Positions 1 to 64,000 of a stretch of 64,000 nucleotides of DNA are shown piece by piece. The position numbers were made by a program, and so were the translations under genes. This stretch comes from Escherichia coli (GTDB lineage Bacteria; Pseudomonadota; Gammaproteobacteria; Enterobacterales; Enterobacteriaceae): assembly GCF_044324875.1 (NCBI RefSeq), contig NZ_CP172185.1; one strand, given 5' to 3'. The notes under the pieces were generated by a model, which worked only from the letters and a program-made list of their open reading frames with translations, had not been told where the DNA came from and ran no database searches. How positions within the stretch are numbered: position 1 is the first letter of the stretch; each line of letters begins with the position of its first letter.

Positions 1-6469
<6,469 letters not shown>

Positions 6470-8119
6470 GTGAACTGGCGCAGAATCGTCTGGCTATTGG
6501 CGTTGGTTACTCTGCCAACGCTTGCGGAGGAGACGCCGTTACAACTGGTGCTGCGCGGTGCGCAGCACGATCAACTGTATCAGCTGTCGTCATCAGGCGT
6601 GACCAAAGTCTCAGCATTACCTGACACTCTCACCACGCCGTTAGGGAGTTTGTGGAAACTGTATGTTTACGCCTGGCTGGAGGATACCCATCAACCGGAG
6701 CAGCCCTACCAGTGTCGTGGAAACTCCCCGGAAGAGGTTTATTGTTGTCAGGCTGGGGAGAGCATAACGCGCGATACCGCGCTGGTACGTTCCTGTGGGC
6801 TCTATTTTGCGCCGCAGCGGTTGCATATTAGCGCAGATGTGTGGGGGCAATACTGGCAACAGCGTCAGGCACCTGCGTGGTTAGCGTCTCTTACTACGCT
6901 GAAGCCAGAAACCTCGGTAACGGTTAAATCACTGCTTGATTCATTAGCGACGTTACCCGCGCAAAACAAAGCTCAGGAAGTCTTACTGGATGTGGTGCTG
7001 GACGAGGCGAAAATCGGTGTCGCATCCATGCTCGGTAGTCGGGTACGGGTGAAAACCTGGAGCTGGTTTGCCGATGATAAACAGGAAATCCGTCAGGGTG
7101 GTTTTGCCGGCTGGTTAACCGATGGTTCACCGCTGTGGGTTACTGGCAGTGGCACCAGCAAAACGGTACTAACCCGTTATGCGACGGTGCTTAATCGGGT
7201 TTTGCCAGTGCCGACGCAGGTTGCCAGTGGGCAATGTGTAGAGGTGGAGCTGTTTGCCCGCTATCCGCTGAAGAAAATCACAGCGGAAAAGAGTACGACG
7301 GCAGTAAAACCCGGCGTACTTAATGGGCGCTATCGTGTGACATTTGCCAATGGTAACCACATTACGTTTGTCAGCCACGGTGAGACGACCTTACTGAGCG
7401 AAAAGGGCAAACTGAAATTGCAGTCGCATCTTGATCGTGAAGAGTACGTTGCCAGAGTTCTGGATCGCGAGGCGAAAAGTACGCCCCCTGAGGCAGCGAA
7501 AGCCATGACCGTGGCGATTCGCACTTTTTTACAGCAAAACGCCAATCGGGAAGGCGATTGCCTGACCATCCCCGACAGTAGCGCCACGCAGCGTGTTTCT
7601 GCTTCGCCAGCGACCACGGGGGCGCGAACGATGACCGCCTGGACGCAGGATCTTATCTATGCGGGCGATCCGGTTCATTATCATGGCAGTCGCGCTACCG
7701 AAGGGACGCTTTCCTGGCGGCAAGCCACGGCCCAGGCGGGGCAGGGAGAGCGTTACGATCAGATACTCGCATTTGCTTATCCCGACAATAGCCTTAGCCG
7801 CTGGGGAGCGCCGCGCTCAACCTGCCAGTTATTACCCAAAGCGAAAGCCTGGCTGGCGAAAAAAATGCCGCAGTGGCGGCGTATATTACAAGGCGAGACG
7901 GGGTACAACGAACCAGACGTGTTTGCGGTCTGTCGTTTAGTCTCAGGTTTCCCCTATACCGATCGGCAGCAGAAACGGCTGTTTATTCGTAACTTCTTTA
8001 CGCTTCAGGATCGGCTGGATTTAACCCATGAGTATCTGCACCTGGCCTTTGATGGTTATCCCACCGGGCTTGATGAGAACTATATCGAAACGCTGACCCG
8101 ACAATTATTAATGGACTAA
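6470..8119 (+). CDS. yfaQ: YfaQ-like exported protein (DUF2300 family)
   Basis: 549-aa ORF with GTG start immediately after the yfaS stop (TAAGTG); N-terminal signal peptide MNWRRIVWLLALVTLPTLAEE. Confidence 0.85.
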   Translation: MNWRRIVWLLALVTLPTLAEETPLQLVLRGAQHDQLYQLSSSGVTKVSALPDTLTTPLGSLWKLYVYAWLEDTHQPEQPYQCRGNSPEEVYCCQAGESITRDTALVRSCGLYFAPQRLHISADVWGQYWQQRQAPAWLASLTTLKPETSVTVKSLLDSLATLPAQNKAQEVLLDVVLDEAKIGVASMLGSRVRVKTWSWFADDKQEIRQGGFAGWLTDGSPLWVTGSGTSKTVLTRYATVLNRVLPVPTQVASGQCVEVELFARYPLKKITAEKSTTAVKPGVLNGRYRVTFANGNHITFVSHGETTLLSEKGKLKLQSHLDREEYVARVLDREAKSTPPEAAKAMTVAIRTFLQQNANREGDCLTIPDSSATQRVSASPATTGARTMTAWTQDLIYAGDPVHYHGSRATEGTLSWRQATAQAGQGERYDQILAFAYPDNSLSRWGAPRSTCQLLPKAKAWLAKKMPQWRRILQGETGYNEPDVFAVCRLVSGFPYTDRQQKRLFIRNFFTLQDRLDLTHEYLHLAFDGYPTGLDENYIETLTRQLLMD

Positions 8120-8123
8120 TGCT

Positions 8124-8900
8124 ATGCGAAAGATTTTTCTTCCGTTGTTACTGGTGGCGCTTTCGCCTGTCGCTCACAGTGAAGGTGTGCAGGAAGTCGA
8201 GATTGATGCACCGCTCTCTGGCTGGCATCCGGCAGAGGGCGAAGATGCCAGTTTTTCACAATCGCTCAATTACCCGGCGTCGTCCGTCAACATGGCAGAT
8301 GATCAAAATATCTCAGCGCAGATCCGCGGCAAAATAAAGAATTATGCTGCGGCGGGTAAAGTTCAGCAGGGCCGGCTGGTGGTCAACGGTGCCAGTATGC
8401 CGCAGAGAATTGAATCCGATGGTTCATTTGCACGCCCTTATATTTTTACTGAAGGCAGCAACAGCGTGCAGGTCATCAGCCCAGATGGGCAAAGCCGACA
8501 AAAAATGCAGTTTTACTCAACGCCGGGCGCTGGAGTGATCCGCGCGCGTTTACGGCTGGTTCTCTCCTGGGATACGGACAATACCGACCTCGACCTTCAC
8601 GTTGTTACACCTGATGGCGAACACGCCTGGTACGGTAACACCGTGCTGAAAAACAGTGGTGCACTGGATATGGATGTCACGACGGGGTACGGCCCCGAGA
8701 TTTTCGCCATGCCAGCGCCGATTCACGGACGTTATCAGGTGTATATAAACTACTATGGCGGACGCAGCGAAACGGAATTAACCACCGCCCAACTGACGCT
8801 GATCACTGATGAAGGATCGGTCAATGAGAAACAGGAAACTTTCATTGTACCGATGCGTAATGCTGGCGAGTTGACGCTGGTGAAAAGTTTTGACTGGTGA
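8124..8900 (+). CDS. yfaP: YfaP-like exported protein (DUF2135 family)
   Basis: 258-aa ORF 4 bp after yfaQ stop; signal peptide MRKIFLPLLLVALSPVAHSEG. Confidence 0.85.
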   Translation: MRKIFLPLLLVALSPVAHSEGVQEVEIDAPLSGWHPAEGEDASFSQSLNYPASSVNMADDQNISAQIRGKIKNYAAAGKVQQGRLVVNGASMPQRIESDGSFARPYIFTEGSNSVQVISPDGQSRQKMQFYSTPGAGVIRARLRLVLSWDTDNTDLDLHVVTPDGEHAWYGNTVLKNSGALDMDVTTGYGPEIFAMPAPIHGRYQVYINYYGGRSETELTTAQLTLITDEGSVNEKQETFIVPMRNAGELTLVKSFDW

Positions 8901-8933
8901 TTAATGGGGTTACCTTCGCCGTCGATGTTCAAG

Positions 8934-8969
8934 AAAACACCCGATAACTTTCGCTATCGGGTGTTTTTA
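8934..8969. terminator. Intrinsic terminator hairpin between convergent yfaP and atoB
   Basis: Inverted repeat acacccgata…tatcgggtgt followed by TTTTTAT; lies between two convergent stop codons. Confidence 0.6.
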
Positions 8970-8973
8970 TTGA

Positions 8974-10158
8974 TTAATTCAACCGTTCAATCACCATCGC
9001 AATTCCCTGGCCGCCACCAATGCACAGTGTTGCCAGCCCCAGCGTTTTATCGCGTGCCTGCATGGCATGTAATAGTGTGACCAGAATACGAGCACCACTG
9101 GCACCGATAGGATGCCCGAGCGCGATGGCCCCGCCGTTGACATTCACTTTCTCAGAATCAAAGCCCAGGGTTTTCCCAACGGCAAGGAACTGTGCAGCAA
9201 ATGCTTCATTAGCCTCAATGAGATCAATATCCGCCAGTTGCAGCCCCGCCAGTTGTAACGCTTTTTGCGTGGCAGGTACTGGCCCCATACCCATCAATGC
9301 GGGGGGCACGCCACCGCTGGCATAACTTTTAATGCGAGCCAGGGGGGTAAGGCCTGCTGCCAGCGCCGCAGATTCTTCCATAATCACCAGAGCGGCAGCA
9401 CCGTCGTTAATACCAGACGCGTTCCCGGCGGTGACTGTTCCTGCTTTATCGAAGGCCGGGCGCAACGCGCCTAACGCTTCAGTCGTAGAATCCGCTTTCG
9501 GGAATTCGTCTTGACTGAAGACGAAGGTTTTCTTCCGAGTGACAACATTTACCGGGACGATTTCGGCTGTAAAAGCACCGGACTCAATTGCGGCTGCCGC
9601 TTTACGCTGTGAATGTAGCGCCAGTTCATCCTGCATTTCTCGGGTAATTCCGTACTCTTTGGCCACGTTCTCGGCGGTAATCCCCATATGATAACCATGG
9701 GTGGCGCACATCAGACCATCGCGCAGGATTACGTCATAAACCTGTCCGTCTCCAAGACGATAACCAGAGCGTGCTTTTGCATCGAGTAAGTAGGGCGCTA
9801 AACTCATATTTTCCATACCCCCCGCCACAATGCTTTGCGCCTGACCTGCCTGAATTGCCTGGGCGGCAAGCGCCACACTTTTAAGACCCGAACCACACAC
9901 TTTATTGACCGTGAATCCGCACACCGTTTCTGCCAGCCCGCTTTTTAACAGTGCCTGACGTGCCGGATTTTGCCCCAACCCGGCTTGCAACACGTTACCC
10001 ATAATCACTTCATCAATGTGTAGTGAATCGATTTTTGCACGTTCAATGGCGGCTTTAATTACTGTCGCCCCCAGGTCGATGGCGCTGGTGGAAGCGAGTG
10101 AACCGTTAAAACTACCGATAGCAGTACGTACCGCACTGACGATGACACAATTTTTCAT
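8974..10158 (-). CDS. atoB: Acetyl-CoA acetyltransferase (thiolase II)
   Basis: 394 aa; thiolase motifs NKVCGSGLK (active Cys) and C-terminal [14 protein letters not shown]. Confidence 0.95.
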
Positions 10159-10188
10159 TTTTTATTCCTTCTGTCTGTAGGGTTGCCG

Positions 10189-11511
10189 TCAGAACAGCGT
10201 TAAACCAATGACGAAAATGACGCCGGAGAAGAGCAGGGCAGTGATGCAATAGCCCATGATGTCGCGGACACCGAGTCCGGCGATTGCCAGTGCTGGCAGC
10301 GCCCAGAATGGTTGTGCCATGTTCATCCATTGCTCGCCGTAGGCGATCGCCATTACCGATTTACCGAGATCAGCGCCCAGCGCCTGGGCTGCGGGTATCA
10401 CGAAAGGTCCCTGAATAACCCAGTGACCGCCGCCAGACGGAACGGCGAAGTTAATCAGTGCAGAACTAAAAAAGGTCATTACCGGGAAGGTGTCTTTGTT
10501 CGCAACATTGATGAAGAATTCGGTAATGAGTCCGCCCAGACCGGAATGCTCCATCATCAGTTGGATCCCAGCGTAGAAGGGGAATTGCACCAGAATACCG
10601 GCAGTACTGCGTGCTGCCGCGCTGATAGCACGCATATAAGCCATTGGCGTTTTATGTAGCAGCAGACCCGCAATCATAAACATCAGGTTGACGGTATTGA
10701 TGGTGATGTTGAAGCCATGTTCGCTGAAGTACATCGCAAGGTAAGCGATACCGAGTGCGCCGATGATCAACGTCAGAATGCGGCTTTCTTCCAGTCGCTC
10801 GGATGGTGGGGCATCTTTCGGTAGCTGCTTTTGGAAATCAGCCTCTTCCATGAGTAGTTTCGGATCGATACTCACCACGTCAGACGGTTTTGGCATCATC
10901 ATGCGGGTGATAAATGGCATCACCACAATCAACGCCACAGTGATGAAAATGTTAAAACCACTGAACAGAGTATCGCCCACCGGGATCAGCCCGGCGATAT
11001 GCTCAACCGGGTTGCCCGGTGTTGCAGCCAACAGAGGCATTGAGCCAGAGAAACCGCCACCCCAGGTGAGAAAACCAATGTAGGCGCAGGCAATGAGCAA
11101 CGGATAATCAGAACCGGGTACTCGGCGGGCGACTTCACGGGCAAACATTGCGCCGACAACCAAACCAAATCCCCAGTTGATGACACAAGCGACTGAACCG
11201 AAGAAAGTAACCAGCATGACGCCCTGTACGGGCGTCTTTGCGGCGGAGGCGGCAGTACGCAGCAAACTTTTTACCGGAGCAGAGCTGGCAAGGGCATGAC
11301 CGGTAACGATGATAAGTGCCATCTGCATACCAAACGCCAGCAAGTTCCAGAAACCGTCACCCCACATTTTCACCATGCTGATCGGCGTTTGTGGTGTTAA
11401 CCAAAGCGCGATCACGAAAGTTAGCAATGTCAGCAACATGGCAAAGATCAGTGGATCGGGAAGCCACCGGCTGACAAAACGCGTCATAAAACGCGATATG
11501 CGACCAATCAT
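10189..11511 (-). CDS. atoE: Short-chain fatty acid transporter
   Basis: 440 aa polytopic membrane protein between atoA and atoB. Confidence 0.9.
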   Translation of the reverse strand: MIGRISRFMTRFVSRWLPDPLIFAMLLTLLTFVIALWLTPQTPISMVKMWGDGFWNLLAFGMQMALIIVTGHALASSAPVKSLLRTAASAAKTPVQGVMLVTFFGSVACVINWGFGLVVGAMFAREVARRVPGSDYPLLIACAYIGFLTWGGGFSGSMPLLAATPGNPVEHIAGLIPVGDTLFSGFNIFITVALIVVMPFITRMMMPKPSDVVSIDPKLLMEEADFQKQLPKDAPPSERLEESRILTLIIGALGIAYLAMYFSEHGFNITINTVNLMFMIAGLLLHKTPMAYMRAISAAARSTAGILVQFPFYAGIQLMMEHSGLGGLITEFFINVANKDTFPVMTFFSSALINFAVPSGGGHWVIQGPFVIPAAQALGADLGKSVMAIAYGEQWMNMAQPFWALPALAIAGLGVRDIMGYCITALLFSGVIFVIGLTLF

Positions 11512-12158
11512 AAATCACCCCGTTGCGTATTCAGATCGGCGGCAACTTCAAACCGAGCTTCTGTTTTGGCACACACGGTGGCTAAATCACACCCGTCGGC
11601 AATTTCGGTGAGCCACATTTTGCCGTCAATAAAACGAAAGACAGCCAGTTCAGTAACCAGCATATGCACCGCATGTTGCGCAGTGAGTGGCATGGTGCAG
11701 CGGCGCAAAATTTTTGCTGAACCATCTTTGGCACAATGTTCCATGGCGATGATCACTTTGCGCGACCCGGTCACCAGATCCATCGCGCCACCCATACCGG
11801 GCACCATTTTCCCAGGCACTACCCAGTTCGCGAGGTTGGCTTCTTCGTCTACCTGCAAACCGCCGAGCACGCAGGCATCAATATGACCGCCGCGGATTAG
11901 CGCAAATGACATGGCGCTATCAAACATGGCTGCACCGGGTAAAACACCGCACGGTTGTCCGCCAGCGTTCACCAGATCTGGATGCGCTGTCGTGACCGGG
12001 CCTAAACCGAGGAAGCCGTTTTCCGATTGCAGAGTGATATGAATACCCTCCGGTAAATAATTGGCGACCATTGTGGGTAAACCGATCCCTAAGTTAACGA
12101 TGTCACCATCACGAAGCTCTTGCGCCACACGGCGCGCAATACGTTGTTTCGCATCCAT
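11508..12158 (-). CDS. atoA: Acetate/acetoacetate CoA-transferase beta subunit
   Basis: 216 aa; start overlaps atoD stop by 1 nt (TAATG); 4-bp overlap with atoE. Confidence 0.93.
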   Translation of the reverse strand: MDAKQRIARRVAQELRDGDIVNLGIGLPTMVANYLPEGIHITLQSENGFLGLGPVTTAHPDLVNAGGQPCGVLPGAAMFDSAMSFALIRGGHIDACVLGGLQVDEEANLANWVVPGKMVPGMGGAMDLVTGSRKVIIAMEHCAKDGSAKILRRCTMPLTAQHAVHMLVTELAVFRFIDGKMWLTEIADGCDLATVCAKTEARFEVAADLNTQRGDL

Positions 12159-12820
12159 TATTTGCTCTCCTGTGAAACGATGATGTGGTCGATAACGGCA
12201 CCAGGGGTGACAATATGGTCAGGTTGCAGCTCGCCGATTTCGACCAGTTCATCTGGCTCTACCAGCGTGATATCAGCCGCAAGGGCTATCAGGGGGTTAA
12301 AGTTGCGGGCGCTAAGGTGATAGGTCAGGTTGCCAAGTGTGTCGCAACGATGAGCGCGAATTAGCGCCAGGTCGGCGCGCAGTGGGCGTTCGAGCAGCCA
12401 GGTTTTACCGTCGAGTGTCAGTGTCTGTTTGCCTTCCTCTACGACGGTGCCGACACCCGTTGGGGTGAGAAAACCACCAAGTCCAGCTCCACCACAGCGA
12501 ATTTGCTCGATTAGCGTACCTTGCGGCACCAGAACGACGTCCATCTCACCAGATATCATGCGCCGACCTGTTTCCGGGTTGGTGCCGATATGTGAAGCAA
12601 TCACTTTGCGGACTCGACCATTGACGATGAGCGGACCGATGCCAGTATCAACAAACGCGGTATCATTGGCTATCAATGTCAGGTCGCGAACACCAGATTC
12701 CAGTAATGCTTCAACCAGGCGGGATGGAGTGCCAATCCCCATAAATCCGCCCACCATGATGGTCATGCCGTCACGAAAGAAGCCGGTGGCATCTTGTAAT
12801 GTCATCAATTTTGTTTTCAT
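12158..12820 (-). CDS. atoD: Acetate/acetoacetate CoA-transferase alpha subunit
   Basis: 220 aa; first gene downstream of a sigma54-type promoter. Confidence 0.93.
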
Positions 12821-12865
12821 TTTTTATCCCTCTTGCATACACCGTTGTGGGTACAGTCAGGGAAT

Positions 12866-12881
12866 AGCAAGGGGAGTGCCA
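12866..12881 (-). promoter_or_regulatory. Sigma54 (-24/-12) promoter of atoDAEB
   Basis: Reverse complement reads TGGCAC-TCCCC-TTGCT (GG-N10-GC), about 45-60 bp upstream of the atoD start. Confidence 0.8.
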
Positions 12882-12964
12882 GAATGAGATTACTGGATTT
12901 TGTTATTTAACTAATTGAATATGAAGGGATAAATTGGATGGGGATTTATAAGGAGAATGAGCGG

Positions 12965-13003
12965 CTATGCAGAAAATTGCGCACTGTGCAAATTTCTGCA
13001 TAG
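12965..13003. promoter_or_regulatory. AtoC enhancer-binding palindrome upstream of the atoD promoter
   Basis: Near-perfect inverted repeat ctatgcagaaaattgcgca / tgcaaatttctgcatag, roughly 90-140 bp upstream of the sigma54 element. Confidence 0.7.
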
Positions 13004-13015
13004 CAAGTTTTAGCG

Positions 13016-14401
13016 TTATACATCCGCCGGATCGATACCGTATTCCTGGAGTTTATACATCAATGCACGGCGACTGATGCCCAGCATTAAAGCAGTGCGG
13101 GTTCGGTTTCCTTCTTGTTGTTCCAGCACTTCCATAATGATGCGTTTTTCGACGCGTTTAATTTCCTCTTTTAAATTACGCTCTCCGACAGGGGATGTTT
13201 TTACCTCGCCAGCATTACTGACTGGCTGACGAATCTGCGGCGGAAGATCCTCAGAAAAAATGATCGGGCCTGAGTTCATCACGACGGCGCGTTCAATAAC
13301 GTTGGAAAGCTCTCGAATATTTCCCGGCCATGACCAGGCGGTAAGCAGTGACATTGCCATCGGATCGATGTCGATAATATCGCGCTGATTCTCACTACTG
13401 AATTTTTGCAAAAAGTGATTAGCTAACAGGGAAATATCTTCCCGGCGATCGCGCAGAGGCGGCAGTATTAAATGAATAACGTTAAGGCGATAAAAGAGAT
13501 CTTCACGGAAGGTGCCTTCTTTCACCATTGCCTGCAAGTCGCGGTTGGTGGCAGCAATGATGCGGATATCAACTTTTATGGTCTGATGGCCGCCAATCCG
13601 TTCAAATTCCCGTTCCTGCAGAATGCGTAGTAATTTGGCTTGCAGTACGAGCGGCATTTCGCCAATTTCGTCGAGGAGCAGAGTACCTTCGTTGGCACGT
13701 TCAAATAATCCCTGACGCAAGGTTTGTGCACCAGTAAATGCCCCTTTTTCATGACCAAACAGTTCACTTTCGAGCAACGATTCCGGCAGCGCCGCGCAGT
13801 TGACTTTAATGAACGGCCCCTTTGCCCGCCGCGAATTGTAGTGAATCGCTCTGGCAATCAACTCTTTCCCGGTGCCGCTTTCACCGCTAATCAAGACGCT
13901 GGCCTGAGAAAGGGCAATTTTGGCGGTGTCTTTGCAGATATCCATCATCGCCGGGCTGTTGGTGAGAATGTGCCCCCATTGCCAGCTGGTGCTCAGTGCC
14001 TGGTGCAGATGACGGATCTCTTTTTTCATTGACTGGAGTTGTAAAGCGCGCTGAACGATTAAATTCAACTCATCGAGATCAAACGGTTTGATAACATAGT
14101 CGAAGGCCCCGCAGCGTAGCGCTTCGACGGCGGTTTCCACTTCAGCATAGGCCGTCATCAGAATAACGGGGGTCCGTGTCTCATGGCTGCGCATCTCCTT
14201 GAGTGCCTTGATGCCGTCCATCTCTGGCATGCGGATATCCATCAACACCACGTCAGGGTGAATATCAGCAAACAGGTGTAATGCTGTGCGTCCGTTGTTC
14301 GCACAATGTGTTTCGAAACCTTGTAGTGCAAAAGCGGTGCTCAGCATACGGCGAACATTATCTTCATCATCCACAATAAGGATGCGATTAATAGCAGTCA
14401 T
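13016..14401 (-). CDS. atoC: Sigma54-dependent response regulator AtoC
   Basis: 461 aa; receiver domain (IVDDEDNVRRM…D), AAA+ Walker A GESGTGKE, GAFTGA motif, C-terminal HTH; 4-bp overlap with atoS. Confidence 0.95.
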   Translation of the reverse strand: MTAINRILIVDDEDNVRRMLSTAFALQGFETHCANNGRTALHLFADIHPDVVLMDIRMPEMDGIKALKEMRSHETRTPVILMTAYAEVETAVEALRCGAFDYVIKPFDLDELNLIVQRALQLQSMKKEIRHLHQALSTSWQWGHILTNSPAMMDICKDTAKIALSQASVLISGESGTGKELIARAIHYNSRRAKGPFIKVNCAALPESLLESELFGHEKGAFTGAQTLRQGLFERANEGTLLLDEIGEMPLVLQAKLLRILQEREFERIGGHQTIKVDIRIIAATNRDLQAMVKEGTFREDLFYRLNVIHLILPPLRDRREDISLLANHFLQKFSSENQRDIIDIDPMAMSLLTAWSWPGNIRELSNVIERAVVMNSGPIIFSEDLPPQIRQPVSNAGEVKTSPVGERNLKEEIKRVEKRIIMEVLEQQEGNRTRTALMLGISRRALMYKLQEYGIDPADV

Positions 14402-16224
14402 ACAGTCTGATTTCCCTGCGGGTTGATCGGTAAAATAAGCGTGAAGGTTGCGCCGTAGCCCGGCAAACTGGCGACGCGAATATCACCCTGATGGGCATTA
14501 ATGATGCGTTGACTTAACGCCAGACCAAGCCCGGTTCCTGAGGCTTTGGTGGTGAAAAAGGGATCGAAGATCTTTTTTTGCAGCGAGAGATCAATGCCAC
14601 AGCCGTTGTCCTCTATCGAAATGGCCTGTTGTGAGTCGCTGTACTGCCAGGTTCGAATGCGAATTTTCCCTCGTGCACTGATAGCCTGGACGGCATTGAT
14701 CAGGATATTCAGTAGTACCTGTTTGAGCAGTTCACGATCGGCGTTAATCGGGCTTAATTCATTATCCAGTTCGCTTATGAAGTCGATCCGCGCTTGTACG
14801 CCAGCGGTTTGTACCAGTACCAGAGTTTCTTCAACCAATGCATTGAGGCTGACTTGTTGCCATTGACTGTGGCGTGGACGTGAAAATTCGAGCAATTGCT
14901 GAATAACTTTGTTAATTGAATCGATTTCTTTGAGTACTACGGACAGATATTCCTGATGTATTGGGTCACCGGTTTGTTGGCGCAAGATCTGTACATAACC
15001 ACGAATAGCCGTTAGCGGATTACGTACTTCATGCGCGACGCCAGCCATCAGCTCACCCAGTGTGGCGAGGCGTTCTGCTTGCGCCATGCGGCGCTGGGTT
15101 TCTTTGCGGGCAGTTAAATCAGAGAAAATCACCAAAGCACCTATCATTTCACCATGCGTGTTATGAATACGACTGGTAGTGACACTGAGTTCAATGGTGC
15201 GGTCACGGCCTGGAAAACTGATCTCCAGCGCTACATGTTCGGTGCCATGTTCCAGCGTATCCAGTACTGGACTGTAGAACTGAGTATTGTCGAACAACAT
15301 GGAGTAAGGCTGCCCTACCAGTTCATGACGTTGATAGCCAGTGATGACTTCTGCTGCCGGGTTCATGGTGGTTACATCACCCTGGCGGTCAATGGCAATG
15401 ACGCCATCGGCAGCGTTTTCAATAATCAGATCGTTAAGTGTCCGCGTTTCACGCAGTGCCTGGGCGAGGTTGTTAACACTCTGACTGATTTGCCCCATTT
15501 CACCGGGCAATTGTGGTAATCGAGTGGGAATATTTTGCGCCAGAGTCGAGAGGCCATCGGTGATGATATCAATATTGGCGCTCAGGCGACGGGAGAAAAG
15601 GACAATCAACAGCAGGCTTATCAGCAAACCGGCGGTGAGCACAATGATAATCCTCACATCCATTTTCCAGGCCTGGCGGCGAATATCTTCGGTTAATTCA
15701 TTGGCCCAGATATAGCCGAGGATTTCACCATTACGCTCAATGGGGATCATTGAATTCAAAATATCGCCGCGCACCTGCCTGCCTGAATAAACCAAAGGGG
15801 TATTTGTACGCATGACTTCGCGACCAGGGTGATCTGCGGCAATGGTAACGCCGACATTATTCTGATATAGCGCTGAAGGCGCGTAGGTGATTATCGCATC
15901 CAGCGTTTTGTTGTAATAACTAGCGCCGATGCCAGGGAAGGCGTGAGTGATATTTTCGGTAATGGGGGCAAGTTCTGCATTTAATGCGCGGATACGCTCC
16001 TCACGTGGTAAGTCGATGTAGAGATCATAGCGATCGCCTAGTGCCTGATTAAGCAGGTTGACCACGGCAGAAAGTTTTTTCTCTTTTTCAGATAAGACTG
16101 CTGAACGTCCTTCCGTTTCTACGATATAACCAATAGTAAGCGTTGGGACAATGACCATCAGGATTGCCATCAGGATCATTTGATTGCGTAAGCGGCGTGG
16201 ATAAATCCACTTCATATAATGCAT
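14398..16224 (-). CDS. atoS: Sensor histidine kinase AtoS
   Basis: H-box AHEVRNPL, transmembrane N-terminus, PAS region; start placed at MHYMKWIYPRR (ORF-track 16236 start is 4 codons upstream). Confidence 0.9.
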   Translation of the reverse strand: MHYMKWIYPRRLRNQMILMAILMVIVPTLTIGYIVETEGRSAVLSEKEKKLSAVVNLLNQALGDRYDLYIDLPREERIRALNAELAPITENITHAFPGIGASYYNKTLDAIITYAPSALYQNNVGVTIAADHPGREVMRTNTPLVYSGRQVRGDILNSMIPIERNGEILGYIWANELTEDIRRQAWKMDVRIIIVLTAGLLISLLLIVLFSRRLSANIDIITDGLSTLAQNIPTRLPQLPGEMGQISQSVNNLAQALRETRTLNDLIIENAADGVIAIDRQGDVTTMNPAAEVITGYQRHELVGQPYSMLFDNTQFYSPVLDTLEHGTEHVALEISFPGRDRTIELSVTTSRIHNTHGEMIGALVIFSDLTARKETQRRMAQAERLATLGELMAGVAHEVRNPLTAIRGYVQILRQQTGDPIHQEYLSVVLKEIDSINKVIQQLLEFSRPRHSQWQQVSLNALVEETLVLVQTAGVQARIDFISELDNELSPINADRELLKQVLLNILINAVQAISARGKIRIRTWQYSDSQQAISIEDNGCGIDLSLQKKIFDPFFTTKASGTGLGLALSQRIINAHQGDIRVASLPGYGATFTLILPINPQGNQTV

Positions 16225-16390
16225 GCTGAAATCCACTAGTCTTGTCCGGTATATGACGATTATCAGAGGTTAAGGTGATGATTTCTCGGCGGTGTATCAT
16301 ATTCCAGAGAAGAGAGAACATTGCGGTAACACGCTTTTACCGCTACCTTAACCACACTCCATCGGTCACCTGAGGCGGAGCTTCGCCCCT

Positions 16391-19228
16391 TTGAAATACC
16401 TTGCTTCTTTTCGTACAACCCTGAAAGCCTCGCGCTACATGTTCAGAGCATTGGCGTTAGTGCTCTGGCTGTTGATTGCTTTTTCATCCGTTTTTTACAT
16501 CGTTAATGCGTTACATCAGCGAGAATCGGAAATTCGTCAGGAATTTAATCTGAGTTCCGATCAGGCTCAGCGCTTTATTCAACGCACCTCTGATGTGATG
16601 AAAGAGCTGAAGTACATCGCCGAAAATCGCTTATCGGCAGAAAACGGTGTGCTTTCCCCGCGTGGACGAGAAACGCAGGCGGATGTGCCTGCGTTTGAAC
16701 CGCTGTTTGCCGACTCCGATTGTTCCGCAATGAGTAACACCTGGCGAGGCTCTCTGGAGTCATTGGCGTGGTTTATGCGCTACTGGCGCGATAATTTCTC
16801 TGCAGCTTACGATCTCAACCGGGTATTTTTAATCGGCAGCGATAACCTCTGCATGGCCAATTTCGGTCTGCGTGATATGCCAGTGGAACGCGATACCGCG
16901 TTGAAAGCGTTGCATGAACGCATCAATAAATATCGAAATGCACCACAAGATGATAGCGGCAGTAACCTCTACTGGATCAGCGAAGGTCCGCGCCCTGGCG
17001 TCGGGTATTTTTACGCGTTGACGCCAGTTTATCTGGCGAACCGGTTGCAGGCGCTTTTGGGTGTCGAGCAGACCATCCGGATGGAGAACTTTTTCTTACC
17101 TGGTACGTTGCCGATGGGGGTTACCATTCTTGATGAAAATGGTCATACCCTGATTTCGCTTACCGGACCAGAAAGCAAAATTAAGGGCGATCCTCGCTGG
17201 ATGCAGGAACGCTCCTGGTTTGGCTATACGGAAGGGTTCCGGGAGCTGGTGCTGAAGAAAAATCTGCCACCCTCATCGCTAAGCATCGTGTATTCGGTGC
17301 CGGTTGATAAGGTGCTGGAACGCATTCGCATGTTGATCCTTAACGCAATTTTGCTGAATGTGCTTGCCGGAGCTGCATTGTTTACTCTCGCGCGGATGTA
17401 CGAGCGGCGTATTTTCATTCCGGCGGAAAGCGACGCCTTGCGACTGGAAGAACATGAGCAGTTTAATCGCAAGATTGTCGCCTCCGCGCCAGTGGGTATC
17501 TGCATTTTGCGTACCGCTGATGGCGTCAATATTTTAAGTAACGAACTGGCGCATACCTATCTCAATATGCTTACGCATGAGGATCGCCAACGACTGACGC
17601 AAATTATCTGTGGGCAGCAGGTCAATTTTGTTGATGTCCTGACCAGCAACAATACCAATCTGCAAATCAGCTTCGTCCATTCGCGCTATCGTAATGAAAA
17701 CGTGGCCATTTGTGTGCTGGTGGATGTTTCTTCGCGCGTGAAGATGGAAGAGTCGTTGCAGGAGATGGCACAAGCAGCGGAACAGGCGAGCCAGTCAAAA
17801 TCGATGTTCCTTGCCACCGTCAGTCATGAGCTGCGAACGCCGCTGTATGGCATTATCGGTAACCTGGATCTGTTGCAAACCAAAGAGTTACCGAAAGGCG
17901 TCGATCGTCTGGTGACGGCAATGAACAACTCTTCCAGCCTGTTGTTGAAAATTATCAGCGATATTCTCGATTTCTCGAAGATTGAATCGGAACAGTTGAA
18001 GATCGAACCGCGTGAGTTTTCACCGCGTGAAGTGATGAACCACATCACCGCCAACTATTTACCGCTGGTGGTACGCAAGCAGTTAGGCTTGTACTGCTTT
18101 ATTGAACCGGATGTGCCAGTGGCCTTAAATGGCGACCCGATGCGTTTACAGCAGGTCATCTCCAACCTGTTGAGTAACGCCATAAAATTCACCGATACCG
18201 GCTGTATAGTTTTGCATGTTCGCACTGATGGCGATTATCTCTCTATCCGTGTTCGCGATACCGGCGTGGGGATTCCGGCGAAAGAAGTGGTGCGCTTGTT
18301 TGATCCCTTCTTCCAGGTCGGAACGGGCGTACAGCGTAACTTCCAGGGGACCGGTCTGGGTCTGGCGATTTGTGAAAAACTGATCAGCATGATGGACGGC
18401 GATATCTCGGTAGATTCAGAACCGGGAATGGGTAGCCAGTTTACCGTGCGTATTCCGTTGTACGGCGCTCAGTACCCGCAGAAAAAAGGCGTGGAAGGGT
18501 TGAGTGGTAAACGCTGCTGGCTGGCGGTCCGCAATGCGTCGCTCTGTCAGTTCCTGGAAACCAGTTTGCAGCGCAGCGGCATCGTCGTTACAACATACGA
18601 AGGGCAGGAACCGACTCCCGAAGATGTGTTAATCACTGACGAGGTAGTGAGCAAAAAATGGCAGGGTAGAGCGGTAGTGACCTTCTGTCGTCGCCATATT
18701 GGTATTCCGCTGGAGAAAGCGCCAGGAGAGTGGGTACACAGTGTGGCTGCTCCGCATGAGCTACCGGCATTGTTGGCGCGTATTTATTTGATCGAGATGG
18801 AGAGCGACGATCCTGCTAACGCTCTGCCGTCGACGGACAAAGCGGTCAGCGATAATGACGATATGATGATTCTGGTCGTGGATGATCATCCGATTAACCG
18901 ACGTCTGCTGGCAGATCAGTTGGGATCGTTGGGCTATCAATGTAAAACCGCGAATGATGGCGTCGATGCGCTTAATGTACTTAGCAAGAATCATATTGAT
19001 ATCGTGCTTAGCGACGTCAACATGCCAAATATGGATGGTTACCGCTTGACGCAACGCATTCGTCAGTTGGGACTGACGTTGCCGGTAATCGGAGTAACTG
19101 CTAATGCGTTGGCTGAAGAGAAGCAGCGGTGTCTGGAGTCTGGTATGGACAGCTGCCTGTCGAAGCCGGTAACGCTGGATGTGATAAAACAGACGCTAAC
19201 GGTATATGCCGAGAGGGTCAGGAAATCG

Positions 19229-19240
<12 letters not shown>
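16391..19240 (+). CDS. rcsC: Hybrid sensor kinase RcsC
   Basis: 949 aa; H-box VSHELRTPL, ATP-binding G-boxes, C-terminal receiver (ILVVDDHPINRRL…D). Confidence 0.95.
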
Positions 19241-19434
<194 letters not shown>

Positions 19435-19439
19435 GGTGA

Positions 19440-20090
19440 TTAGTCTTTATCTGCCGGACTTAAGGTCACAGAAGAGAGATAATTCAGCAGAGCAATATCG
19501 TTCTCGACACCCAGCTTCATCATCGCAGATTTCTTCTGGCTACTGATGGTTTTGATACTGCGGTTCAGCTTTTTAGCGATCTCAGTCACCAGGAAACCTT
19601 CCGCAAACAGGCGCAGAACTTCACTCTCTTTTGGCGAGAGACGCTTGTCACCGTAACCACCAGCACTGATTTTTTCCAACAGGCGAGAAACGCTTTCCGG
19701 GGTAAATTTCTTCCCTTTCTGCAGCGCGGCGAGAGCTTTCGGCAGATCGGTCGGTGCACCTTGTTTCAGCACGATCCCTTCGATATCCAGATCCAATACC
19801 GCACTAAGAATCGCCGGGTTGTTGTTCATAGTCAGAACAATGATCGACAGGCTTGGGAAATGGCGCTTGATGTACTTGATTAAGGTAATGCCATCGCCGT
19901 ACTTATCGCCAGGCATGGAGAGATCGGTAATCAACACATGCGCATCCAGTTTCGGCAGGTTGTTGATCAGTGCTGTAGAGTCTTCAAATTCGCCGACAAC
20001 ATTCACCCACTCAATTTGCTCAAGTGATTTGCGAATACCGAACAAGACTATCGGATGGTCATCGGCAATAATTACGTTCATATTGTTCAT
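19440..20090 (-). CDS. rcsB: Response regulator RcsB (LuxR/FixJ family)
   Basis: Start at MNNMNVIIADDHP (216 aa), checked as CAT at 20088-20090; receiver domain plus C-terminal HTH; ORF-track extension to 20135 rejected. Confidence 0.95.
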   Translation of the reverse strand: MNNMNVIIADDHPIVLFGIRKSLEQIEWVNVVGEFEDSTALINNLPKLDAHVLITDLSMPGDKYGDGITLIKYIKRHFPSLSIIVLTMNNNPAILSAVLDLDIEGIVLKQGAPTDLPKALAALQKGKKFTPESVSRLLEKISAGGYGDKRLSPKESEVLRLFAEGFLVTEIAKKLNRSIKTISSQKKSAMMKLGVENDIALLNYLSSVTLSPADKD

Positions 20091-20106
20091 GTAATAGGCT
20101 ACCTTG

Positions 20107-22779
20107 CTACAGCAAGCTCTTGACATAACTGTCAATGTCGCTGATGTATTTTTCTATTCCTGGAACATCCTTCTCACGAATCAGATGTTCCAGCGTTTCA
20201 CATAACTGCTTGCCGGGTACCAGATTTAGCATGGCAAATACGCCTTTAAGACGATGAGCCGTTTGGGCTAACGCAGCAAAGTCACTGGTTGCTGCTTCAG
20301 TATACAGCCTCTTAACATCATCCGGTACTGTGTCTACAAAGAGCGCATAATAGCCGCTGGCATGGAGTTGCGCATTTTCATCTCCGCCCAGAGGCGATTC
20401 TGTCACCTCTTCCTGCGCCAGTTGCACTTCAATTAATTGTAAGACCGCTTCCTGCATAGCGTTGCTCATATTGAAGTTGACGCACAATTGACCAGGCCCA
20501 ATTTCCCGTACGCCAGACTCATCATCGCTTAAAAGCAAGCCAGAGGCAGTAAGATTAGACGGATTATCCGTTAAAAAGATATCATAATCTTGACTAATTA
20601 ATCTTTCATCGGGTGTGATACAGGTTGCACCCCAATTTTCTAACTGGCGAGTGACAATATTCCGAATTTCTGCCGAAGTAACATCCACCATTACGCAGAC
20701 ATCATCCAGTAAACGCTCTTCTTCCTCTTCAACTTCCGGGTCAGCTGCGAGCATTTTGATATGCACAGAGTAGCGTGTACCAAGCCCATCCCGCGTTTTG
20801 ATGTTTAAATGACCGCCCAGTTTACGTGCCAGTTGATCGCTCAGCCAGAATGCCAGCGGGTCCGCCTTGCCATAGCGATCGTTTTGGGTCTGGTTGATAA
20901 ACGGGAAGTGCAAATTATCCATTTCATGAATACTTACGCCTTCTCCCGTGTCCAGAATGCGGAACGTCAGGCGGTCTTCGGAGGACTCATCCTGATCAAC
21001 CTCAAGGGTGATTTTTCCCAATTGCGTTGAGGTCACGGCATATTGCATCAGTAGCAGCAAAATACGTCGTAAGGCATCGCGATCGCCGCGGCGCATATCG
21101 TGTGCTTTCAGATGATTGTTAATCAGCAGTTGCAGACCTTTACGCTTGATGGCAGGCAACACTGAAGGCACAACTTCATCAATCAAATCCTGCACGGAGA
21201 ACAGCACCGTCTCACTTTTCCAGCTATCGTCCGCAAGCATGTTCGCTAACTGTATTTCATCGACCAGCCGCACCAGCACATCTGCCTGATTCGCCAGTTG
21301 TTTGCTTTCCGGGGCGTTGAGTTTAGCCGCGCTCTCCGCCAGGGACTGTGCGGGTTCTTTCAGCGCATCGCCAATGTTTTTCATAAAGGTCATCCGCCCC
21401 TGCTGGTTTTTCTCATACAGACGCTGCGCCTGCTTGAGTTTCTTGTTTACCAGCACTTCGCGATCCTGATCGCGAATAATGAAAATTTGTGTGCGCGGCG
21501 CAACCTGGCTGCGGAACATGCGGATCTCATACAGCTCGTTATTGATCGTCGCCTGAATAATCCCCTGATGCTGTTCCGCCATGGTGGTGATGTTTTGCAG
21601 ATTCAAATGCGGCAGCAAATGATCGGCAATTTTGTTACTTATGACAGTGCGGTTCGATTCCTGATCGTGAACCAGCAGGCCGAGCGGCAGCAGTGAGACT
21701 ATCTCTTCATTGATTGCCCGTAAAATGCGCAATTCGTTATTGACCGCCGAGCTGGGGACGTTTTCTGTACTGCGGCTGGAGAAATGGCGGAATGTGGTAT
21801 AGCCAAATAACGCCAGCGCCAGCAAACCGATATTCAGCAGCAGTGGCAGCAGAATGTTTTGCAACGTATCCAGCAATAAGGTGCCATAAGGTACCTGCCA
21901 GACCAGGCGCATATCGGTAGAGTTGAGTGCGGAGGAGATTTCAATCTTCGTACTGTTAAAGTGGATACTGACGCTATCCGTCCCTTCTTTCTCATTATCA
22001 TTGTTTCCCGTTGCCGTCGCGTCTGGCTCAAGGCGGAAACTGTCCAGCGGCATACCCGGTGGGATCAAATCATTAATCGGCAGATCAAAAGCCACGACCG
22101 TTGCCAGATGTCCTGGCTGGTTAAAGGTAGTACGCAAGGTAAAGTAATGACCGTTCTGCCAGGCCAGGCGGCGCATGTTAGAAAAGCTTTCGCGTTCATC
22201 GAGGGCGTTGGCCTGTTGCAACATCTCTGCACGACGTGAATCAACAATGTCGCTGACGGTCGATTCTTTAAATCCGGAGGTGAGATCTTTGAGGGGCAGG
22301 GTTGAGATCAGCACCAGACTGTTATCCTGACCATTCAGGTAATACATCGACCACGGTACATTTTCTGCGCCCCACAATGTGTCCAGATAGGTGGACATCC
22401 GTTGAGTCATCTCAAGCGTTGAGTTGTCGTGAGAGCCAAAGATTAACGCTTCCGTTTTGCGGCGTGGTTTTTCCAGATAGTAGACATCCTGTTTCAGGCG
22501 CGTCTCTTGTAAACCTTCGCCGGAGGAGGGGGCGGTCGTCGCGGCAATGTTGTCGTAGATCTGCCAGGTCACGTAACGCCAGGTATCGACGCGCTTTTGG
22601 ATAGCGTGGGTAATGTCGACAATCTGGTAACTTTTATCTTTCAGCCAGGCGTTAACGGCGCTTTGTACCATTACACCCATCGTCACCAGTAACACAATGA
22701 TCAACAGTAAAAAGAAGCGGGTAATGCTCCCCGGTAGGAGTGAAAAGCGGGTCGTGGCCGTTGTCTCTTTCTGACGCAT
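20107..22779 (-). CDS. rcsD: Phosphotransfer protein RcsD (YojN)
   Basis: 890 aa; N-terminal transmembrane segments, degenerate kinase-like domain, C-terminal HPt; directly upstream of rcsB. Confidence 0.93.
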   Translation of the reverse strand: MRQKETTATTRFSLLPGSITRFFLLLIIVLLVTMGVMVQSAVNAWLKDKSYQIVDITHAIQKRVDTWRYVTWQIYDNIAATTAPSSGEGLQETRLKQDVYYLEKPRRKTEALIFGSHDNSTLEMTQRMSTYLDTLWGAENVPWSMYYLNGQDNSLVLISTLPLKDLTSGFKESTVSDIVDSRRAEMLQQANALDERESFSNMRRLAWQNGHYFTLRTTFNQPGHLATVVAFDLPINDLIPPGMPLDSFRLEPDATATGNNDNEKEGTDSVSIHFNSTKIEISSALNSTDMRLVWQVPYGTLLLDTLQNILLPLLLNIGLLALALFGYTTFRHFSSRSTENVPSSAVNNELRILRAINEEIVSLLPLGLLVHDQESNRTVISNKIADHLLPHLNLQNITTMAEQHQGIIQATINNELYEIRMFRSQVAPRTQIFIIRDQDREVLVNKKLKQAQRLYEKNQQGRMTFMKNIGDALKEPAQSLAESAAKLNAPESKQLANQADVLVRLVDEIQLANMLADDSWKSETVLFSVQDLIDEVVPSVLPAIKRKGLQLLINNHLKAHDMRRGDRDALRRILLLLMQYAVTSTQLGKITLEVDQDESSEDRLTFRILDTGEGVSIHEMDNLHFPFINQTQNDRYGKADPLAFWLSDQLARKLGGHLNIKTRDGLGTRYSVHIKMLAADPEVEEEEERLLDDVCVMVDVTSAEIRNIVTRQLENWGATCITPDERLISQDYDIFLTDNPSNLTASGLLLSDDESGVREIGPGQLCVNFNMSNAMQEAVLQLIEVQLAQEEVTESPLGGDENAQLHASGYYALFVDTVPDDVKRLYTEAATSDFAALAQTAHRLKGVFAMLNLVPGKQLCETLEHLIREKDVPGIEKYISDIDSYVKSLL

Positions 22780-23090
22780 TCGTGTTTATGACCTGTTAAA
22801 ACTTCGCGAAGTGATAGGGCAGTATAAAGGGTACAGTGTGAAATTCCAGACTCTTACCTGATTGATGATTCTCTATTCTCCCGTGATATTTATCATCCTG
22901 CATTGGGGGAAATAGATGTACAAGCGCCATTTTGCTGTACAAATAACCTACAAAAAGCCCAACGAAATTAATTGCAAATAAACGAAGATTGCTGGAAATT
23001 ATGCTGATGTTAATTATTTGTGAAATAGTTAACAAGCGTTATAGTTTTTCTGTGGTAGCACAGAATAATGAAAAGTGTGTAAAGAAGGGT

Positions 23091-23183
23091 AAAAAAAACC
23101 GGATGCGAGGCATCCGGTTGAAATAGGGGTAAACAGACATTCAGAAATGAATGACGGTAATAAATAAAGTTAATGATGATAGC
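23091..23183 (-). ncRNA. micF: MicF antisense sRNA
   Basis: Reverse complement reads GCTATCATCATTAACTTTATTTATTACCGTCATTCATTTCTGAATGTCTGTTTACCCCTATTTCAACCGGATGCCTCGCATCCGGTTTTTTTT, ending in a hairpin plus T-run; divergent from ompC. Confidence 0.9.
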
Positions 23184-23338
23184 GGGAGTTATTCTAGTTG
23201 CGAGTGAAGGTTTTGTTTTGACATTCAGTGCTGTCAAATACTTAAGAATAAGTTATTGATTTTAACCTTGAATTATTATTGCTTGATGTTAGGTGCTTAT
23301 TTCGCCATTCCGCAATAATCTTAAAAAGTTCCCTTCTA

Positions 23339-23398
23339 TTTACATTTTGAAACATCTATAGCGATAAATGAAACATCTTAAAAGTTTTAGTATCATAT
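23339..23398 (+). promoter_or_regulatory. OmpR binding boxes C1-C3 of the ompC promoter
   Basis: Three tandem 20-bp units tttacattttgaaacatcta / tagcgataaatgaaacatct / taaaagttttagtatcatat, just upstream of a candidate -35 (ttggat) and -10. Confidence 0.8.
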
Positions 23399-23502
23399 TC
23401 GTGTTGGATTATTCTGCATTTTTGGGGAGAATGGACTTGCCGACTGATTAATGAGGGTTAATCAGTATGCAGTGGCATAAAAAAGCAAATAAAGGCATAT
23501 AA

Positions 23503-24645
<1,143 letters not shown>

Positions 24646-24663
24646 TCTCGATTGATATCGAAC

Positions 24664-24687
24664 AAAGGGCCTGCGGGCCCTTTTTTC
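24664..24687 (+). terminator. ompC intrinsic terminator
   Basis: gggcctgcgggccc hairpin followed by TTTTTT. Confidence 0.8.
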
Positions 24688-24756
24688 ATTGTTTTCAGCG
24701 TACAAACACAGTTTTTTGGTGTACTCTTGCGACCGTTCGCATGAGGATAATCACGT

Positions 24757-25812
24757 ATGGAAATAAGCTTTACCCGCGTGGCACTGCTGGCTGCCGCGCT
24801 CTTCTTTGTTGGTTGCGATCAAAAACCACAACCCGCCAAAACCCACGCTACTGAAGTTACCGTTCTTGAAGGCAAAACCATGGGTACCTTCTGGCGTGCC
24901 AGCATTCCGGGCATTGACGCCAAACGCAGTACCGAACTTAAAGAAAAGATTCAGACCCAGCTGGACGCTGACGATCAGCTGCTTTCGACCTATAAAAAAG
25001 ATTCCGCGCTGATGCGATTTAACGACTCGCAAAGTTTATCGCCGTGGCCGGTAAGTGAAGCGATGGCCGATATCGTCACTACCTCGCTGCGCATTGGCGC
25101 AAGGACCGATGGTGCGATGGATATAACCGTCGGGCCGCTGGTGAATCTGTGGGGCTTTGGCCCGGAACAACAGCCGGTTCAAATTCCGAGCCAGGAACAA
25201 ATTGATGCGATGAAAGCCAAAACCGGCTTACAGCACCTGACGGTCATTAATCAGTCGCATCAGCAATATCTGCAAAAAGACCTGCCGGATTTATATGTCG
25301 ATCTCTCTACCGTCGGTGAAGGTTATGCGGCGGATCACCTGGCACGCTTGATAGAGCAGGAAGGGATTTCCCGCTATCTGGTGTCGGTGGGCGGCGCGCT
25401 GAACAGCCGTGGTATGAACGGTGAAGGCCAGCCGTGGCGGGTAGCGATTCAAAAACCAACCGATAAAGAAAACGCAGTTCAGGCCGTGGTGGATATCAAC
25501 GGTCATGGCATTAGCACCTCTGGCAGCTACCGTAACTATTACGAACTGGATGGCAAACGTCTTTCTCATGTTATCGATCCGCAAACCGGGCGTCCCATCG
25601 AACACAATCTGGTATCCGTGACGGTGATTGCCCCGACGGCGCTGGTAGCCGATGCCTGGGATACTGGCTTGATGGTACTGGGGCCGGAGAAAGCCAAAGA
25701 GGTTGTTCGTCGGGAAGGGCTGGCGGTTTATATGATCACCAAAGAGGGCGATAGTTTTAAAACCTGGATGTCGCCGCAGTTTAAAAGCTTCCTTATCAGC
25801 GAAAAAAATTAA
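24757..25812 (+). CDS. apbE: FAD:protein FMN transferase (ApbE family lipoprotein)
   Basis: 351 aa; lipobox-like LFFVGC after signal peptide; ApbE-family fold. Confidence 0.9.
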   Translation: MEISFTRVALLAAALFFVGCDQKPQPAKTHATEVTVLEGKTMGTFWRASIPGIDAKRSTELKEKIQTQLDADDQLLSTYKKDSALMRFNDSQSLSPWPVSEAMADIVTTSLRIGARTDGAMDITVGPLVNLWGFGPEQQPVQIPSQEQIDAMKAKTGLQHLTVINQSHQQYLQKDLPDLYVDLSTVGEGYAADHLARLIEQEGISRYLVSVGGALNSRGMNGEGQPWRVAIQKPTDKENAVQAVVDINGHGISTSGSYRNYYELDGKRLSHVIDPQTGRPIEHNLVSVTVIAPTALVADAWDTGLMVLGPEKAKEVVRREGLAVYMITKEGDSFKTWMSPQFKSFLISEKN

Positions 25813-25885
25813 AGCGCAAGATTGTTGGTTTTTGCGCGATGGTGACCGGGCAGACTAAAGGCTATCCTTAACCAGGGAGCTGATT

Positions 25886-26950
25886 ATGAAAAACGCCACA
25901 TGCTTAACTGACGATCAACGCTGGCAATCTGTCTTAGCCCGCGACCCGAATGCCGACGGCGAATTCGTTTTCGCCGTGCGCACCACAGGCATCTTTTGCC
26001 GTCCGTCTTGCCGCGCCAGACATGCTTTGCGGGAAAACGTCTCCTTCTACGCAAATGCCAGTGAGGCACTCACCGCCGGATTTCGCCCCTGCAAACGCTG
26101 CCAACCCGATAAAGCCAATGCCCAGCAACATCGGTTGGATAAAATCACCCACGCCTGCCGACTGCTGGAACAGGAAACGCCTGTAACGCTGGAAACCTTA
26201 GCCGACCAGGTGGCGATGAGCCCGTTCCATCTGCATCGGTTGTTTAAAGCGACTACCGGAATGACGCCGAAAGCCTGGCAACAGGCCTGGCGCGCTCGCC
26301 GTTTGCGCGAATCGCTGGCGAAAGGGGAGAGCGTGACTACATCTATTCTTAACGCCGGATTTCCCGACAGCAGCAGTTACTACCGCAAAGCCGACGAAAC
26401 GCTGGGCATGACGGCTAAACAATTCCGTCACGGTGGCGAAAATCTGGCGGTGCGTTACGCGCTGGCTGATTGTGAGCTGGGCCGTTGCCTGGTGGCAGAA
26501 AGCGAGCGGGGGATTTGCGCGATATTGCTGGGCGATGATGACGCGACATTAATCAGCGAGTTGCAGCAGATGTTTCCCGCTGCCGACAACGCGCCTGCCG
26601 ATTTGACGTTTCAACAACATGTGCGTGAAGTGATCGCCAGCCTCAATCAACGCGATACGCCGCTGACGTTACCGCTGGACATTCGCGGCACTGCTTTTCA
26701 GCAACAAGTCTGGCAGGCACTGCGCACGATACCTTGCGGTGAAACCGTCAGTTATCAGCAACTGGCGAACGCCATCGGCAAACCGAAAGCGGTACGGGCC
26801 GTTGCCAGCGCCTGTGCCGCCAACAAGCTGGCTATCATAATACCCTGTCATCGGGTGGTCCGTGGTGATGGCACACTTTCCGGTTACCGCTGGGGCGTGT
26901 CGCGTAAAGCGCAACTGCTGCGCCGCGAAGCTGAGAATGAGGAGAGGTAA
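25886..26950 (+). CDS. ada: Bifunctional transcriptional activator / O6-methylguanine-DNA methyltransferase Ada
   Basis: 354 aa; N-terminal Cys4 cluster (CRPSCRARH…CKRCQPDK), AraC-type HTH, C-terminal PCHRV active site. Confidence 0.95.
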   Translation: MKNATCLTDDQRWQSVLARDPNADGEFVFAVRTTGIFCRPSCRARHALRENVSFYANASEALTAGFRPCKRCQPDKANAQQHRLDKITHACRLLEQETPVTLETLADQVAMSPFHLHRLFKATTGMTPKAWQQAWRARRLRESLAKGESVTTSILNAGFPDSSSYYRKADETLGMTAKQFRHGGENLAVRYALADCELGRCLVAESERGICAILLGDDDATLISELQQMFPAADNAPADLTFQQHVREVIASLNQRDTPLTLPLDIRGTAFQQQVWQALRTIPCGETVSYQQLANAIGKPKAVRAVASACAANKLAIIIPCHRVVRGDGTLSGYRWGVSRKAQLLRREAENEER

Positions 26951-27600
26951 TGTTGGATCTGTTTGCCGATGCTGAACCGTGGCAAGAGCCACTGGCGGCT
27001 GGTGCGGTAATTTTACGGCGTTTTGCTTTTAACGCTGCGGAGCAACTGATCCGCGATATTAATGACGTTGCCAGCCAGTCGCCGTTTCGCCAGATGGTCA
27101 CCCCCGGCGGATATACCATGTCGGTGGCGATGACCAACAGTGGGCATCTGGGCTGGACGACCCATCGGCAAGGTTATCTCTATTCGCCCATTGATCCGCA
27201 AACAAATAAACCGTGGCCCGCCATGCCACAAAGCTTTCATGATTTATGTCAACGTGCGGCTACGGCGGCGGGCTATCCAGATTTCCAGCCAGATGCTTGT
27301 CTTATCAACCGCTACGCTCCTGGCGCGAAACTGTCGCTGCATCAGGATAAAGACGAACCGGATCTGCGCGCGCCGATTGTTTCTGTTTCTCTGGGCTTAC
27401 CCGCAATTTTTCAATTTGGCGGCCTGAAACGAAATGATCCGCTAAAACGTTTGTTGTTGGAACATGGCGATGTGGTGGTATGGGGCGGTGAATCGCGGCT
27501 GTTTTATCATGGCATTCAACCGTTGAAAGCGGGGTTTCATCCACTCACCACCGACTGCCGCTACAACCTGACATTCCGTCAGGCAGGTAAAAAAGAATAA
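26950..27600 (+). CDS. alkB: Alpha-ketoglutarate/Fe(II)-dependent DNA/RNA demethylase AlkB
   Basis: 216 aa; HxD motif (LHQDKDEPD); TAATG overlap with ada stop. Confidence 0.95.
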   Translation: MLDLFADAEPWQEPLAAGAVILRRFAFNAAEQLIRDINDVASQSPFRQMVTPGGYTMSVAMTNSGHLGWTTHRQGYLYSPIDPQTNKPWPAMPQSFHDLCQRAATAAGYPDFQPDACLINRYAPGAKLSLHQDKDEPDLRAPIVSVSLGLPAIFQFGGLKRNDPLKRLLLEHGDVVVWGGESRLFYHGIQPLKAGFHPLTTDCRYNLTFRQAGKKE

Positions 27601-27675
27601 AAATAAGAATTATTATTGCTGTGCGCGCGAAGATGTTTAAACTGCGGGCTGTAATTCATTGTCCGGGTTTTCTGC

Positions 27676-29319
27676 ATGGAACTTCTTGTACTTGTCTGGC
27701 GGCAGTATCGCTGGCCATTTATCAGTGTGATGGCGCTAAGCCTCGCCAGTGCGGCTTTAGGCATTGGCTTAATTGCTTTTATCAATCAGCGCCTTATCGA
27801 AACGGCGGATACCAGTCTGCTGGTGTTGCCGGAGTTTCTGGGATTATTGCTGCTGTTGATGGCAGTCACTCTCGGATCGCAACTGGCGCTCACCACTTTG
27901 GGGCATCACTTCGTTTACCGACTGCGTAGTGAATTTATCAAGCGGATTCTCGATACTCACGTCGAGCGCATTGAACAACTCGGTAGCGCCTCGTTGCTGG
28001 CGGGATTAACCAGCGATGTGCGCAATATCACCATTGCTTTTGTGCGTCTGCCGGAACTGGTGCAGGGGATCATCCTCACTATCGGTTCCGCGGCGTACTT
28101 GTGGATGCTGTCGGGCAAAATGTTGCTGGTAACGGCTATCTGGATGGCAGTCACCATCTGGGGCGGTTTTATACTGGTGGCGCGGGTGTACAAACATATG
28201 GCGACCCTGCGTGAAACCGAAGATAAGCTGTACACGGATTTTCAAACCGTACTCGAAGGGCGCAAAGAGCTGACTCTGAACCGTGAACGCGCCGAGTATG
28301 TGTTTAACAACCTCTACATTCCTGATGCGCAAGAGTATCGCCATCATATTATCCGCGCAGACACCTTCCATCTTAGTGCCGTGAACTGGTCAAACATCAT
28401 GATGCTGGGCGCAATCGGCCTGGTGTTCTGGATGGCGAACAGTCTCGGTTGGGCTGATACCAACGTTGCCGCGACCTATTCGTTGACGCTGTTATTCCTG
28501 CGTACGCCGCTGCTTTCGGCGGTTGGCGCATTACCGACGCTGCTGACGGCGCAGGTGGCGTTTAACAAGCTGAACAAATTCGCGCTCGCACCTTTCAAAG
28601 CAGAGTTTCCACGCCCGCAGGCGTTTCCCAACTGGCAAACGCTGGAGCTGCGTAACGTGACGTTTGCTTATCAGGATAATGCGTTTTCCGTTGGGCCGAT
28701 TAACCTCACCATTAAACGTGGCGAGCTGCTGTTTCTGATTGGTGGCAACGGTAGTGGAAAATCGACGCTGGCGATGTTGCTGACGGGCTTGTATCAGCCA
28801 CAAAGCGGCGAAATCTTGCTGGATGGCAAACCTGTCAGCGGCGAACAACCGGAAGATTATCGCAAACTGTTTTCGGCAGTGTTTACCGATGTCTGGCTGT
28901 TCGATCAACTGCTGGGGCCGGAGGGTCAACCCGCTAACCCGCAACTGATTGAGAAGTGGCTGGCGCAACTGAAAATGGCTCATAAGCTTGAGTTAAGTAA
29001 CGGGCGTATTGTTAACCTGAAGTTATCGAAAGGGCAGAAAAAACGCGTGGCGCTGTTGCTGGCGCTGGCAGAAGAACGCGATATTATCCTGCTGGATGAA
29101 TGGGCGGCGGATCAGGACCCACACTTCCGTCGTGAGTTTTATCAGGTGCTGCTGCCGCTGATGCAGGAGATGGGTAAAACGATTTTCGCCATCAGTCATG
29201 ATGATCATTACTTTATCCACGCTGACCGCCTGCTGGAAATGCGCAACGGGCTACTTAGCGAGCTGACAGGCGAAGAGCGCGATGCTGCTTCGCGTGATGC
29301 CGTTGCCCGGACGGCATAA
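27676..29319 (+). CDS. yojI: ABC transporter, fused permease/ATPase (microcin J25 efflux, YojI)
   Basis: 547 aa; N-terminal transmembrane domain, Walker [10 protein letters not shown], signature LSKGQKKR, Walker B ILLLDE. Confidence 0.9.
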
Positions 29320-29524
29320 TATTTCGACGCTGACCTGGCGGACTGCTGCTGCCAGGTCAATATTCTAAAAATCCCTTCGTTTCTAATAACCCTATAATTA
29401 ATCAACGAAATTATAATGTTTCTAAAAATAGAATATAATTTATAAACATTATTTAAATGTTGTTACTTAAGTGTTACCGTTGATGCCGCGCAAATCTCAC
29501 CTGCAATAAAGCGACTAAAAGTAA

Positions 29525-31183
<1,659 letters not shown>

Positions 31184-31185
31184 TG

Positions 31186-31312
31186 ATGTGCCACATCCGG
31201 CATGGTATGCCGGATGTGGCGTATGCAGATAAGACGCGTCAGCGTCGCATCAGGCAACCGGCTCGGGCGTTAGATGTCGGATGCGGCGTGACCGCCTTAT
31301 CTGACCTACGGG
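31186..31312. repeat. Terminator-like palindrome plus REP element downstream of mqo
   Basis: Palindrome gccacatccggcatggtatgccggatgtggc followed by a REP-like unit (…gccttatctgacctacg). Confidence 0.7.
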
Positions 31313-31332
31313 GTGCCGCACTTCACGGCAGT

Positions 31333-31821
31333 TTAGCGAACTACCGCGTTGTCAATTTTCTCTTCCGCCTTCCAGATGCGGTATTTCACATCCACATTGT
31401 CTGGCGTATACACCACGATAGGCAGCTTGCTGTTGTAACGCAGCATTCCAGCATCGCCCAGATACGCGGTGACAAATTTCTTCTCTTTCTTGCCATCCGG
31501 GCAGGCCATCATCGTCGAAACCGGGGAACTGACTTTATCAAAGACATAATAATCATAGCCCCAGCCTTCCAGCGTTTTGCTTTCCAGCTTCCCGCCGAGA
31601 CGATGCAAATTGCAATCGACTTCCAGCGTCTGACCGATTAACAGTTCTACTTTCAGGGTAGATTCATCTTCTTGCGGGGTTAACTGAATCACCTGACGCT
31701 TCATGCCTTTTTCAGCTTGCGGATAAGGAGCGATTTTTTCCAGTGGCTGGACGCTCTCTGCCGCCCAGGCGGAGGTGGTGGCGAAAGCGGCAAACAATAC
31801 TGCAGGTAGAATGGTCTTCAT
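31333..31821 (-). CDS. eco: Ecotin, periplasmic serine protease inhibitor
   Basis: 162 aa; signal peptide [20 protein letters not shown]; ecotin fold. Confidence 0.95.
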
Positions 31822-32078
31822 TTTTGCTTTCCTTCTTCATTTATAGGTTTTCACCGATGATGTCGCTGAAGGTTAACATATTCATCAGATTTATTAATTT
31901 GCTTTATGAATAACTTAAAGAACATTCAGATAATTTTACCTGCTCTTTTAGTGTTAAATTCTGATGAGAGAGCAAACCAACAGAAATATTTCTGGTGAAT
32001 TAATCGCTATATAAATATGTTTATAACCATTTGAAATGTGAGCAAAAGCCCGTTTTTGCCACGCTTCCCGCCACTCTT

Positions 32079-32113
32079 TTGATCCTGCTACAGGTTTTAC
32101 CCCGATCGGGGTA
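32079..32113 (+). promoter_or_regulatory. napF promoter: candidate FNR half-site plus NarP/NarL 7-2-7 site
   Basis: ttgatcctgctaca (FNR-like) centred ~20 bp upstream of the perfect inverted heptamer pair taccccg-at-cggggta. Confidence 0.65.
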
Positions 32114-32226
32114 TGCATCTTTGACACATCCTTTAATATCTTAGCGGCTATAAAAATGGCTTATTAATTATGCGGTTTATTTGGTCGCTCTCAATTTTCA
32201 GAGCGCGTTAATGATGGAAGGTCAAT

Positions 32227-32721
32227 GTGAAGATTGATGCATCCCGTCGGGGCATACTCACTGGTCGCTGGCGCAAAGCCAGTAACGGTATCCGTCCGCC
32301 CTGGTCCGGTGATGAATCTCATTTTCTGACCCATTGCACCCGCTGCGACGCCTGTATTAATGCTTGTGAAAACAACATTCTGCAACGCGGCGCGGGCGGC
32401 TATCCGAGCGTTAACTTCAAAAATAACGAGTGCAGCTTCTGTTACGCCTGCGCGCAGGCTTGCCCCGAATCGCTATTTTCTCCGCGCCACACCAGGGCCT
32501 GGGATTTGCAGTTCACCATTGGGGACGCGTGCCTGGCGTATCAGTCAGTTGAATGCCGCCGCTGTCAGGATAGCTGTGAGCCAATGGCAATTATCTTTCG
32601 CCCGACGCTCTCCGGGATCTACCAGCCGCAACTTAATAGCCAACTTTGCAACGGATGTGGAGCATGTGCAGCCAGCTGTCCGGTATCAGCCATAACTGCG
32701 GAGTATCTCCATGCACACTAA
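32227..32721 (+). CDS. napF: Ferredoxin-type protein NapF
   Basis: 164 aa; multiple CxxCxxCxxxCP 4Fe-4S motifs. Confidence 0.93.
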   Translation: MKIDASRRGILTGRWRKASNGIRPPWSGDESHFLTHCTRCDACINACENNILQRGAGGYPSVNFKNNECSFCYACAQACPESLFSPRHTRAWDLQFTIGDACLAYQSVECRRCQDSCEPMAIIFRPTLSGIYQPQLNSQLCNGCGACAASCPVSAITAEYLHAH

Positions 32722-32974
32722 CTGGCAAGTTTGCAGCCTGGTCGTGCAGGCCAAAAGCGAACGAATTTCAGACATCAGCACCCAACTGAACGCCTTTCCC
32801 GGCTGTGAAGTTGCTGTCAGCGACGCGCCGAGCGGTCAGTTGATTGTGGTGGTGGAAGCAGAAGACAGCGAAACGCTGATTCAAACCATTGAGTCAGTAC
32901 GCAACGTAGAGGGCGTGCTGGCGGTGTCGCTGGTTTATCACCAGCAGGAAGAGCAAGGTGAGGAAACACCATGA
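32711..32974 (+). CDS. napD: NapA chaperone NapD
   Basis: 87 aa; overlaps napF and napA ends. Confidence 0.9.
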
Positions 32975-35457
32975 AACTCAGTCGTCGTAGCTTTATGAAA
33001 GCTAACGCCGTTGCGGCCGCTGCGGCGGCTGCCGGTCTCAGCGTGCCGGGCGTTGCCCGCGCCGTTGTTGGTCAGCAGGAAGCCATTAAATGGGATAAAG
33101 CGCCGTGCCGTTTCTGCGGTACTGGTTGCGGCGTTCTGGTCGGAACGCAGCAGGGGCGTGTGGTGGCCTGTCAGGGCGACCCGGACGCACCGGTTAACCG
33201 TGGTCTGAACTGCATTAAGGGCTATTTCCTGCCCAAAATCATGTACGGTAAAGACCGTTTGACGCAGCCGCTTCTGCGTATGAAAAACGGTAAATATGAC
33301 AAAGAAGGCGAATTTACCCCAATCACCTGGGATCAAGCCTTCGATGTGATGGAAGAGAAATTCAAAACCGCCCTGAAAGAAAAAGGGCCGGAATCGATCG
33401 GTATGTTCGGTTCTGGTCAGTGGACTATCTGGGAAGGTTATGCCGCGTCCAAGCTGTTCAAAGCGGGCTTCCGTTCGAACAACATCGACCCGAACGCGCG
33501 TCACTGTATGGCGTCGGCGGTAGTTGGCTTTATGCGTACCTTTGGTATGGATGAGCCGATGGGCTGCTATGACGACATCGAGCAGGCTGACGCGTTTGTG
33601 CTGTGGGGCGCAAACATGGCGGAGATGCACCCGATCCTCTGGTCGCGCATCACTAACCGTCGTCTCTCTAACCAGAACGTTACCGTGGCGGTGCTTTCTA
33701 CCTACCAGCATCGTAGCTTCGAGCTGGCAGATAACGGCATCATCTTTACGCCGCAATCTGACCTGGTGATCCTGAACTATATCGCCAACTATATCATTCA
33801 AAACAATGCGATAAATCAGGACTTCTTCAGCAAACACGTTAACCTGCGCAAAGGGGCGACGGACATCGGCTACGGTTTACGTCCGACCCATCCGCTGGAA
33901 AAAGCAGCGAAGAATCCAGGTTCTGACGCCTCCGAACCGATGAGCTTTGAAGATTACAAAGCCTTCGTTGCCGAGTATACGCTGGAAAAAACCGCCGAAA
34001 TGACTGGCGTACCAAAAGATCAGCTGGAACAACTGGCGCAGCTGTATGCCGATCCGAACAAGAAAGTCATCTCCTACTGGACGATGGGCTTCAACCAGCA
34101 TACTCGTGGCGTGTGGGCCAACAACCTGGTCTACAACCTGCACCTGCTGACCGGCAAAATTTCCCAGCCGGGTTGCGGTCCGTTCTCCCTGACCGGGCAG
34201 CCTTCCGCGTGTGGTACTGCGCGTGAAGTGGGCACCTTTGCTCACCGTCTGCCTGCGGACATGGTGGTGACTAACGAGAAACATCGTGATATCTGCGAGA
34301 AGAAGTGGAATATCCCGAGCGGCACCATTCCGGCGAAAATCGGTCTGCACGCGGTAGCACAAGACCGTGCGCTGAAAGACGGCAAGCTGAATGTTTACTG
34401 GACCATGTGTACCAATAACATGCAGGCCGGGCCGAACATCAATGAAGAGCGTATGCCGGGCTGGCGCGATCCGCGCAACTTTATCATCGTTTCCGATCCG
34501 TATCCGACAGTCAGTGCGCTGGCCGCCGACTTGATCCTGCCGACCGCAATGTGGGTAGAGAAAGAGGGGGCTTACGGTAACGCCGAACGCCGTACTCAGT
34601 TCTGGCGTCAGCAGGTACAGGCACCGGGCGAAGCGAAATCGGATCTCTGGCAGTTAGTCCAGTTCTCCCGCCGCTTCAAAACTGAAGAAGTATGGCCGGA
34701 AGAGCTGCTGGCGAAGAAACCGGAACTGCGTGGCAAAACGCTGTACGAAGTTCTGTATGCCACCCCGGAAGTGAGCAAATTCCCGCTATCCGAACTGGCG
34801 GAAGATCAGCTGAACGATGAATCCCGCGAGCTGGGCTTCTATCTGCAAAAAGGGCTGTTCGAAGAGTACGCATGGTTTGGTCGTGGTCACGGTCACGATC
34901 TGGCACCGTTCGATGATTACCACAAAGCACGCGGTCTGCGCTGGCCGGTAGTGAACGGTAAAGAAACGCAGTGGCGTTACAGCGAAGGTAACGACCCATA
35001 CGTGAAAGCGGGCGAAGGCTACAAGTTCTACGGTAAACCGGATGGCAAAGCGGTGATCTTCGCGCTGCCGTTCGAACCGGCGGCGGAGGCACCGGATGAA
35101 GAGTACGACCTGTGGCTCTCTACCGGACGCGTCCTGGAGCACTGGCATACCGGCAGTATGACTCGCCGTGTACCGGAACTGCACCGTGCCTTCCCGGAAG
35201 CGGTCCTGTTTATTCACCCGTTGGATGCGAAAGCGCGCGATCTGCGCCGTGGCGACAAAGTGAAAGTGGTTTCTCGCCGTGGCGAAGTGATCTCGATTGT
35301 CGAAACGCGCGGTCGTAACCGTCCGCCGCAGGGCCTGGTGTACATGCCGTTCTTCGACGCCGCACAGCTGGTTAACAAACTGACGCTGGATGCGACCGAT
35401 CCGCTCTCGAAAGAGACGGACTTCAAGAAGTGCGCGGTCAAACTGGAGAAGGTGTAA
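32971..35457 (+). CDS. napA: Periplasmic nitrate reductase catalytic subunit NapA
   Basis: 828 aa; twin-arginine signal ([19 protein letters not shown]); molybdopterin oxidoreductase. Confidence 0.97.
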
Positions 35458-35463
35458 GCCATT

Positions 35464-36159
35464 ATGTCCCGGTCAGCGAAACCTCAAAATGGTCGCCGCC
35501 GCTTTCTGCGCGATGTCGTTCGCACAGCTGGCGGGCTGGCTGCCGTGGGTGTGGCGCTGGGGTTACAACAGCAAACCGCACGCGCATCTGGCGTGCGGTT
35601 GCGCCCGCCCGGAGCCATAAACGAGAACGCCTTTGCCAGTGCCTGTGTGCGTTGCGGTCAGTGTGTTCAGGCGTGCCCTTACGACACCTTAAAACTGGCG
35701 ACGCTGGCCTCTGGTCTGTCGGCGGGCACGCCATATTTTGTCGCACGGGATATTCCTTGCGAAATGTGTGAGGACATTCCGTGCGCCAAAGTGTGCCCGA
35801 GCGGTGCGCTGGATCGTGAGATCGAATCGATCGACGACGCGCGGATGGGGCTGGCGGTACTGGTGGACCAGGAAAACTGTCTCAACTTTCAGGGGCTGCG
35901 CTGCGATGTTTGTTATCGCGAATGCCCGAAAATTGATGAGGCAATCACCCTGGAACTGGAGCGCAACACGCGTACCGGTAAGCACGCCCGCTTTCTGCCG
36001 ACGGTTCACAGCGACGCCTGTACCGGTTGCGGTAAGTGCGAAAAAGTGTGCGTGCTGGAACAACCGGCAATCAAGGTGTTACCGCTGTCACTGGCGAAAG
36101 GGGAGTTAGGTCACCATTACCGCTTCGGCTGGCTGGAGGGGAACAATGGCAAATCGTAA
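35464..36159 (+). CDS. napG: Ferredoxin-type protein NapG
   Basis: 231 aa; Tat signal ([18 protein letters not shown]); four Cys clusters. Confidence 0.93.
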
Positions 36160-37009
36160 ACGTGACGCCGGGCGCGAGGCGCTGGAGAAAAAAGGCTGGT
36201 GGCGCAGTCACCGTTGGCTGGTGTTACGTCGCCTTTGTCAGTTCTTCGTGCTGGGGATGTTTTTGAGCGGTCCGTGGTTTGGTGTGTGGATCTTGCACGG
36301 CAACTACAGCAGTAGCCTGTTATTCGACACCGTTCCACTGACCGATCCGCTGATGACGCTGCAAAGCCTTGCCAGCGGTCATCTGCCTGCCACGGTAGCG
36401 CTGACTGGTGCGGTGATTATCACCGTGCTCTACGCCCTGGCAGGAAAGCGATTATTTTGCAGCTGGGTCTGCCCGCTGAACCCGATTACCGACTTAGCGA
36501 ACTGGTTACGCAGGCGCTTTGACCTCAATCAGTCTGCGACGATCCCTCGCCACATTCGCTACGTGCTGTTGGTGGTCATTCTGCTGGGATCGGCCTTAAC
36601 CGGCACACTCATCTGGGAATGGATCAACCCCGTTTCCCTGATGGGGCGCAGTCTGGTAATGGGATTCGGCAGCGGCGCGCTGCTTATTCTCGCGCTGTTT
36701 TTATTTGATCTACTGGTCGTTGAACACGGCTGGTGCGGGCACATTTGTCCGGTTGGCGCGCTGTATGGCGTGCTGGGTAGCAAAGGTGTCATTACCGTTG
36801 CGGCCACCGATCGGCAGAAATGTAACCGCTGTATGGATTGTTTTCATGTTTGCCCGGAACCGCATGTGCTACGTGCCCCGGTGCTGGATGAACAAAGCCC
36901 GGTGCAGGTCACCAGCCGCGATTGCATGACGTGCGGTCGCTGCGTGGATGTCTGTTCTGAGGATGTATTTACAATAACTACACGATGGAGTTCGGGAGCG
37001 AAATCATGA
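36146..37009 (+). CDS. napH: Membrane-bound ferredoxin-type protein NapH
   Basis: 287 aa; transmembrane helices plus C-terminal CxxCxxC clusters. Confidence 0.93.
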
Positions 37010-37455
37010 AAAGCCATGACCTGAAGAAAGCGCTGTGTCAATGGACGGCGATGCTGGCCCTGGTGGTGAGCGGCGCGGTTTGGGCGGCTAATGGCGTCGA
37101 TTTTAGCCAGTCGCCGGAAGTATCCGGGACGCAGGAAGGGGCCATTCGGATGCCAAAAGAGCAGGATCGGATGCCGCTGAACTATGTGAATCAGCCGCCA
37201 ATGATCCCGCATAGCGTTGAAGGTTATCAGGTAACGACCAATACCAACCGCTGCTTGCAGTGCCACGGTGTCGAAAGCTATCGCACCACTGGCGCGCCGC
37301 GCATCAGTCCTACTCACTTTATGGACAGCGACGGCAAAGTGGGCGCGGAAGTGGCTCCGCGTCGTTATTTCTGTCTGCAATGTCACGTACCGCAGGCCGA
37401 TACCGCGCCAATCGTGGGGAATACCTTTACCCCATCAAAAGGTTACGGGAAATAA
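37006..37455 (+). CDS. napB: Periplasmic nitrate reductase di-haem cytochrome c subunit NapB
   Basis: Start at MKSHDLKKA (ATGA overlap with napH stop); two CxxCH motifs (CLQCH x2); ORF-track start at 36985 rejected. Confidence 0.93.
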   Translation: MKSHDLKKALCQWTAMLALVVSGAVWAANGVDFSQSPEVSGTQEGAIRMPKEQDRMPLNYVNQPPMIPHSVEGYQVTTNTNRCLQCHGVESYRTTGAPRISPTHFMDSDGKVGAEVAPRRYFCLQCHVPQADTAPIVGNTFTPSKGYGK

Positions 37456-37464
37456 GAGGTTATT

Positions 37465-38067
37465 ATGGGAAATTCTGACCGTAAGCCTGGTCTGATTAAG
37501 CGCCTGTGGAAATGGTGGCGTACCCCCAGCCGTCTGGCGCTGGGGACGCTGCTGTTGATCGGCTTTGTTGGCGGCATCGTCTTCTGGGGCGGCTTTAACA
37601 CCGGGATGGAAAAAGCCAATACCGAAGAGTTCTGCATTAGCTGCCACGAAATGCGTAACACGGTGTATCAGGAATACATGGATTCCGTGCACTACAACAA
37701 CCGTAGCGGCGTTCGTGCGACCTGTCCGGATTGTCACGTTCCGCACGAGTTTGTGCCGAAGATGATACGCAAGCTCAAAGCAAGTAAAGAGCTGTATGGT
37801 AAAATTTTTGGCGTTATTGACACGCCGCAGAAATTTGAAGCTCATCGCCTGACGATGGCACAGAATGAGTGGCGGCGCATGAAGGACAATAACTCGCAGG
37901 AGTGCCGTAACTGTCACAACTTCGAGTATATGGATACAACCGCCCAGAAATCGGTTGCCGCGAAGATGCATGACCAGGCGGTGAAAGATGGGCAAACCTG
38001 TATTGATTGCCATAAAGGGATAGCGCACAAGCTGCCCGATATGCGCGAAGTCGAGCCAGGTTTTTAA
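37465..38067 (+). CDS. napC: Membrane-anchored tetra-haem cytochrome c NapC
   Basis: 200 aa; four CxxCH motifs (CISCH, CPDCH, CRNCH, CIDCH). Confidence 0.95.
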   Translation: MGNSDRKPGLIKRLWKWWRTPSRLALGTLLLIGFVGGIVFWGGFNTGMEKANTEEFCISCHEMRNTVYQEYMDSVHYNNRSGVRATCPDCHVPHEFVPKMIRKLKASKELYGKIFGVIDTPQKFEAHRLTMAQNEWRRMKDNNSQECRNCHNFEYMDTTAQKSVAAKMHDQAVKDGQTCIDCHKGIAHKLPDMREVEPGF

Positions 38068-38079
38068 CAGGGTTATTGC

Positions 38080-38703
38080 GTGGGTATGCTTGAAGCCAGA
38101 GAGTTACTTTGCGAGCGGGATGAACGAACCTTATTTAGTGGCTTGTCATTTACGCTGAACGCAGGAGAGTGGGTACAAATCACCGGTAGCAACGGCGCGG
38201 GGAAGACAACGCTTCTCCGTTTGCTGACGGGGTTGTCTCGCCCTGATGCGGGTGACGTTCTCTGGCAAGGGCAGCCCTTGCATCAGGTACGCGACAGCTA
38301 CCATCAAAACCTGTTATGGATAGGCCATCAGCCGGGGATCAAAACCCGGCTGACGGCGTTAGAAAATCTGCACTTTTATCATCGCGATGGCGATACCGCA
38401 CAATGTCTGGAAGCCCTGGCGCAGGCTGGGCTTGCCGGATTCGAAGATATTCCGGTAAATCAACTTTCTGCCGGGCAACAACGCCGCGTCGCTTTAGCGC
38501 GTCTGTGGCTGACCCGTGCCACGTTATGGATCCTCGACGAGCCTTTTACCGCGATTGACGTTAACGGCGTCGATCGTCTGACCCAGCGTATGGCGCAGCA
38601 TACGGAGCAGGGGGGGATTGTGATTCTGACTACCCACCAGCCGCTCAACGTTGCTGAAAGTAAAATTCGCCGCATTTCACTGACGCAAACGAGGGCCGCA
38701 TGA
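38080..38703 (+). CDS. ccmA: Cytochrome c maturation ABC ATPase CcmA
   Basis: 207 aa; Walker [10 protein letters not shown]. Confidence 0.93.
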
Positions 38704-39362
38704 TGTTCTGGCGCATTTTCCGTCTTGAGCTGCGCGTAGCGTTTCGCCACAGCGCCGAAATCGCCAACCCGCTGTGGTTCTTCCTGATTGTCATTACCCT
38801 TTTTCCGCTCAGTATCGGTCCGGAGCCGCAACTGCTGGCGCGTATTGCACCGGGCGTTATCTGGGTTGCTGCGCTGCTTTCATCCTTGCTGGCACTGGAG
38901 CGTCTGTTCCGTGACGATTTGCAGGACGGCAGTCTTGAACAATTGATGTTGTTGCCGTTACCCTTGCCCGCCGTTGTGCTGGCGAAGGTGATGGCGCACT
39001 GGATGGTAACCGGTCTGCCGTTACTCGTCCTTTCGCCACTGGTAGCAATGCTACTGGGAATGGATGTTTATGGCTGGCAAGTGATGGCGCTGACGCTGCT
39101 GCTGGGAACGCCTACGCTTGGCTTTCTCGGTGCACCGGGCGTGGCGCTGACAGTGGGACTTAAGCGCGGTGGTGTGCTGCTCAGCATACTGGTGTTACCG
39201 CTGACTATCCCATTACTCATCTTTGCCACCGCCGCGATGGACGCGGCTTCCATGCATTTGCCCGTTGACGGGTATCTGGCAATTTTAGGCGCGTTGCTGG
39301 CAGGCACCGCGACATTAAGTCCTTTTGCGACGGCGGCAGCGTTACGAATCAGCATTCAATAA
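38700..39362 (+). CDS. ccmB: Haem exporter permease CcmB
   Basis: 220 aa polytopic membrane protein; 4-bp overlap with ccmA. Confidence 0.93.
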
Positions 39363-39403
39363 CGCTGGATTACTGATTTTTGTTCGAGTCTGGTATCGAA
39401 ACT

Positions 39404-40141
39404 ATGTGGAAAACACTGCATCAACTGGCGATCCCACCACGGCTGTATCAAATCTGTGGCTGGTTTATACCGTGGCTGGCAATTGCCAGTGTGGTCGTGC
39501 TTACCGTTGGCTGGATCTGGGGATTCGGCTTTGCTCCGGCTGATTATCAGCAGGGAAATAGCTACCGCATTATCTACCTGCATGTGCCTGCGGCGATCTG
39601 GTCGATGGGCATTTATGCATCAATGGCGGTGGCGGCGTTTATTGGCCTTGTCTGGCAGATGAAAATGGCCAACCTGGCGGTGGCGGCGATGGCCCCCATT
39701 GGTGCCGTGTTTACCTTTATTGCCCTGGTTACCGGCTCTGCATGGGGAAAACCGATGTGGGGCACTTGGTGGGTATGGGACGCACGCCTGACTTCTGAAC
39801 TGGTGCTGCTGTTTCTGTATGTTGGTGTAATTGCCCTGTGGCACGCCTTCGACGACCGCCGTCTGGCGGGCCGTGCGGCAGGTATCCTGGTGCTGATTGG
39901 CGTGGTGAATCTGCCGATTATTCATTACTCCGTGGAGTGGTGGAACACCCTGCATCAGGGATCAACGCGAATGCAGCAAAGTATCGATCCGGCGATGCGT
40001 TCGCCGCTGCGCTGGTCGATTTTTGGCTTCTTGCTGCTGTCTGCCACGCTGACGCTGATGCGGATGCGTAATTTAATTTTGCTGATGGAAAAACGCCGTC
40101 CGTGGGTGAGTGAACTGATACTGAAAAGAGGCCGTAAATGA
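39404..40141 (+). CDS. ccmC: Haem export protein CcmC
   Basis: Start at MWKTLHQLAIPP (245 aa); WWD motif WGTWWVWDARLTSE; ORF-track start at 39380 rejected. Confidence 0.93.
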   Translation: MWKTLHQLAIPPRLYQICGWFIPWLAIASVVVLTVGWIWGFGFAPADYQQGNSYRIIYLHVPAAIWSMGIYASMAVAAFIGLVWQMKMANLAVAAMAPIGAVFTFIALVTGSAWGKPMWGTWWVWDARLTSELVLLFLYVGVIALWHAFDDRRLAGRAAGILVLIGVVNLPIIHYSVEWWNTLHQGSTRMQQSIDPAMRSPLRWSIFGFLLLSATLTLMRMRNLILLMEKRRPWVSELILKRGRK

Positions 40142-40347
40142 CCCCTGCATTTGCTTCCTGGAATGAATTTTTCGCAATGGGCGGTTACGCCTTTTTTGTC
40201 TGGCTGGCGGTGGTGATGACCGTTATTCCGCTGGTGGTTTTGGTCGTGCACTCGGTGATGCAGCATCGCGCAATTCTGCGTGGCGTGGCGCAACAGCGGG
40301 CGCGTGAGGCGCGTTTACGTGCTGCGCAACAGCAGGAGGCTGCATGA
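40138..40347 (+). CDS. ccmD: Cytochrome c maturation protein CcmD
   Basis: 69 aa single-TM protein; overlaps ccmC and ccmE ends. Confidence 0.9.
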
Positions 40348-40823
40348 ATATTCGCCGTAAAAACCGCTTGTGGATTGCCTGTGCCGTGTTGGCAGGGCTG
40401 GCGCTGACTATCGGTCTGGTGCTGTATGCGCTGCGCTCGAATATCGATCTCTTTTATACGCCGGGGGAAATTCTCTACGGCAAGCGTGAAACTCAGCAGA
40501 TGCCGGAAGTCGGTCAGCGTCTGCGCGTTGGCGGGATGGTGATGCCGGGTAGTGTGCAGCGCGATCCCAATTCGCTAAAAGTAACTTTCACCATTTACGA
40601 CGCTGAAGGTTCAGTAGATGTCTCTTACGAAGGCATTTTGCCGGATCTGTTCCGTGAAGGGCAGGGCGTTGTGGTGCAGGGCGAACTGGAAAAAGGCAAT
40701 CATATCCTCGCGAAAGAAGTGCTGGCGAAACACGACGAAAACTACACGCCGCCAGAAGTTGAGAAAGCGATGGAAGCCAATCACCGTCGCCCGGCGAGTG
40801 TTTATAAGGACCCAGCATCATGA
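40344..40823 (+). CDS. ccmE: Haem chaperone CcmE
   Basis: 159 aa; N-terminal membrane anchor; conserved C-terminal region ([13 protein letters not shown]). Confidence 0.93.
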
Positions 40824-42763
40824 TGCCGGAAATTGGTAACGGGCTGCTGTGCCTGGCGCTGGGAATTGCGCTGCTGCTGTCCGTGTATCCGCTATGGGGC
40901 GTAGCGCGCGGAGATGCGCGCATGATGGCGTCTTCCCGCTTGTTTGCCTGGCTGCTGTTTATGTCTGTGGCTGGCGCATTTCTGGTACTGGTCAATGCCT
41001 TCGTGGTCAACGACTTTACCGTCACCTATGTTGCCAGCAACTCCAATACCCAGCTTCCGGTGTGGTATCGCGTGGCGGCTACCTGGGGCGCACATGAAGG
41101 TTCGCTTCTGCTGTGGGTGCTGCTGATGAGCGGCTGGACCTTTGCGGTGGCGATTTTTAGTCAGCGTATTCCGCTGGATATTGTGGCCCGCGTACTGGCG
41201 ATAATGGGGATGGTCAGCGTCGGCTTTTTGCTGTTCATTCTCTTTACCTCTAACCCGTTCTCACGCACGTTGCCGAACTTCCCGATTGAAGGTCGCGATC
41301 TTAACCCGCTGTTACAGGATCCGGGGCTGATCTTCCATCCGCCTCTGCTTTATATGGGGTACGTCGGCTTCTCGGTGGCGTTTGCTTTTGCCATTGCTTC
41401 TTTGTTGAGCGGGCGTCTGGACAGCACTTATGCGCGTTTTACTCGTCCGTGGACACTGGCAGCGTGGATCTTCCTGACGCTCGGCATCGTGCTCGGTTCC
41501 GCATGGGCCTATTACGAACTCGGCTGGGGCGGCTGGTGGTTCTGGGATCCGGTAGAAAACGCCTCGTTTATGCCGTGGCTGGTGGGGACTGCGCTGATGC
41601 ACTCACTGGCGGTCACTGAACAACGCGCCAGCTTCAAAGCGTGGACATTACTGCTGGCAATCAGTGCCTTCTCGTTGTGTCTGTTGGGGACTTTCCTCGT
41701 GCGTTCCGGCGTGCTGGTATCGGTACACGCGTTTGCCTCTGATCCGGCGCGCGGTATGTTTATCCTCGCCTTTATGGTGCTGGTGATTGGTGGTTCGCTG
41801 CTGCTGTTTGCCGCGCGTGGACACAAAGTTCGCTCACGCGTAAACAATGCGCTGTGGTCGCGGGAATCTCTGCTGTTAGCGAACAACGTTTTGCTGGTCG
41901 CCGCGATGCTGGTGGTATTACTGGGGACGCTGCTGCCGCTGGTGCACAAGCAACTGGGACTGGGCAGTATTTCGATTGGCGAACCGTTCTTCAACACCAT
42001 GTTTACCTGGCTGATGGTGCCGTTTGCGCTGCTGCTTGGTGTCGGTCCTCTGGTGCGCTGGGGGCGCGATCGCCCACGTAAAATCCGCAATTTATTGATT
42101 ATCGCCTTCATCTCAACGCTGGTGCTGTCGCTGCTGCTGCCGTGGCTGTTCGAAAGCAAAGTTGTGGCGATGACGGTGCTCGGCCTGGCAATGGCCTGCT
42201 GGATTGCGGTGCTGGCAATTGCGGAAGCTGCGCTGCGTATTTCACTTGGCACGAAAACCACCTTCAGTTATTGGGGAATGGTGGCGGCTCACCTGGGGCT
42301 GGCAGTGACAATTGTTGGTATTGCCTTTAGCCAGAACTATAGCGTTGAGCGTGATGTGCGCATGAAGTCCGGCGATAGTGTCGATATTCATGAATATCGC
42401 TTCACCTTCCGTGATGTCAAAGAGGTGACTGGCCCGAACTGGCGCGGCGGTGTGGCGACTATCGGCGTAACGCGCGATGGCAAGCCGGAAACGGTGCTGT
42501 ATGCGGAAAAACGTTATTACAACACTGCCGGGTCGATGATGACCGAAGCGGCAATTGACGGCGGCATCACGCGTGACCTGTACGCCGCGCTCGGTGAAGA
42601 GCTGGAAAACGGCGCGTGGGCCGTGCGTCTTTACTACAAACCGTTTGTTCGCTGGATTTGGGCGGGCGGGCTGATGATGGCATTGGGCGGGCTGCTGTGC
42701 CTGTTTGATCCTCGCTATCGTAAGCGCGTGAACCCGCAGAAAACTGCGCCGGAGGCTGTATGA
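40820..42763 (+). CDS. ccmF: Cytochrome c-type biogenesis protein CcmF
   Basis: 647 aa; WWD-type motif [14 protein letters not shown]. Confidence 0.95.
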
Positions 42764-43317
42764 AGCGCAAAGTATTGTTAATTCCTTTGATTATTTTCCT
42801 GGCGATTGCCGCGGCGCTGCTGTGGCAGCTGGCGCGTAATGCCGAAGGGGATGATCCGACCAATCTGGAATCGGCGCTCATTGGCAAGCCCGTGCCGAAG
42901 TTTCGCCTCGAATCACTGGACAATCCGGGGCAGTTTTATCAGGCGGATGTTCTGACTCAGGGCAAACCGGTGCTGCTTAACGTCTGGGCGACCTGGTGTC
43001 CGACCTGCCGTGCGGAACATCAATATCTGAATCAGCTTTCTGCGCAGGGCATCCGCGTGGTCGGCATGAACTATAAAGACGATCGCCAGAAGGCAATCAG
43101 CTGGCTGAAAGAGCTGGGCAATCCTTACGCACTAAGCCTGTTTGATGGCGACGGCATGTTAGGACTGGATCTCGGTGTCTATGGCGCGCCAGAAACGTTC
43201 CTCATCGACGGCAACGGCATCATTCGCTATCGCCATGCGGGCGATCTCAATCCTCGCGTCTGGGAAGAAGAGATCAAGCCGCTGTGGGAGAAATACAGTA
43301 AGGAGGCCGCACAATGA
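42760..43317 (+). CDS. ccmG: Thiol:disulfide interchange protein CcmG (DsbE)
   Basis: 185 aa; thioredoxin motif WCPTC. Confidence 0.95.
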   Translation: MKRKVLLIPLIIFLAIAAALLWQLARNAEGDDPTNLESALIGKPVPKFRLESLDNPGQFYQADVLTQGKPVLLNVWATWCPTCRAEHQYLNQLSAQGIRVVGMNYKDDRQKAISWLKELGNPYALSLFDGDGMLGLDLGVYGAPETFLIDGNGIIRYRHAGDLNPRVWEEEIKPLWEKYSKEAAQ

Positions 43318-54588: not shown

Positions 54589-55779
54589 GTGACCACCCGA
54601 CAGCATTCGTCGTTTGCTATTGTTTTTATCCTTGGCCTGCTGGCCATGTTGATGCCGCTGTCGATTGATATGTATCTGCCCGCGCTACCGGTAATTTCAG
54701 CGCAGTTTGGCGTACCGGCGGGCAGTACGCAGATGACCCTCAGTACTTATATTCTGGGCTTTGCGTTGGGGCAGTTAATCTACGGGCCGATGGCAGACAG
54801 TTTCGGGCGTAAGCCGGTGGTTCTTGGCGGTACGCTGGTGTTTGCCGCCGCCGCGGTGGCGTGTGCGCTGGCACAAACCATCGATCAGCTGATTGTGATG
54901 CGTTTCTTCCACGGTCTGGCTGCGGCTGCGGCCAGCGTGGTTATCAACGCTTTGATGCGTGATATCTACCCGAAAGAAGAGTTCTCGCGGATGATGTCGT
55001 TTGTCATGCTGGTGACGACCATTGCACCGCTGATGGCACCGATAGTTGGCGGCTGGGTGCTGGTGTGGCTGAGCTGGCATTACATCTTCTGGATCCTCGC
55101 TGTGGCGGCGATTCTGGCTTCGGCAATGATCTTCTTTCTGATCAAAGAAACCTTACCACCGGAGCGTCGCCAGCCTTTTCACATTCGTACTACTATTGGT
55201 AACTTTGCGGCGCTGTTCCGTCATAAGCGTGTCCTGAGTTATATGCTTGCCAGTGGTTTCAGCTTTGCCGGGATGTTCTCGTTCTTAAGCGCCGGACCGT
55301 TTGTCTACATTGAAATTAACCACGTCGCGCCGGAAAACTTTGGTTATTACTTTGCGCTAAACATTGTTTTCCTGTTCGTGATGACCATCTTTAACAGCCG
55401 CTTCGTCCGCCGAATTGGCGCGTTAAATATGTTCCGCTCGGGGTTGTGGATACAGTTTATTATGGCGGCGTGGATGGTCATCAGTGCGCTGCTGGGGCTG
55501 GGATTCTGGTCGCTGGTGGTTGGCGTTGCGGCGTTTGTGGGCTGCGTGTCGATGGTGTCATCCAATGCGATGGCGGTCATTCTGGATGAGTTTCCCCATA
55601 TGGCGGGAACGGCATCTTCGCTGGCAGGAACCTTCCGTTTCGGCATAGGGGCAATTGTTGGCGCATTGCTTTCTCTTGCGACCTTTAACTCTGCATGGCC
55701 GATGATTTGGTCAATTGCATTCTGCGCAACCAGCTCCATTCTCTTCTGTCTGTACGCCAGTCGGCCGAAAAAACGGTGA
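54589..55779 (+). CDS. bcr: MFS multidrug efflux transporter Bcr
   Basis: 396 aa, GTG start, 12-TM MFS architecture. Confidence 0.9.
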
Positions 55780-55793
55780 TCTATTGCACAACG

Positions 55794-55823
55794 AGGAAGC
55801 TAAAAGGCTTCCTTTGTTGATGC
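55794..55823 (+). terminator. Possible weak bcr terminator
   Basis: 7-bp stem aggaagc/gcttcct with T-rich but interrupted tail. Confidence 0.4.
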
Positions 55824-56111
55824 ATGTCAACCATAAATCCATCATTCCCCCGATATATGTTTATTTTATGTAAAATCAATTTATGTAAAAAGTCACATCA
55901 TTGTAGTTAAAAAGGTTGAGTTAGATCGCAGAAACGGGTACATATAGCCCCGCAAACGTGACCACGCCCGCAGATATTATTTAAATCAGAGCCATAGAGG
56001 CCACGCTGGCGAGGCATCAATCTTTACGATCTGTATAAAGACGGATTGTTGATGATGTGTTAAAATTGATGTAAACAAATTGTGAAGTAAATGTGCTTCC
56101 GGGGAAAATAA

Positions 56112-56456
56112 GTGACTTCATTACAACTCTCAATCGTCCATCGACTGCCGCAGAACTATCGCTGGTCTGCTGGTTTCGCAGGTTCGAAGGTTGAACCGAT
56201 TCCGCAAAATGGACCGTGCGGTGACAACAGCCTGGTGGCGCTTAAATTGCTTAGCCCGGATGGTGATAATGCATGGTCGGTGATGTACAAACTAAGCCAG
56301 GCGTTAAGCGACATCGAAGTTCCATGCTCGGTGCTGGAGTGTGAAGGTGAGCCGTGCCTGTTTGTAAATCGCCAGGACGAGTTTGCAGCAACATGCCGAT
56401 TGAAAAATTTTGGTGTGGCAATTGCCGAACCCTTTTCAAACTACAATCCTTTTTAA
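56112..56456 (+). CDS. yejG: Uncharacterised protein YejG
   Basis: 114-aa ORF in the conserved position between bcr and yejF. Confidence 0.8.
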
Positions 56457-56459
56457 GCG

Positions 56460-58049
56460 TCAGCTCAACGCCAGTAGCTGACGCGTATACTCCTGCTGCG
56501 GTGCGGCAAACACGCGCGCGCACGGTCCTTGTTCCACTACTTCCCCTTGTCGCAGTACGATAACCTGATGACATAACGCGCGGACAACGTGCAAATCGTG
56601 ACTGATAAACAAATAGGCCAATTGATGCTTCTGTTGCAATGATTTCAATAGCGTCAATATTTGCGCCTGTACCGTTTTGTCGAGCGATGATGTTGGTTCA
56701 TCAAGAATGATCAGCGAGGGCTTAAGAATTAACGCCCTGGCAATCGCAATACGTTGCCGCTGACCACCAGAGAACTCCGCCGGATAACGGTGGCGTGTTT
56801 CAGGATCTAATCCCACTTCATGCATCACGGCTATCACTTGTTGTTCGCGTTGTGCGGCAGAAAGCGTCGGCTGGTGAACCCGTAAGCCTTCCTCAATAAT
56901 TTGCAAAACGTTGAGTCGTGGGTTGAGCGAGGAGTTTGGATCCTGAAATACCACCTGAATGCGATGACGAATAGGTAACAGCTGGCGACGATTTAAATTT
57001 TGCAGTGGCTGACCGTCAAAGATAATGCTGCCCTGAGAGTTAATCAGTCGCAGCAGCGCCAGTCCCGTCGTGCTTTTCCCGGAACCGGACTCGCCCACTA
57101 AACCCAGTGTTTCACCCGCTCGTAGCGTAAAACTGATGTTTTTCACCACCACATTATGATCCACAATGCGCTTCAAAATCCCTTTGCGAATGGGGAAGGC
57201 AACCTGAAGCTGTTCAACATTCAGCAACGTTGAGGCAGGTTCTGGCAATGGCACCGGGTCGCCTGACGGTTCACTGTTGAGTAGCTTTTGTGTGTAAGGA
57301 TGAGTGGGTGAGGCAAATAGCGTAGCGGCGTTATTTTGCTCGACACAGCGACCGTTTTGCATTACCGCCACGCGGTGGGCCAGTTTTCTGACAATGCTGA
57401 GGTTATGAGTAATAAACAGCATGCCCATATTCAGCTCGCCTTGCAGTTCGCGCAACAGCTGTAAAATCTGCGCCTGGACAGAGACGTCCAGTGCGGTGGT
57501 TGGTTCATCGGCAATTAATAATTCCGGTCGCGTTAACAGCGCCATCGCAATCATCACCCGCTGGCGTTCGCCGCCGGAGAGCTGATGCGGATAATCTGTC
57601 AGCCGTTTTGCCGCCTGGCGGATACCGACGCGATCAAGGCAGTTAAGAATTTCGCCACGAGCCGCTTCCCGACGCATCCCGCGGTGGAGTGAAAGCACTT
57701 CATAAAGCTGTTTTTCCAGGGTATGCAATGGATTTAATGACACCATCGGCTCCTGAAAAATCATGGCGATCTTATTACCGCGTACACCGCGCAACGTTTG
57801 ATCGCTGGCATGAAGCAGCGATTCGCCATGAAAACGAATATCGCCGGAGAGATATTCAACCGGCGGGGAAGGGAGCAGGCGTAAAATTGACAGCGCGGTA
57901 ACGCTTTTGCCTGAACCTGACTCACCCACCAGCGCCAGCGTTTCGCCAGCCTCAATCTGAAGTGAAACATCATTGACTACTGTACGTACGGTTTGCTGAT
58001 GGCGAAAACCCACCGACAAATTTTCAATCGCTAACAGAGTTTGCGTCAT
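56460..58049 (-). CDS. yejF: ABC transporter ATPase with duplicated ATP-binding domains, YejF
   Basis: Start at [15 protein letters not shown] (529 aa); two Walker A motifs (GESGSGKS x2) and two signature motifs (LSGGERQR / FSGGQRQR). Confidence 0.93.
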
Positions 58050-58050
58050 G

Positions 58051-59076
58051 CTACACCGCCTTATTAGGATCAAATGCGTCGCGGACGGCTTCACCAATAA
58101 AGATCAGCAAAGACAACAATATCGCCACCGACAAGAAGGCGGTGATCCCAAGCCACGGGGCCTGAAGGTTATTTTTCCCTTGTAACAGCAGTTCGCCGAG
58201 TGACGGTGAACCGAGCGGCAGACCGAAGCCGAGGAAATCGAGTGAGGTCAGGGTGGTGATCGAACTACATAAAATAAACGGTAAAAAGGTGAGGGTAGCG
58301 ACCATGGCATTTGGCAACATATGACGCAGGATGATACTGCGATCGCTGACGCCAAGCGCCTGCGCCGCGCGGATGTAGTCGAAATTACGGGTACGTAAAA
58401 ACTCCGCCCGCACCACGCCGACCAGACTCATCCAGCCAAACAAGACGGTAATTGCCAGCAGCCACCAGAAGTTAGGCTGTACGACGCTGGAAAGTAAAAT
58501 AATCAAAAACAGCGTCGGCATCCCCGACCATACTTCAATAAAACGTTGCCCCCAGAGATCGACTTTACCGCCGTAATAGCCTTGTAGCGCCCCCGCCAGC
58601 ACGCCCATCACGCTGGAACAGAGAGTCAGCATCAGGCCAAACAGAACCGAGATCCGCGTGCCATAGAGAATACGTGCCAGCACATCGCCGCCGTTGGCAT
58701 CCGTTCCCAGCCAGTTTTGCCGGGAGGGTGGGGAGGGGAAGGGCTTGTCGGTAGCAAAGTTGATACTGGTAGCACCAAAGCGAATCGGTGCCCACAGTAC
58801 CCAGCCGTTATGTTCCAGCCGTTGTTTCAGCCACGGGTCCTGATAATCAGCCTGACTTGCCAGCGGACCGCCAAAATCGCTTTCGCTGTAGTTTTTCAAC
58901 AACGGGAAATACCAACTGCCGTCATAACGCACCAGCAACGGTTTATCGTTGGCGATAAGTTCAGAACACAAACTCAAACCAAACAAGACGAGGAAAATCC
59001 ATAACGACCAGTAGCCGCGACGGTTATGACGAAAACGCGCCCAACGGGCCTGATTGACGGGGCTGAGTCGCGACAT
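58051..59076 (-). CDS. yejE: ABC transporter permease YejE
   Basis: 341 aa; Opp/Dpp-type permease. Confidence 0.92.
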   Translation of the reverse strand: MSRLSPVNQARWARFRHNRRGYWSLWIFLVLFGLSLCSELIANDKPLLVRYDGSWYFPLLKNYSESDFGGPLASQADYQDPWLKQRLEHNGWVLWAPIRFGATSINFATDKPFPSPPSRQNWLGTDANGGDVLARILYGTRISVLFGLMLTLCSSVMGVLAGALQGYYGGKVDLWGQRFIEVWSGMPTLFLIILLSSVVQPNFWWLLAITVLFGWMSLVGVVRAEFLRTRNFDYIRAAQALGVSDRSIILRHMLPNAMVATLTFLPFILCSSITTLTSLDFLGFGLPLGSPSLGELLLQGKNNLQAPWLGITAFLSVAILLSLLIFIGEAVRDAFDPNKAV

Positions 59077-60170
59077 TAACGTCCCTCAAAATCTATACGC
59101 GGATCGACCAGCGTATAGCTGATATCACTGACAATATTCAGCAGCAGGCCAATCAGGGTGAAAATATACAAAGTACCAAACATTACAGGATAATCGCGCG
59201 AGACGGTCGCTTCGTAGCCCAGTAAGCCAAGACCATTGAGCGAAAACATTACTTCAATCAGCAGCGAGCCGGTAAAAAACATGCTGATAAACGTCGCCGG
59301 AAAACCGGCAATCACCAGCAGCATGGCGTTGCGGAACACATGTTTCCAGAGAATATTTTTTTCACTTACCCCTTTCGCACGGGCGGTCACCACGTATTGC
59401 TTGCGCACTTCATCAAGGAATGAGTTTTTTGTCAGCATGGTCAGCGCCGCAAAGCCGCCAATCACTGTCGCCAGCACCGGCAGCGTGATATGCCACAGAT
59501 AATCGGTGATTTTCTGATACCACGGCAGCGAATCAAAGTTAGCGGAAACCAGGCCGCGTAGAGGGAACAGGTCGAAATAGCTGCCGCCCGCGAAGAAGAC
59601 AATCAGCAGGATGGCAAACAAAAAGGCCGGAATGGCGTAGCCGATGATGATAAATGCGCTACTCCAGACGTCAAAGCGGCTCCCATTATAAACAGCTTTG
59701 CGAATGCCTAACGGAATCGACACCAGATAGATAATCAGCGTGCTCCACAATCCGAGGGTGATGGAAACCGGCAGACTGTCTTTAATCAGCGTCAGCACCG
59801 AGGCGCTGCGAAACAGGCTATCGCCAAAATCAAAGCGGATGTAGTCCCAGAGCATTTTGAAGTAACGTTCGTGGATCGGCTTATCGAAACCGTAGCGATG
59901 AGTGATCTCGGCGATCACTTCTGGATCTAATCCGCGTCCGCCACGGTAATTACTGTCGCTGATATTGCCGACGCCCGTTTGCGCATGGCTGGCGCGAACA
60001 CCTTCACCGCCTGCGCCGGGTAATACTCCGGCATTACCAAACTCAATGGCGGCGATGGCCTGGTCGACCGGACCGCCAGGCGCAATTTGCACGATGAAAA
60101 AGTTGATAGTGATAATCGCCCATAACGTTGGGATCACCAGCAACAGACGGCGAATCAGATAAGCGCCCAT
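59076..60170 (-). CDS. yejB: ABC transporter permease YejB
   Basis: 364 aa; Opp/Dpp-type permease; 1-nt overlap with yejE. Confidence 0.92.
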
Positions 60171-61991
60171 CTACTCTCCCTGTTGTCTGGCTGACGGCAG
60201 TTTGGCCGCTTTATTAACGTCATACCACCAGGTATCGATACCCAGGCTGTAAACAGGGCGCACTGCGGGTTGAGAGAATTTATCCCACCAGGCGAGACGG
60301 TCTTCCGCCATATACCACATTGGCAGCATGTAATAATTCCACGTTAATACGCGATCCAGTGCTCGCCCCAACGGCAGTAATTTTTCTTTATTTCCCTGCG
60401 CGGCAATAATTTGGTTGATCAGCGAGTCGATAACCGGGCTTTGCACGCCGGGGGCATTATAAGTGGAATTGATATATTCCGATGACCAGGAAATCTGTAA
60501 ATCGGAACTGGGCCACGGCATCGCCCGCCATACGCGCGGCATCATGTCATAGTCGCGACTGCGCATGCGGTTGGTGATTTGCGAGTTATCCACTTTGCGA
60601 ATGTCCATGTTGATACCCAGCCGTTGCAGGCTGTGCTGGAACGGCAATACCCACTGACTATTGCTGCTCGAAGGTAGCAATAACTCAAAGCTGAGCGGCT
60701 GACCCGTTGTGGCATCTACGCGTTGCTGACCCTTCAGCACCCAGCCCGCTTCGTTGAGAAGTTTGTCGGCTTTTAACAGGTTGTCACGATCGTAGCCATC
60801 GCCTTTGGATACCGGCGGCTGGTAGATTTGCGTGAAGACTTCTGGCGGTAGATCTTTTTTCATTGGTGCCAGAAGCACCAGCTCCGCGGCGTCGGGGTAA
60901 TTTCTGGCCGCGTATTCGGTATTCTGAAAATAACTGTTCGTGCGACTCCAGGCATTGTAAAACAACGCTTTGTTCATCCATTCAAAGTCAAAGGCGAGAG
61001 TGATCGCTTCCCGCACCCGGCGATCGCTGAATACCGGACGTTGGATATTAAACGCCAGCCAGCGCGTATCCTGGGCTGATTCGTTCTTTTGCTCATCTTT
61101 GATGATGTATTTCTTATCGAAATTTTTACCGGTATAGCGCGTGGCCCAGTTTTTGGCGTCGTTTTCCATACGCAAATCAAAGGCACCGGCTTTAAACGCT
61201 TCAAAGGCGACATTATCATCGAGGTAATAATCGTAGCGAATGGTGTCGAAATTCCAGCGTCCACGGTTTACCGGTAAGTTTGCTGCCCAGTAATCTTTCA
61301 CGCGGGAATAGACAATATTTTGCCCCATTTTCCAGGACGTAATTCGGTACGGACCACTGGCAAGCGGAGGCGTGGCGAGCGGGTCGCTAAGTTTGTGATT
61401 CTTCCAGTACTTTTCTGGAAATACCGGCAGCGAAAACAGACTCAGCATATCTTCTTTGCCGGGTTTAGCTAACTCAATACGCACGGTTAATGGTGCAATG
61501 GCTTTGACGGTGGTGCCTTTGTAGACCAGACGAAATTGCGGCACGCCTTCGGTCATAAATTTTTGAAAAGTAAACTCTACATCGCGGGCAGTAATGGGCG
61601 AACCATCATGAAAACGGGCGCGCGGATTAATAGCGACCTCCACCCAGGAATAATCGTCAGCATAGCGTGCGCTTTCGGCAATCAGCGGGTAATAACTGCC
61701 TGGTTCGTCATCGGAAGTTGTAAATAGCGTGTCGTACAGCTGCTCGGTGCGTGCGCCCGGGTTGCCGCGCAGTGCATAGCGGTTGAAATTATCGAAGGTG
61801 CCGAGGGCTGACAACGTTATCTGCCCCCCTTTTGGCGCGGCGGGGTTCACATAATCAAAATGGTTGAAATTAAACGCGTACCGGGGTTCGCCCAGCACGG
61901 CAAAGGCATAGCTTTCCTTGATAGCCTGCGCCTGCGCACCAAAGGTGAACAGAGCGATAAACAGCAGCAGTATGCGCACAATCATCTGCAA
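60171..61991 (-). CDS. yejA: Periplasmic substrate-binding protein YejA (peptide/microcin C uptake)
   Basis: Signal peptide (…[16 protein letters not shown]); family-5 SBP; start may be 2 codons downstream of 61991. Confidence 0.9.
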
Positions 61992-62066
61992 CGGATTTCC
62001 TTTTACTCATCATTAGCCGCAATCCGGCATGCTTTCACTATGAATAATAAGGGACGTAAGCACACC

Positions 62067-63623
62067 TTACCACTGCGGCGTATACGGTTTCTTCAGCCAG
62101 CGGACAAAATCGTCCAGCGGTAACGGGCGACTAATCCAGTAGCCTTGCATGAAATTAACGCCGCGTTCGCTTAGCCATCGCGCCTGTTCCGGCGTTTCGA
62201 CCCCTTCAGCAACCGTCAGCATATTGAGGCGTTTCGCCAGCGTCAGCACCGCGTCAAGTACAGGTGAAGTGATCGTTTCCGTACCGATGGCGTTGATAAA
62301 TCCACGGTCAATTTTCAGATAATCGAGCGTAAAACGCTCAAGATAGATAAGCGCGCTGTGCCCGGTGCCGAAGTCATCAATAGCAATTTCTACGCCGACC
62401 GAGTGTAGCCAGGCGAAGAGTTGTGTGGCTTCTTGCTCTTTCAGCATATCGCGCTCGGTAATTTCCAGCACAATCTGGAAGTGGTGCGCGGGTAGGGAAG
62501 TGAGCAGTTTCTGGATATCTGCTTTAAAGCTTTCGCTGTGCAGATGGTCCGGCGCAATGTTAATGCCAAATTTGACGCCTACCGGCAGTACTTTTTCTAA
62601 TTCTGCGGCATCGCGGGCAATTAACTCAAACAGGTGCTGAGTCAGCGGCACAATCATCTTTTGCGATTCGGCAAAGTTAATGAAGGCATCCGGGGGAATT
62701 TCTCCCGCTACAGGATGCCGCCAGCGTAGTAGTACTTCCAGGCCCGTTACTCGCAAAGATTGTGTATCCACCACCGGTTGATACGCCACGTAAAATTGTT
62801 CGCGCTTGATGGCGGTCATGATTTCTCTGCCGGGGCGCATACGTACGCTCATCAGGTAATAGCAGAGCAGGCCAACGACAGTTCCACTCATGCCGCCCAG
62901 TAAAAATGCGTACCACACATCGTTCCATGTCCAGTCATCTGCATAAAGCCGAACGGTCAGAGGAATGCCCGCAATTTTAGTTTCACGGACCGGCATGTCG
63001 GTTAATTCATTAACATTCATCAAACGTGACGAAAAGGTAGATAGCGCAGTATTACCAATAATAAGGGCGACACCATCGTAATCTTCCTGCCGTGACCTAT
63101 AGAAGAGTGAAGGTGTCAGATTGAGATTCAGCGCGGCAAACACGCCACTATTTTTCAACAACGGGTTGCGATACCAAATGACGATTGCGGGTTTGTTCGG
63201 CACCATCGGCGTACCGGGTAAGATCGCCATATCGACATTTTTATTAATGTCGAGCGCCGGAATCAATTCTTTTAGTGGAATGTCCATCTCACCAGTCGCA
63301 GATGAACAGAATGTTTTTTTATCTTTCACCAGCACAAACGTACGGACATTCATGCTAAACGCCGCGCGGGCAGTCAGTTCGGGGTTAGCCTGCTGGCAGG
63401 TATCTAAGGTCAGCGGCTGGAGCCGGTCAGTAGTGGATTTCAGATCGGCAAAATAGGTATCGAGATACTTTTGTACGTCGGTAATCAGTGTGTCGTATTT
63501 GACTTCGTGTTTATGCCAGGCCACTAAAAACTGAAGGCAGCTCACCAGTATCGCAATCATCACGCCTGCAACAATGCAGGTAAGCAGGAGCTTACGTCCA
63601 GAATTGGGAGCGCGTATGAACAT
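62067..63623 (-). CDS. rtn: EAL-domain cyclic-di-GMP phosphodiesterase Rtn (PdeN)
   Basis: 518 aa; N-terminal TM/periplasmic region; EAL signature (LEVLLRWRHP), no GGDEF domain. Confidence 0.9.
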   Translation of the reverse strand: MFIRAPNSGRKLLLTCIVAGVMIAILVSCLQFLVAWHKHEVKYDTLITDVQKYLDTYFADLKSTTDRLQPLTLDTCQQANPELTARAAFSMNVRTFVLVKDKKTFCSSATGEMDIPLKELIPALDINKNVDMAILPGTPMVPNKPAIVIWYRNPLLKNSGVFAALNLNLTPSLFYRSRQEDYDGVALIIGNTALSTFSSRLMNVNELTDMPVRETKIAGIPLTVRLYADDWTWNDVWYAFLLGGMSGTVVGLLCYYLMSVRMRPGREIMTAIKREQFYVAYQPVVDTQSLRVTGLEVLLRWRHPVAGEIPPDAFINFAESQKMIVPLTQHLFELIARDAAELEKVLPVGVKFGINIAPDHLHSESFKADIQKLLTSLPAHHFQIVLEITERDMLKEQEATQLFAWLHSVGVEIAIDDFGTGHSALIYLERFTLDYLKIDRGFINAIGTETITSPVLDAVLTLAKRLNMLTVAEGVETPEQARWLSERGVNFMQGYWISRPLPLDDFVRWLKKPYTPQW

Positions 63624-63726
63624 GATTCCGTTAATTTCCTGAAATTACGACAACATTTAAAAGATAACAATGACCGGACTATAGCCTGGATCAAGACGCG
63701 GAAACATCATTTTCTCTGATGAATGA

Positions 63727-63756
63727 AAACAAAAAAGCACTGCCTAAGCAGTGCTT
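63727..63756 (-). terminator. mepS intrinsic terminator
   Basis: On the minus strand, aagcactgc-ttag-gcagtgctt hairpin followed by TTTTTTGTTTT. Confidence 0.75.
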
Positions 63757-63803
63757 TCAGTTAACTCGTCAGGATAGCCAAGGGATTGCATCCAAACGGT
63801 TTA

Positions 63804-64000
63804 TTAGCTGCGGCTGAGAACCCGGCGTGCTTCGTTGTAACGCTTCTTCCAGTACGGTTCATTCATGCTGGAAATAATAACACCACTGCTGGTGGAAGCA
63901 TGGACAAACTGATTGTTGCCGATATAAATACCGACATGGCGTCCCGTTGAACCGGCACGGAACAGAACTAAATCACCCGTACGCAAATTACTGCGGGAAA
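63804..64000 (-). CDS. mepS: NlpC/P60 peptidoglycan DD-endopeptidase MepS (Spr), C-terminal part only
   Basis: C-terminus …[42 protein letters not shown] with conserved catalytic His region; gene continues beyond window end. Confidence 0.88.

Follow-up and report, generated by a model that had tools for sequence, protein, structure and literature searches.

The question raised by this locus is whether the spacer between atoC and atoD serves as an enhancer-dependent promoter of the atoDAEB operon or whether these genes are transcribed by another route, and what purpose the long palindrome within the spacer has. The analysis covered the window, meaning the whole 64-kb stretch of DNA, together with orthologous loci from other genomes. 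Its outcome is that the atoC-atoD spacer is almost certainly the enhancer-dependent promoter of atoDAEB. This identification draws on an exact and unique -24/-12 element, the best palindrome of the window, sites identical to those of K-12, conservation among orthologs, and an intact bacterial enhancer-binding protein (bEBP), AtoC. No finding of the analysis speaks against it.

Gene setting of the atoC-atoD spacer

The ato genes and both regulatory elements discussed below are encoded on the minus strand, in the following order:

14398-16224, minus strand: atoS, sensor histidine kinase of 608 aa (Pfam PAS, HisKA and HATPase_c)
13016-14401, minus strand: atoC, sigma-54 enhancer-binding response regulator of 461 aa (Pfam Response_reg, Sigma54_activat, AAA_lid_14 and HTH_8)
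12158-12820, minus strand: atoD, acetate CoA-transferase alpha subunit of 220 aa, first gene of atoDAEB, with its ATG at 12820
11508-12158, minus strand: atoA, open reading frame
10189-11511, minus strand: atoE, open reading frame
8974-10158, minus strand: atoB, open reading frame

The spacer between the atoC stop and the atoD start comprises exactly positions 12821-13015 (195 bp). Over 11.3 kb (rcsC-atoS-atoC-atoD-atoA-atoE-atoB-yfaP), the window aligns with MG1655 without gaps at 98.6% identity; judged by its sequence, the source of the window is an E. coli strain other than K-12. When a 451-bp query around the spacer was searched against 5426 complete E. coli genomes, matches of 90-100% identity were found in 3924 of them, and the features annotated beneath these matches in near-identical genomes (RefSeq annotation) are atoC and atoD. 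The gene identities, atoC upstream and atoD downstream, are thereby confirmed. As a separate observation, the spacer is absent from approximately 28% of complete E. coli genomes, and by implication so is the ato locus. In strain RM10466, the closest match, atoS has genes for a phosphoethanolamine transferase and an outer-membrane protein on its upstream side; its direct neighbour in the window is rcsC, as in K-12.

None of the six ato proteins departs from the K-12 length or contains an internal stop, and each differs from its K-12 counterpart by 0-6 residues (0-5 for the atoDAEB products, 2 for AtoC and 6 for AtoS), with Pfam matches among the atoDAEB products to CoA_trans, SCFA_trans and Thiolase. 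The functional motifs of AtoC are present, including D55, H73, Walker A (GESGTGKE173), GAFTGA220, Walker B (DEIG244) and a Fis-type HTH (ISRRALMYKL), and the H-box of AtoS (HEVRNP at residue 398) is intact. The original prediction had taken the cis elements as an indication that the pathway is intact. Such a conclusion does not follow from cis elements alone, and it was the separate check of the six genes that found them intact. Taken at the level of sequence, the ato regulon looks functional; its inducibility is something we infer, with rpoN, ihfA and ihfB lying outside the window. A plus-strand open reading frame at 12429-12887 (152 aa, TTG start), antisense to atoD and extending over the promoter, was treated as a mechanical ORF.

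The -24/-12 element and the AtoC palindrome

Within the spacer, TGGCACTCCCCTTGCT at 12881-12866 on the minus strand matches TGGCAC-N5-TTGCW exactly, as no other sequence in the 64-kb window does. The element precedes the atoD ATG by 46-61 nt and points toward atoD, in agreement with the earlier claim of a TGGCAC-N5-TTGCT element about 45-60 bp upstream of atoD, to which the minus strand can now be added. By dinucleotide-preserving shuffles, 0.14 exact matches would be expected per 64 kb on both strands, and about 2e-4 on one strand of the 195-bp spacer. The promoter element and the second regulatory element of the spacer are as follows:

12866-12882, minus strand: sigma-54 (RpoN) -24/-12 element CTGGCACTCCCCTTGCT, with GG at 12880-12879 and GC at 12868-12867, 10 bp apart
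12964-13004, no strand assigned: AtoC upstream activating sequence (UAS), a 41-bp palindrome (20+1+20) with arms at 12964-12983 and 12985-13004 and its centre at 12984

The 17-mer CTGGCACTCCCCTTGCT is identical to the K-12 sigma-54 ChIP-seq site OS21 (atoD), which is flagged as an experimentally confirmed EcoCyc promoter, is listed in Table 1 with a distance of 35 for atoD, and gave a modest ChIP signal in K-12 (FAT 5, PSSM 9.39; PMC4591121). In addition, the atoC/atoD spacer was selected in vitro by reconstituted RpoN holoenzyme, appearing as a gSELEX peak (PMC8743547). Immediately around the element, 1823 complete E. coli genomes share the sequence of the window exactly across 12821-12890, and 2099 depart from it by 1-3 bases. 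Position 12862, 4 nt downstream of the -12 element, is a C in the window, which is the state of most other genera, and a G in K-12.

A -24/-12 match could be coincidental, and atoDAEB could instead be expressed from a sigma-70 promoter within the spacer. The spacer is AT-rich, and weak sigma-70-like hexamers could escape a simple consensus scan such as the one used here, which covered 12600-13300 and detected nothing of the sigma-70 type on the ato strand. However, the -24/-12 element fits the consensus exactly, has no second exact match in the window and does not vary across genera; it is bound by sigma-54 in vivo in K-12 (PMC4591121), and the neighbouring regulator AtoC is a sigma-54-specific activator with a GAFTGA loop. 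A sigma-70 origin of the operon transcript is therefore considered extremely improbable, and the sigma-54 promoter is retained. Elsewhere in the window, allowing one mismatch adds a single sigma-54-like sequence, TGGCGCTTAAATTGCT at 56236-56251 on the plus strand. Located within overlapping ORFs, it was not accepted as a promoter because one-mismatch matches are no commoner than chance predicts (2 found against 3.8 expected).

The upstream element is the top-scoring 20+20 palindrome of the entire window. Its arms are complementary at 18 of 20 positions (90%) across a 1-nt spacer, a value reached by 1 of 5000 shuffles of the atoC-atoD spacer, and its core reads TTGCACA-G-TGCGCAA at 12977-12991. 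The palindrome occupies -184 to -144 relative to the atoD ATG, which leaves 83-123 bp to the 5' edge of the downstream -24 element, 98-138 bp to the 3' edge of the -12 element, and 110 bp between its centre and the promoter. The original prediction of a palindrome of about 39 bp situated 90-140 bp further upstream is thus upheld as to position, and its length is corrected to 41 bp. The second-best long palindrome of the window (31185-31225, 16/20) lies right after the stop of a 548-aa ORF (29537-31183, plus strand), has REP-like sequence behind it, and probably represents a terminator or REP hairpin.

Read on the ato strand, the two arms are GCTATGCAGAAATTTGCACA (13004-12985; -184 to -165) and GCTATGCAGAAAATTGCGCA (12983-12964; -163 to -144), which reproduce the published AtoC half-sites letter for letter and at the same offsets. 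Both half-sites are experimentally positive for in vivo AtoC binding, as verified by ChIP/EMSA (Pilalis et al., PMC3118216 Table 5). The passages of that paper that cite earlier work attribute the 40-bp inverted palindrome and the sigma-54 element to Matta et al. 2007 (J Bacteriol 189:6324) and refer to mutational work in which induction was reported to need both 20-bp arms. With half-sites and 17-mer both identical to experimental K-12 sites, the proposed architecture of enhancer-dependent activation by AtoC is well founded.

Comparison with other species points in the same direction. A scan for AtoD with one genome per species yielded 80 loci, among which 47 have atoS-atoC immediately upstream of atoDA(EB). 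These syntenic loci include members of Escherichia, Citrobacter, Edwardsiella, Raoultella, Atlantibacter, Serratia, Buttiauxella, Morganella, Leminorella, Yersinia and Hafnia, as well as three non-enterobacterial MAGs. In 40 of the 43 Enterobacterales syntenic loci, the best -24/-12 match agrees at 10-11 of the 11 bases that the consensus specifies, and its start lies 56-64 nt ahead of the ATG. The exceptions are Hafnia (9/11 at -61), Affinibrenneria (10/11 at -166, with an 846-bp spacer) and one Citrobacter locus (L036) whose ato genes are disrupted and which was left out of the -24/-12 scan. For the three non-enterobacterial loci, the scores are 8-10, at -64 to -140. Across an alignment of 19 diverse spacers from different genera and species, both CTGGCAY-N5-TTGC and the palindrome core TTGCRCA-N-TGYGCAA are invariant. 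The shorter core TGCRCA-N1-2-TGYGCA was found in 39/47 syntenic loci, and in the orthologous loci 103-146 bp separate the AtoC core from the downstream -24/-12 element.

Mirrored evolution of the palindrome arms

Beyond the invariant core, the arms of the palindrome have changed between genera while remaining symmetric. Among 26-32 distinct orthologous sites from atoC-atoD spacers, dyad symmetry reaches ±20 bp from the centre and ends at ±21-22, and mirrored changes on both arms were observed at 10 of the 20 pairs. The covariation score of 0.249 compares with 0.117±0.012 in shuffles (reached by 0 of 500) and 0.03-0.09 in slid controls. The mirrored arms of the different lineages are:

GCTATGCAG...CTGCATAGC: Escherichia and Citrobacter
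GCCAGGCAAAG...TTTTTGCCTGG(T): Atlantibacter, with one mismatch and one G·T
CTGAGAAGG...CCTTCTCA: Serratia and Symbiopectobacterium
CCTGACAAAAA...TTTTTGTCAGG: Buttiauxella

In these same taxa, no change is seen in the recognition helix of AtoC, LGISRRALMYKLQEY; variation is confined to the HTH helix that precedes it. Possible causes of the mirrored arms include recognition of shape or structure (cruciform or hairpin extrusion, or a 3' hairpin of atoSC), co-evolving contacts outside the recognition helix, and template switching, none of which was described for the AtoC site in the literature searched.

One way to account for such a pattern is that the palindrome also, or mainly, works as RNA, forming a hairpin that closes the atoSC mRNA at its 3' end and serves as a terminator or 3' stabiliser. 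The palindrome begins 11 nt past the atoC stop codon, its RNA folds at -27.6 kcal/mol (z -4.0), and both the covariation of the arms and the invariance of the recognition helix would suit a constraint on the transcript. Furthermore, Morganella, Leminorella, Enterobacillus and Yersinia are without the long palindrome and have a distinct hairpin that lies between atoC and their AtoC core; this lineage contrast, however, represents only one or two independent phylogenetic comparisons. Several further findings speak against an RNA role. An intrinsic terminator consists of a G+C-rich hairpin with an immediate U-tract, whereas the palindrome forms a long stable stem followed by CCGCUCAUUCUCC, with no U-run, and the minus-strand terminator scan makes no call there. 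An RNA stem should favour G·U pairs, yet non-Watson-Crick pairs on the sense strand are as often A·C as G·T (40 vs 34; outside the loop, 21 vs 23). The Term-seq supplements of PMC7815308 contain no entries for atoS, atoC or atoD and no 3' end near atoC, and AtoC binding to exactly this stretch of DNA is experimentally established (PMC3118216). An RNA hairpin function is accordingly regarded as improbable, and the palindrome continues to be read as the AtoC enhancer.

Two further observations concern terminators. In four Morganella loci (L040, L041, L043 and L044), the distinct hairpin counted above in favour of an RNA role is a canonical intrinsic terminator with a stem and a T-run, located at about -250 to -275 from atoD, between atoC and the AtoC core. 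In the window, two plus-strand terminator-like matches in 12600-13300 were dismissed, being near chance (2 vs 0.7 expected) and inside coding sequence.

With the RNA hairpin weakened, the remaining explanations for the mirrored arms lie at the DNA level, namely contacts, shape or symmetry, and template switching. It is conceivable, and here suggested only tentatively, that the two-fold symmetry of the AtoC enhancer is maintained for its own sake, with the outer arms, about 8-20 bp from the centre, mirrored in several lineages. Template switching at quasi-palindromes, a mutational route documented in E. coli, copies one arm onto the other as the DNA is replicated. It would make the mirrored arms a neutral by-product, with no functional need for symmetry beyond the core. 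Mirrored changes at positions that lack sequence conservation (12, 14 and 16-18 from the centre), mismatches free of an RNA-type strand bias and the invariant recognition helix are all compatible with such an origin. On the other side, the symmetry ends sharply at ±20-21 in most taxa, suggesting a functional boundary; both 20-bp arms are reported as necessary for induction in the work that PMC3118216 cites; and the first HTH helix varies between site classes, leaving protein-DNA co-evolution equally open. A purely mutational origin is thus a possibility to be held with some doubt. The mirrored arms pose a small question, which leaves the promoter assignment unchanged.

Mechanism, known counterparts and meaning

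The region between and downstream of the two regulatory elements contains further predicted signals:

12908-12920, minus strand: IHF-like site ATTCAATTAGTTA, one mismatch to WATCAANNNNTTR by consensus scan, between the UAS and the promoter
12855-12858, minus strand: predicted atoDAEB transcription start, with C12867 counted as -12
12838-12854, minus strand: candidate 5'-terminal mRNA hairpin GUACCC-ACAAC-GGUGUAU, covering the first ~17 nt of the predicted mRNA
12828-12832, minus strand: atoD Shine-Dalgarno sequence GAGGG, read from sequence, whose GG (12830-12829) is invariant in the 19-spacer alignment

In the linker between the UAS and the -24 element, well-conserved columns occur only at the CAA/TTR of ATTCAATTAGTTA (12916, 12909, 12908 and 12920). 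The 2007 work of Matta and colleagues is said to have found IHF dependence of the ato promoter and IHF-assisted looping, with which these conserved columns and the IHF-like match would fit. The site itself is predicted, and IHF would have a putative role at the ato promoter. As regards the start site, the published mapping, which reportedly placed the palindrome at -146 to -107, would put +1 at about 12857-12858. A start at about 12855 gives a 35-nt leader, in agreement with the distance of 35 for atoD (PMC4591121).

Only tentatively can a 5' hairpin be assigned to the atoD leader. In the window, the stem at 12838-12854 is weak (MFE -3.8 kcal/mol, z -0.26). A similar hairpin, formed by partly different sequences, appears in most orthologous leaders (mean z -1.6 for 22 leaders folded singly). 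RNAalifold predicted no consensus structure for the atoD leaders, and pair counting on a hand-drawn stem found covariation no higher than in shuffles. A search of Rfam over the whole window detected no family within the ato spacer. Other parts of the window do contain Rfam matches, including two naRNA4 (REP325/CssrE-type) repeat units at 19240-19430, above the gathering score and immediately downstream of rcsC (16391-19240, plus strand), the MicF sRNA gene (23091-23184, minus strand; 116.8 bits), a tRNA-Pro (GGG) gene (48061-48137, minus strand) and a ribosomal protein L25 leader (51853-51878, minus strand).

Under the proposed mechanism, sigma-54 RNA polymerase would bind the -24/-12 element (12882-12866, minus strand) as a closed complex. 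Acetoacetate sensed by AtoS would lead to phosphorylation of AtoC at D55, and phosphorylated AtoC would then occupy the 41-bp palindrome at 12964-13004, centred 110 bp upstream, as a two-fold symmetric oligomer. Contact between AtoC and the polymerase would be made by DNA looping, probably aided by an IHF-induced bend at the AT-rich 12908-12920, and ATP hydrolysis by AtoC together with its GAFTGA loop would open the promoter, and transcription would begin some 35-38 nt ahead of the ATG of atoD. That AtoC binds, that sigma-54 occupies the promoter and that acetoacetate induces it is taken from the literature; we infer the exact start site and function in the window's strain. In reporter experiments, Pato-GFP was switched on by acetoacetate, and deletion of atoS, atoC or atoSC left it silent (PMC7618054).

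The closest counterpart is K-12 Pato itself, which shares the locus and gene order (rcsC / atoS-atoC-atoD-atoA-atoE-atoB / yfaP), the 195-bp spacer, the AtoC half-sites at identical distances from the ATG and the 17-nt sigma-54 motif. Within the spacer, the differences amount to five single bases (13014, 13012, 12901, 12893 and 12862), all outside the palindrome and the -24/-12 element. More distantly, the arrangement resembles NtrC/glnAp2-type promoters with an IHF-assisted loop (nifH, Pu and glnHp2), with which it shares a bEBP with receiver, AAA+ (GAFTGA) and Fis-type HTH domains that binds a dyad-symmetric, TGCAC-containing site some 110 bp upstream of a -24/-12 promoter. At ato, an AT-rich candidate IHF site lies in between. 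The AtoC site, however, is a single 41-bp palindrome with a tight core (TGCAC-N3-GYGCA), whereas NtrC uses two separate 17-bp dimer sites (TGCACC-N5-GGTGCA), and IHF binding at ato is a prediction.

The feature is therefore the already characterised sigma-54 promoter of atoDAEB with its AtoC enhancer, a known and ordinary element. It is a textbook enhancer-dependent promoter that was mapped biochemically in 2007, recovered by sigma-54 ChIP-seq in 2015 and is already in use as an acetoacetate biosensor part. For annotation, its value is that this strain has a complete ato regulon with wild-type-like control elements, and the comparison across genera delimits the AtoC recognition core more cleanly, as TGCRCA-N-TGYGCA.

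Follow-up and report, generated by a model that had tools for sequence, protein, structure and literature searches.

The window, meaning the entire 64,000-nucleotide stretch of DNA that was analyzed, is ordinary E. coli core chromosome in reversed orientation relative to K-12. It opens within yfaA, which is cut by the window start, and continues through yfaT, an alpha-2-macroglobulin gene, yfaQ, yfaP, atoBEAD and atoCS, followed by rcsC, rcsB, rcsD, micF, ompC, apbE, ada, alkB, yojI, mqo, eco and yojO. Beyond these genes lie napFDAGHBC, ccmA-H, narP, yejO, proL, yejM (lapC), yejL and yejK, and the order then closes with rplY, radD, rsuA, bcr, yejG, yejFEBA and pdeN. Direct blastn alignment found positions 24279-64000 to be collinear with K-12 from ompC to mepS, the differences consisting of an IS5 element in K-12 yejO and two short intergenic stretches present only in K-12. 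Other strains cover positions 1-7000 and 6852-48055 in full, and blastn against K-12 and two other strains found no insertion specific to the window.

Within this region, yojI is a single open reading frame on the plus strand at positions 27676-29319, running from an ATG at 27676 to a TAA at 29319 and encoding 547 amino acids. An open frame of 547 codons in DNA of about 52% GC has a probability of about (61/64)^547, or roughly 4e-12 per start, which makes a chance occurrence extremely improbable. When the annotation of strain XJ6.1 was mapped onto the window, its yojI fell on exactly 27676-29319, base for base. A megablast search of 5,426 complete E. coli genomes matched the interval 27000-30000 once each in 5421 of them, and the genes annotated beneath the match are alkB, yojI (as "microcin J25 efflux ABC transporter YojI") and mqo. 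An antisense open reading frame of 150 aa at 28531-28983 on the minus strand, along with other overlapping frames, was rejected as a gene because these frames lie wholly inside a conserved coding frame under purifying selection and nothing supports them.

The original prediction, given for 27676-29319, named two microcin-related ABC transporters of the window, yojI and yejABEF. The first lies exactly at those coordinates, whereas the second is found 27 kb away at 56460-61985 on the minus strand, between yejG and pdeN. The operon starts with yejA (60171-61985), encoding a periplasmic substrate-binding protein of 604 aa with a 19-residue signal peptide, and proceeds through yejB (59076-60170) and yejE (58051-59076), encoding membrane permease subunits of 364 and 341 aa, to yejF (56460-58049), encoding an ATPase subunit of 529 aa with two fused nucleotide-binding domains. 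The genes follow the order A-B-E-F on the minus strand with spacings of 0, -1 and +1 nt, the yejE start overlapping the yejB stop by 1 nt, and this tight packing fits a single operon. The yej operon was present in 5422 of the 5426 complete genomes by megablast. The flagged reading frame is almost certainly the chromosomal core gene yojI, and yejABEF, 27 kb downstream, the usual yej operon of E. coli.

Comparison with K-12 supports the earlier statement that both loci are intact. All five genes have the K-12 lengths and the K-12 start and stop codons, contain no internal stops and share 97.3-98.5% nucleotide identity with their K-12 counterparts, the lowest value being that of yojI (1644 nt in both strains, against b2211). 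At the protein level, YojI is identical to K-12 YojI (NP_416715.1) at 542 of 547 residues and carries five conservative changes (I159V, V166I, K418Q, V425I and Q526L; dN/dS 0.043), all outside the ATPase motifs. YejF carries four changes (dN/dS 0.053), YejE two (0.030), YejB none (0) and YejA nine (0.071). The range of dN/dS from 0 to 0.071 indicates strong purifying selection on yojI and the yej genes. The surroundings are also those of K-12, with ada-alkB upstream and mqo downstream of yojI. The yej operon shares gene order, lengths, tight packing and the pdeN and yejG flanks with b2177-b2180, from which it differs by allelic substitutions only.

We also considered that the yojI and yej genes might be present here in a non-functional or silent form through missense or regulatory mutations. 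The YejA allele is the one feature that could suggest such a state, as it is rare, occurring on 2 contigs in public data, and its nine substitutions include one in the signal peptide (V17A) and two at the C-terminus (S600R and K601Q). One of these two contigs measures 5.75 Mb and also bears the YojI allele of the window. Against this, every change falls outside the catalytic motifs, the genes hold neither frameshifts nor stops under the low dN/dS values given above, and the alkB-yojI spacer is identical to that of K-12 over the 120 nt aligned. The remaining alleles are widespread: the exact YojI protein occurs on 228 contigs in public collections, where it and the yej proteins already bear these names, those of YejF and YejE each occur on at least 1000 contigs, and YejB equals the UniProt K-12 entry. 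Loss of function or silencing is therefore highly improbable, and we treat both loci as intact. Since over 99.9% of complete E. coli genomes have both loci, intactness is the default state of the species and says nothing specific about this strain. The description of the two transporters as context and not a new system likewise holds, given core genes in K-12 order that nearly all complete genomes share.

The ATPase half of YojI has a clear match to Pfam ABC_tran, and its motifs are intact, with a Walker A at residues 356-363 (GGNGSGKS), a signature at 450-454 (LSKGQ), a Walker B at 470-475 (IILLDE) and an H-loop at 506-509 (ISHD). Hydropathy analysis resolved six hydrophobic segments between residues 18 and 290, arranged in three pairs, and none past residue 320. 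The arrangement is that of an ABC half-transporter in which a membrane domain is fused to an ATPase domain, and which should function as a dimer. The Pfam ABC_membrane model (PF00664) scored 26.1 bits, under its 28-bit cut-off, and aligned to residues 45-198 alone. The membrane domain is divergent, and its fold class rests on hydropathy and the literature, where PMC13316013 classes YojI as type IV. The protein matches the NCBIfam equivalog NF007813 at 1049.3 bits (cut-off 604) over residues 1-546 of 547. It also aligns at full length to the MsbA and CydC models, with scores below their cut-offs.

At the subfamily level, YojI scored 366.8 bits over residues 2-526 against TIGR01194 ("cyclic peptide export ABC transporter"; cut-off 286.2). 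Many members of this family, such as exporters of the SyrD and PvdE types, sit inside non-ribosomal peptide or siderophore clusters. In contrast, yojI has DNA-repair genes on one side and mqo on the other, and its surroundings contain no biosynthetic genes. No solved YojI structure was found in the PDB, and the whole-protein matches there were generic ABCB-type exporters aligned via the ATPase domain. When residues 1-320 were compared with all PDB chains by phmmer, the best E-value was 0.12 and four matches reached E <= 10. McjD (4PL0), the plasmid-borne exporter and immunity protein for microcin J25 (MccJ25), was absent from those four and from the best 60 whole-protein matches. Both McjD and YojI are described as ABC half-transporters that expel MccJ25 and require TolC (PMC8277102), whereas yojI belongs to the chromosomal core and has no mcjABC genes as neighbors. 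YojI thus resembles McjD in reported function without being a close sequence relative.

The functional assignment of YojI comes from the literature on orthologues, with which the original prediction of MccJ25 export by YojI and microcin C import by YejABEF agrees. From Delgado 2005, cited through PMC10926693, PMC7285073 and PMC8277102, YojI is described as a pump that extrudes MccJ25 and depends on TolC, and both Lrp and ppGpp reportedly raise its expression (PMC7285073; PMC10926693; PMC8277102). Deletion of tolC raised MccJ25 sensitivity more than 4000-fold (bioRxiv preprint 10.1101/2025.03.19.644130). A true tripartite YojI-TolC pump has been questioned in PMC8277102, where it is written "YojI?-TolC", and no adaptor protein is known. 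The most probable mechanism, as judged from orthologues, is that two copies of YojI would form a homodimeric exporter in the inner membrane, whose two ATPase domains would bind and hydrolyze ATP and so toggle the membrane domains from inward- to outward-facing and back. The lasso peptide MccJ25 would thereby be expelled from the cytoplasm, with the outer-membrane duct TolC needed for its exit from the cell, and its intracellular level would be kept under that which blocks RNA polymerase.

The MccJ25 role of YojI rests largely on reports from one laboratory, and it is possible, if on balance rather unlikely, that the physiological task of YojI is not microcin defence. MccJ25 would then be an incidental substrate, the compound truly carried would be a different one, peptide-like or endogenous, and the microcin label would be a convenience of annotation. 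This reading draws on the breadth of the TIGR01194 family, whose cut-off YojI passes and which extends beyond microcin pumps, and on the rarity of MccJ25 producers in a species whose core genome includes yojI. It is also in line with a 2026 article that lists YojI as of "unknown function" apart from one microcin J25 report (PMC13316013), with the altered E. coli metabolism and worm reproduction that follow yojI deletion (PMC13289084), and with the position of yojI next to ada-alkB in three genera behind a conserved 75-nt spacer. However, the genetic work of Delgado 2005, as cited in PMC7285073, ties changes in yojI dosage, and its deletion, directly to how resistant or sensitive cells are to MccJ25. 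YojI variants have been seen again in naturally MccJ25-resistant isolates (I91V, R313C and A430V; PMC10926693), a yojI knockout had no effect when YojI was tested as a porphyrin exporter (PMC11943725), and no alternative YojI substrate is known. None of the three variants of the resistant isolates is present in the window allele. We therefore retain MccJ25 export as the working function of YojI.

The subunits of the yej operon were identified individually. YejA begins with a hydrophobic N-terminus (residues 1-19), matches Pfam SBP_bac_5 at 7e-66 and aligns end to end over residues 20-604 with the solved E. coli YejA structures 8fsr, 7z6f and 7atr; among the NCBIfam models, none reached its cut-off for this protein. 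The solved Sinorhizobium meliloti YejA structure 7z8e also matches the window YejA at 8.6e-117, and the S. meliloti protein has 38% identity to E. coli YejA (PMC10924461). YejB and YejE both match Pfam BPD_transp_1 and, at full length, their NCBIfam models (NF011712 with 793.3 bits against a cut-off of 445, and NF011596 with 779.2 bits against 439). Their EAA-type loops lie around residue 262 in YejB and at residues 237-255 in YejE (AAQALGVSDRSIILRHMLP). YejF matches the NCBIfam equivalog NF011713 at 1101.6 bits (cut-off 834) over residues 1-529 of 529 and Pfam ABC_tran twice. The ATPase motifs of YejF are intact in both halves, with Walker A at 42-49 and 319-326, the signature at 157-161 and 426-430, Walker B at 177-182 and 446-451, and the H-loop at 213-216 and 482-485, and its four substitutions relative to K-12 all fall outside them.

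In its layout of one binding protein, two permeases and two ATPase domains, YejABEF corresponds to the Opp and Dpp importers, with which it shares the Pfam families SBP_bac_5, BPD_transp_1, ABC_tran and oligo_HPY. YejF also scores strongly on the OppD, OppF and DppF models, staying below the cut-off for most of them. It differs from Opp and Dpp in that both ATPase domains are fused in one polypeptide, YejF, and in that YejA has an extension of 35 residues at its N-terminus and a more spacious binding cavity (PMC10924461). Salmonella, Brucella and Sinorhizobium possess orthologous operons, for which the phenotypes described are resistance and virulence roles in those genera.

YejABEF is described as the inner-membrane importer of microcin C (PMC10924461), and loss of any yej gene is reported to confer resistance to microcin C (Novikova et al., as cited in PMC10924461). 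Competition experiments pointed to substrates about 7-13 residues long (PMC10924461). In the proposed mechanism, periplasmic YejA would capture peptides of about 7-13 residues and longer ones, among them the peptide-nucleotide microcin C, and would dock onto the channel formed by YejB and YejE, with the double ATPase YejF powering import. Within the cell, peptidases would then free the toxic aspartyl-adenylate analogue.

A different emphasis is that YejABEF serves mainly in resistance to host antimicrobial peptides, in peptide nutrition or in envelope-stress sensing, so that microcin C uptake would be a hijacking of the importer and a vulnerability. Mutants in yej of Salmonella and Brucella show higher sensitivity to defensins, polymyxin B and similar agents together with lower virulence (PMC10924461, PMC4994006), and in S. 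meliloti the importer deals with NCR peptides and with phazolicin (PMC8406287, PMC10128002). YejA binds a peptide of its own N-terminal extension, suggesting a sensing role (PMC10924461, PMC4994006), and this self-peptide, described in PMC10924461 and containing EPRYAFN, is conserved at residues 31-41 of the window YejA. However, antimicrobial-peptide binding to E. coli YejA has not been demonstrated: in thermal-shift assays with the purified protein it was undetected, and the N-terminal peptide was bound instead (PMC10924461). This reading is moreover compatible with the original prediction, which had YejABEF importing "microcin C and peptides", and the two differ in emphasis. We hold a primary role outside microcin uptake to be tentative and less than an even prospect, and import of microcin C along with other peptides is the reading kept here.

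The suggestion that the window bears on microcin self-protection was overstated. The core peptide of MccJ25 (McjA) and the MccA heptapeptide were absent from all six frames of the window, and the window contained neither a microcin production or immunity cluster nor a strain-specific insertion, nor any DNA beyond that of genomes from non-producers. Since genes for making a microcin are absent from the window, neither YojI nor YejABEF constitutes producer immunity. YojI would here represent the intrinsic resistance of a non-producer, producer immunity being the task of plasmid-borne McjD, and YejABEF would be a liability toward microcin C and not a protection. We infer that the net effect is a lowering of MccJ25 susceptibility by YojI and the creation of microcin C susceptibility by YejABEF. 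The strain should accordingly behave as a usual E. coli, tolerating MccJ25 at a basal level through YojI and TolC and being sensitive, through YejABEF, to microcin C and to related peptide antibiotics of the Trojan-horse kind. Both yojI and yejABEF are well known, and the significance of the observation extends little beyond correct annotation.

The DNA flanking yojI was compared across genera. The order ompC-apbE-ada-alkB-yojI is common to the K-12, XJ6.1, Citrobacter and Salmonella loci, and the gene downstream of yojI varies, being mqo in E. coli, eco in Salmonella and, in Citrobacter, mgtE together with a gene of the sulfate-transporter family. This variation by genus leaves ada-alkB-yojI as the conserved unit. 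Between alkB and yojI, at positions 27601-27675 (plus strand), lies a spacer whose length of 75 nt is the same in E. coli, Citrobacter and Salmonella and whose sequence is conserved among them, with a mean column identity of 92%. E. coli is 81-87% identical to Salmonella and Citrobacter across the spacer, compared with 54-56% identity at third codon positions of yojI and 47-51% at those of alkB. The spacer holds an invariant A/T-rich run of 32 nt and an invariant TTAAACTGCGGGCTGT. Such conservation points to regulatory DNA, presumed to be that of yojI, and fits the published control by Lrp and ppGpp.

Individual elements within the spacer were less distinct. A scan of 27300-29700 called neither a plus-strand promoter ahead of yojI nor a terminator separating it from alkB, and the overall counts of promoters and terminators in that interval stood at the level of shuffled sequence. 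By eye, a candidate -35 (TTGCTG, 27616-27621) and a candidate -10 (TAAACT, 27638-27643) can be read, for which the scan made no call. The Lrp consensus YAGHAWATTWTDCTR had no match in 27601-27675; across the window it had 10 matches against 8.35 expected, which is chance level, the consensus being too degenerate to inform. Immediately ahead of the yojI start, at 27639-27670, a hairpin whose stems are invariant across the three genera folds at -9 to -12.9 kcal/mol (z -1.1 to -1.95) with zero compensatory pairs. No RNA element is claimed at this position, as the hairpin is no stabler than shuffled sequence and covariation is absent.

The conserved ada-alkB-yojI unit, the fixed 75-nt spacer and the lack of a canonical terminator after alkB make partial read-through into yojI, or control from the spacer, conceivable. 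A more specific proposal can be built on this, in which YojI does not serve microcin defence, its expression is tied to the upstream neighbors by read-through from the Ada operon or by a spacer element, and it exports another compound. We consider this combination very unlikely; if true, such a non-microcin reading of YojI would hold for all E. coli and not for this window specifically. Finally, on the far side of yojI, a stem-loop (GACCUGGCGG...CUGCCAGGUC) occupies positions 29331-29359 on the plus strand, 12 nt past the stop codon. A canonical U-run does not follow it and the terminator scan made no call. The surrounding segment (29310-29380) folds at -21.1 kcal/mol with a z-score of -3.15, a stability equaled in 1 of 200 shuffles, and the stem-loop possibly marks the end of the yojI transcript.

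The 75-nt intergenic spacer between alkB and yojI, the gene of an ABC half-transporter reported to export microcin J25, is likely to be conserved regulatory DNA, as judged from a comparison of the locus in three genera. The spacer (27601-27675) has exactly the same length in E. coli, Citrobacter and Salmonella, with the counterparts located at 3926-4000 in both L004 and L006, the compared loci from the other genera. Identity between genera is 81-87% in the spacer versus approximately 55% at the silent codon positions of yojI. The spacer also contains an A/T-rich run of 32 nt that is invariant in the three genera, as well as a hairpin (27639-27670) whose stems are invariant and whose loop is variable across the same genera, and which is without statistical support. 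Downstream of yojI, a stable stem-loop (29331-29359, plus strand; -21 kcal/mol, z -3.15) starts 12 nt past the stop codon. No U-run follows this stem-loop, and the 150 nt separating it from mqo are very A/T-rich.

The small RNA MicF, a repressor of OmpF, is encoded at 23091-23184 on the minus strand (Rfam RF00033, 116.8 bits), divergent from ompC. Because the OmpF repressed by MicF is described in reviews as the outer-membrane entry route for microcin C and microcin B17 (PMC7680869), the MicF locus also bears on microcin susceptibility. This locus was absent from the original prediction, which addressed yojI and the importer operon yejABEF. The neighboring ompC (23518-24645, plus strand) encodes 375 aa in the window versus 364 aa in E. 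coli strain XJ6.1, and the two thus differ in length, in a variable porin.

The highest identity to the window shown by any of 5,426 complete RefSeq E. coli genomes was only 98.8-99.3% over three sampled stretches, and the source lineage is therefore without a close representative among those genomes. The exact YojI and YejA alleles of the window were found together on one public contig of 5,752,694 bp.

Alignment to XJ6.1 stops within a few bases of the 3' end of the tRNA-Pro(GGG) gene proL (48061-48137, minus strand), at position 48055, and XJ6.1 carries PerC-family and ProQ/FinO-family genes at this break. XJ6.1 seems to harbor an island integrated at proL, with the same site empty in the window. 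Between rcsC and rcsB, at 19240-19430, the naRNA4/REP-type element (Rfam RF02564) is present in two tandem copies (64.3 and 84.3 bits), and a further break in the XJ6.1 alignment within them (19319/19344) suggests that the copy number of this element differs between the window and XJ6.1. Relative to the window, K-12 has approximately 460 bp extra in the eco-mqo interval (31183-31336), also missing from XJ6.1, and approximately 150 bp extra in the narP-ccmH interval (44366-44401).

The autotransporter gene yejO (45368-47959, plus strand) is an intact ORF of 863 codons, whereas its K-12 counterpart is a pseudogene split by IS5. The atoE ORF (10189-11511, minus strand) is intact but is annotated as frameshifted in XJ6.1. 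An alpha-2-macroglobulin family gene at the yfaS position (1955-6469, plus strand) is also an intact ORF; yfaS is presumably a pseudogene in K-12. Finally, a ribosomal protein L25 leader (51853-51878, minus strand; Rfam RF03131, 46.9 bits) was identified in its expected place upstream of rplY.

Follow-up and report, generated by a model that had tools for sequence, protein, structure and literature searches.

The segment at positions 32079–32113 of the 64,000-nucleotide stretch of DNA analysed here (the window) reads TTGATCCTGCTACAGGTTTTACCCCGATCGGGGTA and almost certainly belongs to the control region of the Escherichia coli napF operon (periplasmic nitrate reductase, formerly aeg-46.5), with a site for the oxygen sensor FNR followed by one for the nitrate-responsive NarP and its opponent NarL; we put the probability of this reading at about 0.96. 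The feature is already known, as this is the long-studied napF control region. Work on it reportedly includes that of Choe and Reznikoff (1993), Darwin and Stewart (1995), Darwin et al. (1998) and Stewart et al. (2003), and both mapping of the transcription start and reporter assays in fnr and narP mutants are said to have been published for napF between 1993 and 2003. The present analysis covers sequence, geometry, identity to K-12, conservation, and the presence of napF and narP, while what is said of protein binding, of where transcription starts and of how the operon is regulated comes from the literature on the identical sequence.

The window derives from an E. coli chromosome. Of 5,426 complete E. 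coli genomes, 5,421 have a match to a 501-bp probe, always on the chromosome and, with one exception, only once per genome. The genes are arranged in the order yojI, mqo, eco, napF, napD, napA, napG, and the nap genes run on into ccmA-H. Between eco (31333–31821, minus strand, by annotation) and napF lies an intergenic region of 405 bp, which houses both the FNR and the NarP sites. The napF coding sequence (32227–32721, plus strand) begins with GTG at 32227 and is annotated in RefSeq as the first gene of napFDAGHBC-ccmABCDEFGH; its product passes the NCBIfam equivalog TIGR00402 with 248 bits, compared to a cut-off of 102. The gene of the response regulator NarP (44401–45048, minus strand, identified by annotation and NCBIfam NF007708) is found in the same window, 12 kb downstream of the 7-2-7 site and convergent with ccmH at the end of the nap-ccm cluster. 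NarP passes the equivalog NF007708 with 457 bits, compared to a cut-off of 343.

Over 32060–32230 (171 bp), the window is 100% identical to the K-12 derivative XL1-Blue, and it is identical to MG1655 across the aligned 89 bp (32072–32160). Because the promoter stretch is the same as in K-12, the K-12 literature is directly applicable, without extrapolation. Outside the promoter the window strain departs from K-12, and most E. coli genomes are 95–99% identical to the window over 31800–32300. The placement of the sites at the napF promoter in the initial annotation is borne out by the TIGR00402 assignment of NapF, by identity to K-12, and by the literature on the 7-2-7 site. The closest annotated strain is M217 (NZ_AP019189.1), in which yejO is annotated as an intact autotransporter gene of 2.6 kb, corresponding by homology to ∼45370–47960 of the window; in K-12, this gene is disrupted. 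M217 differs from the window by a 1-bp coordinate shift between napF and narP and so is not exactly the same strain.

The NarP/NarL site, TACCCCG-AT-CGGGGTA, occupies 32098–32113 and is assigned on the basis of sequence, conservation and earlier reports (PMC4549865, PMC2718512). It consists of a left heptamer, TACCCCG (32098–32104), a spacer, AT (32105–32106), and a right heptamer, CGGGGTA (32107–32113). The 16-mer equals its own reverse complement, making it a perfect palindrome, and its centre (32105.5) lies 121.5 bp 5' of the napF GTG. Spacing between the heptamers is exactly 2 bp, as the 7-2-7 class requires, and the AT dinucleotide is invariant in the seven taxa aligned below. A 7-2-7' arrangement has been reported for four genes, napF among them (PMC2718512), and the napF site has been placed at –40 to –49, giving a centre of –44.5 (PMC4549865). 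When the centre of the site in the window is set to –44.5, the heptamer centres fall at –49 and –40, matching the published positions. The context is likewise that of a 7-2-7 site, namely the control region of a nitrate/nitrite-regulated operon, with narP in the same window. Each heptamer fits TACYYMT at six of seven positions, with G instead of T at position 7.

To gauge how much the motif itself contributes, we compared its frequency in the window to expectation. Perfect 7-N2-7 inverted repeats occur 8 times, versus ∼3.9 expected, and TACYYMT-N2-AKRRGTA with up to two mismatches occurs twice, versus 2.4 expected. Palindromy by itself is unremarkable, and we rejected the two-mismatch 7-2-7 consensus as stand-alone evidence. 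With the seventh position ignored (TACYYM-N4-KRRGTA), the napF site is the sole match in the window (1 versus 0.07 expected), and 7 of 100 shuffled sequences reach one match. Support for the sites comes from their position, their conservation across genera, and published experiments on the identical K-12 sequence.

The FNR binding site, TTGAT-CCTG-CTACA (TTGATCCTGCTACA), lies at 32079–32092 on the plus strand and is assigned from sequence, conservation and an FNR ChIP-seq peak (PMC3688515). Its centre, 32085.5, is exactly 20 bp (20.0) from the centre of the 7-2-7 site at 32105.5, so the 20-bp centre-to-centre spacing given in the initial annotation is correct. Compared to TTGAT-N4-ATCAA, the left half matches at 5/5 positions and the right half, CTACA, at 2/5 (7/10 overall, three mismatches). 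Sites with three mismatches number 345 in the window, versus 233 expected; the match is indistinguishable from background and carries no weight on its own. Real FNR sites can match the consensus partially (PMC3688515). The element had been described as an FNR-like half-site; what is present spans a full 14 bp, with a perfect left half and a right half that is degenerate yet conserved.

In K-12 coordinates, the TTGAT site is centred at NC_000913.3:2303638.5, and napF starts at NC_000913.3:2303497. The offset between U00096.2 and NC_000913.3 at this locus is ∼1,976 bp, which is consistent with the record length of 4,641,652. The published FNR ChIP-seq peak, at 2301669/2301675 (U00096.2), labelled napF/yojO and listed with NarL, NarP, IscR and ModE as co-regulators, then lies ∼8 bp from the TTGAT site, or within ∼10 bp if uncertainty in the version offset is allowed for (PMC3688515). 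A better match to the FNR consensus, with two mismatches, is seen in the napF 5'UTR (TTGGTCGCTCTCAA, 32181–32194), where it overlaps a weak terminator-like hairpin and T-run (32172–32188).

Applying the published position of the NarP site (–44.5, with heptamer centres at –40 and –49) to its centre in the window predicts a P1 transcription start at an A residue, position 32150 on the plus strand (NC_000913.3:2303574), 77 nt 5' of the napF GTG. With +1 at 32150, the TTGAT 14-mer is centred at exactly –64.5, which is where Stewart et al. (2003) reportedly located the Fnr site in the napF control region. The primary napF authors are said to have called the –64.5/–44.5 layout 'unconventional', outside the simple class I/class II scheme by which the initial annotation would have had its reading refuted. 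The layout itself, FNR at –64.5 and NarP at –44.5, had been cited there as reported for napF and agrees with our coordinates, as –44.5 is published (PMC4549865) and a +1 of 32150 then yields –64.5.

The predicted –10 hexamer of P1, TATCTT, occupies 32137–32142 on the plus strand (–13 to –8 from +1 = 32150). Given this start, the –10 element is at the expected distance from sites centred at –44.5 and –64.5, and the –10 region, AATATCTTA, is invariant in 7/7 aligned taxa. A second hexamer, TAATAT (32134–32139, plus strand), lies 3 bp upstream and is the putative –10 of the minor promoter P2. This offset fits a second start ∼3 nt upstream, and Stewart et al. (2003) reportedly located the P2 start ∼3 nt upstream of that of P1. 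A consensus –35 element is absent 17 bp upstream of the P1 –10, where the sequence is TGCATC, a poor match, and a simple sigma-70 scan detected no plus-strand promoter at the napF sites. Both results are expected for an activator-dependent promoter, though the scan does not constitute positive evidence.

Several other elements in this region deserve mention. In the interval that separates the NarP site from the –10, the sequence ACACATCCT (32124–32132) shows no change in 7/7 taxa of the cross-genus alignment; position 32131 is A in one divergent E. coli strain. The invariance of this block exceeds the needs of a spacer, and the sequence could be an IscR operator or some other site. A perfect TTGACA at 32121–32126 lacks a –10 at suitable spacing, and Citrobacter does not share it. 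On the minus strand, a promoter-like match, TTGAGA-16-CATAAT (10/12; 32194 to 32167), points toward yojO and eco; there are two such matches, versus 1.6 expected, and this one may be due to chance.

To assess conservation, we aligned the upstream regions of seven taxa—E. coli, E. albertii, four Citrobacter and one Leclercia—and calculated mean identity to the window for each element. These taxa represent the seven usable enterobacterial loci from a genome scan with NapF, the other matches being unrelated ferredoxins. Mean identity is 100% for TTGAT and for the AT spacer of the 7-2-7 site, 88% and 90% for the left and right heptamers, 80% for the right half of the FNR site (in which C-A-C is invariant), and 67% for the FNR spacer. 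The core promoter (32124–32144) averages 87%, compared to 63% for the 5'UTR and 43% for the distal flank. There are no indels between the FNR and 7-2-7 sites in the seven aligned taxa, and the distance from the 7-2-7 site to the start codon is 120.5–122.5 bp in all relatives. In two Citrobacter, the 7-2-7 site reads TACCCCA-AT-TGGGGTA, such that position 7 is changed on both arms and the palindrome is still perfect. A symmetric double change of this kind is predicted by selection for a dimer-binding dyad. The cross-genus footprint independently confirms constraint on the spacing and on both dyads.

Among 5,420 E. coli genomes, 4,963 share a 49-bp stretch without any difference. The chief variant has a left arm of TACCTCG, with C changed to T at 32102 (heptamer position 5, a Y position of TACYYMT). 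This allele is carried by ∼9% of complete E. coli genomes, mostly of the O157:H7 lineage but also strain D8, and is shared with E. albertii. Hence the palindrome is not perfect in all strains, though TACYYMT is still fitted. The inverted heptamers had been termed 'perfect' in the initial annotation. That description holds for their symmetry in the window, which is exact, and does not hold for position 7, where G replaces the T of TACYYMT, or for the genomes that carry TACCTCG.

We considered other explanations for these observations. Conservation over 32079–32118 might in principle be due to coding on the minus strand, since a 54-aa CDS, yojO (b4604; 31954–32118, minus strand), is annotated by RefSeq in K-12 and in most E. 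coli genomes and covers both the FNR and NarP sites, with an N-terminus, MHTPIGVKPVAGSK, derived from these bases. However, the frame-equivalent ORF stops after 15–20 codons in another E. coli strain, E. albertii, all four Citrobacter and Leclercia, and C. werkmanii has GAG in place of the start codon. No NCBIfam family is matched by YojO, and conservation is block-wise over the dyads, falling to 43% in the remainder of the ORF. We regard a coding origin of the conservation as extremely improbable; yojO was probably called in error as an ORF on top of regulatory DNA. Nor does the palindrome appear to be a chance inverted repeat, or a hairpin or terminator to which no regulator binds. Perfect 7-N2-7 repeats are indeed common (8 in the window versus ∼4 expected), and the full consensus with two mismatches is at chance level. 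But the site is conserved in three genera with a symmetry-preserving double change, and binding data have been published for the identical sequence (PMC9262595, PMC4549865, PMC2718512). A NarP/NarL footprint over the site has reportedly been obtained as well. A terminator is hard to reconcile with the lack of a terminator-like call at the palindrome and of a T-run after it on either strand, and a loop of 2 nt is too short for a hairpin to close. The likelihood that the repeat is fortuitous or purely structural seems negligible.

It is also very unlikely that the sites chiefly control a divergent unit, eco or yojO, instead of napF. The intergenic region is divergent, the peak appears in the ChIP-seq tables under napF/yojO or napF/eco (PMC3688515), and the minus-strand match at 32194–32167 resembles a promoter. 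Arguing against this idea, 284 bp separate the sites from the eco start codon, yet toward napF they stand at activator distances (–44.5 and –64.5) from a –10 that is conserved, and the regulated gene is assigned as napF in PMC3688515. Moreover, a napF fragment from –85 to +19, relative to the TSS of the 'proximal promoter', keeps NarP-dependent control (PMC9262595), and Leclercia retains napF and the sites despite having other sequence in place of the eco-side flank. A last alternative is that TTGAT is not a functional FNR site; it could have arisen by chance, or be recognised by CRP or another member of the CRP/FNR family, with FNR acting elsewhere, for example at TTGGTCGCTCTCAA (32181–32194). 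The consensus match of 7/10 is at background level, and the two-mismatch match lies 100 bp downstream. Against these points, 7/7 taxa have an unchanged TTGAT at a constant distance from the NarP site, the half-site typical of FNR is TTGAT and not TGTGA, and E. albertii and Citrobacter have lost the right half of TTGGTCGCTCTCAA. In addition, the ChIP-seq peak is ∼8 bp from the TTGAT site (within ∼10 bp, allowing for the uncertain offset), compared to ∼110 bp from TTGGTCGCTCTCAA. We therefore rejected TTGGTCGCTCTCAA, which is unconserved and farther from the ChIP peak, as a functional FNR site, and find it quite implausible that TTGAT is non-functional.

Additional regulatory elements appear to lie upstream of the FNR and NarP/NarL sites of the napF control region. 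A ModE-like dyad, TCGCTATATAAATATGTTTATAACCA, is present at 32004–32029, with a centre at 32016.5, which corresponds to –133.5 if +1 is 32150; this is the position reportedly given for ModE at napF by McNicholas and Gunsalus (2002). The dyad is kept in Citrobacter as TCGTTATATAA..TATATAAC. A conserved block at 32029–32050, with 82% mean identity across relatives, contains most of a candidate CRP-like site, TGTGA-GCAAAA-GCCCG (32037–32052). The block CATTTGAAATGTGAGCAAAAGC (32029–32052) includes the CRP-type half-site TGTGA at 32037–32041. A Crp site involved in catabolite control of napF, located 5' of those for Fnr and NarP, was reportedly described by Stewart et al. (2009), and the CATTTGAAATGTGAGCAAAAGC block probably represents this site. 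Both ModE- and CRP-like elements are missing from the Leclercia upstream sequence. In Leclercia adecarboxylata (L008, 1200–1240), a tRNA-like motif, GGTTCGAATCC, replaces the eco-side sequence; the eco-side synteny is altered and the FNR/NarP/–10 module is retained. Elsewhere, nap has been found to be activated by ModE and repressed by IscR (PMC8139620).

Existing data on the identical sequence suggest how the region works. FNR and phosphorylated NarP induce napF, and phosphorylated NarL represses it by blocking the binding of phosphorylated NarP (PMC9262595). FNR-dependent transcription of napF requires co-activation by NarP (PMC3688515). On this model, anaerobiosis would allow a [4Fe-4S]-FNR dimer to occupy TTGATCCTGCTACA, centred at –64.5. 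In the presence of nitrate or nitrite, NarQ and NarX would phosphorylate NarP, a dimer of which would bind the inverted heptamers TACCCCG-AT-CGGGGTA, centred at –44.5. FNR and NarP would then jointly activate sigma-70 RNA polymerase at the weak P1 promoter, which has the predicted –10 TATCTT, no usable –35, and a likely +1 at 32150. Phospho-NarL, favoured at high nitrate, would take the same 7-2-7 site, displace NarP, and activate less well. Since NarL would displace NarP at high nitrate, nap expression should peak at low nitrate. Molybdate and carbon-source inputs would be supplied by the upstream ModE and CRP sites, and IscR may also modulate the promoter.

We also entertained more speculative readings, to which we attach little credence. 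The TACCTCG allele might alter how NarP activation and NarL antagonism are balanced or, remotely, yojO might be a real micro-protein with an operator-encoded N-terminus. If the allele does retune the promoter, the nitrate concentration for nap expression would differ in the lineages that carry it.

The napF control region is a textbook case, in which FNR and NarP combine at an unconventional promoter and the paralogue NarL competes for the operator, such that Nap is made only at low nitrate. The result carries little weight as a discovery. Its value is as a positive control, in that a reading from the sequence alone recovered an experimentally defined module at base-pair accuracy.

How does this region compare to known systems? 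In K-12, napF (aeg-46.5) is found at the same locus, with the same flanking genes and distances, and there are no differences in the promoter. At nirB and nrfA, FNR takes the class II position, –41.5, and upstream of it comes the 7-2-7 site, near –69.5/–74.5. At napF this order is reversed, with the 7-2-7 site promoter-proximal and FNR at –64.5, and NarL antagonises at napF rather than activating well. Otherwise nirB, nrfA, fdnG and yeaR are like napF in that NarP/NarL dimers, working with FNR, bind TACYYMT heptamers that are inverted and 2 bp apart (PMC2718512, PMC4549865). The nap promoters of Citrobacter, Leclercia and E. albertii share with that of E. coli the FNR-like and NarP sites, the 20-bp spacing and the –10 block, but vary at heptamer position 7 and in the right half of the FNR site. 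For Yersinia, Pasteurellaceae and Vibrionaceae, too, predictions place FNR and NarP sites upstream of nap (PMC1805755).

Follow-up and report, generated by a model that had tools for sequence, protein, structure and literature searches.

Multi-repeat ArcA operators lying over sigma-70 promoters have been described by Park et al. 2013 (PMC3798270), whose Table S4 has fumA and acnB among the further genes with four repeats. The spacer between bcr and yejG in Escherichia coli is like these operators in the 11- to 12-bp spacing of its repeats, in having three to four repeats rather than the minimal two, in the coverage of a -10 element and +1 by an array and in its repression under anaerobic fermentative growth. 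It departs from them in nothing essential: it has two arrays for two promoters, and the distal array lies upstream of its promoter and gives a weak ChIP signal. Two other described classes come close to parts of the spacer. An RNA from the yejG strand of the spacer resembles the 5' UTR-derived, Hfq-associated small RNAs of E. coli in that it has been reported, is enriched with Hfq and has P2 as its own, conserved promoter, and it differs from them in that neither a seed nor a fold is conserved, a clear terminator is lacking in E. coli and Rfam contains no family for it. The palindrome TTGATGCATGTCAA near the upstream end of the spacer resembles those predicted FNR sites that nucleoid proteins mask and keep silent (Myers et al. 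2013; PMC3688515) in its high score, the missing FNR peak and the enrichment of Fis, but it is conserved across genera, unlike a chance match.

We analyzed this spacer in a window of 64 kb, the term referring to the whole stretch of E. coli DNA under study. The spacer is very probably an oxygen-responsive control region of yejG in which ArcA acts on two promoters, P1 and P2, and the TGTAAA words that recur in it are ArcA half-sites. The ArcA sites, both promoters and the size of the repression have been known since 2013, though only in supplementary tables. An earlier note, made from the sequence of the window, had pointed to no described feature here; in fact, the promoters, the ArcA sites and a predicted FNR site have all been published. 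The analysis therefore carries little weight as a discovery, and its value lies in a clean explanation of the spacer.

Published ArcA sites and promoters upstream of yejG

The bcr-yejG spacer was found in 5,425 of 5,426 complete E. coli genomes with an identity of 95-100%, and the RefSeq annotation contains no feature inside it. Its G+C content is 38% as a whole and approximately 17-30% near the motifs. For comparison across genera, we used a set of 80 yejG loci, including those of Escherichia, Salmonella, Citrobacter, Klebsiella, Kluyvera, Kosakonia, Enterobacter, Leclercia and Mangrovibacter. The gene order bcr-yejG-yejF is found in nearly all of the 80 loci, and the length of the spacer is 289-402 bp, with a handful of exceptions. 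The conservation of individual segments was computed as the mean identity to the E. coli base over 23 genera and is listed, together with the coordinates of the features, in Table 1.

Table 1. Features of the bcr-yejG region in window coordinates, with segment conservation given as mean identity to the E. coli base over 23 genera
Feature	Position	Strand	Description	Identity
bcr	54589-55779	+
bcr-yejG spacer	55780-56111		332 bp, from the bcr stop to the yejG GTG start
bcr intrinsic terminator	55793-55819	+	stem GGAAGCU/GGCUUCC, loop AAAA, then UUUGUU
FNR-type palindrome TTGATGCATGTCAA	55818-55831		just after the bcr terminator; one mismatch to TTGAT-N4-ATCAA	0.76
Distal ArcA site, yejG2, ATGTTTATTTTATGTAAAATCAATTTATGTA	55857-55887	+	repeats TGTTTA (55858) and TGTAAA (55869); -95 to -65 relative to P2	0.90 (box)
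Third repeat of the distal ArcA site	55878-55883		weak; scored by Park et al.; core ATTTA
Motif copy 1	55866-55879		TGTAAA at 55869; second repeat of the distal ArcA site; nearly invariant
Motif copy 2	55881-55894		TGTAAA-type word at 55884; partly inside the distal ArcA site
Stretch AAAAAGTCACATCATTGTAGTTAAAAAGG	55888-55915		ends in an A-tract beside the P2 -35	0.82-0.93
Promoter P2	55916-55952	+	putative -35 TTGAGT (55916-21), 17-bp spacer, putative -10 TACATA (55939-44); start G 55952
P2 -35 with A-tract				0.93
P2 spacer				0.91
P2 -10 block			invariant	1.00
P2 leader	55953-56045	+	sequence-variable; reported source of a short Hfq-associated RNA
P2 leader, segment compared	55948-56035		least conserved part	0.39
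Proximal ArcA site, yejG1	56046-56089	+	repeats TGTTGA (56047), TGTTAA (56058), TGTAAA (56070) and TGTGAA (56081); -26 to +18 relative to P1	0.77
Promoter P1	56058-56072	+	putative extended -10 TGtTAAAAT (56058-66); start 56072 or 56073; no good -35
Motif copy 3	56067-56080		TGTAAA at 56070; third repeat of the proximal ArcA site, on the P1 start
Motif copy 4	56082-56095		GTAAA at 56087; partly inside the proximal ArcA site
yejG 5' UTR end	56084-56114	+	hairpin GAAGU/GCUUC (56084-56099), Shine-Dalgarno GGGG (56101-04), GTG (56112)
yejG	from 56112	+	GTG start; yejF convergent from the other side	codon positions 1, 2 and 3: 0.88, 0.93 and 0.56
rcsD and mqo ArcA boxes, published	23007-23024 and 29460-29477		two best ArcA-matrix matches of the window

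The two ArcA regions upstream of yejG were reported by Park et al. 2013 (PMC3798270) on the basis of ChIP-seq peaks and motif prediction. In their Tables S1-S4, the ChIP-seq peak values for the region yejG1 (2276282-2276325, TTGTTGATGATGTGTTAAAATTGATGTAAACAAATTGTGAAGTG) are 8.2 and 8.5, and its ArcA box reaches 18.8 bits, with 8.6, 9.7, 9.8 and 5.3 bits for the four repeats, while the ChIP peak of yejG2 (2276484-2276514) at 2276488 is weak (value 1.9) and the box reaches 17.6 bits, with three repeats of 8, 8.5 and 1.4 bits. The same study lists yejG among the directly repressed operons, derepressed without ArcA. In Salmonella, a study of ArcA found yejG altered in an arcA mutant and predicted the box GTCAATGATGTGTTA, which is the same as the proximal one of E. 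coli. Our literature search found no footprint or point mutation of these yejG ArcA sites. The published site sequences match the window save for a SNP at 56089, and the mapping from K-12 to window coordinates was thereby fixed. As a separate observation, the ArcA boxes of rcsD and mqo confirm that the window corresponds to the 2.27-2.33 Mb region of K-12 in reverse orientation.

To score the sites, we built an ArcA log-odds matrix from 114 published boxes, leaving out the yejG box, and applied it to the 64 kb on both strands. Within the spacer, the matrix gave 19.0 bits at 56046, 19.0 bits at 56069 and 17.8 bits at 55857, compared with a median of 15.9 bits for the training sites. The comparison with known transcription-factor matrices, which the earlier note had proposed, came out clearly, as these three are among the top five ArcA-matrix matches in the 64 kb; the remaining two are the sites already known at rcsD and mqo, whose boxes belonged to the training set of the matrix, and the sixth match reaches 14.7 bits. 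The hexamer TGTAAA ranks second among the second-repeat hexamers of the published ArcA boxes, being present in 15 of the 114, and is therefore a normal variant of the ArcA half-site. At yejG, the layout of an ArcA box, with at least two TGTTA-like direct repeats approximately 11 bp apart from centre to centre, is thus found together with a high box score. The suggestion that the words are binding sites for a regulator of yejG was right, the regulator being ArcA, with the sites and the 11.9-fold change in expression of Park et al.

The sites are also kept outside E. coli. An ArcA box of at least 10 bits is found at approximately -255 of the yejG start in 77 of the 80 loci, another at approximately -43 in all but four (13-21 bits, with 10.8 bits in one Mangrovibacter) and a third at approximately -66 in most of them. 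Cross-species conservation, another check proposed beforehand, accordingly speaks for the sites: the boxes hold their position in nearly all of the 80 loci, and motif copies 1 and 3 are nearly invariant. The separation of the two arrays is 189 bp in E. coli and varies from 172 to 200 bp in other genera, which makes it impossible to argue for looping from the helical phase. The retention of the ArcA boxes and both promoters across the Enterobacteriaceae speaks for selection on the oxygen control of YejG, an uncharacterised protein.

The promoters were located by Chung et al. 2013 (PMC3798280), who used paired-end ChIP-seq to separate two sigma-70 binding events in front of yejG, confirmed both by primer extension and listed the starts in aerobic growth at 2,276,299 (P1) and 2,276,419 (P2; Table 1 of that study). 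These lie 40 and 160 nt upstream of the yejG start codon. The elements given here for P1 and P2 are putative assignments made by us from the sequence. The P1 motif TGTGTTAA is conserved across genera; the P2 arrangement TTGAGT-17-TACATA lacks the final T, and consensus -35 and -10 hexamers at 16-18 bp are present at neither promoter. A scan for consensus promoters found neither P1 nor P2, and a simple terminator scan missed the bcr terminator; as the scan missed both mapped promoters and this terminator, it was not used as evidence. We also considered a sigma-32 promoter at P2, prompted by an RpoH SELEX peak (2276452, approximately 55919), and rejected it, the distance from TTGA to CAT being approximately 4 bp too long and the CCCC absent. 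The oxygen dependence of the region was recorded by Myers et al. 2013 (PMC3688515): sigma-70 occupancy is 1461.69 in aerobic cultures and 56.14 in anaerobic ones, and their table of operons that distinguish the two growth conditions gives yejG a value of 4.02.

The two starts, the ChIP signal of ArcA at the proximal site and, weakly, at the distal site, the loss of sigma-70 without oxygen and the derepression without ArcA are literature data, to which we add the matrix scores of the boxes and their conservation. A mechanism consistent with these data would run as follows. In air, P1 and P2 are both active as sigma-70 promoters. When the quinone pool becomes reduced, phosphorylated ArcA would bind the arrays of TGTTA-like direct repeats spaced approximately 11 bp apart. 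At P1, the proximal four-repeat array lies over the extended -10 and the start and most likely blocks RNA polymerase directly, an exclusion that we infer from the array covering -26 to +18. The distal array most likely helps to shut P2; it may cooperate with the proximal site, or it may disturb an activator or the contacts made upstream.

Alternative explanations of the repeated word

The earlier note had quoted four strings from the spacer as copies of a recurring TGTAAA motif, and all four are present where it had placed them. Their status differs, however. Copies 1 and 3 are conserved ArcA repeats, copy 3 being conserved as TGTAAA or TGTGAA. Copy 2 starts 15 bp after copy 1 and so does not keep the 11-bp phase; the TGT of this copy is missing from Klebsiella, Franconibacter and Siccibacter, while the AAAAAGTCAC after it is retained. 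Copy 4 has only GTAAA in common with the others, and even this was created by a SNP (A at 56089 here, G in K-12 MG1655) and is not conserved across genera. The observation of a recurring motif is confirmed in part.

The frequency of the word is a poor guide to its origin. ATGTAAA has three copies in the 332-bp spacer and six in the 64-kb window (both strands), and in dinucleotide shuffles of the spacer three copies have a P of about 5e-4, in a post hoc test of a named 7-mer. When any non-trivial 7-mer is allowed, three copies are reached in 180 of 3,000 shuffles (approximately 6%), and repetition alone is therefore only marginal evidence. With a spacer of 38% G+C and a fourth copy that exists only through a strain SNP, these shuffles are what speaks for the repeats being chance products of AT-rich intergenic DNA without any function. 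We regard that reading as scarcely credible. Copies 1 and 3 are nearly invariant over 23 genera, against 0.39 for the nearby leader, an independent ArcA matrix gives the boxes holding them 17.8-19.0 bits, and published ChIP and expression data link them to ArcA. The matrix scores and the conservation across genera show that the motif is non-random. Measured against the AT-rich background, as the earlier note had advised, the frequency is marginal, and it is the conservation, the matrix scores and the published binding data that refute chance for copies 1 and 3; for copy 4, chance stands.

The words could also be read as sites of other regulators. TGTAAA is the half-site of TyrR and GTAAA that of CpxR, and sites of TyrR (TGTAAA-N6-TTTACA), CpxR (GTAAA-N5-GTAAA) or CRP might account for them. 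The copies of TGTAAA are direct repeats, not inverted ones. Allowing at most three mismatches, the TyrR pattern has a single match in the spacer, with three mismatches and made of two direct repeats, and 26 matches in the window against 23.5 expected. The copies of GTAAA lie 15 and 16 bp apart, not the 10 bp of CpxR, and CpxR matches appear in the spacer only at two mismatches, which is the background level. With the wrong architecture and counts at the level of chance, both a TyrR box and a CpxR box at yejG were rejected. For CRP, a genomic SELEX screen places yejG among the predicted targets and a TCACA half-site is found at 55893-97, but the distance from TGTAA to TCACA is 4 bp and CRP requires 6 bp; a CRP site consisting of the right half only would centre near -62.5 of P2. 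Taken together, one of these three regulators is a very unlikely explanation for the words. In the 64 kb, the only CpxR-type match with zero mismatches is the perfect direct repeat GTAAAGAAGGGTAAA at 23079-23093, close to the ArcA box of rcsD in the rcsD/micF/ompC neighbourhood.

A further alternative places the words in RNA: P2 would mainly make a short Hfq-bound RNA, and the motif copies, as parts of a small RNA or leader, would act at the RNA level. The existence of such an RNA has some backing, as Raghavan 2011, in the form in which it is cited, reports a novel small RNA in the yejG-bcr spacer, and Bilusic 2014 found an Hfq-enriched interval named "5' UTR-yejG". P2 is also extremely conserved although yejG has its own promoter P1, and in many genera a run of GCGTTTTCTT, which could end a short transcript, lies approximately 35 nt before the proximal ArcA site. 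The role of the words is a different matter. Neither mapped promoter transcribes copies 1 and 2, which are located before the P2 start. The leader itself is the least conserved part of the spacer, its fold is no better than those of shuffled sequences (z +0.33), RNAalifold gave 0 pairs and no consensus structure over 32 genera, and a simple scan called no terminator in the E. coli leader. Single-sequence folds of the leader in 22 genera had mixed z-scores. The Rfam scan of 55300-56600, with E values up to 10, returned only two chance matches (a human lncRNA region and a CRISPR repeat), and the available portion of the 3'-end mapping supplements of Adams 2021 does not mention yejG. The P2 leader lacks the conserved sequence or fold of a small RNA body, and we consider it unlikely that the words belong to such an RNA. 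The suggestion of a small RNA or leader made by the earlier note is weakly supported: P2 has a 160-nt leader and an Hfq-enriched RNA has been reported, but the TGTAAA words act as sites in the DNA, P2 starts downstream of two of them, and the leader is conserved in neither sequence nor fold.

Conserved blocks and other elements of the spacer

While ArcA control of P1 and P2 explains the repeats, the conservation around P2 goes further. The 91-bp block 55857-55947 is conserved at the level of positions 1 and 2 of the yejG codons, and the stretch from -62 to -36 of P2 has an identity of 0.87. Over 23 genera, the identity is 0.87-1.00 in 55888-55947, a stretch that includes the 17-bp P2 spacer TAGATCGCAGAAACGGG and its GATC. 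In 55888-55915, we found only weak ArcA-matrix matches of approximately 5 bits, and no architecture of CRP, TyrR or CpxR fits. The conservation of the P2 spacer (0.91) and of the stretch from -62 to -36 exceeds what ArcA and sigma-70 obviously explain, the value for the promoter spacer being unusual. P2 might be under tight control by one or more further regulators, and its main product might be a fast-evolving, Hfq-associated short RNA and not just another yejG mRNA; we hold this combined reading to be doubtful, if somewhat less so than a role of the words in RNA.

The FNR-type palindrome is a second conserved element beside the ArcA sites. Many genera have a perfect TTGAT-N4-ATCAA at the same position (L005-L075), and the E. 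coli sequence is recognizable as an FNR palindrome. Myers et al. 2013 (PMC3688515) list a predicted FNR site with a score of 14.14 at 2276541 in their Table S6; the site was without an FNR ChIP-seq peak in K-12 grown in anaerobic glucose minimal medium and lies under Fis ChIP-seq enrichment. The conserved sequence suggests that the palindrome may be used under some condition or by another protein of the CRP/FNR family. Together with the extra conservation around P2, this silent but conserved box offers a modest lead for studies of yejG.

At the two ends of the spacer, RNA structures belong to the flanking genes. The fold of the bcr terminator (55775-55835) has an energy of -25.4 kcal/mol and a z-score of -4.49, with none of 200 shuffles being as good, and its stem varies on both sides between genera (GAAGC/GCTTC, GGGGC/GCCCC, GAGCG/CGCTC and GGCCC/GGGCC). 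The hairpin before the Shine-Dalgarno sequence of yejG is present in the centroid fold, with an energy no better than that of shuffles (z +0.26); its stem is invariant across genera and hence uninformative for or against a role of the RNA. The GTAAA of copy 4 covers the last pair of this stem (G87, U88) and the first bases of the loop.

Lineage-specific and neighbouring sequences

In some lineages, the spacer differs in length. The spacer of the Enterobacter asburiae group (L065, L067, L068, L069) and of L031 is shorter, 229-292 bp, and the deletion takes out most of the P2 leader; the box at approximately -66 is absent from these loci, and the distal box and the -43 box are retained. In Salmonella diarizonae/arizonae, an extra 45-60 bp is found right after the bcr stop (L006, approximately 2106-2165; L022, approximately 2122-2165), consisting of a GC-rich inverted repeat GTGTCCCTCA...TGAGGGAC that is absent from other genera. 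The locus of Citrobacter koseri NCTC10786 is odd in another way: Bcr was matched at residues 96-219 only, yejG follows after an apparent gap of 877 bp and the YejG match has only 51% identity, yet the upstream control region is intact. The oddity may reflect a gene disruption or an assembly problem.

Sequences resembling operators of the LacI/GalR type appear at one position of the leader. In Citrobacter (L012-L026, approximately 2400-2415), a near-perfect palindrome of this type, TGTAAACGTTTAC, lies approximately 35 nt before the proximal ArcA site, and Klebsiella, Enterobacter, Leclercia and others (L030, L042, L071, L073, approximately 2405-2420) have TGTAAGCGTTTTC, which is close to the published galR operator ATGTAAGCGTTTACCC. 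The E. coli equivalent at 56015-56028 is the degenerate CATCAATCTTTACG. The T-run at this position could also terminate a short transcript from P2. GalR was rejected as a regulator acting in the E. coli spacer, the GalR paper predicting its site only inside the coding region of yejG; this predicted operator falls at 56191-56206 of the window (GCGGAATCGGTTCAAC, minus strand). A Cra ChIP-exo study likewise reports a Cra site that is intragenic in yejG.

Follow-up and report, generated by a model that had tools for sequence, protein, structure and literature searches.

How do two convergent genes end their transcripts when only three base pairs separate their stop codons? The question is raised by yejG and yejF in a 64,000-nt stretch of Escherichia coli DNA (contig NZ_CP172185.1; called the window here), where the plus strand, read across the junction, runs ...cct ttt TAA gcg TCA gct... 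(Table 1). The earlier note had placed the two stop codons 3 bp apart from the letters alone, and both the sequence and the RefSeq annotation agree with it. The same gene ends are found in two independent RefSeq records, a 100%-identical E. coli chromosome and a K-12-like chromosome, which give 345 nt for yejG, 1590 nt for yejF and 3 nt between them. Over the tested stretch, the window DNA is 100% identical to that of strain 135 and about 98% identical to that of K-12-like strains. The mechanical list of open reading frames carries yejF as far as a TTG at 58097, the annotated start being 58049. The YejG protein is a member of Pfam family PF13989 (E 6e-51), and yejF encodes a double ABC ATPase, the ATP-binding subunit of the YejABEF importer of peptides and microcin C. 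The two genes are adjacent, on opposite strands and tail to tail, which is the geometry of a convergent excludon; the remaining convergent pairs in the window are separated by 34 to 363 bp.

Table 1. Features in and around the yejG/yejF junction, in window coordinates.
Feature	Position	Strand	Details
yejG coding sequence	56112-56456	+	GTG start, TAA stop at 56454-56456; 114 aa; RefSeq, Pfam
yejF coding sequence	56460-58049	-	TGA stop at 56460-56462 (tca on the + strand); RefSeq, Pfam
Spacer gcg between the two stop codons	56457-56459		3 bp
Junction stem-loop	56457-56484	both	9-bp G+C-rich stem, 10-nt loop
Stem-loop left arm, GCGTCAGCT	56457-56465		Spacer, yejF stop codon and last Ser codon
Stem-loop right arm, AGCTGACGC	56476-56484		yejF Thr (third base)-Arg-Gln-Leu codons
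Putative yejG 3′ UTR	56457-56664	+	Antisense to the last ~205 nt of yejF; published Term-seq end
C-rich, G-poor stretch of yejG-sense RNA	57020-57180	+	C/G 1.3-2.1, around the Rho-score peak
C-rich, G-poor stretch of yejF-sense RNA	56220-56420	-	C/G 1.2-1.7, past the yejF stop, antisense to yejG
Weak hairpin	56621-56658	+	-10.6 kcal/mol; ends 6 nt before the 3′ end at 56664
bcr terminator hairpin (55794-55813) and published 3′ end (55782)	55782-55813	-	K-12 2278566/7 +, mapped by sequence
yejG sigma-70 start sites, approximate	55952-56072	+	40 and 160 nt 5′ of the start codon; predicted placement

The spacing was compared across 82 loci, namely those of 80 species-level genomes encoding YejG together with the two E. 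coli records. All 80 genomes belong to the Enterobacteriaceae and include Escherichia, Salmonella, Citrobacter, Klebsiella, Raoultella, Kluyvera, Kosakonia, Enterobacter, Lelliottia, Trabulsiella and Superficieibacter. In 81 of the 82 loci yejF follows yejG directly in the convergent orientation; the Intestinirhabdus locus is without yejF downstream of yejG. The gap measures exactly 3 bp in 75 loci, drawn from many genera of the family, the other lengths being 1, 1, 2, 2, 5, 6 and 23 bp. Within the species, 5383 of 5425 complete E. coli genomes carry an identical copy of the 65 nt that have the junction at their centre, whereas most genomes show only 95–99% identity over the surrounding 701 nt. 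By these comparisons of sequence, the two gene ends do not lie side by side merely by chance. A tiny target for indels, together with selection on both protein ends, could account for part of the fixed gap, and the conservation of the stem-loop lying across the junction is therefore the stronger evidence. No description of a family-wide fixed 3-bp spacing was found in the literature searched.

A gap of this size had been held by the earlier note to leave no room for intergenic terminators, a view upheld by a consensus scan for hairpin-plus-T-run terminators, which returned no site on either strand between 55700 and 57200; a canonical terminator at or near the junction is thereby ruled out. The junction is occupied instead by a stem-loop in which six of the nine pairs are G-C, as in the G+C-rich stem-loop of an intrinsic terminator. 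Like intrinsic terminators, one-way or bidirectional (the bcr terminator, at a distance of 650 bp, is an example), the element is a G+C-rich hairpin at a gene end, but it differs from them in having no U tract on either strand, and for that reason it is neither an intrinsic nor a bidirectional intrinsic terminator. After the stem-loop the plus strand continues with GUAUACUCC and the minus strand with UUAAAAAGG, with a T run on neither; the T run that does occur (cctttt) is upstream of the hairpin on the plus strand and is thus misplaced for termination in either direction. The predicted fold of the plus-strand RNA has an energy of -16.6 kcal/mol (z -2.45, with 3 of 200 shuffles as stable), and that of the minus-strand RNA -16.5 kcal/mol (z -0.73). 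A known RNA family was ruled out, an Rfam search of 54000-59000 at E <= 1 giving no match at the junction. With up to 2 mismatches allowed, a search of the 64-kb window found no second copy of the stem-loop, and the junction sequence occurs at one place per genome in complete E. coli genomes, so that a REP or other repeated palindromic element was ruled out as well. The hairpin is retained in nearly all of the 82 loci. When 61 distinct sequences are aligned without gaps, 87% of the cells are paired, versus 23–55% when the partner column is slid by 1–3 positions; the shuffle control does not amount to a probability.

With no terminator at the junction, the actual ends of the transcripts were sought in published data. 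The earlier note had proposed Term-seq across the junction as a check, and the data for E. coli K-12 MG1655 (Adams 2021) hold a 3′ end on the yejG strand at 2277685, classified as "antisense yejF" and present in LB at OD 0.4, in LB at OD 2.0 and in M63 (212916, 168450 and 68386 reads across the three conditions). Sequence mapping places this minus-strand K-12 position at window position 56664, 208 nt past the yejG stop. The curated lists of the same study contain no entry labelled yejG, nor do they place an end at the base of the junction hairpin, where one would be expected at about 56485-56491, minor sub-threshold ends being possible; the hairpin is not the dominant 3′ end in K-12 under the Term-seq conditions. 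The TERMITe supplements are without an entry for yejG or yejF. The weak hairpin just before the +208 end was ruled out as a conserved terminator, no consensus structure being found for it across genera (alifold -1.0).

Term-seq records 3′ ends only, and the +208 end could belong to an RNA initiated inside the region; a scan of the sequence found no promoter-like site there as a source of such an RNA. The RNA ending at +208 would instead begin at the yejG promoters. Two sigma-70 start sites of yejG have been validated by primer extension (dPeak paper), and a constitutive RpoD promoter has been published for the interval from bcr to yejG. The placement of the start sites in Table 1 assumes that the yejG of that paper lies at 2275915-2276259, the coordinates of the K-12-like record.

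Further downstream on the yejG strand, DirectRNA-seq with and without bicyclomycin (BCM) defined a Rho termination region inside yejF and antisense to it; the Rho score of 3.76 (p 2e-10) peaks at 2277275 (Adams 2021). This corresponds to window position ~57074, about 618 nt past the yejG stop. Coverage upstream and downstream of the region was 128 and 27 without BCM, and 343 and 272 with it (Adams 2021). The C/G ratio of the plus strand is only mildly raised directly after the junction (1.3–1.4 at +4 to +120) and reaches 1.75–2.1 only at +600 to +680.

The pair has also been listed by ExcludonFinder (NAR 2025, PMC12288877) among the 165 convergent excludons of MG1655, which are defined as pairs that overlap in 50% or more of the 58 RNA-seq sets. 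The 3′ end lying within yejF and this listing together bear out the overlap of the two 3′ ends that had been deduced from the spacing, and the overlap of the yejG and yejF transcripts is thus already in the literature. Both transcripts ending inside their own coding regions, the outcome named beforehand as contrary to overlap, is not what Term-seq shows, given the end at +208, the Rho region and the excludon listing. As in other convergent excludons, adjacent convergent genes have overlapping transcripts according to published data; the distance of 3 nt differs from the mean of 95 nt for E. coli excludons (PMC12288877). The assignment of yejG/yejF to the class is by geometry and the published overlap; transcriptional interference and antisense pairing, both raised by the earlier note, and mutual exclusion with RNase III cleavage of the duplex would be possible consequences for this pair.

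We lean towards an account in which Rho-dependent termination is displaced into the neighbouring gene, because the junction has no space for a terminator, and in which the hairpin serves as an exonuclease barrier or a pause site. RNA polymerase coming from the sigma-70 promoters of yejG would pass the stop codon and the conserved stem-loop lacking a U tract, and it would then run on, antisense, through the end of yejF. Rho would terminate the untranslated RNA several hundred nt inside yejF, and the steady-state RNA would end 208 nt past the yejG stop. The +208 end would belong to the yejG mRNA. In general, the ends of Rho-dependent transcripts have been found directly behind stable stem-loops that have no U tract and are closely followed by rut sites (Dar and Sorek, NAR 2018, PMC6061677), and in the light of that finding the +208 end would arise by trimming after Rho termination. 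The junction resembles this class in form, having a stable stem-loop without U's, sequence that is mildly C-rich just downstream and published Rho-dependent read-through on the strand, but the steady-state end is not at the stem-loop: the dominant end is 180 nt beyond it, beside the weaker, non-conserved hairpin. The yejG 3′ UTR would be a cis-antisense RNA to the yejABEF mRNA, which would make the pair a convergent excludon. The junction hairpin would most likely block 3′-to-5′ exonucleases, pause the polymerase, or both, keeping the yejG coding region protected regardless of events downstream; the yejF stop would be protected likewise wherever the minus-strand hairpin is intact. Since the hairpin is not the dominant end in K-12, it would act at most as a second line of protection or as a pause site.

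The variants of the stem indicate which of the two RNAs the hairpin may serve. When a transition hits a Watson–Crick pair, one strand retains a G.U wobble while the other is left with an A.C mismatch. The most frequent variant, Arg CGT to CGC, is found in 24 of the 61 sequences and produces a U.G pair in the yejG-sense RNA and a C.A mismatch in the middle of the helix in the yejF-sense RNA. Five C-to-T changes in the spacer act in the same way, with a wobble on the yejG-sense and a mismatch on the yejF-sense strand, and only a few loop-proximal variants are opposite, being wobbles on the minus strand alone (4 + 4 cells at two loop-proximal pairs). The 28-nt hairpin is more stable by >1 kcal/mol on the plus strand in 28 species and on the minus strand in 7, the mean energies being -13.6 and -12.0 kcal/mol, respectively; a paired Wilcoxon comparison of the two folds gives 4e-6, uncorrected for phylogeny. 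Most of the variants keep a G.U wobble in the yejG-sense RNA, which is moderate evidence that selection acts mainly on the hairpin in the yejG transcript.

The same observations weigh on the converse possibility, that the stem-loop serves the yejABEF mRNA. Rho would then end the read-through of the operon in the C-rich antisense of yejG, and trimming by exonucleases back to the hairpin would leave its 3′ arm, composed of the yejF stop and the spacer, as the protected 3′ end of the operon; the hairpin may also serve both transcripts. The loop-proximal wobbles point in this direction, as does the E. coli minus-strand hairpin, which is equally perfect at -16.5 kcal/mol, but its z of only -0.73 does not, nor do the C.A mismatch that Arg CGC imposes on the minus strand in 24 of 61 sequences, the same effect of the spacer changes in 5, and a minus-strand fold that is the less stable of the two in 28 species and the more stable in 7. 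The downstream C/G bias is stronger on the minus strand (1.2–1.7 over about 200 nt), which fits a protective stem-loop followed by a rut site (Dar and Sorek, PMC6061677), and this stretch is a candidate Rho loading region for yejABEF read-through, as judged from base composition. The curated Term-seq lists are nevertheless without a yejF 3′ end at the hairpin. On the yejF strand a single mapped end occurs nearby; it is at 55782, 678 nt beyond the yejF stop, and could be either the end of yejABEF read-through or that of an unrelated antisense RNA. Service to the yejABEF mRNA is thus an alternative to be taken seriously, even if an unlikely one.

A different role is suggested by the collision elements, non-intrinsic hairpins at the boundaries of convergent genes (Ju 2019; Wang, Watters, Ju, Liu, bioRxiv 2022). 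As a bidirectional terminator of this type, the stem-loop would pause polymerases arriving from either side, so that both transcripts end at the boundary, with head-on and trailing collisions acting when both genes are active. A hairpin lying exactly between convergent genes and unlike an intrinsic terminator is the very description of the class, and its exact placement is conserved. The class is also described, however, as Rho-independent and as having sharp 3′ ends at the element, whereas at the yejG/yejF junction the published end on the yejG strand is 208 nt farther on, away from the element, and read-through is sensitive to bicyclomycin; judged from published data, the junction does not show Rho independence. 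It differs, too, in that the element is embedded in one of the genes, in its coding sequence and stop codon, and the strand asymmetry of the variants would be unexpected for an element working on both strands. We consider a collision-type terminator improbable here.

Could the stem-loop be without function, a chance complementarity frozen by coding constraint and a tiny mutational target? Of its 28 nt, 22 are yejF coding sequence or stop codon, and part of the conservation of the stem is indeed coding constraint from the C-terminus of YejF and its stop codon; CGY and CAG are, moreover, preferred codons anyway. The covariation counts come from related species and overstate the number of independent events, the compensatory changes tracing to few of them. 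The stem is nonetheless conserved where the protein does not require it. In the flanking 60 codons of both genes, the top-base frequency at third positions has a median of 0.60–0.68 and a 90th percentile of 0.90–0.93; the stem sites are at or above that percentile, and the third positions of the loop are free to vary. The synonymous sites of the stem are near-fixed, with Gln as CAG in 58 of 61 sequences, Ser as AGC in 52 of 54 and never as TCN, and Arg as CGT or CGC only. The yejF stop is TGA in 58 of 61, while the yejG stop, which adjoins the stem, is TGA in 46 and TAA in 15. Two of the non-coding spacer bases, which pair with the CG of the yejF Arg codon, are conserved at ~92–93% (base 2 is C in 56/61 and base 3 is G in 57/61). 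The remaining one, the first, forms the outermost pair with the synonymous third base of the yejF Thr codon and covaries with it through three Watson–Crick types (G-C in 21 of the 61 sequences, C-G in 15 and A-U in 6, besides U.G in 2 and 17 unpaired). In Kluyvera the outer pair is lost and two inner pairs are gained, and in species with an altered gap a strong hairpin still folds there. The conservation of the non-coding spacer and the covariation make a functionless stem-loop decidedly improbable, and the stem-loop has probably been selected as an RNA structure, as far as the pattern of substitutions allows it to be read. A description of a conserved covarying hairpin on the yejG/yejF junction was not found in the literature searched. 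Stop-codon context was rejected as the cause of the conservation of the spacer, since a C after UGA generally makes for weak termination.

It may be asked whether the YejG protein itself has a part in the arrangement. YejG has reportedly been compared, in the paper describing its structure, with domain III of EF-G. The structure is deposited as "Uncharacterized protein YejG" (PDB 6bi6), and a 2026 screen, in which overexpression of yejG gave a 3-fold higher tobramycin MIC, labels the protein in a table as containing an RNA recognition motif domain. The stem-loop might on these grounds be imagined as a dedicated cis-regulatory RNA element coupling yejG to the YejABEF importer, a speculation that we regard as very improbable. 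In one variant the stem-loop may be a putative binding site of YejG itself; in another it may set how far yejG transcription reaches into yejF, tuning the uptake of peptides or microcin. If such coupling were true, the synteny (81/82) and the fixed 3-bp spacing would reflect a functional unit and not inertia. That the inverted repeat, with its 9-bp arms, 10-bp spacer and conserved place, is the DNA site of a dimeric DNA-binding protein is extremely improbable and was rejected, since G.U-type transitions and compensatory swaps keep the RNA pairing and not the base identity of the half-sites, the position at the 3′ ends of both genes is far from promoters, and the window holds no second copy.

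The arrangement is ordinary in kind. It is a clean and extreme case of a common situation, in which convergent genes lack a terminator, transcription runs in antisense and Rho cleans up, and alone it adds little, because the pair is already catalogued. The new detail is a small one, a conserved, covarying hairpin to which yejF contributes its final codons and its stop codon; the hairpin and the fixed spacing seem to be undescribed, but both are of a familiar kind. The hairpin would illustrate selection for RNA structure on synonymous sites and on a 3-nt spacer, and it offers a convenient natural test case for boundary hairpins without a U tract, whether as exonuclease barrier, pause or collision site. 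For work on either gene, the consequence is that deleting or tagging yejG, or the 3′ end of yejF, will disturb the transcript of the other gene, and the shared junction affects how the knockout and overexpression phenotypes of both genes, for example in antibiotic susceptibility screens, are to be interpreted.

The junction hairpin, a conserved 9-bp stem-loop where the convergent yejG (+) and yejF (−) genes meet, takes different forms among the genera of the Enterobacteriaceae. In the seven Kluyvera loci compared (L029, L030, L034, L035, L038, L041 and L043), in which it lies at about locus positions 2846-2875 (676-705 in L035), the outermost pair, formed by the first spacer base and the third base of a yejF threonine codon, is a C-C mismatch. 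The stem is lengthened by two added inner pairs (gctca...tgagc) and the fold energy is still about -19 kcal/mol, and this gain of inner pairs looks like compensation by another route. A second type of variant is found in Klebsiella and Raoultella loci whose arginine codon in the right arm is CGC (L064, L069, L075 and others, at about locus positions 2856-2870), where a short competing hairpin, GCCAG-NAG-CTGGC, arises from the loop region within the junction element. Because of this competing hairpin, the structure at the junction may, in these genera, have been remodelled instead of simply weakened. Intestinirhabdus alba (L036, positions 2501-2900) is the only fetched genome without yejF after yejG; there, the sequence 3' of the yejG stop codon is unrelated and the junction hairpin is missing.

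The annotated start of yejG is a GTG codon at window position 56112. In many database clusters, other gene callers have given YejG an extended N-terminus and a length of 120-154 residues, and the sources therefore disagree on where the gene starts.

Features of the window outside the yejG/yejF junction
Feature	Window position	Other coordinates	Description
rcsB/rcsC	~8030-8230	K-12 2316833 (−)	convergent pair; Term-seq 3' end classified as antisense to rcsB
narP/ccmH	~33134-33169	K-12 2291359 (+)	convergent pair; Term-seq 3' end classified as antisense to ccmH
yejO	~34136-36726		autotransporter gene, frameshifted pseudogene (annotation of identical strain)
Integrated island	~37090-48138	NZ_CP080260.1 3774837-3785885	adjoins tRNA-Pro, downstream of yejM (annotation)
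bcr terminator and opposite-strand 3' end	55782-55813		intrinsic terminator; hairpin GGAAGC-TAAAAG-GCTTCC, then TTTGTTG

The island beside tRNA-Pro, which is not known from the K-12 gene order, is annotated in NZ_CP080260.1, the chromosome of an identical strain, with an integrase, an Icd-like protein, a PerC regulator and a ProQ/FinO protein, together with a RepA-family helicase, an SSB, a major capsid protein and a head decoration protein. The island has the appearance of a small cryptic prophage or of a phage satellite.

On the strand opposite to bcr, a published K-12 3' end is located 12 nt beyond the terminator hairpin in all three Term-seq conditions (Adams 2021). The bcr terminator seems to be active in both directions, and the RNA ending there could be a read-through transcript of the yejABEF operon spanning all of yejG. 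Since two further convergent pairs, rcsB/rcsC and narP/ccmH, have 3' ends classified as antisense, transcript overlap is common at the convergent junctions of this region.
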